Assembly (NCBI GenBank): GCA_040954595.2
Contig: CM082576.2
Coordinates: forward strand, 14,697,129 to 14,761,128
Reading direction: 5' to 3'
DNA from: Balanoglossus misakiensis
Lineage: Eukaryota; Animalia; Hemichordata
DNA: 64,000 nt
The position numbers were made by a program, and so were the translations under genes. The notes under the pieces were generated by a model. That model was given only the letters and a program-made list of their open reading frames with translations. It ran no database searches and was not told the origin of the DNA. Of this stretch, positions 1 through 64,000 are shown in pieces. Each line of letters opens with the position of its first letter. Positions within the stretch are counted from its first letter, which is position 1.

Positions 1-2222
1 AGTTCAATGTAGGATAAAAAAATCAAATCGTTCAGTTTCCCCCACAGACTGAACCCCACCACTCACCCCAAAGAAACTTAATCGACTATGATTGAACATT
101 AATACGACTTTTATACGACATCGATCCTTTAACGTCACCCCTTACATGTACAGTATCTGCATTTAGATTTTACCCCCAAAATGCGTTTAAAACGTATTTG
201 GATATGCACACTTATTTCAAGAAAAGCCTCTGTGAGCTAGTAAAGTCCACATTTTAACTATCAAATCGACAGCTGTACTCATTTTACACATATATTATCT
301 TATATTCTGTTCATTATTTTGGGGGAAGGAGATGCGAGTGGTAGAAAACTCCACAACATTTCTTGCAAATACGATACGGTGTAGTGCAGTTTTTAAATGT
401 ATTAAATATTAGTTGTTACATTGACTTATGGTGAATAAAGTCGTGGTTAATATTGGACAATTTCTCGTGTTAGAGTGCCATATGCTTTCCATTCTACAAC
501 TATACTACATCAATTGTTTCTGTCCCAGATTTCGGCACAAATTCAGGAAGTTTGAACAACGACCGCCCTGACACGGCTAAATTAACGTTCATATGTTAAA
601 CCTTCGCATAAGAAAAACAAGAAATGTGCTCACGTGTAAGGTTATATTGACTTTGGTCAAAAAGTTCTTGAGATAAGCCCTATGAAAAAAATCCTTAAAC
701 ATGGAACACTTATTACCTGAGGCACGCGCACTAAACCGATACTATTTTAATACTGCCAAACTTTCTGAGATATCTCGCCTATTTTGTGTCTTTTATTACA
801 GTAAAAATATAAATACATCTTAATTAAATAAGTGTATCGACTTTTCAAAATAGTACAACATGCCATCTTTTCTGTACGTTTCTTTTTCAAAATCGTATCT
901 TATGATCAACTCATTTTTAAGTCAATACTTCAACAGGTGTCCTAGCTCCTCTCTGTAACTCCAAATTTGTAAAGTTTGACAGATATCAATTCCTTTTAGA
1001 TGATACAGCGGGAGGACTTACCCACCCCGCACAACAGAACACTTATCGCGCATTGACAGCCGAGAAGGACGTGATGAGCTGTATACGTATATATACGTAT
1101 AGTATAGGCCTATATATATAGATGGTGATTCGAAAACTTTGACGCTCTCTTCTGGCCATAACCGCATGTAACACGGAAAAAACGTTTCGTCGGTTTTTTT
1201 TTCATCTTTACAACCAGCAAAAATCTACGACGGCCCAAAAGCAGAATATCGCTACTCCATACAACAACCGAGGCATAAACTGCTGTGTTTTGTGTTCTGA
1301 CGGTGTCCGACGTCATTTGTATTATTCTGGTGACGTCATTCGTTTTGAAATACTAGTACATGTGTAAGCGCAATTCGGATGATTTCTAGCCATCGCGATT
1401 TCCTGTATTAGTATTGTCATTCTAAGGCAGCGATCACAAAACACGGTAAGGGGGGGTCGGAGGATTTGTGAAACAAAATGTTACTTTTTTCAGACCCCCC
1501 CCCCCCCCCTCAATGCCTCACGAAAATGTTCAGCCCCCCCCCCTTCTCTGCATGGTCGGAAACTTTAATTTTCAAGGCCCATGAAACGTATGTTGGAAAT
1601 TGGTAAACGGAAATTGGAAAATGGTATAACCCACACCAAGTTGGGCGGAAGATGGTCCTGGCACTTTTTTCCCATGATTCAAATTACAGTAAACGCCATT
1701 CTGCCAACTTTCCCTCGTTTTTGTAAAAAATCGCGCGACTAATACATGGCGAAAATTTTTTTTTGAAAGAGTGACCTCTGAAAGCTACCAATTATGTAGA
1801 AATCAGCTGGACCGGATTTCACATTTAACTAAGACAAAGAATTTTGATCAATCATTTTGTCAGTAAAAGTTTGACATCATACTGATTAAATGGCGCGGCC
1901 GCTTAGCAATTTGGAAAAAAAAGGTGCAAGAAGAGATTCACACACATGCTAACACCCAACTTGAAATCAAAACAAATTCTTTTCACTGGGTTATACCCTC
2001 AAGAAATACACATGTGCATAATTCTGTGATCAATTTGAGAAAGCCGTTTTATTCTATGATCGATTTGAGATATTTACTTTATTCCAAAAAATAAGTCCCA
2101 CATGGTTTTCTCCATTACTACATCTGACCTGGCAAGGAACCCTCAAATCTCAGAATGTGTTTCTGCCCAAATAAAGATGAATAACGTCATGCAGGCAACC
2201 GTTGCCTGGACATCAATATACA

Positions 2223-2528
2223 CATGATGACTGACAATGAGGGCGACAGTGTATTTTGATGTCCGAGGGCGCTGCTAGTCACAACTAAAACAGGCTGTTT
2301 TGGTGTGACTGGCAGTCCCGAGGTCATCAAAAATACCCTGTTGCCCGAATATGTCAGTCATCATGAGTTTGTAACACACCAAACACGGAATTATATCAAG
2401 ACGGGGCAACAGTACCGGGCAGAAACTGATCGAAATGATGCCCTAGGGAACAGTTCAAAATGACTAAGGTCACGTGACGGCGTATTGACGAATCACGATC
2501 GAGGGTTCGCTGCATGGTGTGTTACAAA
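2223..2528. repeat. Palindromic interspersed element (hairpin 2223-2365 plus short inverted repeat 2368-2528)
   Basis: CATGATGACTGACA...TGTCAGTCATCATG arms, then TTTGTAACACACCA / TGGTGTGTTACAAA. Confidence 0.65.
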
Positions 2529-3501
2529 TAGGCATATATACAAGTAGCCTCAAGACAGTGTTAAGTCCAATATTTTAATCAAACTTTATTTTTCTGCAAC
2601 ACCTGAAAAACAAAGCAAATACCCACTCACTGTGAAAGAGTTCCCTGGTAAATTATTTTTTTCAACTACAAACTTGCAAAAGAAGAAGTCAGGAGTTGGA
2701 AAATTGGAAAAAACGGGTTATCACCAAGACGATGGGGTACACAAAAGTGTTGCTTTTACAGTAGTATGCGCCTAGAAAATCAGTCTTAAAGTTGTTGTCA
2801 TTTTTGCTCAAGGGAACTTTAGATTATTTTCTCCTACAATTGTGAATAGAAATTGTTGTCACCATGCAAAATTTTGCATGTGAGAACAAACCGTTTCAAA
2901 TTGTCTTTAGAATTCAAAATGGCTGCCAATCTCAGTGCTAACTCTATGGGGAAATTTAACAAAGTGAATTTTATGAAAACAAGAAGCTGAACACCTTGTT
3001 TTCTTCTTTGTTTTCAAAAAGACTCCCACACAGCAACTGACTGGCATTGAAATTGACCAATGTCCCAGTCTTCCAAACTTTACCACTGGGAAGCTATGAT
3101 CATTTCTTGTGGAATCACATACACCTTTTACGTTCCTTTTTTATACATACAAAAGCTAGGAATGGTGTCATCAACTGTGTTGGTCATAAAAATCTTGCAA
3201 TCTATTGTCTATATCCTTGCAACTGGGATTTCATTGGAAATGCAATTAAAATTATACCAAGTTACTGTCTCCTTGAATCAAGAGAGTAATTTCAGTGTTT
3301 ATTATGATTGGTATTTTTGCTCCATTATGAAATACATGTATCCCAATGAGTAATTATTGCTGCAGTTTAATACCTTTCCTTCTCACAGTAGAACCATGGT
3401 TGCTGTATATGGGAATTGTGGAAGCATACAGCTTGTAGTAATGAGTTCACAGATGTACAGCCAGGATTTTTTCCAAGATAATAAACCCTTCCTTGTCTCA
3501 A

Positions 3502-3714
3502 TACTGTAAAACGGGTTATTTTCTCGAGCAATAAATTTTCGGGAAATACGCGAGAGCCAAAAACATGTGAAAATATAAAAAGTCGCATAAAATGTTTTCA
3601 GAGATAACCATGCAGTTAGTGAAATACGAAACGTGAAAATTAATCCTAGCGTAACAGTCGGCACTTTTGAAATCGTAAAAATTTCCTGTCGCGAAAATAA
3701 CCCGTTTTACAGTA
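3502..3714. mobile_element. TA-flanked MITE family (TACTGTAAAAC termini); other copies 7450-7642, 21840-22043, partial ~24650-24823
   Basis: TIR TACTGTAAAACGGGTTATTTT / AAAATAACCCGTTTTACAGTA. Internal sequence is shared among the four copies. Confidence 0.8.
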
Positions 3715-6619
3715 GTTCTACCAGGTGTAATTTTTTGTATTAAAATCTGGCGGGTTGCCGTATCCCTTCTCAAATGTAGTGTACCAGTAAGTAGCCTTCC
3801 AACCCCAACATCCATTATAAACAGACAAATACATGAAGAAGATGAGAGTGTGTTTCTGGGCCCAGCAATCACCATACAAAAAGACATCAATACACCTTAG
3901 TTGCTTTCTGTAAAGAACAACTGTTCAAATTTATGACCCATTATACATTTTGAAAGCATAATATTGCACCAGTGCATTCCATGTTGCCATATTAGGAATA
4001 CATTTTTCCATATATGGCTTTGTCCTTCAGCACTAACAAGTTTGTTTGACAGATTATTACAAGGTTGTCATAACTTCACACAGAGTCCCTCCATACAGGA
4101 AGGGACTGTGTTAATGTGTGTCCATGAAGAGTATAAGTTGTGATCAAGTAAAACTATACAAAGTTTTTTGTGTGGAGGGTTTCCCCTTCTCCTGCTTGGA
4201 ACAGACACCACACTTTATGCAAATTCTCCTTTTCACGAAATGAGTGCTTTTGACAAATTGTGACAAAGCCCGGCTTTTACTTTGTAAACTAAAAACATTA
4301 AAACTTTAAATTAAACTCTTTTTTTTACCATTTTCACTTCCGTATTCCAATAAATGAAACCCTCGCATACCTACAGACTAAAAATCAAAATTACAGCATA
4401 AAATAAAACAGAAAAATAATCTTCTAGTCAGCTGGAAAGTAAATGTGACTAACTTTGCTCAATTGCACTTTGATGCATTTACAAACCCAAAAGAAGTGAT
4501 CTGGAAAATTGCTAGCTTGGTCGTTACTACATTGGGTTTTAGACTACAAACAAACTTAGGAATTTTAATCTATTAAGGGCCTTTCAGAATCAATTGACAA
4601 AACAATTTAACAGTACGAATCTGATATTCACCTTCAAATGGTCTCTGTACATTTTCGGAAATATAACAGTCTGGAACCAATGCATTGCAATCCTCTTCTA
4701 GCTGCTATGTATACAATGCATGTTCCAAGCTGCCATTGGAACATGTCTGTCACCTTTTAACCATGAATCTTACAATGTAGGTATGGATGGGTCCCAAAAT
4801 GCTACCTGGGATCAGCCCAGTATGCAATTTTAGCAACCTTGAACTCCAGTCTGCAGTCCCTGGCTCCCAGATCGCATTTTTGGGACTCATACAATGGAAA
4901 TAAATCTAAGCAGTTCATAAATTCAACTCACAGTATCCCATTTGAAATTTCGAATTCTTTTTTTTTATTTTACAATACATAAACTGAAAATAAATGTGGA
5001 GAGCCCCCGAATGCATGCAGAAAAAATGTTTCATGCATTAATTTGATCTAAAGTTTAAAAGGTCATAGGTTACAGTAAGTACCGGTAAATTGGGGGTACT
5101 AAATTGGATGAAAGCATAATTGACTCAAGGTATTAATGATAATGATGTAAGACTACATGTAATTACAATTCCAAAATTCTGCATGCAAAATTTAAAAAGA
5201 AAAACTGATACATATCTACTGCCATGATGTTCAAGTATTGAAGCAAAAATATTTTAATGGCAAGTTTTCTTATTATGATGGATACCATTGTTCTTTCTTC
5301 AACTAGGGAAAGCTAATCTTAGAATTGTTCTCTTCAATTTTGGCTTTTTTGTACTCCCTCCAAAACCCCCAAATAAAACATCTAGCCTGACTTCAATATG
5401 TCCATTTTAATCCCAGATGTACAAAAGCAATACTTTATTTTGAAATATCTCAAAATGGTGCTGTAATGCACAAGTTAACAAAAACAGAATTTTTTATTCA
5501 AAATTTACACAAACTGTCAAGCAACTGTTGAAGTCACTCCACACCCGTGGCTGTGCAAGCCAACCATCTATCACATTGAAAAATAAAAACACAAGACCCA
5601 TAAACTACCGGTAATGATGTGATGCATCTCCAGGTTTGTCAGAAATCTCTCTGTCCACATAGCAATAATTCTTTTCTGGCTGGATGATCATCCTGCTTCA
5701 AAACATGCCATATCAGAAAACGAAATTAATGAAATCTCACTAAACAGCTTGGGTGCATGATAAATACATTGTACGAAAAACAACAGGTGCTTTGGTAGAA
5801 TTTACATCGGTTGCCTGCCCCCCAGTGAAGCTAACAGACTACGCTGGTGATTACAAGAAACTAAAAAGTCAACAACCATTGAAGACAAAGTAATACCACA
5901 ACGCGTATGTACAATATCCCAAACAGCAGGAATTATCTATTCTCACCAGTCTGCAAATGATCACAACTTTTCAAATTATGTACAGGATTTCCTTCAACTA
6001 CTCGTGAAATTGCAATCCAAACAATGATTTCTTTTGACCTCCCATGCATACAAACCATTATTTTCAGAAAGACATTATGATAATGATAAAATAAAATGCT
6101 GAGTAGTAGGTAAAAAGTCTCAGCGTTGTACATCAATTCATTTTTTGTCAAACTTGCTTTCACTTGCAATCAAGTCTTTACAAAACTTGGAAAGACATCA
6201 TTATAACATGACTGATGAGTATAGATATTGTGATAGTTTATTCCCAAATAAAATCTTTAAAATTATTTGATTTCTTCATGTACAAATCTTACAACTCCAC
6301 ATACACAATCACTTTGATTTTCCAAATAATAACGTTAATTTCCAAAAATTACTTTTAACGAAAAAACACCCACCCAAACACGGAAACATGACTAACATTC
6401 ACAAATACACACTCCCATTGCTTGGGTAGTGTCACGTAAACTGTTCAGATCCATTTACAGCAAATCTTTTACCAACACCAAAGATTGGTAGACATAAAAT
6501 GCCAGACACATTTGGTAGCAAAAAACTTGTGTATGGACAATCAGATACCACGGAAAGGCGAGGAAAATATTACAATAAACTGGTCACTGTTGTTGAACAG
6601 TTTAGGTGGGAAGTCTTGA

Positions 6620-9600
6620 CTATTCCATCTTGTTCATTTCAAATTTTGTAGTCATAATCTCCTCATCTGAATCTAACAGGCTAGGTAAGGCACTGAAAAG
6701 GAAACAGGACAAGGTGAGATTTTACTCATATCAGACTGATTGAAATCAATTTTTATCATGCATCATATATATTTTACCATAAAAAAATACTTCGTTATTT
6801 TTTTTCTGAATTGTACATGGCAGAAAAATATTACTCTCAATTGGATCGTATCAAGAAATAAATTGATGTGCGTATATAGTACATATTTGTACACTGTCCT
6901 TGTACAAAATTTGAATGACACGCCAGAATATCAGAGCACTAACTCAGACAGCAAGTCCATTTCTCCCCTTCACTTCATCAGCAGGGACTAAAACATACTG
7001 GAACGTGTGTAATCCAAACACAAAATTTGCATGCAGTGACAACCACTCTAAATTTCGGCAACAAGAGAATTTTTTTTTTAATGTGCAATAAAATAAGAAT
7101 GAAGATTTAAAGAAACAATGAACAAGTTCATGTCCAAAGACTACTTACGCATCAGCTACTGATTGTGGAATGTGTTCTTCGACCCACTTCAGATCAGCCT
7201 CTGCTTTGCTTTCAGGAGAGGTTGGTATTCTTGGTGAACCATTACTTTTACCGCCTACACCCCGCATCTTCATTCCCTCTGGAGTAACAGTAATCAACAT
7301 ACAATATCAATAATAATCCTGCACCGTAACACCACTATACCCCATTTCTACTACACAGCACTATTTTCCCCAAGCATTTTCTTTTCTTTTGTTTATGTCC
7401 AAAAAGTCTTCTATCAAGAACGGGCAGTGAATATCATTCACTGCGTAAATACTGTAAAACGGGAAATTTTCGCGAACTTCACGAGCACCAAAAAAAACGC
7501 GAAAATAAAAAGTCATGTACAAAGTTTTTCGGAGAGAGAGATGCAGTGAAATACGAGAATGTGAAAATTAATCGTCGCATAACAGTTGCCTCTTTTGATA
7601 TCGCGAAAATTTCCTGTCATGAAAATTTCCAGTTTTACAGTACCCTGTTACCATGGATTCAATATTCTAAGATTTTATGTATTTATTGTTTGTTTTTTAA
7701 GAGACAAAAAATATAACCAAACACTGTACAAGGGTTTCATTTTCTAAAGTTATGACTTCATGACAGTGTGATTGGATAACAAGACAGACGTAGATTGCAA
7801 CCAGATATTAATGGCCACTCACCAAATGCATCATTCATCATGGGTTCTTTACTCTCGGGGTCTTCCTCATCATCTCCCATGTCAGTCAGTGGAGAGAATG
7901 CATATCTCTGATTGTTTGCAGTGGGACGCCACAGCACAGTGATCACCAAGAGAACAATGACAAACAGCAGATGCCAGTAGGCCTCATCTATCCACAATTC
8001 TTTCCAGTCCTACACAGAATGAAAAAAAATATCCTTCCATCAGATAAACATTCACATAGCTATAGAGGTCTCTCTCTGCGTGATGACAATGGACAAAGTC
8101 GGGAATTTTTTTTAAATAGTACACAATAAAGTCACTGCCACACTTTTTCATTTCTATGCCGATAACAAAAACAGAAAGATTTATTAACTTCTCCAAATAA
8201 TTTTTATAATGAAACTATCAATGGAGGCCACTGTTACTTGTATACAGACATTGTTGAGAAGCTATAGACTGACCATTATTCATACAGCTATCCAGAGTAG
8301 AACAAGAAACTGGAGTTGATACAAGGAATAAAAATACTGAAAAAAGGTAGCCAACACTGGGGCTTTAAACACACAGATTTCAGCTCGTGTAAAGTCCAGA
8401 ACTAAACACATCTGATCTCATCTAACTCACATATATTACAACCTAAAAGCAAAGGATACTTACTGTAAGACAATCTGCAAATTTGTGTGCTTTTATTGAC
8501 CAGACCATGAAGACTAGCGCAGCGACAACACAGAATATAAGTGTGTTGGTAAAATGTCTGTATAAAGATAATTTAACTACATTACGGCGTAAACGCAAAG
8601 TCCTTGTAGTCTGAACCAAACTGGTAAAGATGTAAAACAGGTTAAGGAAGACAGGTTATAAAGTGATACAGGCATACTGTACGTGACACACATGAACACA
8701 CGCACACACAAACACACACACACACACACACACAGATGTACACACACACACAGACATGTGTAAAGGATATCCACCAGCAGATAGCAGCATCAAGGACAGC
8801 CAATGGTATGCTAGCTAACAGAGCTTGTTTGGAAGGATCCTGCTTTGGCTACGGGACAAAACAAACAGTTAAGGAATAATCAATGATGCATAATTGGAAC
8901 ATCAAGAACTTCAATCATTCTGATTCAACTCCTATGATATTTACTGGGTTTTTTTAAATATTTAACATTCAGTTCATATCAGGTTGAAAAAACATTTTAC
9001 TTTTTATATTAGAAAGATGAGTACATCATTATAAACTTACCCTCAAAGACCGAAGGCATCCCTCTATTGCTCCTAAGATAAAGTATAAAGCACCAACTCC
9101 AAGAACTCTATGTAGCATTGGCCCAAGGCGTGGTCTGTAATACACAAGAACAGAGACAATGAGTTTCTACCAGATTTTATAAACATCTTATGTGAAAGAC
9201 AAACCTTTATTTTTTTCCTTCATTTGATTTTTTAAAAAGCACAAATATAAATTATCTCACTATTTTATAATGATGAGAGATCATTATTTGCATGTCACCT
9301 TTCTATCGAACTTTCATTGTACAGTGAAACTTGTCTAATAAGGACACCTCTGGGACCAGAAAAACTGTCCTTAATAGAGAGGTGTCCTTCATAGACAGGT
9401 AATATTCTATTCAGATGACTTTTGTCTTGAAAGATTTGTCCTTAATAGAGGTGTCCTGACTAGAGAGGTGTCCATAACGACAGGTTTCACTGTACTTGCA
9501 TGCAAGCACTCTTCAACTGACAACGCCAAACAAACAGACTCTGTGATGACTCACTTGACAATGCCGAATCCTAAACTGACAATGATAACCAGCATCCTGG

Positions 9601-12600
9601 CCAGAGTTCTTTTCAGACAGGACACCAACTCTGCAAACACCACAGCTCCACTCACTGATTGACCGTGCGAATTGATGTGTTGGTATTCACCATAGAACAC
9701 AGCTTTTTCCAGCAATCCTACAAAAAGAAATATGTAATAAATGTAATTAACTTCCTTCATTTAATATACAGTAAAACTCCAATTATCCGAACTCCAATTA
9801 TCCGAACTGTTTGGTTATCCGAACTGCTGTCATGTCCCCCAAACAGTTCTTTTGTATAGGATCGCTATCCGAATAACCGAACTGTCTGCATATCCGAACA
9901 AAATCAATGTCCCCCTGTCAGTTCGGATAATTGGAGTTTTACTGTAGTTGAAACAATAATAAAAGTCATGTACAAACCATATTACACTTTAAATACTGGA
10001 TAACACATTTGTGTACAAAGTTCTAAATTTATTGACCAATATGTACTGATATTCTTAATTAAATTTGAGACCATTTTCTGCATTGCCATTTCTGTATTGT
10101 ATGCACTAGCTGTAAACCTAGCAAATATTGAAGAATTTCCCCCTCTTGAAAATACAGCTGCTGCACAATAATTTCGACGTAGTGTGTTCATAGTTGTGTG
10201 ACAGCTGGTATATCAAATAAAGTCATCGCGTTTGTCCCACAGCATGACAAGAGTGCATATACTGTACTTACAAACGGAATGACCACATTACTGAAAAAGT
10301 TAAACTATGCTAACTGGCTAGGCTGCTCCATATAGGTGACTCAGAGAGAGGGTGGTTAGAGTAGGGTGGCTATAGCAGATTGCTACACTTGACTTACCGA
10401 GTAGGATGACACCACCAATCCAGAACTGGATTCTGAGCAGATCTCGCCATTGACAAGCAGAGCAGCACAACCACATCACAGCATACAGACAGTATATGAT
10501 GCACATCACACCATAGAACTGAGAATCACAAATAGGTCATTGTCAGAGTCCATGCTACTGGGCTATGGCATATTTATTATATACTTACAGATTTGGAAAA
10601 TATTGGAATTGTTTGTTGGAGCTATAAGCACTGGCCATGGATAAAGAAAACAACAAGACTAGTTGCCATAGGAATATCATGATAATAAACTTTCTGTTGA
10701 ATAATTTCAGTTCAGGCATGTCATGTTAATGCGACAAAATGACTACCTGGCGAACATACTGGATCATATCTCCAAACAGACAGACAGGCATGTGTATGCT
10801 TCAGAACTTTATCTTCGTGAAAAGTTTGAACAAATCAGTTTACAAATATCAAGTAATAGCTCTGGACATGAAATATTTGATTATTACAAAATCACCACCT
10901 GGTACAGTGGTAGCAATACTAGATCATACTGCAAAACACATTGATTTGCACGTGTACATCACAGCCCAAGTTCCTGGTAATGGATCTAAATTCACCCCTA
11001 TCATAGGGGTTTGTGTCTGTAAGGGTTAATGGGATAAAAGGTTCTACTCACAATCAATAATGGGTAGTCCACAGCTGATATATATCCAATACCAGATGAC
11101 ATTTCCACATGAACTGACAAACGAGAAAAAAAATATTGTAAGATGTTATCAAGAGCTGACAAGAAATAAAGTTCAAGAACGGTATATACATGTATTGTCA
11201 TGATTTATTTCAAGGTTCCAAGCTACCCTATGGAATAAAACCATGCAAGGGAAAATATTGAAGTATGAGAAAAACTGGACACGCACATGTTAAGAAAGAA
11301 ACTAATCTATCATTCAAGAGACTCATAATCTATTTCTATCATACAGGTTTACCTCTTTCACCCCAGTTGCTTCTTTACAGGTCCAACTTTACCATACAAA
11401 ACACTTGGTTTGGACGAAACCATTGTGGTGAAAGGGTTAAAAGTACACTAGGATTTATCACAACATATATAATTTGACATAATATACCTGATACTTTTAG
11501 ATTGGACTCAGGTGGTATACCAACATGAACAATGAACAGATAAATTCCATCTTCCCAGGTAGTTGTAACAACATGGCTCTTTTTCTGAAAAGACCAAACA
11601 GAGTCTGTTAGTGAACATGTAACTTTTTAAAATCAATTATTGTGTGGTTCCGATAACATGCTTTTCAGAAACAGGGTAGGTAGGTAGGAAAATACTTTTT
11701 TGTCATTTTTGTTTTTATCAGAACATGTCTTCGATTTATAGATGATGTCATTTCTAGTCTTGCATAACATTGCTTTTTCTAATTTTTGTTAATTGCAGAA
11801 ATTACATTTTTCTAACTTCAGCGTTGAGGTACCTGTAAAAAGTTTAGGGTAGGTCAGGTTAATGTGGGAACCACACATTTTAATTTCATTGGCTTTTATC
11901 TGCATGGAACAAGTGTAGATGGTATTCCGTACCTGGCTTTTGTCAACAGTTGCTTTGGTTGTTCTCTGTAACGTGGTGACTTCCTGTCCAGCAGTTGTCT
12001 TTTCTACTCCAGCATGTTTATCATCATCAGGTGAATCATCCTGCAGACACAAAGGAATTAGGGATCATCATCAACATTCAATAAACATATATTTCATGAT
12101 CTTTCAACATACACTGACAGCAAGCAAAATACCCAGTACACTTTAAGAGGCTCTACATCAGCCATGGTATACAACCCCTTATTAAATCTGGTGTTTGCAA
12201 TCCTGTCGAATCAATATTGTATCCTTTGGTTGAAAGGATAAGGAAATACTATTTAATTAGTTTTAATAAAAACACCAGTGACATCATACATGACAATACA
12301 TGTGAGATTAAACAGTACTGAAACTAGACAGCATTTTCCACCTTGTCAGTGAAAAAGAAAGCACACATGGAAAACAACACAATTTTATTCTTCTCCCACA
12401 ATACTATAATTTCCTACTGATGTATAAAACTGCATAATTCACCGATATTCCCCATACACCTTGAATCTGACTGCCACTTTTCTTCCATCAACATATATGT
12501 ACGTACCTGACGTTTCCTCCTGGCATGCTCAGCATCCTTGTCATCCACTTTGTCAACTTTTACAGATTTGTCAGACTTGGTCTTGATTGTTGCATTGGTT

Positions 12601-15600
12601 TTGATTTGTGGTGCTTGGTGCACTACAACAAAACCGTCGCCAGATTCATCCTACATACGTAAAAACAGACAATCATCAAAATTGGATCCATACGAAGTAC
12701 GATGAAATGCCCAGCATTTTGCTTATCAACACAACATATACATGTGTGTATATAGTCAACATTGTTATTGTGCAAAATTTGAATTCAAGTCCGCACTAGA
12801 ATTCATCTGTCCTCAATAACAATGGCTGTTACACACATACAGGCTATGTTGACAAACTGTTTGGAGTAGAACAAGAAATTCCATTGATACACAGCGCAAA
12901 AAAACAAACAAACTGAAACTGAAAATGAAGCCAGAAGATACAGCTTATGTTCCTTTGAATGAAATATCCTTCTTCATGTTTGAGTCCTTGTAACAAAATG
13001 GTTCAGACATTTCTAAGTGATGAGTTTGGATGTTTATGCGCATGGAACCAGCCAAGTCTGACTTTGAATCAGGGACTGAAAATCTTACACTGTACAGGAT
13101 GGTGCTAGAATGACTCTTACAATACACTTACAATAAGAAGAGGCGTCTCGCTACATGTGAAGCTATACTGTTCTTCATTCTTCTGGTATTTGATCAGCTC
13201 TTCATTCTCAAATATGTAGTCTGGTTGAGAAATGTATGTTGAAAATGCATAGTCCTACAAAACAAGGAAAGAACATAATCACACATATGCTAAAAGATCA
13301 AACTTTTGAAGACAATTTTTACCAATACCATATGCTGGGCTATCAGAAAACAGGGTAGCTAGCGACTGCGAAAGACAAGCTATAATGGGGAGGTTGTCAT
13401 GTGCTTGCATGAAAGCGTGTGAATGCAATCCTGAACGTTGACCCTAAATACATTGTTCTTCTTGGTAAAGTTGGACCTCTAAAGAGGGAACTAGGGGTGA
13501 AAGGGTTAAAGGTGTATCACACAATGTAGCAGTAAAATACAATATTAAAATAGCATTTGGGGAAATTATTCAATATAATTTTAATCCAATTCAATTTATT
13601 CACTTCACTTCCTTTTTTAAAATTTAGTGGTATTGGTATAAAGTACAACAAAATGTACTGACAAAGTGAATAGTAGGTACTAAAATTCTTTTTTATTCAA
13701 TTGGAACTTGCTCTTCACTTTCTCAACCATAATATATTTTTTCTGTTGATTAAATTTGCATAGGTGACCAAACCGTATTTTATGTACCTTTTATGTCATT
13801 ATTTGTAGGAAGCTCAACTTTGAACTATTGTGTTCAATCCAACTTACCTCGATGTACATGTAGTTTTCACTGCATGGTGTCCATCGCAGCATCCAGTCCA
13901 CTGTAAACTCATCATTTATCTCCGCGGTTTTCCCATCGCACTTCACTGTATTGGGTACAAATGAAAAAATGTTCAAAGAGGATTTTTTATTAATTTCCAC
14001 AAAAACTCACCAAAATGAATAATTGGTCTTCTCTACCGTTTATTCATTTTGGTGAATCAATGTTGGACCACACACAACTTCCATCCCGCTTGTAGACACG
14101 AGAATGAAAAAACTCGCCAAAATGAATAATCGGTCTATACCATTTATTCATTTTGGTGAGACTGTTAGTCTCAGAACCTATGAACGGGATGGAAATTGTG
14201 TGTGGTCCAACGTTGATTCACTATACATCCATTTTGGTGAGACTGTTAGTCTCAGAACCTATGAACGGGATGGAAATTGTGTGTGGTCCAACATTGATTC
14301 ACTATACATCCACATGTAGAATAACATAAACAGTGTCTCGTATCAAACATAATTAAGGATGTACGCGCAGAACATAAACCGGAAACACTGCGCGCCCCGT
14401 CTTTTCCCCATAGGATTACATTGATAATCGCCAGAAAACAAACTTCTGCTATTGTCATTTCCACGAAATTTTACACATAGCTCAGTCCAGCAAACATAAA
14501 TTCATTGGTCAAATAGAATATACTATAGGGGTCACCGCGCTCTATTTTGAGATAAATTGCGTTAAAATTTTTGCCCATAGACAAACCATTGGTGAAAAAT
14601 GCTGAGTCATTAGTTTTCTTCTATTAGCGACTAAATTCATGGCTCTGTATTTCAAAAACAAGCGCGGTGACCCCTATATTTTATTACGGATTTTCATTAT
14701 ACAAACAAAGGAGAATCCAAAAAATGACAATACTTTCAATTTTACTGAACGTACATCCTTAATGGAAAAAAGGGCAGCGAGAGAGAGACTTTGTCCCTTT
14801 AAGTGTCAACAGGAGATCCATTACACCATAACCCATCAAAGGAAAAATATACATGTACTCCCTCTGAGAAAAATGGATACCTATCAACTCACCTATCAAC
14901 TTGATCTGGGTCTTTTTGAACATACTTTTAGAAAAGCCAACAAAGTTCCTGTCCTGTGAGAAAAAAAGAAAACATCAGGAAATGTCAACATATCTGGATC
15001 TACTTGAATGTCAATTCCTCAAAGTAATGAAAATACGAAATACATGTAACCTGCATTTCGCCCAATAACTAAGAAGACTTTGGCAATCGTTGGTATTGGC
15101 AAATTTCAAATTGTGCTATGGACATTTGAGATACACATGTATCATGCCAGTTCCTACATGGTGTCATAGATAGAAACACACTGGGTATGCACATTCTTCA
15201 CTTTTCTGGAGATGCTGCATACCGTACTCAACATCTTTTGAATGTTGGATGTCACTGGTGAAATGTACTGAATCAAGGAATTGTGAAAAATTATGGTATA
15301 ATTTCTTGAACACTATGAAAAAGGGCATACATGCAACACATTTTACATCAAAGCATTTCAAGACATTTTTATTAGATACAGATTGCTAAAAAGACGCTTG
15401 TTGCACAAAAATTCAAAACCAATTACACACATTGTACCCTTCAGTCGTAGCATATTGCTGGGATAAATTTTGTATCCAGGGTAATAGTCTGTGATCTACC
15501 TCATTTATTTTCTTCTCTGTGGAAACAAGGATTGATTACATTCTCTAAGGCACAACACATGAATGATCATCAGTCACTTTTAAAATGTCACATGATAAGG

Positions 15601-18277
15601 ACAGTACATGTATGCTCGATGTATTACGGTTTTTGAGACCATTGCAGTACTGGTTGTGAAAATTGCTATTTAATTTTAAACTAAAATGTGAGTTACAGTA
15701 CATTTTAAGCACATTTTATTGAAAGGTAAACAGCCACTGTATTTGCAAATGACAATGAACAGATGAATGGACTGGTAATATGTTTTCACTACTTCACTGA
15801 CTTTCATGTTCCATTTGTTATGGCATTATCATCGAATGAGTTGCCTTTTATTGTTTAATTAATTTGCCTCTTCAGTAAATATGATACGACCACATAAAAG
15901 TCACATAGCTATTTTTAATTTGAATATAAAGATAATAGTAATACTGGTAGCTAAGGAAAATTCAAAAAGACTATCCACCTGCAATATTTTTGTTATACAA
16001 GAGACTGGAATAGTGCAAGTGTTGTCATCAAACAAAATGGCCGCTCAGCAGCCACAGTCTATCTGTTGAACACAAATGGGCATAAGGTATATGCAGGTAC
16101 TTCTGAGTATTGGTTCCAGACATGAAAAATTCAACAAAATAGATGTACTATGGCCATATTGGATGGTACATGTATGAAAAAATAAATTAAGCTGCATAAA
16201 AATTAGTTTGGTACACTGTGCTCATACTACGTTTGAATGAAATTGGTTAAGGTTTTCCTGAATGATGGCTCAAGGCAGATGAATTGATGGACAGGCAGAC
16301 AGGGTGACAGACAGACAGACAGAAAGACAGACAGACAGATTAACAGATGCATGGACAGACAGACAGATTAACAGATGCATGGACAGACAGAGCCCAAATC
16401 ATTAGTTACAGTCCATGACTCTCTTGCTGTTGTTCATTGGTCTTTCTTGTGTTTGGTGTATTTAATCAAAATCTGCCTTCAAACTACCATCTCAATCTGA
16501 TAAATTTGGGTTTTAAACACATCTTGATAATTTTAATTAAAGTGTGTGGTAACCAAGCTCTATGAACATATGTACACTACACACAGCTGTGTAACAATTC
16601 AATGGATCTTTTGCATATTAATGTAATATTTACATTACAGGGATTTACAATTTCACAGGTTGCAAACCAAGCCGAACATGAGAAACCAGAGTCCAATTAT
16701 ATTGCCATTTTTTCATGCAAATTGGAAATATTAAGTTTAAATTTTTCTTTTCACTTAAACTCCTTGAAATGGGACCCATGTAGATACAAGTAGATTCAGA
16801 GACAGACCATTTTGTGGTCAGTTTAATAAATTTCATTATGACAAACATATTACAAAATACAGTTTGCAACTAATTTATTCATAAATGATCCCATACATCA
16901 TACTAGTAAGCATATTTGGTCGTGGGTTGACTCTGACAATCATGTTAAGATTTCATTGGAATTAAATTGATTGAGGAGTTCATCAATATCTTCATATACA
17001 TGTAGCCATGGTGTCCCCCATTAGGTTTGTTCCTAGATCTACCCTGTTATTTGTAAGCATTAATATATTGTTGAGAAATCAGAGTTTGATTATAGTAATA
17101 AAAAAAACGTAAAAAAATGTTTTTAAATGAGATACATATTTCTGAGATATCATCAATAAATGTGCGTACACTGAGCCGTTCGAAGACTTAGTCCAAAGTA
17201 TCAGACCAACAAGTAGACATGGCAATCCTCAGGATCGATTAACAAATTTACATCTGTTCGGTTTGCTGGGAAGTCAGCTTATTTACCATACATAAATGCA
17301 AATAAGCGCAATGATATCGTGGGGCTGGTGGAACTTACTGTAAAAAATCATGACAGTCTCCCAAGCTTGTTTCCCTTGATTGAAATGTCAACTTCCTCAG
17401 CAAGATGCACATGCATACAGAACTTCATGTTTCTGAAGCTTCACCAAACAAGTGTATCATTTTGGTGTTTTCTGCCATAACACGGCATACTTGAACACAA
17501 TGATATACCATATACGAACTCAGTTTGGATGATAAAATAAATACAGGCCAATTTGGTTTTGCATATCAAGGAGATATACTTATACCTTAGCTTTAAATTT
17601 AATGAATTGGGACATCTAAGATAACTGAAACAGCAACTTGAGCAAGGTCATTCTAGTGTCTTATCAATATCAGCAGCTACATGTATCAGCCTATCTTTTT
17701 CATTGATGGCACCAGAAGACATCTTACCGTTTTAGATGTTGTTTTAGTCTGTAAGATTTTGCCCCATTTATTGAATGATCGATTGATTGACTCAGTTTTC
17801 TGGTACGTGTTCGCTGTGCGTTGAGCTGCATGATACTTGGTGCACGTACATGCATCGTGCACACTCATAATCTCACATTTATGATTCAGAGATAGGATGC
17901 GTTTGGAAGTCCTCCATTAATATACGCGGATGAAAAATGACAATTCGTTCTCGAAAATTGGCAGGGATTAACCCGATTTTGAATTTTTTATGGTAACTTC
18001 AACAGAACGAGGTTTACCAAATATGATAAGCCACATCATCACGTAAATTACTGGTGTACAGATCAATGAATCCCTATCCACAACCAATTTTAACATAAAT
18101 TCATACCTCATACGGAATGCCTTTTGTGAATTTAAGTAACTTTACCAGAACTCTTTTAAATGAACGGTTGAGTTATGTACAAACCTTTGATACAACTTCA
18201 TCGAAAACTCCCTGCTCCGGGTACGAAAAACATCCCGTAACGACTAAAAGTACGGTGACGACCGACAACATCGCCAT
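6620..18277 (-). CDS. TMEM87A: Transmembrane protein 87 (GOST / LUSTR 7TM family), 16 coding exons, ~599 aa
   Basis: Exons in transcript order: 18277-18185, 14953-14893, 13945-13848, 13254-13132, 12650-12507, 12040-11933, 11584-11488, 11113-11052, 10518-10398, 9717-9555, 9134-9041, 8848-8771, 8631-8464, 8009-7823, 7278-7149, 6692-6620. Total 1800 nt, all phases compatible. Signal peptide [18 protein letters not shown]. Family motifs [80 protein letters not shown] and C-terminal [16 protein letters not shown]. The A and B paralogues cannot be told apart here (probable pro-orthologue). Confidence 0.95.
8632..8770 (-). other. AT-AC minor-spliceosome (U12-type) intron, TMEM87 intron 12
   Basis: Minus strand: donor ATATCCTTT directly after ...CWW, branch site TTCCTTAAC (8649-8641), then 9 nt ending in AC. 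Removing it restores the in-frame CWW|IFTSLVQT. Contains a (CA)n tract. Confidence 0.93.
9322..9492. mobile_element. Tc1/mariner/pogo-type MITE
   Basis: TA|CAGTGAAACTTGTC...GACAGGTTTCACTG|TA with repeated GAGGTGTCC subunits. Confidence 0.75.
9769..9944. mobile_element. Tc1/mariner/pogo-type MITE
   Basis: TA|CAGTAAAACTCCAATTATCCGAACT...AGTTCGGATAATTGGAGTTTTACTG|TA. Confidence 0.8.
14149..14310. repeat. 81-bp tandem duplication (2 units) preceded by an inverted partial copy
   Basis: CATTTTGGTGAGACTGTTAGTCTCAGAACCTATGAACGGGATGGAAATTGTGTGTGGTCCAAC... occurs twice. An inverted segment lies at ~14053-14090. Confidence 0.85.
14357..14758. mobile_element. TTAA-flanked MITE (Kolobok-like)
   Basis: TTAA|GGATGTACG...CGTACATCC|TTAA, with internal inverted GGGGTCACCGCGC / GCGCGGTGACCCC. 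Confidence 0.75.
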
Positions 18278-18565
18278 TTTGCACTTTGCGGCCAACTGCG
18301 CACTGGTGATGACCTTTGCTCCCGTTATCTATTGAGGAGACATATGGTACTCGTTGATTGGACACATTCTCCGCTGATTCGTAATATAATGACACGTTGT
18401 CCAATAGGTGACTTCGTTACATGAGCACACATCTTGACAACACGGCGAGCTGATGTGGCATCGGTAACATGTCGCATCTGTGCGGTGCTTGTGGAAGGAG
18501 ACAATACTCTACAGAGATTATCATACAAAGGCACAATTACGTTTAGCCATTTAATCAGCTGGAGT
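18278..18565. promoter_or_regulatory. Probable bidirectional promoter between TMEM87 and ERLEC1
   Basis: Divergent ATGs with only 288 bp between them, a CpG-enriched interval, and opposed CCAAT boxes (ATTGG ~18357, CCAAT 18401). Confidence 0.7.
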
Positions 18566-21500
18566 ATGACTAGTGCACTCGCGTTTACCTCTGCAGCATG
18601 TCTGCTAGCCCTGCTGACTCGTTTGTCGGACGGTTCAGATTTCGGTGTTTTCAACCCGGATGAGACTCTGTTTCAGATGCATTGGCCAGGCAGGAGTCTT
18701 ACTATGGTATGCATATGTCTTTAAATGGTTGACCGGTCTATTATTAATTAAAAGTATTGGTGTTGTTCAGACTCTAGCATGCCAGAAAAAGTTCTTTCTT
18801 ACAGTTCTTATAATTACACGATGATACTCAACAACTTTGAGGAACATCCAAAAAGATGTAGGGGGTACATGTAATAGCTAGCTAATGTTATGGCTGCAAT
18901 ATTGTGTACAGAGTCTTGCATGTTTGGTTCTTTTGCCAGTTGTGGTTGGACCTACCACGGGAACTGAACCAGTCCATTCATTCAGAAATTCCAGTAATCA
19001 ATTTTGTAAGTCTGTGACAGACTATTAAAGCATGCTAACTCCATCTTTTCTATACAGGAACCGTCTTTTCTCATTATAGATCAATACTCAACACTCAGAC
19101 TCGAGGTCACATTTGCATCATTCATGGGTTGAATTATCATAATCACCCCAAACACCTTAGGCAAAAACATACAAACTCACTTCATTACATATTAATTTGT
19201 CTACCATTAACATCTTGCACACATTTCCAAAACATATGGACTTGCAGCTTCAGCCCTTACAGACCAGTGGGCACAACACAACCTGAACAAAGCTATGGGA
19301 CAATCCATACTCCCTGTTTAGATTGTGTTGTGCCCACTGGTCTGTAAGAGCTGGAGCTGCAAGTCCATATGTTTTGGAAAATGTGTGCAAGATGTAAACG
19401 GTGGTAATGGAAGACCGATTTACATGTAATGAAATGAGTTTGTATGTTTAAATTGCATTGACACAACAACTTTCATCAAGACTTTCACTTGCAAAATAAT
19501 CCGATCTACGCATAATTTAGTAAAAGTTACCTATATGTGGGCACTTTCTGATTACCGGTATTGCTCATTCAATATTACACAACCCTCCTATGATCAAAGT
19601 TATTGTTTCTCTCTATGAATTTGTGGCCAATTTCCAGAGTGTGCTCACAAGTGTCATTATGGTATTCATAGAAACCTCAGGTTGTGGATAGATAGCTTGA
19701 TTGTTAAATCCTTCATACCAGACCTTCACGCTGTTGCCTTTACAGCCGCAAGACGTGGTAGCTGAGGAACTCATCATGAAAACGGCAGACAATGAAGAAT
19801 ATCGCTGTTTGCTGCCTCTTGCGAACAGTGCAGACGAAGAAGAAAGGAGAAGGCAATCATATATTGGTCCAAGTGCAGCACAGTTGATGGAACCTCTGTA
19901 CAAACAACTAAGTTGTTCTTACAGGGTAAGAGAAATCCTATATGTGTCAAGATGTGCAACATCTTTATAGTTCTCAGACCTAGTCAATCAATGTAATTTG
20001 TATACTTGCCTTCGCATTCATAAATGCTATACAGACTAACTCCACACAGTACAGATAATACTGTACATGTACTTCCTATCACCATCTTAATGTTTACACT
20101 GATAGTAAGTTTTCTTTGACAGCTGTTATTATCCTAAAATGACAAGTTTCAGGTCACTTATGCTCTGTTTAAAAATTATATCTAATTGTCAACTTCGTAC
20201 AGTACTGGTATTGGTACTTTCTTTACAAAGATAAAACTTTACTGCAATACATTTCAACATATTTATGTCTGATATAATTGTTAATCATATTTCATATGTG
20301 TAGTTTTGCCCTCATTCTCAATTTTATCACCAATGCAGATAGCATTTTGTACTGAACTAAACTGGTGACAGTTGTGTGTGACATATGTTTAATATTCAAT
20401 CTTCCGACTCTTACCATAATCTCGGAGTATAAATCTTGTTGTGTTGCTACATTTAATCCAGATGTTCAGACAGTTGTCATAACATCTCTGAAATGTAAAT
20501 ATGAAAAAAAAAACATGTCCAATTATTTTGGTTTTCTTTTTGGGAGAAAATAACACAAATATGAAGTGTCATTGTCATCAAAGTTTCCTGTTAAAACGGT
20601 GAAGAAAGCCACTGAGTATTTTATTGCAACAATGAAAGAATTTCATTCTGCGGACACTGGAAAATAGTGTCCACTTGGTCTAGAATTAACTTTCAATTTA
20701 GGAAAATGTGTGAAAGTGATAAAAATGTTGCACCACAGTTTGACTAAAAGAGACAGTTAACACTGCATGTCTCCATTTGATTGAGATCCTTTCTGCAGTC
20801 ATTGAGGAACACCTTGTTTGTATCTTTTCAGCTTGAGGCTTACTGGAATTATGAATTATGCCACGGCAAATACCTTCGTCAGTATCATGAAGAAAAGGAG
20901 GCAGGGAAAGTAAGTAGGATTATGTCAACTGGTAGCTGTCACCTGGCATTTGAAAAGACTACCATAGTACAACTACCAGTATACCATGTGGAAGAAATAT
21001 AAAGCACGTATTAAAATATTTGTATTTCTGCACACATGTGTGTGTTTGTGCTATTTCATCAACATTTTTTATTTACAAACGGCGGCAGTCAGCTTACCAG
21101 AGTAAGGTAGACTAAACCCTTGCTGTACCAAACATTTTGCATGTTTTCTTTATTTTACTTTCAAATGAAAAGTATCTCGTGTAGACACGCCCTACATAAT
21201 CAAAGAAATAAATAATTAGTCTATTTGAATTTCAACCACAATAATATCAAACTCCATAAGTGAAGCATTTTGAAGCCATTCCATCGGCAACGAAAATTCA
21301 TGGTTGTGCTTTGCGCTAAAATGGCAAAAACCCAAAGGATACTGAAGACAATTAAAGATAAAATGAAAATATAAAAGGTTCTGTACCATGGGGTTTAAAA
21401 AATTAGTGGGGGTTTAAAAAATTAGTGCTACATCAACATGTACATTGTACCTAAAAACATACCAACCCAGTCATCTAACTCTTCAAGATTTAGTTGCAGT

Positions 21501-24500
21501 CTTAACACTTCAAAGTTTTGTACATATCATGTTTTACTGGAAACATAGCACTGTTAAATAGATATTTTTGTTGATCATAATAATGGACTTTTTGATTTGT
21601 AGAGTACAAAACTCCAAGAGTATTTTTTAGGAAGAATTGCAGCAAAGACAACTGACACTGATGATACAGCTGAAGAAACAGAATCAGAAGAGGTATGTGT
21701 ATGGTACCTGCAGATTACAATTTTGCTTCTTTTACCATATTCATCTCATTGTGCTTATGAATCTACAGAGTGTCCCCAAAATTATCATTCTTTTGGCATC
21801 TTTAAGTTTTATATGTCAACTTTTTGTACATTAGCCACATACTGTTAAACAGGTTATTTTCGTGAGCAATAAATTTTCGCGAAATACGCGAGAGTAAAAA
21901 AACGTGAAGATAAAAAGTTGCGTAAAAATGTATTTTCAGAGATAACAATGCAGTGAAATACGAGACAATTTACCCTCGCGTACCAGTTGCCTCTTTTGAT
22001 ATCGCGAAAATTTCCTGTCATGAAAATAACCCATTTTACAGTATCTCTATAAGGCACCCATGTTGTGGTCCTTGGTAAACTGGCTTGTGAGTCACTTCTA
22101 TAACGCAGTAGTGTTGTGGCACACTCTTATGAGGTCTTAGTTGCAGCAAACTCACTATTGTATGAATTTTCCTGGATATATTTGAAAAAAAAGCAGACTG
22201 TATAGCATGCAGGGTACTGCAGAATCTGCAAAGGCAACCATGATGTGTTCCTTTGAGCTGTATAACTTGTCCAAGATGTTAACATTACACTCTAAATATC
22301 CATATGATATTTTCCTTCATATCTTCAGATCCCAACCAAAAAGATAGATGGCAGAGAAGTGGCTTACTACGAAGTGTTGATGGAAGACGGGACTCCGTGT
22401 GATCTGAATAATAATGAACCCCGGCGAACTCGAGTCCTCTACATATGTGAGCCAGGAAGCAAGCAGGAAATATACACACTGGATGAAATCAGTACCTGTG
22501 AATACGAGGTGGTGATACTGACTCCAAACTTATGCAGCAATCCTGCATATAAGTAAGTAATTAAATCCTGACTTTAGCAAGTACCAGTTGCTGTAACTTT
22601 CAAGTTATCATTCCCCAGTGTGTTAGAAGAGTTTCAATTGCTTGATGAGATTCTGTTTCTCTGTTTCCATCCCAAAGACCGAAGGAGGCTCCAATAAGTG
22701 ATATACATTGTCAGCCCATATCAAATTCTCCTGCCAAACCTAAAGGGTTACAGAAGTTAGAATCAGAAGGTTCACATGGACAGTATGGACAGTACTCAGC
22801 CAACAATCTGAAGGTAATTATAATAATTTTCAAAAATGATATTGAAGTGATTGTCACCAGCACAAACTGGCACTTGACAAGTTCACATCAATTGTTCATC
22901 ACATGGCACACAGTGGTCAAAGTTGGAAACTCTGTGTCAGGAAATTGTGAGTTCAAGAACAACACATGGCCGTCATGCTGTGGTCCTTGAGCAAAGCAAA
23001 CTTACCCTGATAACTTTACCTGTAACCAGGAGTGGTTGGTACATGTATGTACCTGTTATCCTATATAACTTATCACTCATGTGATGGATTACAGATAGAA
23101 ACAAATAGACCTGAATTTGACAGGAATTGTTTGCTTACTCTGGATAATTAGCTTTGTACTTCCAAAGGATGATTCATAAGTATCCAAATGGCTGCATTTT
23201 CTACGCATTGGGTCATACATGTATAGTACCCCCTCAGACAGTGCATCAAGTATACGTAGATGTCTGTGACCGCAGCTACATGTTAAATAGTAAAGCATAC
23301 AGAGGTCACAGGCAAAGTCCAACATCTGCATATGATCGATTCAACACCCGAAGGCTTACTACATGTATATGAACCAATGCGTACAAAATGCAGCTATGAT
23401 TTGGCTACTTGGAGATCCCTAGGTTGAAACTTTGGTTTGTATGCAAGATGCAAGCTTAACACTCTAAATCATTTGACTTCCAATATTTAGCCTCCAGCAC
23501 AGAGCTCCAAATACAAGGACAAACAGATACAACAGCCAAAAGAACAGCCTGCTGCAGATCTGGCAGATAAACAATTATTAAAAGATTTTTTAGCAGGAGA
23601 GTACTGCCTTACAGGAGTAAGTAGTCTTTACAGACTTTTTGAATTATTTCAATAGAAACGAGAACCAACAGTACATAGATGAATGGCCACTCCTGTCAGT
23701 GAATTTAGTGGTTGGTTCTAAAACACCTATCAAGTGATCTGAGTATTGATATTTACCAAAATATTGTTTTCTTATCCATCACTGCATCAGTATGAGGTCA
23801 TATCTGCATATTTCCGTATTTTACAAGAGAGATAAATGTAATATTTGAATATTGAGAAACATCGTCTTTGAAGAAAATGATTTGTCAGTGCTTGGTATTT
23901 GTTTTGTGCTTGCATAGCCAATGCCGTTTTTAAACCAATTTTTGTCTAGTATATAAATATTTATTCATGAAATACTTGTTTATTCTCGAAATAATTTTGT
24001 TTACTTTGACAGGGCCAGGGATGGTGGAAATATGAATTTTGTTATGGGAAATATGCACTACAGTACCATGTGGTAAGAATGGCCTCTTTATTGCAATTTG
24101 TTAAATTTTTCTTTCAGTCAATGTTTTCATACTTTCGACTACAAAAACATTTGCAAGATTTCTGGCTAATATTTGTATGATATCTAGCTATTAATACAAA
24201 CTTTAGAAGATATGTAGATGTACTTGCGGTATTCAAGAATATTATAACACATGTTGTTGGTTATCAAGAGCAAATTTTGCATTGTGTTCCCAAGTACCTG
24301 TATTTCTGTCATGTGTATGTAAAAGCACTACTATGAAATATTCATTTCAGAGTTCCCTAATATTCAGGATAGCAAACAGTTCAGTTGTTTGAAAAGGGCT
24401 GTTTCCTATCAGAACTGTAAAAATATTCATTAGCTATGCACAGAATGATATTTTGATGTGTAGGTATGTGTCTGTATGTGAACAGAAAAATGGAGTTGCA

Positions 24501-26057
24501 GCTTACAATATTATGTTTTACTGGTATTGCAGGAAAGGAATATACGAACAGAAATCAGGTTGGGTCAGTGGAATGAACAAGAGCACAGAGAGTGGTTTCA
24601 AAAATTTAGAAAAACAAAAGGTGTAAAGTAAGTGTCAAACTGATCAACAGTAACCAGGAAATATTTCTCACACAATAAATTTTTCGTGAATTTTGCGTGA
24701 GCCAGAAAAATGCAAAAGTAAATGGTCATGAATATTTTCAAGAACAATGCAGTTGGTGAAATAAGAGAACACGAAAATTAATTGTGAAAATTTCTTGCTG
24801 AGAAAATTTCCTAGTTTACAGTACATGTATTTGTCTTCAATTTCTTTTGTGGTGCTATCTTTAAATGTTAGTGTGGTTATATTTTACGTTTTTGTTTGTC
24901 TCCTATGTTTCAAATATCTGTGATGTGAGCCGTGTCATTTTACACAGATGGTATACTGTAGTTACTCAACAGTTTTAGAATGTGATTTTTTAAAAATTGT
25001 TGCTCAGTAATCATCATCTAGTGTGCACAATATAAATGGTATGTTGACTAGCAGAATACTGGGCATTTCAGTATGCTTTTACAGGAGTTGAAGAAGAAAC
25101 TGCAGTCGATAACGCTAAATAAAGAGTTAATAGCTAATGTTTCTTTAAATACATAGAATGAAACTTTAGATTTCTATTTTAAGAAATAGAATGTCAAGTG
25201 AAATGTGTCTAAAGTTTTTATTGCTCTGCTTTTCCAGAAGTGTTTATTTATACTACGGTCATGGTGATGTGTGTGACCTCACTGGTAAAGAGAGGAACGT
25301 GCAAGTGAAGCTTAAATGCAAAGAGTCACAGTCACCTCATTCTGTTAGTATTTATTTAGTGGAACCAACAACTTGTGAATACATTCTTGGGGTAAGTTGA
25401 TCTCTCTTACAGATGCTCAGACTGGAGACCTTAGGAAACTGTGCGACCATTCATAGTAATTTTAGAAAGTTTGTATCGCATGGTATGGCTCTACAGAATA
25501 TCCTACACCTGAAACTAATTTCTGGCTGGATTGTTAATTTACCATGAAGATGTCGTCTTTCTTTAGGTTTTCCCGAACTTCTTACAACAACTTGTGACAC
25601 TGTTTGTACATGTATATTTCTGTCTGTTTTTGGAGACATCACACCAAATAGGTGAACCCTGGAATTCAAATGCATTACGGTACAAGCAAAACAGTCGTAG
25701 AAATATGCGTACTCCTATGAATTCACTCGCCCATATGTATTTGTTTTACCACTATCACTAAGAAATCCTGTATATATAATATTCCATACAACACCACAGT
25801 AGTCTGAGTACGTGCAAAATTGTATTCCAGGGTAGGCCTATCAGCTACGTTCTTCTGCCACTGACATGTCACTCTGCAAATTGTCCAGATTCGAATTTCC
25901 CAAGATCCAAACTGAAACTATGCTAAATACAGCTGGTGAAGTGGAGTGTTTTGATAACGGATTGATTTTGCCCTGATTGCAGGTTGAATCACCACTGATC
26001 TGTTCATTGTTGAGTACAGCAGATGATGAGGGCGTCCTACATCCAGTCTTAGAATAG
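18566..26057 (+). CDS. ERLEC1: Endoplasmic reticulum lectin 1 (XTP3-B/Erlectin, two MRH domains), 11 coding exons, ~452 aa
   Basis: Exons: 18566-18706, 19746-19925, 20832-20909, 21603-21692, 22329-22552, 22678-22813, 23491-23616, 24013-24072, 24533-24627, 25238-25391, 25983-26057. Total 1359 nt, GT-AG, in phase. Signal peptide, [60 protein letters not shown], second [43 protein letters not shown]. Confidence 0.95.
19165..19449. repeat. Long palindrome (~135-bp arms, tiny loop) in ERLEC1 intron 1
   Basis: ACATCTTGCACACATTTCCAAAACATATGGACTTGCAGC..TTACAGACCAGTGGGCACAACACAA is mirrored by TTGTGTTGTGCCCACTGGTCTGTAA..GCTGCAAGTCCATATGTTTTGGAAAATGTGTGCAAGATGT. Confidence 0.9.
22902..23042 (+). mobile_element. 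Degenerate tRNA-derived SINE (CORE-like); related fragment ~57030-57105
   Basis: A-box-like TGGCACACAGTGG and B-box-like GAGTTCAAGA, followed by GTCCTTGAGCAAAGCAAACTTACCC. Confidence 0.4.
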
Positions 26058-28236
26058 CGGTATTGTCGAACAGCCAGTCAGAACAGTACAGACAAGTCAC
26101 GTGACACTATATTCAACCAATGGGTGCGGCACACATGTATTAGAAGTCATCTCATCCACAAACTCGTCACTCGAACTTGACAGTGAGAGTCACCATCTTA
26201 GACTGATGAATAACAACTTGTGGTTTGAAAATTCTAGCAACATGGAGCATGTCTGTCTCAGGTCAAAGCTATAAATATCAAAAAATATATTAATGGCTAG
26301 TTGAAACTTTGTGCAAGGTGGACAGTCCAAGTTTAGTCTCATGTTTTTCTGCAGAACAAGACAACCACATTGAATCATTGCTATTCTTTGTGGTCAACCT
26401 TTGTCCTGTGATTGTCACAGTCGAACATAAGGAAAACAAATTCTCCATAAGATGGTAAACTCAGAAACTCGGACATTAGTATGGAGGCAAACTGTACTAT
26501 TTATTTAAAGAATCTTCATTTTCTGTTATTGTGTGTGTCTTTGTTCAATTTTCACCACTTTTTCTGGGTTCTATTTCAACTTTTTAATTCGGGATATCTA
26601 TTGACTATGCAACTGCATTCCAAGGTATATGCAAATGTACAAGTCTTGTTGATTATAATTTAATGAAGACAGGATCAAGCGTGTTTTACTACAGTGTCAG
26701 TTTCATGTCAAATATTTGCAACCTTTTTTAGATTTTTAAAATAAGCTAGTAATTCTGTGCACAAAATTTTATTAGACTGTCAAAACTACATTGTGTTATT
26801 GTCCAGTCACATAAAGTTCGCATGTCAATACAAGTTTTAATCAGATGAATGAGGAAGAAAGTAAGGCAATAATAAACAAGGTTTGCAATTTATTTACAGA
26901 TTTGTTATCATTATTTTTAGGGGGTGGAATATAATGTTTTTTTCTTCTGCTTGTATGGTCATCTTTGACTCCACCATTTCTTTATAACAAATAAACTTTT
27001 ATTTGCCAAATACAACTTGTTTCCTGTGTCATATTTCTTCAGACCTTCACAACTATTGACAACAAACTAGTGAAACACATTATCAACATGGATGGAATGC
27101 ATAAATCTTTCAGCCATAACAAGCTACGGCTACATTTTGTTTTGAAAAAATGTAAAATGAAATTGTCATCAATCTTAGGGCATTGTGCAGGAAGATATGA
27201 AATGACTAGTGTAGGTTCGGCTATTTTGATTATTGTTTTTGTAAACAGTGTTTAACCATTCATATCATGTGAACATCACTGTATTTATCATAAATTGTTT
27301 TTTCTAGTTGGGATAACAAAGATTGTAACACACCTCATTGGTAGCATGTGTTATGATTCGCCCATTGATCTTGATCTACACTCAGACGGTGAGACAACAA
27401 AAATGATTACATGAAAGGGACTAGGCAGCTGTTCCCTGTTATGGAACAGTCAAACATAAAGAAAAAACAGAGAAAAGCCAAGATAGAGTTTAAATTAATT
27501 TCGAATTTATTTAAAACAAATGTGCAATCTGCTATGAATGAGGCAGTCTGAAAATCAATTTCTCCTACATCTGATGCATGATTGCTAAATACCTCATTCA
27601 GAATTCTCTGATAACTCTGAGATGACACTGCACATAATCTTCATGGGTGGGATAATTGTAGCAATGGGAAGCATATCTCTCATGCCTGTTTAACTAAGAC
27701 AGATTCCAAATTAATATTGCAGGCTCCATCTTACAACAAATACTGATATGCAGGTCATACAGGGGGGTATAACCCTATCACAAATGATTAGGAAAATCCT
27801 GAGAAGCAAACTTATCCTGGAATGATCTCACACTTGGGCAAATACATATAAACACATTTCAAGACCACAAAGCATAATATTCTATTAAAATATTGGTAAA
27901 TAATCTGTACATGAAGCTGGTTTTGACGCAACTTCGTCAAATATAACTTACCATGACATGATTTCGTATATTTCAAAGGTTTGCAGATGAGTAAGACGGA
28001 TTTCTTTACATCAGCTTTAGACGGAGAAATACATGTAGCAGGAAACCATGATTTTTCTCTGATAAAATAAGACTTTTACAAGAAATAATTTGCGTAAATT
28101 GATAGCATGTGATAGCACAACACAATTCTAAAACATTAAGTACAGAAACGAGAGCTGCAGCTTGGAAGAAGACATTTTACATCACACAAATCAGCTACAT
28201 GGTGGATTTGATGAAATATAAGAGGGATTAGAAATA

Positions 28237-28432
28237 CAGTCGAACCTGTGTATAGTGGCCAGTCAAGGGACTTTCCTAAACTGGCCTTTATAGAGAGGTG
28301 GCCTTTATATAAAGAATACTTAATGCACATATGAATTGCACAGGGACTGTAACAAAGTGACCACTATATGGAGGTGGCCAATATATAGAGGTGGCCACTA
28401 TATAGAGATGACCACTAACAGAGGTTTGACTG
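28237..28432. mobile_element. Tc1/mariner/pogo-type MITE downstream of the PTGR2 stop
   Basis: TA|CAGTCGAACCTGTG...CAGAGGTTTGACTG|TA with repeated GAGGTGGCC subunits. Confidence 0.75.
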
Positions 28433-28563
28433 TATTGATGCAACCAATAGCATACTGAGGGGCCTGTACAGCAGACATCATTTATATACATTTATGCAGG
28501 TATAGAGCTGTGATGCTGGACAGGTCAAGTCAAGGTCAGAAGTGATGATCTGGAGCAGATGAC

Positions 28564-31504
<2,941 letters not shown>

Positions 31505-31635
31505 ATTGTTCACGTGTATGGTCCGTCTGACCACACTGAGCTATCGACACGAGACGTGACATGAAAGGAAAAAGGTGACCATGTAGAACTTGTGTCTTCT
31601 GATACGAGATAACCCGGGTAGCTTTGCAGGCTTAA

Positions 31636-32430
31636 GATGGGTCCCTAGGATCTTTTTGCCCGTTGCTATGGGCCTTTATAGGACATTACACCCCGATTTG
31701 GACTAAGCCGTTTTCAGAGTCTAACATGGGGCTGGTAACTAGTTAAAAATACGCACGATTGTGAGCGCGCGCCCCCTGACGCCATTGATATGCAAATTAG
31801 TTAGGTCAAATTTCAAAAGCCTAAGGCTTTTTATTCCGTGACCTCAAAAACGAACTTGATACGTATTCATTAGTTGCTTGAACCAGGGAAGATCGTGACG
31901 GATTTTGTTTTCGAATATTATCGTTGTATCCTACGATTTCAGCATACCCGTACCACACCTGAAAAAGTCATCGATTTTGGGTGTTTTTGGACGCACTCTT
32001 CCACTGGTATCGCTTCTTAGCACGACGAAAACCGAAAAAACGATCCGTCACACTATGCGGAAGTGCGTTCTCAACAAGCAGGTCAAATTTGGCTGGCCTA
32101 CGTCGCCTATGAAAAAAGCCTTAGGGATTTTCGTGAACGGTACAAAATCTCTGTGTACAAAACATTGGATTTTTAGCGTTCGATCCAGTTACTGTGGTTA
32201 CAGGACGCGCACGCTATCGCTGACCGCTGCTTTGCCGTATTAGCGTGGCGGCCTATGGCCGGGCGGTAGCTGCCGTAAACATACTCAGACAGGGGGTGTG
32301 CACACAATCGTGTGTATTTTTAACTAGTTACAAGCCCCTTGTCGGACGTTCATAACGGTTTCGATCAAAATTGAGTGTAGTGTCCTATAAAGGCCCATAG
32401 CAACGAGCAAAAAGATCCTAGGGACCCATC
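31636..32430. mobile_element. Non-autonomous TIR DNA transposon with TTAA TSD (Kolobok-like, RR..YY ends), 795 bp
   Basis: TTAA|GATGGGTCCCTAGGATCTTTTTGC...GCAAAAAGATCCTAGGGACCCATC|TTAA. Imperfect inverted similarity extends ~150 bp inward. Confidence 0.85.
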
Positions 32431-34201
32431 TTAAAACGAACCCCGGAAGTTTATATTGGAAGGCAAGGTGATTTTGACAAGAGCGCCACCAACGACATGA
32501 TTACCGAAAACTTAGGCAGGACACGCCCATCCCTCCCAGCGCCTAAGCTTCTTGCAGACTGAACTAGGGAAGGATCATTTGATATCGGGGGGGGGGGGGG
32601 TTGTCTGACAGATTAATGACGTGCATGATGTTTCTCTTCATGATCCACTGGGTGAAATTTTGTTCAATTTGGTGAATTCTGACAACTTTATTTTTGCATT
32701 CCCCCCAAGGATTTTTTTATGCTGCTCAATAAATGCCTGAGGCTATGTTATACCATATAAGTTGGATAACAAGTTGGCAATGTACACAGTTTAATATAAA
32801 CATCTCAGAAACTGAACTTAAAAAAAAGTTAGTAAAAAAGATGTGGAAAACGTGTTGCGCATTTTTATAACTTTCAATACTGTGACCCATTTTCACACCT
32901 CAGATGATGATATACCAACCAAAGGATGAGATTGTCTAATCAAAGTTCACCCATCAAAGATGAAATAGTACAACCCAGCATAAAAAGAGATGTCCTTGCC
33001 CACCAAAGGTGTGATGTTCCATCCCCACAAGGTATGGTATATCTCCATCAAGAATGTAGGTCTATTTGGATTACACAACACACATTTATTATACATGTAG
33101 CAGAAAAAAAGTAGAAATGCGATGTTGGGGTTGATGTTTTGAAACACTTTATTCTTACTGTCATTGACTGAGATTAAAAACTAGCCTCACAAAATGTTAC
33201 ACTCAAATGCATTCAAAAGACTTCACAGAGTACCACATACACAAATAAGAAACATGGAACTTAAAGACGCATCTACAAACAAAAAGTTGAGTTCGCATTA
33301 GACAGCTCTGTCCAAGTCAAGCTTTACTTTGCAATTTTGGCTAACATAAAAAATATGAGCTTGATTCATGGCAAAAATATATCTGCTTTTTGGCACAGTT
33401 TGTTGCATTTGGAAGACATTTTGAAAATCTGCACTAAATTCATCTCTACACAAATAGCGTCAAAGACACTGTGCTCCCATTTGATCAGAAATTTTACATA
33501 ACTCAACTGTGACATACATCAATTATATTTTGACAATTTTCTACAAGTCTTGAAGAGAGATGAGAAGACACGCATAGAACCATGATGGATGCGAAACGGA
33601 ACATGTGACCATCAGATATACCAGGGACATTCACAATCGGCCAACCAAGGACCACAGATAAGGAGAGCAAATACCTATACATCCTAGTTGCTAATCATTT
33701 TCAGGAGTAGACTACTGTGATGAGTCAGTGTGTTTCTTAGTTTGATGGTCATTCATTTGTTCATACATTCATATATCACACACACGTAAACACACACACA
33801 CACACACACACCTAAATACACACAATCACATCCTAGAGAAAATACTCATCGCTTTACATCTCACCACAAACTCTGCATAAAATATTTATACATTAGTGGC
33901 AGCTAATCACATAATTACACTTTCATAAAATCACATCATTCACAATACCTCTCATGTTTACCAATGAAAGAATGGAAAAAATTTAAAAACTCTGAAATCT
34001 CATCAGCTAAATTCTTCATGTCAACTGCAATGGTAGTAACTATTTGTTGGGAGTTCAACTGATCTCTAATGTCTAATTGCAACATCTGATTCTCTACATT
34101 GCACCTGTCTACATTTTCACTTGCAGTACTATATTCTTCTAAAAAAGTGCACGAGTAAAATAAAAGACACGCTATGACAGACTAAAACTCCACTAGTGCC
34201 T

Positions 34202-37200
34202 TCAATCCTCCTTTTTGTCGCTGTCACCATCATTTTGTTCCGTTTCTTCCTCCTCATCTTCCTCTTTCTTCCCATTTTCACTTGTACTCTTTGATTTCCG
34301 TTGCCTCAATGTTCTATCACTGCTGTCAATGTCCCCCGTATTTTCACTCATTTCTTCATTTTCATCGTTGTCCACCTCTTCGCCTCCCGGAGACTCTCTG
34401 TCTGTTGTCTTGGCTCTGCCGTCGCTTGCGTGAGAATGAGAATGTGTCCATCCGTGTTTCGGTGGCCTTGTGGGACACAGGCAATCCGTCAGAAATACCA
34501 ATGCCTGGGATTAGAAGAAACCACACAAAGTTTGTTGAATTTTTTTCTGTCACTCAGGCCAAGATTTCACACATTATGCAAAATTTATGCGACGGGGGGA
34601 TTTCACACTTGAATATGAGCATTTAAATATGAGTATTTCTAAAACGGTACAAGTTTTTTTTTTTCAATTCTATTATCAAGACATGACAAATGGATATGGG
34701 AAAAAGCTGTCCACCAACTGCCCAATAAACTCAACACAAACAATTAATCATATTCACACTGAGCATCTTCGTGTCCAAGGTAACGACGCACAGGACAAGC
34801 TGAAACAAGCCACATAGATCGGACAGTGAAAACCTCTACATCGGTCTATTTTGGTAGAAGACACCTGTACCCGGCATCTGTAACTGACACTGATGAAGTG
34901 GGATGGATTGCCATGGTAACCACCTGGAGGCAGCCAAACCCACAAGACTGTTAAAATAGAACTTACCACTCCAAGGAGGAGGCCCATCATTATCGTAGCC
35001 ACAGCAAACAATGCATAGGAGCCGTATACCGGAACATTGTAATCTTCTGTCAAAGCAGTATGAATATTCTGAGAAAAAAACAGAGCCAATGCAACCATCT
35101 TGGTTAACTTTTCCTTCATGGATAAACTGTATGTGGCTTATTCCGTCAGTCTCTAAGAAATCCATGTAGTTCCACAATTCATAATTCAGAAATACTCAGC
35201 TGTGTCGCCTCAATCTTAAGAAGATGTACCAACCATAATGTAATCAAATGACCATATCTATAACAGTCCTTCACAATAAATGACAGGATTATACTATTTC
35301 CCCTTAAAAACACTTTCAATGACAATTCTAGCATAGAAGTGGGTCTATGACTGGAGATATAAGAGATGTAGCAACTAAAAAAGTCTACGGTGTACGTTTT
35401 CTTCAAGTTCCACAGAAACCTACTTTGTGCATAATTAAAATCATACAGAATCTTACAACTATTCATTTAACCAACTGTAGCCTACTTACCCTAACAATCA
35501 TAGATATTTTAAACAACCAACTTAGTAGGCTCATTCTAGAAAAAAAAGATAAAATTTATTACACAAAGAACCTTACCCCGTGGACTGTGTGGTTCTGTAG
35601 CAAGGACAACTTTTCCAAGGCCTTACAAATGCTTTAAATCTCTAAAATGTAAGCAACTGTGTGATTGGGGTTGTGTCGTCAACTCACCATAATTTCAAAC
35701 TTTCATTTAGGGGGACCGAAGGGTTTTTAAATCAATAAACATGTTTAATGTCAATGTCATGAAAATCAACAAATTTCAACAGTCATCCAGCCTGGAGCTG
35801 AATTCTAAAATGTAATTCCACTCAGGTATGTAATCTAATTCAGTATATTGCACTAAGAATAAACTACATCCACGTAATATTTTTCTTATAAAATAAAATA
35901 TGGCAAATCTACCTTTTTGAATGACATAAACTTACGATATAGAGTTTGGAGATTTCCACGTAGACACTGTCTCCAAATCCACATATTTTCTTTCTTCAAT
36001 GAATGTGATAAAATCATCTTTACTTCTGGGTCCCATATATCTTCTAAATTCTCCATCGATTACACTGAAATATTCACAATTATTCAAATTAACGATCACA
36101 ATATAGATGCAGTGTCACAAACTTTATATTTTGAGCATTATGAAAAGTTACATTCATTCATTTCTGTAAATTTTAACAGAGATCTTTTCATTTCAAATGT
36201 TTCAAAACCTACAGATTTTAAACTGAACTAAAATAATGACAAACAAAATGGCAGAAATCTATCATCAGTATTTACTCTTTTGGCAAAGTTGACCTTGTTC
36301 TAGATAATTTGTGGCCTTGCAATGGCTATCTCGTACTTGGGCACCATCTCTGAGACTGTCATAAGTTCAACAAGTCAAATATTTATCTTTGTTTGACCCC
36401 AATTAAATCAGTGAACTTTTCACCTTTCACACTTATTTCGATGAATTATTTTCCCCCCTTTTCGGTGAACATTAACCCTTTCACCCCAGTTCCCTCTTTA
36501 GAGGTCCAACCTTACCATAGAAAACAATGGGTTTGGACTGAACCATAATGGTGGAAGGGTTCAAACAGTACATAGGCACTGTTTCCCACTCTACAGGATT
36601 ACAACCAATCAGCATGGCAAATGAACAAAGGCCTCTGTATGCAACATTTGAAGTTTTGCATACTAAATGTAGAGTCTTCAATCGTAGCGGTTTATTATCG
36701 TAGGCTTCATTAATATTGAACATGTTGAATAACCACTAACATGCTACTTTCTTTGTTAATTATAAATTACAGGACTAAAAATCCCTTCTTTCAGAGCTTA
36801 TGAGAGTTTGTGCATTTTATAAGGGTACTACCCTCAACATTTACAAAATATTACTCTTTTATCTGAACTGTACTTTTTTCATTATGGGAGCATTTTACAG
36901 TTTGTGGGGGCTTTCCTTTGAGATACAGCTCTTTAGTGTAGCAAAAACTTTTCACACAAAATTTGCAATTAAAAATATGCTGTCATACATGTAAAGTAAT
37001 CAAGTTACCCTTAACCTAGTTGGAAAACATTCGATGTCCAGTTGTAAGCATTGCATCATTTTGCTGGTACATGTACATATTATCTCATTCACACAATAAA
37101 TTAATATTATAGACAGCTTACTGATAAATAGTGGGCAGGGATGTGACCATAAATCTCCCACTGAGTCCTGGCTCTTGAGTGACGTCCACATCAGCCACAC

Positions 37201-38696
37201 TGATGTCCAGATCCTCACCCCATTCAGCAAACGACTTCCAAGCAGGCTCAACACCTTTGCAGGCCGGACACCAAGGTGCATAACTGAATCAACAACAACA
37301 AAAAATGTCTTGAAACATTTAAATTAGAGCCTAAATTAAATGTTTCAAGCAAACGCATATGCTAGGAAGGCAACCAATCACAACCCTGGTACTTTCAAGT
37401 GGTCAGTTGAAGGTAGCTCGAAACTGGATTGAGCGTGTAGAATGCGTAGTACCTCTTAGAAACACATAGAAGATTGTTATAAATGGGCAAGTAGGATAGC
37501 ACTATCAGGTATGAATTTTGACATGGTATGGGTGGCATCGATGCCGATTTATTGATTAAATTTCGCCTTTGTGTGAGTGAAAACATCTACCGAACTTGGC
37601 AATGCATCTGTCAAAATTGGATTTGGTTTCACGACTTCTCCTTTTTCTGTGTCACAGGCAATCGCCATGTAAAAACAACTCTGTGGCTGAAACCAAAGAA
37701 TACCATCACTCATAGCAATTTCGAATTTTAAAGTGCCAACTCCGAAGAACGCCTTTTAATTCCCTGGTCTAATTACCTGCAATAATTGTAGCCTTTACCT
37801 TGGTGGGGCTGCAGGTTTGATCGCGCTGATGGCCACCGCAGCGCGATGACACTGCAACCAGCCCACCAAGGCTACATTTATTGCAGGTATGGTCCAATAG
37901 TGATATTTGGAATGATAGTGATATTAGCGTGTGTGTGTAGGTGTTTTGTAAATTCAGACATACAACTCAAAGCATCCGGTCCATGCATGTACCGGTATAC
38001 CTGTTCAGGGTTAGAGGACTACATATGGTTATAATTTATTACGCAGTTTAATGACTTCATTCTGTTGAGTGTCTGATGATTAACTTTTTCTTCCATATGC
38101 CAACGATAAACAAAGTAGGAGGAATATTGTACTGATTCATGGCGTGACATGGTGTGTTTAACAACCATACTGCAGTGCTGTTTAATATTTGTCTATGATT
38201 TTCCAAATGATACCTGTCTTTATTCAAATTTATTGCATACAACATGCAAACACGCTAACCCATGCGGCATAGATAAACGTTTGTGATCAAATCGATATTA
38301 CGTGTACATTCCATGAGTAGAACCACGGTGTGTGGAGAGACCGTGGTCGAACTTTTAGATTATACAATCGCAGTTTGTGCCATGTCAATTTTGGACACCT
38401 CGACTGTTTGTGACAAAACACGTGGGTGTGTTAAGTTACACACCTGAACGTGGGATTTGGCACAAGATGGCAATGAGTTTTCTGAAACAGGAAGTGCAAT
38501 ATGGTGATCGAAGGTCCCACTGCCGTAAACTGCAAAAGACTTACAATTTCACCATCCATTCTCCTTCCAACATTTGCCTCCAGTTGTCTTCGGTGATAAG
38601 TACCGGCTCCCTTTTATTGGCGGCATCTGTCTTCAGCAAGGGCATCAAAAGCAACATGCACACAGCACTACCCACGCCACTCATAGTTGTCGCCAT
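34202..38696 (-). CDS. TMX1: Thioredoxin-related transmembrane protein 1-like (CPAC active site), 6 coding exons, ~297 aa
   Basis: Exons: 38696-38545, 37283-37122, 36064-35936, 35535-35490, 35068-34967, 34504-34202. Total 894 nt, in phase. Signal peptide, GEWMVKFYAPWCPAC, VDVTQEPGLSGRFMVTSLPTIYH, DGEFRRY, TM helix GSYALFAVATIMMGLLLGVALVFL, acidic tail with LRQRK and terminal KKED. May be the TMX1/TMX4 pro-orthologue. Confidence 0.92.
36476..36559. mobile_element. ~85-bp piggyBac-like mini element; other copies 11352-11436, ~13440-13505 (inverted), ~28754-28827
   Basis: TTAA|CCCTTTCACC...GGTG(A/G)AAGGG|TT(A/C)A with a shared core GGTCCAAC..TACCATAGAAAACAATG. Confidence 0.7.
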
Positions 38697-39587
38697 CTCG
38701 CTGCTGCATACGTGTTGTTCGTTGGTTTGCGGTTAAATTTTGTGTCCCGGCCGCTTATCAACGTTGAGGGCGCACTAGTGGGTGCTAATGGGGAATTTCT
38801 TAACACGGGCAACACCCTGACAATCAGGTGATATACCCACTGGCCGTCAATTGCCTTTATAATTGCATGCACCATGTGATTTATAGGAAGCTGTTGTATA
38901 GCACAAAAATAGCATGGGGTTTCCTGTCTAGTGTTGACCATGATTTTAATATGCCCTCTGGTACTTCTTGTCGTTAATTATGCTTTCTTTCAGTTTCACT
39001 CTGACAATCAGAGACCATGATGAGTGGAGTTTGCAGATTTGGAAAGCTATTCATTGCTAATCACACTGGCCTATCCTAGTATGCAATGGCCTAGTAGAAA
39101 AACACCCCCAGTCAGTATAAATGACCAGCCCCTTACCAACCATGCATATATTTTGTTGTGAAATTCAATGCATAAGTCATTCATGATTGTGTTATTAAAA
39201 GCAAAACAAAAACAAGAAAGGTACATGAGAATTATTGTGGCTATGAGTCAGTCTATTTTAAAACTTTGAATTTCAACAAATATATATTCTCTTGTCATAT
39301 ACTTTGCAGTTGTTGGTGTCTTGTCACTTTCTCAAGGGATTTACATTCCTTTTTGCTTTCACCTTCCTTCATTATTTATGTCAAACTGCTGTGTTTATAA
39401 GTAAATCATCTTTTTTCATATATTTGAAGATAAATTTGTTTGAAAATAAAAATAAATTTAAGTATTTTTTTTAAAAAGTCAAGTGGTGTTACTGTGACAT
39501 GCCTATAGGAAAAGACAATATTTTTTGTTTCCCATACGCACCATTCTTGTTGTTGCTATTGTATTCACCATCTTGGCTAAAAAATGT

Positions 39588-41182
39588 TCAAGATTTGTCA
39601 ATAAACTGTCCAGTCTGTTCGTCCCGTGTGACTTGATCCCAGCGAAACACCCGACCATTCATGGCGACAAACACACCACTCTCGGCCATACACTGCACGG
39701 CTCCAATGGCAACTCCAACATTGAATTCTGCATCAGAGTTCTTAAATGTGTTCGGTAGAAAGGAGCCAGTCAACACGATTGTCTTATCCAGGTTGTTTTT
39801 TCCGAGGAAGGCTGCTGTCTCTATCATTGTGTCCGTCCCATGGGTGATTACAATCTTCTTCTGAGCAGCAGACTTGCACATCTCATTTAAGTCCGACCTG
39901 CAATGTTAGAAGAGACACAATTTGGAAATAGATTTGTGCCAGTGCAGTCCCTCTGCCAGTAAATTTATAAACATAAGTTTTCACAAATTAAGTTTTCAGT
40001 TTGCAAATTTACAGGGAACTGCGTGTCAAAACTAAGTTGTGATTGTTGAAATCAAAAATGTAGTCTGGTGTTTGAAATAAATATGTCTCTGTGTGATGAA
40101 CCGAAATATCTCTAGGTGCATTACTATTCCAGTTAAATTTATGCAACGCACAATGAAATAACAGCTGATATGTATAAACTAAAGGCATATCAGTTTTACT
40201 CAGCAAAAGAGCAGTAGCATGGTCATGCAATCACTCTACCTGTCCTTGTAAATTATTTTCTGGCTATCTTTCCTGAACGCTGATGTATAACCCACAGGCA
40301 AAGCCATGTTCTTTGTTTCAAGTATTGCACGTGCAGCTGGGTCTTCTATCTCAAATCCATATGCACAGGTTCCCTTGGGGTAGTCCTTGTCTATAGTCCC
40401 TGGAATGAAAAATTACAGTAGAGAAAAAGTATTAGTGATTTTTTTTTACTTTCCAAGGCCAAAATAGCTGCCCATTTTTTCATTATTCTCATGATTTCAA
40501 CAACCTCTGACTGTTGATGTACAATTAAATGTGAGCAAGATATTATAATAAACAGGTGCTGCACTCGTTTATTCAACCCCCTTTTGCAAGAATACACAGA
40601 AAATGGGAAATCGTGGTATGCGCACATGGGTATTAATTAATTGACAGTTCTTCATAAACTTAAAGTCAAAATTGTGTTGTTCATCAGCTATAAGGATTCA
40701 TTTGCTCCACACCATCGCTCCATGAACGCAAGCCCTAACCCTAAATGTGAAATATACCCTAAAGCTAACCTGTCAACAATCAAACATAACTATATTTGTA
40801 AACAAACAAACAAACAAACAAATGTTTTTTCTGTTTATATCAATCAATAACAACAAACAAACAAACAAACAAACAAACAAACAAACAAACAACAAAAACA
40901 TACACTACAAACAAGGAGGAAGAGCCCACTGTGCACAGACCTGCATGCAGAGTTAGCTTCTTGCATGCCACCGGATAGCTACATTAAGTAGCTCTAGGTT
41001 TTGTTTATGTTTTACATTTTAGACGGCCGTCACAAACAAATTTAAACCTCAGACTGGAGCTAATTACTGAACTGCGCAGCTATAGCTACCGAGCACATCA
41101 CTCGATTACGTACATGAAGATTCATTACAACTTGGAAATGTTTACCTCCAGCTTGAATGACCAGAATTGGCAAATTAGACAT
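39588..41182 (-). CDS. Short-chain (N-terminal-domain-only) class 1 L-asparaginase, 3 coding exons, 168 aa
   Basis: Exons 41182-41146, 40399-40240, 39897-39588 (507 nt, GT-AG, phases 1 and 2). Translation: MSNLPILVIQAGGTIDKDYPKG...RKDSQ...IVITHGTDTMIETAAFL...KTIVLTGSFLP...SDAEFNVGVAIGAVQ...GVFVAMNGRVF...GQFIDKS*. Both catalytic Thr motifs (GGT, HGTDT) are present and there is no C-terminal domain. Confidence 0.9.
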
Positions 41183-41731
41183 AATTTCACCGATACTAAT
41201 AGCTCAGTGTCCAGCCACCCTCCTGGTTTCGTTAGTCGTCTGCCCCACAATACCCACAATGCAACGCGACAGACGCGGCGTCTGTTGTTTCCGTGGTCTG
41301 ATGCACTTGCCGATCCTCCCATCGTTTTGGAGTCATGGAGCTAAAATAGCAGATGTGTGTCTACTTTGATGAAAACCTTTCCCAAGGTAAATCAAATCCA
41401 TTTTATTTTCACATTTATTGATATAGTCTTTTAATCTACAGCGGTCTGGTCCGTATGTTTTGTCAGAAGGCTGTGTTGTTCCATTTAAAAATGGCGTCCC
41501 CGGAAGTAAACAAACATTTTAAATGGCAAAAAAATCCCCTATCTTTCGTCACTGCTTTGACGTACTCGGGGAATCACCGGTATTCCGTTTCCATTTAACT
41601 ACAGAAATCGTCACGAAAGTCGGGGCTCTGTGCAACAGAAACCAAAGGGACTTTGGTGTATGAGACATTTTTCTGACTTCGCCCGTTGAACTTCGACTTG
41701 AAATTGAAGACAGGACTTGCCGGACTGCAAT
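41183..41731. promoter_or_regulatory. Probable bidirectional promoter between asparaginase and FBXO48, with adjacent YY1-like and ETS motifs
   Basis: Divergent ATGs ~550 bp apart, CpG-rich. AAAATGGCG (41488-41496) lies next to CCGGAAGT (41500-41507). Confidence 0.6.
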
Positions 41732-43076
41732 ATGGAACTCACTAACCCAGCGCAAGCGTACGGTCTCACGAATGCGGAGTCTGGCCCCGACACAGACGTC
41801 CTGAAAATTCTGCCCGTAGAAATGTGTTTTAAAATCGTTTCGGAATTGGATATTTCCAGCGTTTGTAAGTTGTCCCAAACCTCGAAGGACTGGAACAACG
41901 CAATCGATAACACAGAGTGGTTGTGGAAACTGCTTTGTTTACATCTCCTGGAAGATCATACTTACGTCCAGTCGGATCGAGAAGATGGATATTCGTGGAG
42001 GGTAGGCATTTCACTATTAAACATGCTAAATATTCACCAACACTTCTTCTTATAATTGTAAAAAATTGTAGTTGAACAAACTTTTTACATTGCACGTACC
42101 AGCTGCACGAGCTCATGCAGTTCAGTAGCTCTAGGGTTTTCGTGGTTTTGCCGTCCAACACACAAACAAGGCAAATTCGAGACACTGAACTGCAGCTAAT
42201 ACACGTACATGCGTACACGTAAGCAAAGAAAATTGGCATACCTAAAATGCAGCTTGCAAGTGGAAGTGAAAGTCGATTTCTTTACCTGACAAACTTCACA
42301 ATGTACAAATTGTCCTGGTTCATTTCATTATCAAACTTATACAATGTACAACAGATATTATAACTAGTGACTTAATTTTGTCTGACACTTTTTGATTTTC
42401 CTATGGACAAATATTTAAGAAATCTGAAATAATTTTTAATAATAATATTATTTGTAATCACAGTGCGAATGATCAGTAGATTTTATGCTATTGTCATGAG
42501 TTTCAATACTAATATTGTTTTCATTCTTTTGTCTTACTCTTAGTATTAAAAGTTGCTAGAGTTCTTTTGTCTGGGTTAGTGCATGTTACATGCCATGGAT
42601 GGTCTATTCTTATAGGTTACATCATTCATGTAACATGATCTTTTGTCTGAACTGTTTAACAGAGAAAGATCACACCATGTTTTATAGCTGTGACTCATGA
42701 AGGACTGTGATTCTTTTTTTCAGTTCAAAGATTACACCGATTTAGATTTCACAATATTTCATATTCATTTCATACAAAATATAATTTTTTACAGTGTGTC
42801 TGTAAGTATCTGTGTACATAAGTATTTGTGATTGATGTCGAGAAATTGACAATTTTCCTTTTGAATTGGTATTGACTATACTCTGTCTTTTTTTGCTATT
42901 GTTTTCATACCTAGGAGACTTTTATCAGGAACCATGGCTGCAAGGTAATTCAACGTCACTGGTTCAATGGTGTCTTCAGTAACGTCACATCCTACTGTGA
43001 TCTGCCTACAAAGTGTATGTGTCCAATGGATGTGGAAATGTGGGGTCAAATACTTGAATTGGAACTGCACAGATAA
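41732..43076 (+). CDS. FBXO48: F-box only protein 48, 2 coding exons, 143 aa
   Basis: Exons 41732-42001 and 42915-43076, phase 0. F-box LKILPVEMCFKIVSELDISSVCKLSQTSKDWN, then EDGYSWR. The C-terminus W..G.FSN...CPMDVEMWGQILELELHR* matches the FBXO48 pattern as I recall it (PMD..TWGEILEAELER). Confidence 0.88.
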
Positions 43077-45726
43077 ATCAGCATTTATATTTGTCGTCAG
43101 AATTATGTCTCAAAAACATGCTTGTTGCTGTGTAAATAATGATTACAGTTACAAATGGCAGCATGAATATAGGGTGCTTGGTGGATCTATATAACGCTTT
43201 AAAAACAAGTTATGCAATTTGCAATTGATATTGAATGCATTCAGTAAGTTGTTTCATTTACAGTATATCCACTTTGTGTGCAAATATTAAACAAGGATAA
43301 AGTTACCAGAATGGCATATTATGACAAACAGAAAATTACTGGTATCTGGCATAGGCCAGAAAATTTCATTTCTACTATTAAACTTTACGGTGTTTCAGTT
43401 ATACATCTTTGTTTCCTAGTAGGGCGTTATCTGTCATGAGATACACAGGAACACCAGCTTCTTAATTCAAAGGGAATGTTTCTTTTCATCAACAACTCTA
43501 AACCAACATACAATGTACAGTTTTAAACTAATACTCAGTGGCTATTTCTTGGCCATTTATCTGCTCCTTTAATCTCTATCTGAAAAGTTGATATAAAATT
43601 CTTCCTGACTTCCTTGAAGTGGGACCTTATCTCATTGTAGCTCTCATATGTATACCTTTGATTCTGTCATCATCTCAACTTTGATGTTATTGTCTTTTTT
43701 TATTGTAATATACATAGTAATTATATAATACTGGTAGATAGTATTCACTATAACATATTCAATTGAAATGTATAATTATTCCTAACAATTGCATATGTAT
43801 AACTACATTCTAAGTGTACATTTGTTTTAATAGCTATATTAAATTATTAATATTTATGCATGGAATGTATGGAGTTCTCAAATATATTTGATTATATACC
43901 TATCTGGTACTTTAATTTTCCAGTTTATTTCAATGTTTTATCCCATTTTTTGACGTGCTTCAAAGAATGTAATGGTGCTTTTGGGCGATTTCAATACCAG
44001 CATGTTCTTCCATTTTAATGTTTATTATAAATCTTTTTCCTCTGTGTGTTTAATGTTTTGGGCTTTTTTCTCAAGCGCACATGATATTTTTAAGAAATGA
44101 ATACTGTTTTAGGAAGATAGATGGTCACATTGTTGAGGGCGCTCTTATAGCAGAGCATCTATGCAAATGTATTAGTGTAATATAAGCACTAAAATACATG
44201 TTGACATCGACTGTCATGTTTTAATTGTGTAACTATCATTTTGATGTGTTTTTACATGTTTCTTTGGCCAGAAATAAAGTGTATATTGAATGGGACGGAC
44301 TGAGTGTGTTTTCTGAAGTTGTCTCCCCAAAAGCTTTTTATATCTTCAAAATATTTGTGAGGCCTGACAACAGTGTATGTAAACGTATTTGAATATTAAT
44401 TTGGCTTTGAATGTGATTGCCCGAAGTTTTATCAAAAGGAAGAAGGAAGGAAAGAAAGAAAGAAAGATGCAGGAGTAGACAATGCAATGTCGTAGCAGTT
44501 TTCATTATTTCGCCCTCAGGCGACAAGTGGCTGTTTTTGTTTTGTTTTTCGCTTCATGTCTGATCTTCTTGCGCGCGCGTACGCACTTGTAGGTATTCCT
44601 TGTGCACACATGATGTGATATGCTCTACATATAAACCCACCAGGAGTTTTAATATAAAAGAATGTGTGTTTTAAAAAAAATATTGCATACACACGCGCAG
44701 AGAAAATTTGGGTCCACTGTCAAGCGACTATAGTTTTGCCTATTATCTAATCGCCCTTCATGTTTTCTTTTTGTTGTTTTGCTCCAACGAACCCAGTGAA
44801 AGTGCCTGTGGTATGCATATGACATGGATCATGACAGGACAAATAAACACGTCAATTGTCACCCGGGTTCCCCCAGGGAGCTCTAAATAAGCGTCTTTGT
44901 GCGTCTTTGAGCCGACGTTGTTATATACCGTGTTGTAATGAAAGCGGGATGCATCCAAGCGAAGATTCATTTGCGAATTGTCGTCTTGTGGAACAATCGC
45001 CAGTGGGGGTAGTTCCACGGTTGTGCAACTAAACGCTTTCGCTCTTCTGGCAGTTCTGCTCCTGAACCGAAGTTCGCAGTAAATATTTTTTATTGACGGC
45101 ACACGTGCGGTTGAACGAACCAGCGTTCAGCACCAGACGACACAGTCATAAGGAAATCCTGGCGGACTGATACGTACTGTACTCCAACTACAAATTTATC
45201 TGTTTGGTAAACAAGGACGCCGTGAAAGAATCCGACATGCCTTGACCGATGACTTGTAAAAGAACTGTGCGATTTTACATAAACACTTCCAGCGCACCTA
45301 AGTCGATCGTGTTACAAACAACGATTAGCGGATTTACCTGTGCTTAACACCGGATTTATTTGAAGTGTCGCAAGCCTTCTAAAAAGTGTAAAGATAGTAA
45401 GCGTGTCACGGACGTCTATGAGGGTCACCCGAAATCGAATACGTCGTGTTGGTACTTAAGTTTAGCGTAGGGGTGTAGGAATTCAATCTTCCAGACTCTG
45501 TCAATAGTTAAACATCCCTTTCTTCTGTTCGTTGGTTGTTAGTAGTGTCTAGTACGTGACGTGACTGTCAAAACCGCTGTCAAAGAGCTACCGATCTGTC
45601 GACGACCACTCGACATTCAATTCAACTGAAGGGTTGTATCCGCGCCGCGACACGCGACGTCCACTGAGAGCTTTCGGGAAATCATTCGTCTCTCAACCGT
45701 CGACGAGCCGTCGACACATCGCGACG

Positions 45727-48700
45727 ATGGGGAGACAAAAGGAGTATCGCAGTAATCCCAACAAACGGCGAAGAGTCCGAGTCGTGCCCGAGTGGAAAGA
45801 AAAGGGGTTGCCGCCACCGAAGGAATATATCGAACAGATGAACAAGAAATTCGACTATGGAGGTAAAGCTTTTTCATAATAATATCGCATATTCTATTGT
45901 AAAGAATTTGTAAAATGCTTTTCTGACTAATTTTGGAGGTGCGTGATCTTATGGAATCAGTACGTCGTTTGGGGACATCACAATTTGCCTCATACCAAAT
46001 TCTCAATATTATAAAAGTGACTTTCGTCTTTCTTTCGATACGTGACGCTGAGTGCATGGTAGATAGTATCAGGGGGCTTGGTCAATCGCTTCTCTGGGTA
46101 TAATTATGCATTACAATATTTTGGTATCCAAAAAGTCAAGAGTCCTATTAAATGACATAGTTTTAAAAGACATTAAAATTTACGAGTAACAGAGCGACCC
46201 CACCCCGTATACGTATATTAAACCGCCGCAAGTCGACTGAGATTTGGGTCGGGATGGTGACGTCATCCCGATATATGTATGTATGATAACAGGTGTAAGC
46301 GTTGACAGTTTAGTTTCAGTATATTCAGGGTCTGTAGTGGAAACTAGCGTGTCTTTTCATCGGTTATATATTTAATATTAGACGTACCAGCACGTTTCCA
46401 TCCAGACACGCCAACCCATAAAGACGACAGACACGTGTCCAATCAAAGTTTATCCGGGTGAACTCCTAAGCTTGCTATGAAATACGCCATAGATATCAGA
46501 GACACGATCCGGCTAGCCATCACTTTGAAGTGCATAGAGGTCAAATACCTTTATGTAAGACATTGGTCACAACATTTGATTACCTTACAAATATCGTGAC
46601 CTGGGAATTTCAATCAACGAATGAGTTTAATTACATCTTTTACGTAATATACTGTTATTATATTGAAATACGTGGGAGGTTGTGTTTGTATATGATGGTT
46701 GCTAGTCCTTGTATCTGATCACCTTGGTTTGGTCGTGATCTTGACAGAGATAATTTCTTCTTTGATTACTTGGTCTTTCTACAATTTACGTCAATGACCG
46801 ACAGACAATCCGAAGGATATTTTAGTGTGTAATAATTTTGTAATAGTCCTGTTTCAAAATGACCTACATTACACGTCCTATACACATGTATTGCATGTTC
46901 TGATTGGTTTATCCGATTCTCTAAGGTCCACTTGCGGCACGCTGATTGGAGGGACCTTGTAGGTTAGGTCTTATTACTATGTATTATTCACTAGACCTTG
47001 TAGGTTAGGTCTTATTACTATGCATTATTCACTTTACAGCTCCCCGATTGGTTAATGTGTAGGCCTGGTCCTCCAGTGTTCACTGCCTCATTATACAGGA
47101 CCTTATAGGTTAGGTCTTATTAGTATGTATTTATTCACCATACAGCTCCCTGATTGGTTAACGTGTCAGTCTGGTCCCCCATGTGTTCACTGCCTCATTG
47201 TGAAATGTCCCATGTGCTTCCTGGCTACCGTTGTGGTAACACATTATTCGGGATGTCCGCAGATCGTTCATTGCTTTTCTAAGAAATAGCCTGACTGATA
47301 TTATCTCCAACATAAACCGCACCCTGGAAAGATTAAATGATCTTTTAGGTGGACTTTGAAAATCTGATTAACTCATCTAAGCATTTTAGATAAGTTGTAT
47401 ATTTTTTTAATCACCCTCCTACTTCTCATCATCAATTTTATTATTGTTGTTATTACTATTTTAAAGTAAATTTGTTTTGACGAAGATGTTGTAATAAGGA
47501 GCACGTTGTCCGTTTATACATTCGTATATTGTTTTCATAAAATGGAACTGTCACGGTGCAGCTTCGTGAAAGAAGTACAATAAAAGTAATCATACCTGTA
47601 AAGCAACTAATGAGGTATCCCAAAGAAATGCAATGCTATTCTAAACATTTCTATTGTAAGATATTTTTGGTTTGCTTGAATGAATAGCACAGACTTCATA
47701 TTCAGCCAGGTGTTACACGAAGTGATGCGCTGAAAGGCATTACGTAACAAAACACTAGCCCTTTTCAACAAACCGCCACTGGAAATAAAATACATTTTAT
47801 TTCGAGTATCTAGTTCACAGTATCACAAAATGCCATGAATAGTGTGAAGGAAAATGTGAAATCCAATCATTATATGAGTGCCTTTCTTTATACACTGGGA
47901 TCGATCGCGAGCTTCGACCACGCGCAGGTAGCATGCCAGACAGAATACGACAACTGTATTCAGAAAGTACAAAAGACTTTGCATAACGAGGCAGTGAAAA
48001 CTGGAGACCTAAACATTAACCAATGAGGGAGCTGAAAATTGAATAAATACATATTAATAAGACCTAACCAACAAGGTCCTGCATAATGAGGCAGTGAACA
48101 CTGGAGGACCAGACCTACGCATTAACCAATCAGGGAGCTGTAAAGTGAATAATACATAGTAATAAGACCTAACCTACAAGGTCCCTCCAATCAGCGTGCC
48201 GCAAGTGGACCTAAGATTACCAGATGGACCAATCACAGATGTCTGTACATATGTCATGGACCTGACTTATGAAACAGGACTAATTGGACAATCAAGAACA
48301 CGCCGATGTGTTGTAAACTTATAATTGGACAATGCGGATCATGCTTTGGTGAATCTTTAATTTCTTTTCTTTCTCAAAGACATATAAACTCTGTAATTCC
48401 TTGCTTTGAGTAGAACAACCATCTTGCAGACAACCGTGTGTTGGAAAGCCTTTGCACCAGAAATAAAGCCTTCTGACTGCCCCTACTTCGGGTCTCAACG
48501 AGTCTCTACTTTGATAGATCCTGCACACCTCTTTGCAACCGCAATGTTAGAGTATCAGCTCGACCAGCCGTAACATTTGGTGGAGAAGTCCGACGGGTAT
48601 CGAAGCAAACTCGTTAATGACAACACGTAGTGGGGCAAGATACAACATCAGAATGGCAGACAATCAACTTCCAGCACCACTGGAGGCAGAAGTAGGAGCA

Positions 48701-51700
48701 GAGGCAGAGCCACAACAACAGGCTCCTGAACAAGCGGCAGAAGTACAAGGTGCTGAATGGCAAGGCATCTTACAAGCCCAGCTGGCTGAAATCCGTTTAG
48801 CTTGTACTGATAGCTCAGACGGTTTATCACCAGCTACCTTCAGAGGTCGTGCAGACGAAAACGTACATCAGTGGTGGTGGCAAAGATACCTAGACTTTGC
48901 CAACATCAGGATTGGGCTGACGACAAGAAACGAAGCGGCATTGGTCTATACCTTGCCGGCGAGGCCGAACGATGGTTCCGGAGCCAGCCTAATGAGGTGA
49001 AGAACGACCTCGAGACCATCGGGACTAAGCTGCGGGAAATTCTCAGGTCTCGATATTTGTAAGGTAATCAAATGTTGTGACCATAAACTAATGTCTTACA
49101 TAAAGGTATTTGACTTCTATACACGGAATTACTGATCTAACTGGAAATTAATCATAGAAATTACAATTCTTTAATGCGATTGAAATTCTTCAATTTTCCC
49201 ATTTTTTATATATCGTAACACCCCAAATGATATAAAAATACATTATATAGTTTTTCGTGTAAAATTTATTTGACCGTTACACATAGCACGGCTAGACTGG
49301 CAAGGCATCATCCAAGCCCAGCTGGCTGAGATCCGTCTAGCTTGTATAGCTGTTGGTCGTACAGCCACATACTTACCAAAGCGTTCCCGCAGCTTAGTAA
49401 GTCCCGATGGTCTCGAGGTCGTTCTTCACCTCGTCAGGTTGGCTTCGGTACCATCGTTCGGCCTCGCCGGCAAGATATAGACCGATGCCGCTGCGTTTCT
49501 TGTCGTCAGCCCAGCCCCTGAAGTTGGCAACGTCTAGATATCTTTGCCACCATTGGTGAACGTTTTCGTCTTCACGACCTCTGAAGATAGCTGGGGATAG
49601 ACCGTCTGAGCTATCAGTACAAGCTAAACGGATTTCAGCCAGCTGGGCTTGTAAGATGCCTTGCCATTCAGCACCTTGTACTTCTGCCGCTTGTTCAGGA
49701 GCCTGTTGTTGTGGCTCTGCCTCTGCTCCTACTTCTGCCTCCAGTGGTGCTGGAAGTTGATTGTCTGCCATTCTGATGTTGTATCTTGCCCCACTACGTG
49801 TTGTCATTAACGAGCTTGCTTCGATACCCGTCGGACTTCTCCACCAAATGTTACGGCTGGTCGAGCTGATACTCTAACATTGCGGTTGCAAAGAGGTGAG
49901 ATGGGATCTATCAAAGTAGAGACTCGTTGAGACCCGAAGTAGTGGGAGTCAGAAGGTTTTATTTCTGGTTCAGAGGCGTTACAACACACGGTTGTCTGCA
50001 AGATGGTTGTTCTACTCAAGACAAGAAATTACAGAGTTTATATGTCTTTGAGAAAGAAAAGAAATTAAAGATTAACCAAAGCATGATCCGCATTGTCCAA
50101 TTATAACTTTACAACACATCGGCGTATTCTTGATTGTCCAATTACAAAATTATTACACACTAAAATATCCTTCGGATTGGCTGTCGGTCATTGACGTAAA
50201 TTGTAGAAAGACCAAGTAATCAAAGAAGAAATTATCTCTGTCAAGATCACGACTAAACCAAGGTGATCAAATACAAGGACTAGCAACCATCATATACAAA
50301 CGCCTCCTCCCACGTATTTCAATATAACGTAAAAGATGTAATTAAACTCATTCGTTGATTGAAATTCCCAGGTCTCGATATTTGTTAGGTAATCAAATGT
50401 TGTGACCAATGTCTTACATACAGGTATTTGACCTCTATACACGGAATTACTGATCTAACTGGAAATTAATCACAAAATTACAATTATTTAATGCGATTGA
50501 AATTCTTCAATTTTCCCATTTTTTATATATCGTAACAGGGGTTTTAACTTCAGTTTTGAGCTTCTGTACTGAAGCTGTAAATTGCAGGAAAGGGCTTAAA
50601 AGTACGATTTTTGGAACTGATAACGAAAAATGGCATCAGCGTTATATGTAAAATATAACCGTCTGAGTTTTAAAGGCCCATGTTTGCACGGTTGACGTGG
50701 GCATTTCTATATAAACAATATGTCTGCTGTCACTGTACAGAACTGTTTATTGGGAAACAAAATGGATGGTCATACAGCGCGTACCCCTTTAATTAACCAT
50801 AGGACCATTCTCCATAGGCGTGTAATGAGTATAAGTGTCTCTGTGAAATTGTTACGCGTTGGTTCTACAGCAGTCCAGATTGTTTAACGCGGTACTTCAA
50901 AATATTTAAACAGAGTGAAAGACCAGCTAAACACAAAGACATGGTGATTTACCATACCGTCTTTGTTGTCGCGGTGATTTAGAGAGTGCCTGTAACTTTC
51001 TCTCGGCTTGCAGTGTTTACGTGAAGGTAAGCAAACATTTATCAAAATCATCTGGGAATGCCGATGAAAATTGGTCGTTGTGGTAAATGACTCCTATTTT
51101 AAGAACCAAGAAAACTAATAACGCTGAACTTAGTCTGTGAAATGTTTTTATCGCAATTTCAATGTTTTAAGGTAAACGTACTGAGGTTTAATGCTAACAC
51201 TGTCACCCCTAGCCCTGGATCGGTCCAAGTTAATAATAGAGGAGTTTAATGTCACTGGAATTTTATTGAGAAGAACACCGAGAAGCAGACATGACCAGCG
51301 TGACTCATACCGCAATCCCATATTCCTATCAAAAGACGATCAAAGTGGTGTAAAAAGCAGTGCGCGCTGCGTGTTCTCATCGACTTCATGGACCATTAAA
51401 GCCTCGTGTAGGTTTGTAAATCTCATAAAACCAAGAAATTATTGAACACTTCGGCTTGTCCTCGCCATACTAGAGTTTGTCGTTCTGGATAATATTTCGT
51501 GACCACCAGGATCTGCACTTACTTTTTGATCAGTTTCGGGTTATCAGTTTTCAGGAGCGTTCGAGTGAAATACGAGCCAACCCACGCTCTAACAACGTCT
51601 TCAGGACAAGGCGGGATACTCCATTCTTTAATCTTAAAGCTCGCATTCCCAAAATTACACGTAGTTGATAACCTGTAGATGTATTTGATATGAAGCGTAT

Positions 51701-54700
51701 TCCGGATCAGTTGCAAGTTTTTAATTGTGTACAAGCCCGATGGGATGGATGACGCAACTGAATCTCCGGCAAGTTTATGTATTTGTAAAAAAGGATAAAG
51801 CCTTCAAGTTTAAGGTCACTTAATAAAACATAATGTAAGGACTAACAATAGGAAATAGGGAAGCCCACTCAAAATTGATAAAAAATAGATCGATGGTGTG
51901 ATCCCTGCATGCCAACTTTCCAAGTACCAGAGAGAACTGCAAACATTGAAATTAATCAGATCGTGGTCAATAATCGAACCAGCGCAATATCTGTCAGATA
52001 TAACAACTTGAATATTTCACGCGGCAGATGACAAATGTGAATATGCCCGACATGTTGAAGTATGACACATGTGACCCTATAATCTAATAAAGGCAGACAT
52101 AGATGATCGATGTCCATGCGCGCCAAATATCAAAACGTCTTCGAAATATTATGATGAACACCAGAATGATGTTGACAGACACTTGTCTGCGTGATTGGTA
52201 AATGACGAAATCTTCGCCACTTGAAGAATGCAAGTGACTCACACATAAATTTCCGTTTTATCACAAAATATCCTCTAAAATTCTTATCACTGATATGAAA
52301 TATCTTGTTTGTATACATACCATGAATTTCATGGTAGTGGAATAATTTCGCAGTTAACACACAAACGCACTCGCACCTTAAATAAGCCTACATCTGAAAG
52401 ATCAGTCATGAGAAGAATGTCTTCGTACTAAGTTATCGTGGAAAGCCGGATATATCAATCTTCAACTCGATTTTATCGATCGCTACGACTTAGCGAGTCA
52501 CCATGCAGCGTACCATGCAGTAATTTATTGAGACATATTTTCCACATTTCTGTTTATGTTCAAAACGTTGGCGGTGTAAGACGAAACCGCATCGTAATCT
52601 GACGAGAATGACTGATCACCCGAAATATTCCAAGCATCAAATGTTGATTGAAATGTGAATGTCCGAAATCATTCTCGTCATTCTATTTTCAGAATCAGGT
52701 CGTCTGGGATTCTTCAGAAAACCCGACAGCGGGGTTTACTAACAGTCCAGTTACAAAGACATATATTTATATAAGATTTGGTAAAAAAATTCTTGTGACG
52801 TTTATAGCACCAAGGTTCGAGTTGCACCTGTAGGATTTCGCACGTTAGCACATTCCGGACTTCATACATTGTTAAGTTTAAAGGCATAAAATCATCTCTA
52901 ATTTACACATACCCATTTCTATCTAAGTCTTTAAGTGAAAGGAATCTGTGATTGACTTGATCTGAACTTTCCATGGTAACTGTGGCTAAATTTGCATAGG
53001 TGACAGTGTATTTCTAAACAGCAAATTCCACTATATAAAGGCGCAATGTCTATACTTGACCAAACGCTATGCCCCTGTGTGGACAAATGATTGACTTTCC
53101 TATCCTCTGAATTTCAATGTTTATCCGGTATTTTTGTCTCTCTAAAAAGTGTTTGACGTGTTTGTTGTGCATTTTGAATCGCATTAACAACCAACAAAGC
53201 AGGAACAACACAACCCCTCCAATTGTGTTGAAAACAAGCACACATTGGCACAAGAATGCCGCATTGTCCGCTGCGAGGAGATGTTTCACGGGACATCGCA
53301 TTTTGGACAGTGAGCTATTCTACTTGCATGGGCATTCATCACGTTTGCTGTCGACTAGATCACGCCCGAGTTAATTGTTACCAGAAACACAACAAGTCAG
53401 CACAGAAAAAAACTGTTTTCAATATTCAATGAACGTAACACATGCTACTAGTTGTAAAAATGTATTCACGTAGGTGACCCAGAAGTTGAGTGACCAACGC
53501 AGAGAACGTCTGGCAAGCAAACGACGATGGGTCAGTGGTGTTGTATGGTGTAGACCCACGAGACAATCTGGCGTTTTTTGTTGCTGTGAACAAACACAGC
53601 GTAGAATAGGACATTTATTTTAATAAAAAATGACCATTAGTAAGCCATTGAAGCCGAAATCCGAACAGAAGGCGCCTGAACAGTATAAGAGAATACTGTT
53701 ACCGATACATGTACTGATATTCTGTGATTGGACAGAAGTTGACACTGATGACATTTGATGGGTGATTATCGGATACTGGACATGATAAGTATCATTAGAA
53801 GTGATCAAACGGTAGTCAAATTGAACGTCCCGAAATAAAGTAGTTTGAATACCCCGACAATAATCTATCAACCGTCAGCAGAACAGATTCAGTTCGCAAG
53901 TTGGTTTGTGTTTCATGAATGTACATTTTATTGTAATTAGGATTTTATTTCCAATTGGGGGAGGGGGGTTGTATGTTCTTGACTTGAAGGGATGTCGCGT
54001 TTATGTTGGGGGCTATTTCAAATTTCTAAACACTCCGAGAACAGAAAACGATAACGTACGAAGAACGAGTTCATATCTCATATACTAGTAACCCATTCGC
54101 GACATCCTAACCAAATGTCAGATATGGACTGTTGTCATCTTCAGAGTTTCATCAAACGACTAAGCGTTCACAGAATTCTCCGCTCGTGGTCCAATTTCTT
54201 TCCAACTACACTCCAGTTGTTACATTACAGTATCCACGTTTAGAAATCTGATACGCAACTTTGCAATAGTTGATTTGAAAGAGGGCACGACGCCATACGT
54301 CTACATTAATTTGTGGCTGTTAGCAATAACATGAACTTAATGGAAACGTCCGTTGTGGCTCTCGAATTTCAAGAATCTTTCACAGATTGTTGATAAACAC
54401 ATGTCACCGCATTGAGGTCAGAGTCGAGACTGTGGATCGGTTGGACTCCCCGCAGACTCGCTCTTAAAACCTTAACCTGGATTATGTCATTTTATCTCCC
54501 AGACGGATTCTGTAAACTTGCTGCACTGTGTACCACTCTATTCCATATCAGTGAAAGTGTTGTACAGCAAGACAAGCACGTTCGTTCAGTGACGCGTGTT
54601 CACAATATTTTTAATATTTTCACGAATGTAACGATTTTTGGCATAAAGTTAATACAAAGTCATAGTTGAATGTGGTGGAAATGCTAAGGTTTCAATGGAT

Positions 54701-55096
54701 TTCACCTATTTTGTTTTCGTGCGACCAACCCACCTGGTCTCCCGTCGTACCCTATAAATAAACAAAATCGCCATTCAGTTCTTTATTATTATAACAGATA
54801 CCTGTTTAATTTAATTTACAGACGTTGATCAGGAACGTGCCCTCGAGTTAATAAATGCTGTGAGAGAAGGCGACATGTTGATTGTTCGGCGATTGGTCAG
54901 AGCCGGTGCCAAAATAAATTGTCCAATGGACGGTGGTTGGACGGCCTTACATCACGCCGCCGTCACCGGTCGGGTTGACGTCATCAGGTACCTGTTACTT
55001 CGCGGAGCTGACAAGACAATTTTGAACAATGATGAGAAAACGGCGGCGGACTTAGCTGGTAAAGATGGCGAAGAAGTTATGGATCTGTTGAAATAG
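45727..55096 (+). CDS. Small ankyrin-repeat protein with basic N-terminus, minimal 2-exon model, ~136 aa
   Basis: Exon 45727-45862 (MGRQKEYRSNPNKRRRVRVVPEWKEKGLPPPKEY..., GTAAAG donor, phase 1) is phase-compatible with exon 54822-55096 (tttacag acceptor; LINAVREGD..IVRRLVRAGAKIN, GWTALHHAAVTGRVDVIRYLLLRGADK, KTAADLA). The ankyrin exon is solid. Its link to exon 1 is inferred. Confidence 0.65.
46530..49038 (+). mobile_element. Second, inverted copy of the same LTR-PBS-gag 5' end (5'-truncated LTR interrupted by a DNA transposon; frameshifted gag 48617-49038)
   Basis: 46530-46844 and 48282-48575 are reverse complements of the 49849-50450 LTR. PBS ~48578, gag ATG 48617, with a +3 and a -1 indel relative to the minus copy. 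Confidence 0.85.
46845..48281. mobile_element. Non-autonomous foldback-like DNA transposon (1437 bp) nested in the LTR, 3-bp TSD AAT
   Basis: Termini AGTCCTGTTTCA...TGAAACAGGACT. The uninterrupted site TTTTGTAATTGGAC is visible in the other LTR copy, which defines the AAT duplication. Long imperfect subterminal inverted repeats (~46920-47200 vs ~47985-48215) are built of tandem subunits. Confidence 0.85.
49036..49220 (-). mobile_element. Third fragment: LTR 5' end in minus orientation fused to the truncated plus gag
   Basis: Near-identical to ~50360-50537 and ends in tatcgtaaca. Joined to gag through a shared GAAA. Confidence 0.8.
49346..49807 (-). pseudogene. Truncated gag (capsid N-lobe) of the LTR element, minus copy
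   Basis: MTTRSGARYN...PAIFRGREDENVHQWWQRYLDVANFRGWADDKKRSGIGLYLAGEAERWYRS, a typical retrotransposon gag pattern. A 4-bp TACT duplication creates the stop at 49394. The original frame continues KLRERFG and then breaks off. No pol. Confidence 0.85.
49849..50537 (-). mobile_element. LTR (~689 bp) of a Ty3/Gypsy-like retrotransposon
   Basis: On the minus strand it begins TGTTACG and ends CGTAACA (7-bp inverted termini, TG..CA). It is followed by a PBS TGGTGGAGA, complementary to a tRNA-Ala-type 3' end, and then the gag ATG at 49807. Confidence 0.85.
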
Positions 55097-57576
55097 AAGT
55101 ACTGAATGACCACGCCAAGTTGAGTCTGTCTAATCTTTCGTGGAGCGCGGCAAGAATGCGGAAAAAATAACAAGAATATTTGATTGATTTGATGGTGTAC
55201 GGATTTCCTTTACAAAACTTTCGACTGTCGTGACTTTCAGAGTAAGTGACGTCACAAGCGACGACGTCAGGAAATGCTCTACAGCGGTTTGTTCGCTTGG
55301 AAAATTTGTTTCCCGCCTTCCTAGCAAGCTTAAGGGATATACAAAGAAAAAGGATGTTTAAATTCCTAAAAGAAAATAGTATTTTCCAAGGATAGGATCG
55401 CAGAATAAATACATTACGTATGGTAGTGCACAAAGCCTAATATATAAAAATCTAAAATGTCTTGGGCGATATTTTAACAGAATTCTGATTGATTTTAATG
55501 TAATACGACGTGGTTTTTTGTGCAAATATAAAGAAGACGGTTGTTCATTAATGACACAGTATTAAGTCCAATCTTTATTTGAAATTTGCTTAGTGTTGGA
55601 AACCGTGTGTTTAATAATAAGAAGATAAGCGCGATCCAAACTGACATTTTTTCTAAAGAAGAGGGGTTTGACGTTTGCATGCAGCGGACAGAGAAGAGCT
55701 GACAGCGACCGCTTTTACTAACGACATCAAAATGAGATTTGAAGCTTTAAATGAAGGATGTAGTGGTATCAATTAAAGTCTCCCATCCGACGTTTTTCCA
55801 CGTTAATTTCAAGAATTGTCAGTTTATCTGGGAACATTAAAGCCTGCAATCAGACCTTTTTTGTAGCGGCTGTTGGCCTGATAGATTTATGTCATATACA
55901 TGTATATTTATATGGATGGTCGCTGATTTGAACTTTCTGGTTTAATAGGTTTAGGTCAACATGTTTTCGTTGCAGGGTTGAATTTCTCTCTAAGATTGCT
56001 TGTCTGCTTTCGGGGACAAATTCTGTAGAAGCCCGACAGTAAAATTCCTGTGAAAATACTGAAATGATCCTTGAACAAATGTAAGTTTTCCGCAGTCAGT
56101 AGGATTTTACTTGCTGTGTGATCATAGGCTTCATTGCAAACCCACTTGAAATTGCATATATTTGTTCTGGGTTATTTGAAAACTTCGAGTGTCGTGGGCA
56201 AAATATCACGCACATTACGTCGCGTTGCAAACACCACGGCTGTACAAATTTTACTGCTCGGCCTGCCTCGAGAGGTCAAACCGGGTCACGGAAGCGATGG
56301 AACACGTAAATAGTTTACGGGTCTTATGAACAAAAGGATGGAGGAATGCATTTTTTTTTTACAATTTTGTAATTTTGACAACTCAAAGTGTGTAAAAGCG
56401 CTGTGCATTTTACATCAGTGATAACGAATAAAAGTTTACCAAAATAAGTTTACTTTGATGCGTTCGTTTGGAGATTGGTTGCATTTTAAAAATAAGGGCA
56501 TTTGATAAACATGAAAGGGGGGGGGGAATCCATGTATTAACAAGAAAAGCACCATTTCTGTTGTTCATGTACTGGATGTTAAAAATCCGTAGACGAAATA
56601 TTATTTGGCGAAATTGTCTTCCCCGCGAGTTTAAAATATGAAACTATTTGCTCTGGATCCCCAATAAAATATTTCTGCCCTTACCATAAATCCTATACCG
56701 GCCAGAGTTTGTGTAGTTCCGGATTGTGACTAAGTTCCCCCACGCCATGATCTGTTTTCGTTCAACAGATGTACAAGTACATGCCAGGGATGCCTGTGTC
56801 TGTCTGTTATTTGTTTTCAGTTTTGAGAATTTAGGTCAAACACACGACACCATGATTCAAAGTCCCAGCCATTCCGCACGTACAACTGGAAATTACACTC
56901 GGTATATTATTTTCGGAAGGTACATGTTTTCAGATAAACGAACCAGAAATTAAAACAAGTAGGGACACAGTTGCTAATTATTTGGCATCCAGTGGGAAAC
57001 TACACACCACACTTGGTATGCTAGAGGATCATGGGCTGTGTTGTGTCCTTGAGTTTAGGCACTTCTACTTTTCATTACTTCTCCTCCAACCAGGAGTATG
57101 GGTACTTTGTAAGATTGGGTTTGTACAAATGTGATCCCAGCATTGAATAAAACACTTGCCCCGACCCCCAAGTTGAGTAGGGCAGTAATGGTTTGGGATA
57201 TACCGTAAAACATGTCTCTCTAGCTATCATGTTATTTCAGTTAATTTAGCTAGGTGCGTAAATTCACTAATTTAAGATACCGCTAATTCAAACTTTTCTT
57301 TATATAGCTACCATGGTTACGATGTCTTCATAACTAAATAGCAAAATTGTACGTAAAATCCAAATTCCCCCCAAAAGCATGCCAATATATCAAAGTGTTT
57401 TACAGTATATGCACTATATAAGAACATTCTTCTGATTATTATAAATAGAAATTATTATTAGTAGCAGTAGGGTTTTACTGCAGGGAGTGTATTTTACTGG
57501 AAGGGGGCTCAACCCATGGTATTCTGGGTAAAAGCAGGAGTGACTGATAATATTGATGATCAAGTATGGTAATTCA

Positions 57577-57733
57577 CACTTTTCATAAGTCGAGCGCCCT
57601 CACACAGCAACCGAGAATTTGATCTCAAAGTGAGGCCAATGGGGAAAAGTTGACCAATCACATTGCCAGTGTTTACCTATTGGCCTCGCTTTGAGTTCAA
57701 ATTTGTGAGGGCGCAAGACTTATGAAAAGGGTG
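57577..57733. repeat. Palindromic MITE-like element
   Basis: CTTTTCATAAGTC..GCGCCCTCACA..CTCAAAGTGAGGCCAAT is mirrored by ATTGGCCTCGCTTTGAG..TGTGAGGGCGC..GACTTATGAAAAG. Confidence 0.7.
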
Positions 57734-59554
57734 TTTAGTACATACAGTAAAGAAAGAGACATGATAGTTTTTCACCAGTATTTATTGACTCTGACTCGAC
57801 AAAGTGTGAGAATCAAGGAGATCGGCGCCCGGGGCAGTACTGCAAAACAACACTACCACCAGACATTACATGATATGACAACTGGTCAAAATATATCGAT
57901 CTGTTTTATGTACAAATAGCACCAGTAAAACTCCGTGTCCGAGGTTCCCACTGGGTTTAATATAAACGGTTATACTTTCATTTCAAACAATGGATTCCTG
58001 GTGCACTTGTCTTACGATCACGCTTTGTATAAAGAATGTGGAAACAATTCTGATCAGTTCTCGGAGTTTGGCCAAAATACATGATCTCACTTCTAAGGTT
58101 GCATGTATGCGTTTCACTTAAACATCTCAGCTTGCATATCACAAATGTTATCTCTACTCCTCTGCGAAATTTACAAATATGCAAGCACAGAAGATATGCG
58201 CAGAATTTGCAGAATGTCGCAGAGAGAAATTGACCTGTCCATAAACCATGCAATAATTAATTCATCTATCCATGAACATTCATTTCTGAACACTTGATCA
58301 TGGAAAGCTAGCTTACATGTTGAAATTAATTGTCAAGGTTCAGAGATTTTGCCAGCAGCAACTTTAAAGTAAACTCGCACAGTCACAGTTATTGTATCGC
58401 TTTGGAAATTGACATAAGATGCTGACCAGATGGTCATGGATATAGGCATCTCCAAGTGAGTGTTAAATAATCCAGTTGACACAGACTGAAAACTCAACGG
58501 GTAACAAGCTTATCATCTTTCAAACCCCCCAGTCTCTAAGTAAAATCTAGAATATGATAGGTGTTTTTTTTTTAGTTAATCCCGATACACTGTGACTCCA
58601 TGAAGTTAATAAAGCTTGCAAAATATTGCACAGATCCTCAATTGTTTTCATACTGCATCAGCATTACTAGTGGAACATTCAACCGGGAATCTGTTACAGT
58701 CTTGGAAAAAAATACAGTTAAAACAAATTATGATAAAAAGTTGTAATGTTCATCAGAATCTTGACAGTTCCTTACTACATTATGGTGATGCGAATTTTAG
58801 AATGAGACTCTGCGCAACATACCCTGAATGTATCATAACTGTCCTGTGGCGCAAACGTTCCAATTATGGCAGCTATTGAAAACAGCCTTATAAAGAGGAA
58901 ATCTAATAAATTGCATTGTCAGAAGTTAAATATTTCACAAACTTGTAAGATGACATCAGGCCTTGAGTTAATAATATAGTGCATTATTATAGACGATAAT
59001 TAAATATTTCTGAGAGCTTTAAGTTGCCTTGCAGCTGGAAATATAATGAATCCATCACAGTTGTGGTTCTAGTTACCCTTGTTGTCCAAGTAGAAAACCA
59101 GCCACAGAAGTATGTACAAACACAGACATATATCCTGGCTGGAATGCCCTGAACTCATAATGACTCCACCTAACATTTTATGAACATGTTTTGACCACTT
59201 TGTTTTTTTTTGATAATTAACCATCCTTGACCTAGCAAGTATGGTCACCAAAACAGTGTTTTGATACTTCTGAGCTAGTCTTGACGAAAGAAAAATATAT
59301 ACTGATGGTGAATAACCTAATTTAAAACCTATTAGGCCATTTAAACCAATCTTATTATCTCGATATGATACAAACTCTTACATCTTACAGGAAAAGAAAA
59401 GTCTGAATTCAGAATTAACACCAATACATCCAACATCTGTTTAAAGTAAAATAAAAAGTCAAAACTTTGGAAGACTGAAGTATATAGTTACGGTACTTGA
59501 TGTTGAGTGTCATGAATTCATTTCACAGTTACGCACATACATGTATATGTAGCT

Positions 59555-59780
59555 TATGTATGTATGTATGTATGTATGTATGTATGTATGTATGTATGTA
59601 TGTATGTATGTATGTATGTATGTATGTATGTATGTATGTATGTATGTATGTATGTATGTATGTACATGTATGTATGTATGTATGTATGTATGTATGTATG
59701 TATGTATGTATGTATGTATGTATGTATGTATGTATGTATGTATGTATGTATGTATGTATGTATGTATGTATGTATGTATG
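59555..59780. repeat. (TATG)n microsatellite
   Basis: Near-perfect tetranucleotide array with one interruption. Shorter microsatellites lie at ~8695-8750 (CA), ~16305-16390 (GACA), ~29569-29634 (TCAA/TCTA), ~30458-30515 (CAGTA), ~33778-33811 (CA), ~40799-40895 (AAAC), ~62687-62877 (CAT). Confidence 0.97.
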
Positions 59781-60557
59781 AGGACTGTGCAGTTGTACCA
59801 ACATCAGTTGTGTGTGTTGACATTGACACCAATTACTGTGTCTGGCACACTGCTGCTGTAACACAGTTCAAGGCTCAGGGGAGAAATTTCAGTTTATAAT
59901 CAAATTATACATTCTAGTAATAGGAGAGCACAACTGAAGTGTATGCTAAAAATATACCAAGATTTTAACGAGTACTCTTGTGGCAAATATAACTGCCCTT
60001 TGATTTTTGATATAACATGGCGATGTAATACAAACAGTTGCCAAAGACAAACAGAAAGAGAAAGTTGTCAGATAGAAACAACATCAGCTAATGGAAAACT
60101 GCAGATGTGTGGAAGAAGCAGAGGTTTTCTGTCCTGCTGCAGGGACGCAAAATACATGATATGAAGAGACTGCCACTTTCAAATTGATTTTCGTCAGTCT
60201 TGATGCATTGAGCAGACAGACTATAAAAAATCCAGCCTCTGACCTGAATGCTTTTGAAGCAGTTGAAAATAATTTTTATCAAAAACATCTAGAAGCACCT
60301 TGCAAAGAATTAATTTTGCACTGAAATGATAAATATTCCCAACATAGCAGATTTTGTTATAATTTACAACAACTCTGATGATACATTATTTGGCGAGACC
60401 TCCAATTTAATGTAGCATCAGTGAATGCACAAATTCATCCATTTTCTTATAGAAGCACAAGACAAAAAACTTTGTTTCTGTAATTTATGGTTATACAGGA
60501 GAAACTCCCGCAAAAGATTGAACTGCCTATTCAGGAAATGGTGGATAAATACAGTAA

Positions 60558-60742
60558 AGGTATAGGGTCACCTATGCAAATATAGCTGGTTACCATGGCA
60601 AATTGAGAGCTACCCAATCACAGATTTTCAGTGGGTGGCACACGCGGAAAAAAAACAGCGCCACCATATGTTCTTTAGAACGCGCAAATACTCCTTTTCA
60701 GCCATATATGGGCGTATGTAAATTGGAGTTGACCATATACCT
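60558..60742. mobile_element. Short TIR MITE (Kolobok-like)
   Basis: AGGTATAGGGTC...GACCATATACCT|TTAA. A related inverted internal segment is at ~52940-53005. Confidence 0.6.
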
Positions 60743-61476
60743 TTAATGCAACAGTGACAGAAACCACACTTGTCACTGTGTATTTGAATTTTGTGACAAA
60801 TTTTCTTGTGAGTCCCTTATATGCAGGGAAGTTTAATATACTAAGCCTCTGTGCACTAGCTGAATTGCACTTGTAAATGGTAATGTTGACTGATGCTTAT
60901 AATCAGTTCTGTACTTGCACTGAAACACTATAAGATGCAGTTTCTAAGCTCATGTCCCTGAGATGATTATACGTACACACATGAAGATACAAAAGTACAG
61001 TCTCAGAGATTTACTAGTTTTTCTGATTGACCTTCCACGGTGCAGAGGAACTGTTATTTCAAAACATGATATGTTGCAATATAGATAATCAGTATTGGAT
61101 TTATATCCATTCTTTCTTGATGCTAGCATGTCATTTGGTAATTAAATGCCTCATACAAGAAGAAATAATTGTTATCTTTCCAAAAATATTTTGCAAATAT
61201 CTCATTTACTCTAGCCTAACAGTAGATACTGATGGTGGTGGTGGTGGTTGTTGTTGTTCAGCATGGAATGCTATGAATTATCACAGAGTGTAGTATGACT
61301 GCAATGCACAGTTTGGTCAACATGAGAAATTTGGGACTGAAATGAGATTTGGAATTCAAACAGCAATGACTAAATGTGCCAGTTCAGCAACTTAAAAGGC
61401 CCATATTGGGTGACATAGGCATTTCAATACATATAAAAATAGATCTTCTTGTCTGTGCACGAAACTGTGTATTGGT

Positions 61477-61720
61477 CCCTTACGAAAATGTTTTATAAGA
61501 TTTCTATAGAATTCTATAGAAGTCTTATAAGATGCTGTAGTCTTGTAGTTCCATGGAATTGTTATGTCTATAGATGGTTTATAGTATTCTACAGAAATGT
61601 ACACAATTCTATAAAATTTCTATAAGAATCTTATACAACTTTTATAAAAATAATATAAAAAGTTTCATAAAATCCTGTTCAAATGTCTATAAGATTCTTA
61701 TAAAACCTTTTCGTAAAGGG
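61477..61720. mobile_element. TIR element with CCC..GGG ends and internal CTATAGAA/TATAAGA subrepeats
   Basis: CCCTTACGAAAA...TTTTCGTAAAGGG. No clear TSD, so the superfamily is uncertain. Confidence 0.6.
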
Positions 61721-62844
61721 TCAGATGTGTATATTGTGACCTATCATTAAAGCTGTACGCAAGACTGGTACCAATTTGTGAGGATCGTTTCAGATGTGTA
61801 CAACAAATGCTTCAGTGGATAGGAGAATTGGGTTTCTGTCGGTAATAGTCTGGGGTATAAAATGACTTGCTTATTTGAAAGCATGTTTAACGTTCATTGG
61901 CGAAATTTGAGACAGCCAATACTTGCTGTATTTATATTCCAGAGTACATGTAATACTTAATTGACTCATTTGGTCATGCCACGCAGTCAACCGACTCACT
62001 TAACCAAAATACAAGGTTTATTCAATGTTTAATACCCTCAGTGTGGTTGAAGAGTAGTGGCGACTAACCTTGAAAATTAGGAAGACAATGCTTCATTGAA
62101 ATGCAAATAATTCACAAGAATGCTGGCATTTTACCAAACATGCAGCTTCTTTGATCACTTGAAATTTCATTGAAGCCAAGGTTTTGGTTATTGTAAAAGA
62201 AAATGTAAATTAATCATGCCCCAGTTGCCCAATCTCTTGACTACAAAAGGAAACTGCCAAGCAATTGCTTTGTGCTCAGGTGCCAACTTTTTAAAGAATC
62301 TGATTGAGATGTGTTTGGAACCTGCTCCGTGCAGACAAAATGGCAGGTGAGAGTGCTTTGACAAAAGCACAGCAAGACATACTTGCAAATTCTTTGTTCA
62401 TTTCTCAATGAAAATATATGGGATACAAAAAATTAATATTTCGAGCCATCACTGCAACAGAAAATATAAGTGTAAGCTTAGTTGGTATAAGATTAACCAG
62501 CCATGAAATACGCTGATGAGAAATCTTAAATGTGGAGTGCAATAAACTAAAATTCGTATTTTATATGTTCAAAAAAAAAGAAAACAATTAACAATAAAAG
62601 CAGAAACAAAATTAAAACAAAACCATTATATACATTAATGTTCTCCTGTGTAATTCACACTCTATAACTTGAAAAAATCATTTCTGTCATCATCATCATC
62701 ATCATCATCATCATCAATGTTATTATGGTATACCTCGTTACATATATTATTATTCTGATTGTATACAATATTGTAACATATACATGTACCGTATACATCA
62801 TCATCATTCATTCATATCATCATTATCAATTATAAATTACCCAC

Positions 62845-62877
<33 letters not shown>

Positions 62878-63637
62878 AGTGTTTGTTTACATCTGTGGTA
62901 AACACAGTTCCCTGTGCAACTTCATGGATGCAGAATATAGCTTTAGCAATTCTATCTAACTTATTAAAAGCAGTCGTGGGTGAGTATTTAATAATTTAAG
63001 ATTTAAATATATGTACATCTGCGATGTTCCTATGCGTTACAGCCATCCTTAGATTCCTGTTTGGTAAAAATGCAACCACCATTATCTGTATCATTTTGAA
63101 ATTGACAACCATATATACAGACAACATCCATTTATACCTACCAGTTAATGGTTAATGTAGTCGAATATCACACATCAAAAAGTATGCAACCAAAAAAACT
63201 CTAAGTACGTCTTGTAAATGAGAGTTGGAAATAAGTTATACCAACATTGAAAAAGCTGGTTAGTAAATGAATTTGAGACAGACAATAAAGTTTCAGGCAT
63301 TTCGCGACAAAAATGACACATGGCTACTCTATGGCTCAGATCTGCTTATACTGAACTAAAACAATGTACTCCATACAGTTTATGCAAAAAAGATGTCAAT
63401 TACTTGACTATGAAAAGAGTGCAATAATTTTACCCATCACATTACAGACATAGAACGTACGTGTCAAAAGGACCAAAATACAAGCCTCTTCAAGTTTTCT
63501 AAAAGTCTAATTTCTACATGTATATACATATACTATAACGTCTTGTATGCTCCTTGTGCTGGCTGATCTTTATCTGGACGCTGCATGACCACCGATACAG
63601 CGACACAAACACAAAATACAAATGTTCGGTCATGTTG

Positions 63638-63804
63638 TCATGGCGATGTTTCAGATGTGACCATGTAGTCTGGAAATATATGAGCCAACATGAAGAGGAC
63701 AACATCACAGGACGTCCAGTAGGCGGTGTGAGATGTCACCGCTGACAGGTAGGCATTCTCCATGGTTCCTTCCCGTAGTTCGTAGTCTATTCGATATTCC
63801 AGCT
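63638..63804 (-). CDS. DDHD1: Last coding exon of phospholipase DDHD1 (PA-PLA1); the rest of the gene lies beyond the window
   Basis: Acceptor ttgttttcag followed by (E)LEYRIDYELREGTMENAYLSAVTSHTAYWTSCDVVLFML. This matches the DDHD1 C-terminal DDHD-domain motif as recalled (RIDFELREG...SAVTSHTAYWSS.DVALFL). Confidence 0.88.
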
Positions 63805-64000
63805 CTGAAAACAAGATGGCGGTAACCATGAGTCAATAAATGAGGCACAAACAAAAACATCACTATTCAGTTATATACATGTGATAGGCATGCAAAGAAG
63901 TAGATAATATAGTATGAAAATTTATGTGGAGATTTTTTTCTCCAAAGCCAAAGGTTCTGTCACATTAATCTTTGCCCTAGGAATAGACCTCCATTTATCA

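What the first reader, a model, noticed from the sequence alone, without database searches (positions are those of the whole stretch)
39588..41182. Intron-containing, bacterial-type short-chain L-asparaginase in an animal genome: candidate horizontal gene transfer
Seen: an intact 168-aa ORF split by two GT-AG introns, with AGGTIDKDY, RKDS, THGTDTMIETA, SDAEFNVG and VFVAMNGRVF, and a stop where the C-terminal domain would begin. Established: the usual animal class 1 asparaginase (ASPG / 60-kDa lysophospholipase) has both domains plus ankyrin repeats and a TGGTIGM motif. Single-domain ~170-aa enzymes with GGTIDKDY are the prokaryotic short-chain type, e.g. Rhodospirillum rubrum RrA as I recall it. 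Inference: a bacterial gene was acquired, gained introns and settled among conserved housekeeping genes. Introns and flanking animal genes argue against contamination.
Basis: partly seen in the sequence, partly recalled or inferred. Interest (0 to 1): 0.85.

Follow-up and report, generated by a model that had tools for sequence, protein, structure and literature searches.

The report
Ancient animal short asparaginase, lysine swapped
An animal, likely an acorn worm, has an intact three-exon gene for a short bacterial-style asparaginase also found in sponges, many other invertebrates and several protists, so it is likely an old inheritance and not a recent bacterial gift; like nearly all its animal relatives it has arginine where the one solved enzyme of this type needs lysine, and its activity is untested.

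Summary
The gene is real: three minus-strand exons, two GT-AG introns, 168 codons. It is a short-chain (RrA-type) class 1 asparaginase homologue. A recent bacterial transfer is not supported. The protein is 74% identical to a Ptychodera flava protein, against 56% for the best hit not named as an animal. Named relatives cover 11 animal phyla, sponges included, and five protists. All 28 named eukaryotic rows form one branch (97/81). Barnacle isoforms switch first exons at the window's intron-1 codon, so that intron likely predates the protostome-deuterostome split. A very old transfer into animals is not excluded (AU p=0.23). The RrA paper already announces eukaryotic members. Not found in print: RrA's essential Lys158 is Arg in the window protein, in 36 of 38 named animal rows, and in 267 of 301 members of a 'DKxYP' subfamily, whereas 179 of 184 other members keep Lys. 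Activity and substrate are therefore open.

The parts
41146..41182 (-). Exon 1 (coding part): ATG, first beta-strand, first base of Gly13
   Evidence: aligns with Ptychodera P0001 from residue 1
40400..41145 (-). Intron 1, 746 nt, GT-AG, phase 1 inside codon 13; holds an AACA microsatellite at 40849-40914
   Evidence: same codon is the first-exon switch point in barnacle isoforms X1/X2/X3
40240..40399 (-). Exon 2: Thr14 (RrA Thr16 nucleophile), Lys17 (RrA Lys19), Tyr19 (RrA Tyr21), Pro20 and the GYxFEI-type loop of the Arg subfamily, Asp57-Ser58
39898..40239 (-). Intron 2, 342 nt, GT-AG, phase 2 inside codon 66
   Evidence: same read-through signature in three unnamed exon-like fragments P0002, P0005, P0451
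39588..39897 (-). Exon 3: Thr87-Asp88 (39836-39831), oligomer helix (about residues 121-135), TGA stop at 39590-39588
39624..39626 (-). Arg157 (CGG), at the position of the essential catalytic Lys158 of RrA
   Evidence: ungapped alignment to RrA chains, which carry 13 extra N-terminal residues; column counts; K158M = 0% activity in PMC10949315 Table 3
41183..41731 (.). 549-nt head-to-head gap to an F-box gene (ATG 41732, + strand); a shared promoter region is inferred
   Evidence: (F-box-like E=6.4e-11)
38697..39587 (-). 891-nt gap between the stop and the next gene's ATG (38696); no C-terminal asparaginase domain found

Best explanation
The locus is an intact three-exon animal gene of the short-chain (RrA-type) class 1 asparaginase family, likely inherited from at least the common ancestor of bilaterians, and predicted to encode a cytosolic homotetramer that likely hydrolyses L-asparagine with an arginine in place of the usual catalytic lysine. 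Shown: gene structure, family, conserved Thr14, Lys17, Tyr19, Asp57, Ser58, Thr87 and Asp88, Arg157, and the spread of relatives. Inferred by analogy with RrA (PMC10949315): Asp57, Ser58 and Asp88 hold the amino-acid end of Asn; Thr14 attacks the side-chain amide to give an acyl-enzyme and ammonia; Tyr19 from a neighbouring dimer and Lys17 relay the proton; Thr87-Asp88 with Arg157 set up the water that releases aspartate. Arg is a poor general base (general chemistry), so I expect slower turnover, a higher pH optimum, or Lys17 taking over the base role. Likely job: low-affinity (millimolar) turnover of surplus asparagine. Odds: inherited since the bilaterian ancestor or earlier about 0.93; one origin shared with protists about 0.6; L-Asn is the main substrate about 0.6.
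For: Family: RrA chains are the best solved relatives (E=1.4e-24, next family 4.4e-12); the model of the Ptychodera orthologue matches RrA best (TM 0.80, E=2e-15). Range: acorn worms, three amphioxus species, a tunicate, echinoderms, molluscs, an annelid, a brachiopod, a nemertean, three sponges; barnacle, nematode, fluke; Incisomonas, Artemidia, Norrisiella, Biecheleria, Cymbomonas. Trees of 52 named rows: window + Ptychodera 100/98 and 100/99; 28 eukaryotic rows on one branch 97/95 and 97/81; animals as one clade not rejected (p=0.29). Introns: barnacle isoforms differ only upstream of codon 13 and read Gly, Ser, Gly there, as a phase-1 junction would give; Lottia and Pinctada models begin to match at codon 13, and the Asterias X2 model diverges just upstream of it. 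Active site: T14, K17, Y19, D57, S58 in 38 of 38 named animal rows, T87 and D88 in 37 of 38. Oligomer (Ptychodera orthologue as stand-in, 4 copies): score 0.92, best of 3 controls 0.01, runs agree in at least 94% of contacts, pLDDT at least 91; residues 14, 19, 25-28 and 57 lie in an interface, as described for RrA. Calibration: the mark was reached by 20 of 30 solved pairs and 1 of 23 single chains in microbes, 17 of 29 in eukaryotes (animals 7 of 16), but only 1 of 7 without an older solved relative, so the pass may be memory of RrA. GC3 0.49 is inside the 0.37-0.56 range of four neighbouring exons.
Against: The essential lysine is missing: K158M has 0% activity in RrA, and the Thr-Lys-Asp triad is part of the case for filing short enzymes in class 1; I found no assay of an Arg-type member. 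RrA Asn26 has no clear counterpart (the loop is two residues longer). The alignment has only about 165 columns and deep branches are weak: animals are not one clade in the best trees (sponges fall with protists); a separate transfer into animals is not rejected (p=0.23); acorn worms with prokaryotes is borderline (p=0.054 and 0.058). The 52-row set leaves out unnamed rows: in the 86-row quick tree nine short unnamed proteins of unknown domain (e.g. P0183, P0164) sit among the eukaryotes, and one unnamed protein (P0375, protist-like by my reading) sits with prokaryotes at 95. No cnidarian, choanoflagellate, fungal, plant or vertebrate name appeared in the lists shown, which are cut at 120 rows and mostly unnamed. 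No genomic DNA of another animal was obtained, so intron sharing is read from protein models.
Confidence: 0.6

Rival explanations
1. The Arg-type subfamily is not mainly an L-asparaginase. It keeps the Asp/Asn pocket and the Thr nucleophile but acts on another amide (for example a beta-aspartyl amide), or turns over slowly and serves as an asparagine/aspartate-binding module.
For: Arg replaces the essential Lys in 267 of 301 DKxYP rows against 3 of 184 others, together with a distinct conserved loop (G25, Y26, E29, I30, P33, A34, E115 in the Arg group). Several unnamed long relatives carry the domain fused to a dual-specificity-phosphatase-like, p25-alpha, RRM or BED-finger domain.
Against: The other seven catalytic and binding positions are nearly invariant. 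12 DKxYP rows, Lottia among them, have Lys, which suggests the two residues can exchange. Seven prokaryotic DKxYP-type loci show no shared neighbour gene that points to another pathway (read by eye).
Confidence: 0.3
2. The gene entered the animal stem from an Arg-type prokaryote more than about 600 million years ago, separately from the protist copies, then gained introns and was lost in many lineages.
For: The constraint 'animals + 13 nearest prokaryotes, protists outside' is not rejected (p=0.23; the 13 were picked after seeing the tree). Eukaryotic rows nest inside a prokaryotic Arg-type branch (100/99). Prokaryotic Arg-type proteins are 48-53% identical to the window protein, high for a gene that old. 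The RrA paper reports frequent transfer of the family among bacteria.
Against: Best trees put animals and protists of five major groups on one branch. Nearest prokaryotes are a scatter of bacteria and archaea with no single donor group. Arg-type genes are rare in the genomes sampled (E<=1e-45: 1 of 201 and 3 of 20).
Confidence: 0.25
3. One reading: a bacterial gene was acquired by this species or by acorn worms and then gained introns.
For: The family is described from bacteria; AU tests for acorn worms with prokaryotes are borderline (p=0.054 and 0.058).
Against: Window alone with prokaryotes rejected (p=0.002). The ten best-scoring hits of the joined protein are named animals. Relatives in 11 animal phyla; likely shared intron with a barnacle.
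Confidence: 0.02
4. It is a truncated copy of the long animal enzyme (ASPG type), a pseudogene, or contamination.
For: Only PF00710 is present, which long enzymes also have; no ASPG was in the trees.
Against: Open frame and canonical introns; orthologues end at the same place; it has Lys17, the residue reported as unique to short-chain enzymes; RrA scores 12 orders of magnitude better than long enzymes; flanking genes are intron-split eukaryotic genes.
Confidence: 0.01

Closest known systems
RrA, short-chain L-asparaginase of Rhodospirillum rubrum (class 1 type s; PDB 8UOO, 8UOU and mutants; PMC10949315, PMC12951835)
   Same: Single N-terminal-type domain of about 170 residues, no C-terminal domain, no obvious signal peptide, Thr16/Lys19/Tyr21/Asp57/Ser58/Thr87/Asp88 equivalents, same fold (orthologue model TM 0.80, about 34% identity), predicted tetramer with the active-site loop in the interface.
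   Different: Arg at the Lys158 position; Pro after the Tyr and a loop two residues longer without a clear Asn26; animal gene with two introns; activity never measured.
Annotated invertebrate orthologues, e.g. Ptychodera flava XP_070577531, Lingula anatina XP_013415002, Branchiostoma LOC118414066
   Same: Same length class, same motifs, Arg at the lysine position; 53-74% identity to the window protein.
   Different: Only automatic names ('probable L-asparaginase periplasmic', 'uncharacterized protein'); no study of them was found.
Long class 1 asparaginases: E. coli AnsA (type I), AnsB (type II); animal ASPG (recalled, not retrieved)
   Same: Homologous N-terminal domain with the Thr...Thr-Asp catalytic set (34% and 42% identity over 83 residues).
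   Different: They have a C-terminal domain and the catalytic Lys162/163, and a different tetramer (PMC10949315).
Deuterostome genes of putative microbial origin (Simakov et al. 2015, PMC4729200)
   Same: Intron-bearing acorn-worm genes with close microbial relatives among ordinary animal genes.
   Different: That list asks for no comparable hit in non-deuterostome animals; this gene has many, so it fails that test. The word asparaginase was not found in the main text or in 2 supplement files.

Membership tests
Short-chain asparaginases (class 1 type s) | Chain of about 160-185 residues, PF00710 only, no C-terminal domain | tested here: met
   168 aa; PF00710 only; no C-terminal domain in the window
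Short-chain asparaginases (class 1 type s) | Groups with short-chain sequences, apart from types I and II | tested here: met
   RrA E=1.4e-24 vs 4.4e-12; nested among short prokaryotic rows with E. coli AnsA/AnsB outside
Short-chain asparaginases (class 1 type s) | Family-specific Lys19, plus Thr16, Tyr21, Asp57, Ser58, Thr87, Asp88 | tested here: met
   K17, T14, Y19, D57, S58, T87, D88
Short-chain asparaginases (class 1 type s) | Catalytic Lys158 of the Thr-Lys-Asp triad (essential in RrA; reported as only moderately conserved in the family) | tested here: not met
   Arg157; paper statements. Membership by descent holds; 'works like RrA' is lowered.
Short-chain asparaginases (class 1 type s) | Homotetramer with active sites completed by the other dimer | tested here: inconclusive
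   Prediction on the Ptychodera orthologue passes (0.92 vs best control 0.01) but may be memory of RrA
Short-chain asparaginases (class 1 type s) | Hydrolyses L-Asn with millimolar Km, almost no glutaminase activity | not testable with these tools
   needs an assay; RrA values
Short-chain asparaginases (class 1 type s) | Cytoplasmic, no signal peptide | tested here: inconclusive
   The first beta-strand starts at residue 6, leaving no room for a leader; no predictor was run
Long class 1 type I / type II / GatD | Curated NCBIfam score and C-terminal domain | tested here: not met
   exon 3 scores 30-54 bits against cut-offs of 260-506 (one exon only); no C-terminal domain
Animal ASPG (60-kDa lysophospholipase) | Two-domain enzyme with ankyrin repeats (recalled); branches with ASPG | tested here: inconclusive
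   No C-terminal domain in the gene; the ankyrin ORF at 54815 is 13.6 kb away on the other strand; no ASPG sequence was in any tree
Lineage-specific horizontal transfer (criteria of PMC4729200) | No comparable match in non-deuterostome animals; tree lacks such branches | tested here: not met
   Mytilus 53%, Lingula 54%, Lineus 52%; trees

The most novel reading that the evidence does not exclude
Animals from sponges to amphioxus, many protists and a scatter of bacteria and archaea share an unstudied Arg-type branch of short class 1 asparaginases that breaks the Thr-Lys-Asp triad thought essential, and so either works by a different proton relay (Lys17 as base) or acts on a different amide; it would be a second, compact animal asparaginase family lost on the way to vertebrates, possibly seeded by a very old transfer from prokaryotes.
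Probability: 0.35. Interest if true: 0.6.

Novelty: new variant of a known kind. Interest (0 to 1): 0.36.

Why it matters
As a transfer story it matters little: the gene is old and widespread, and eukaryotic members were announced in 2024. It matters for enzymology. All ten solved short-chain structures are of RrA (PMC12951835), a Lys-type enzyme, and the class 1 mechanism relies on that lysine. A large conserved branch with Arg there is a natural test of the mechanism that one assay and two point mutants can settle. Short asparaginases have been suggested as smaller, possibly less immunogenic drug scaffolds, limited by weak affinity (PMC10949315 section 3.6); animal versions widen that pool if they are active.

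Tried and rejected
No whole genome is held, so copy number and an ASPG gene elsewhere in this genome were not checked. Genomic DNA of other animals: a metagenome scan with fragment P0007 gave 3 loci at 51-53% identity; the one opened is an intronless gene in prokaryotic-type context. Identity of the short unnamed proteins nesting among animals (P0183 group): no relative among 15 viral pattern matches; best 51% and 49% in 401 and 401 sampled genomes of two bacterial phyla; unresolved. Careful mixture tree of 86 rows did not finish in two runs; only the quick tree is reported. Neighbourhoods of seven DKxYP-type prokaryotic loci: no shared neighbour seen (not Pfam-scanned). ESM Atlas: only bacterial PF00710 clusters shown, not informative on range. 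Plasmids: 15 records, all under 60% identity. first counted column 158, one off; one search is the corrected count. Literature: 9 searches found no paper on animal or Arg-type short asparaginases, and the two K162R hits are cancer reviews by their listing; most subscription papers are not in the library, so the follow-up announced in PMC10949315 may exist. Earlier findings: 3 look-ups, nothing. Rejected: contamination, pseudogene, hidden C-terminal exon, recent transfer (reasons under rivals).

Full report
Observation. Coding GC is 46% against 35% in the introns. Exon 3 matches Pfam PF00710 (E=6.7e-18) and stays far below the cut-offs of long type I, type II and GatD models (one exon only). 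No C-terminal domain follows: the gap to the next gene is 891 nt, and E. coli AnsA/AnsB C-terminal parts find nothing better than E=3.4 in the window. Neighbours are eukaryotic genes in short exons: F-box head-to-head at 549 nt, a zinc-dehydrogenase-type oxidoreductase, GOST seven-transmembrane exons, two weak PRKCSH-like matches below cut-off, an ankyrin ORF (9 of 21 stretches had a match at E<0.005). The gene just downstream looks like a TMX thioredoxin by recall only; its 50-codon first exon had no Pfam match.

Family. RrA chains are the best solved relatives of exon 3 and of the full-length Ptychodera orthologue P0001 (E=1.4e-24; next family 4.4e-12). A model of P0001 (pLDDT 81.7) matches RrA best (TM 0.80).

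Range. The joined protein is 74% identical to Ptychodera flava, 62% to Glandiceps and 58-59% to amphioxus. Among 307 stored proteins its ten best hits are named animals, and the best others reach 56%. The source is therefore likely an acorn worm (inference). Named relatives: hemichordates, chordates (Branchiostoma, Clavelina), echinoderms, molluscs, Owenia, Lingula, Lineus, sponges (Oscarella, Corticium), and Amphibalanus, Plectus and Fasciolopsis: 11 phyla by my own assignment of species. Protists: Incisomonas, Artemidia, Norrisiella, Biecheleria, Cymbomonas. Of 30 proteins looked up, 13 carried an organism name themselves. No vertebrate, cnidarian, fungal, plant or choanoflagellate name appeared, but the lists stop at 120 rows (150), so this is not absence.

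Trees. From 455 proteins and 80 prokaryotic loci, 423 proteins and all 80 loci covered at least 125 profile positions; 32 proteins were dropped. FastTree on 506 rows puts the window with Ptychodera inside a mostly bilaterian group. On 52 named rows (23 animals, 5 protists, 24 prokaryotes, my choice) both LG+G4 and the mixture model give window + Ptychodera (100/98, 100/99) and one branch for all 28 eukaryotes (97/95, 97/81), inside a wider branch with 13 prokaryotes (99/98, 100/99). AU tests under LG+G4, run after the tree was seen: window alone with prokaryotes p=0.002; three acorn worms with prokaryotes p=0.054; animals one clade p=0.29; animals with the 13 nearest prokaryotes p=0.23; window + Ptychodera with prokaryotes p=0.058; deuterostomes one clade p=0.34. 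Against a clean reading: sponges group with protists, and in the 86-row quick tree nine short unnamed proteins sit among eukaryotes while one unnamed protein that looks protist-like to me sits with prokaryotes. Ancient vertical descent is favoured; some old transfers are likely in the family; no donor can be named.

Introns. Three barnacle RefSeq isoforms differ only before codon 13 and read Gly, Ser, Gly there, which fits a phase-1 junction at the window's intron 1. Lottia and Pinctada models start to match at codon 13, Amphiura and unnamed P0335 at codon 12, and Asterias X2 has a different N-terminus up to codon 12. Three unnamed fragments show Cys/Phe-Arg 19 residues before THGTD, as the window's own exon 3 does when read into its intron, where spliced proteins have Asp-Arg. 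This is indirect, from protein models, but points to intron 1 existing in the bilaterian ancestor.

Active site. T14, K17, Y19, D57 and S58 are present in 38 of 38 named animal rows (window included), T87 and D88 in 37 of 38. RrA Lys158 aligns without gaps to Arg157 (chain number minus 13, checked on Thr87). K158M abolishes RrA activity. The column is Arg in 36 of 38 named animal rows (Lottia Lys, one gap) and 4 of 5 protists, and Lys in 77 of 80 prokaryotic loci. Over 504 rows, those with Pro after the Tyr have Arg in 267 of 301; the others have Lys in 179 of 184; 19 rows fit neither pattern. Eleven named prokaryotes nearest the animals are Arg-type, six more distant ones Lys-type. The sample was seeded with animal queries, and the genome scan covered 3 of 64 parts, so these are not population frequencies. 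The RrA paper says only that this lysine is moderately conserved; 'arginine' does not occur in its main text. A four-copy prediction for P0001 passes (0.92, best control 0.01; agreement at least 94%, pLDDT at least 91; 20 of 30 solved pairs and 1 of 23 single chains reach the mark, animals 7 of 16) with loop residues 14, 19, 25-28 and 57 in an interface as in RrA, but may be memory of RrA.

Mechanism. Most likely a cytosolic tetramer using Thr14 as nucleophile, with Tyr19 and Lys17 as proton relay and Thr87-Asp88-Arg157 around the hydrolytic water, turning over asparagine at low affinity. Every catalytic step is inferred from RrA; I put L-Asn as main substrate at about 0.6. The main rival is another amide substrate or a binding role (0.3).

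What is known. [quoted passage not shown] PMC12951835 (passages and section 3.5) files it as class 1 type s, with all 10 structures from R. rubrum. PMC4729200 (passages; term search of 2 supplement files) does not mention asparaginase. Other papers were seen as search listings only. Nine searches found no description of animal or Arg-type members; the alignment in the RrA supplement was searched by term, not read, and may show Arg-type rows.

Verdict. Observation confirmed; recent transfer not supported; an old, widespread animal gene of a known family, in an unstudied Arg-type variant. Interest 0.36.

Noticed in passing
proteins P0164, P0152, P0180, P0183, P0088, P0194, P0201, P0221, P0242: A tight group of 160-aa unnamed metagenomic proteins (one cluster has 213 members) falls inside the animal branch in two trees. 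If prokaryotic, it is either a long-branch artefact or a transfer from a eukaryote.
   Followed up: partly
proteins P0337, P0342 (and by eye P0339, P0345, P0360, P0369, P0381, P0391): Recurrent fusion of a dual-specificity-phosphatase-like domain in front of the short asparaginase domain in unnamed, protist-like proteins (matches mostly below cut-off).
   Followed up: partly
proteins P0313, P0343 (also P0370, P0424 by two matched stretches): Two short asparaginase domains in tandem in one chain, a possible fused dimer.
   Followed up: partly
window 48551-49062 (+) and 49394-49873 (-): Two near-identical ORF stretches in opposite orientation, an inverted duplication that looks like a retrotransposon gag fragment by recall; no Pfam match.
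   Followed up: partly
window 41183-41731: Asparaginase and F-box genes start head-to-head 549 nt apart; a shared promoter is possible.
   Followed up: no
window 38800-39587 (-): No AATAAA downstream of the stop; the only ATTAAA is at 38950, about 250 nt before the next gene's ATG.
   Followed up: no
window 40849-40914 and about 59520-59800: AACA microsatellite in intron 1 and a long TATG-type microsatellite.
   Followed up: no
proteins P0317, P0319, P0368: These models lose similarity at residues 134-145, hinting at a further intron in some animals that the window gene lacks.
   Followed up: no
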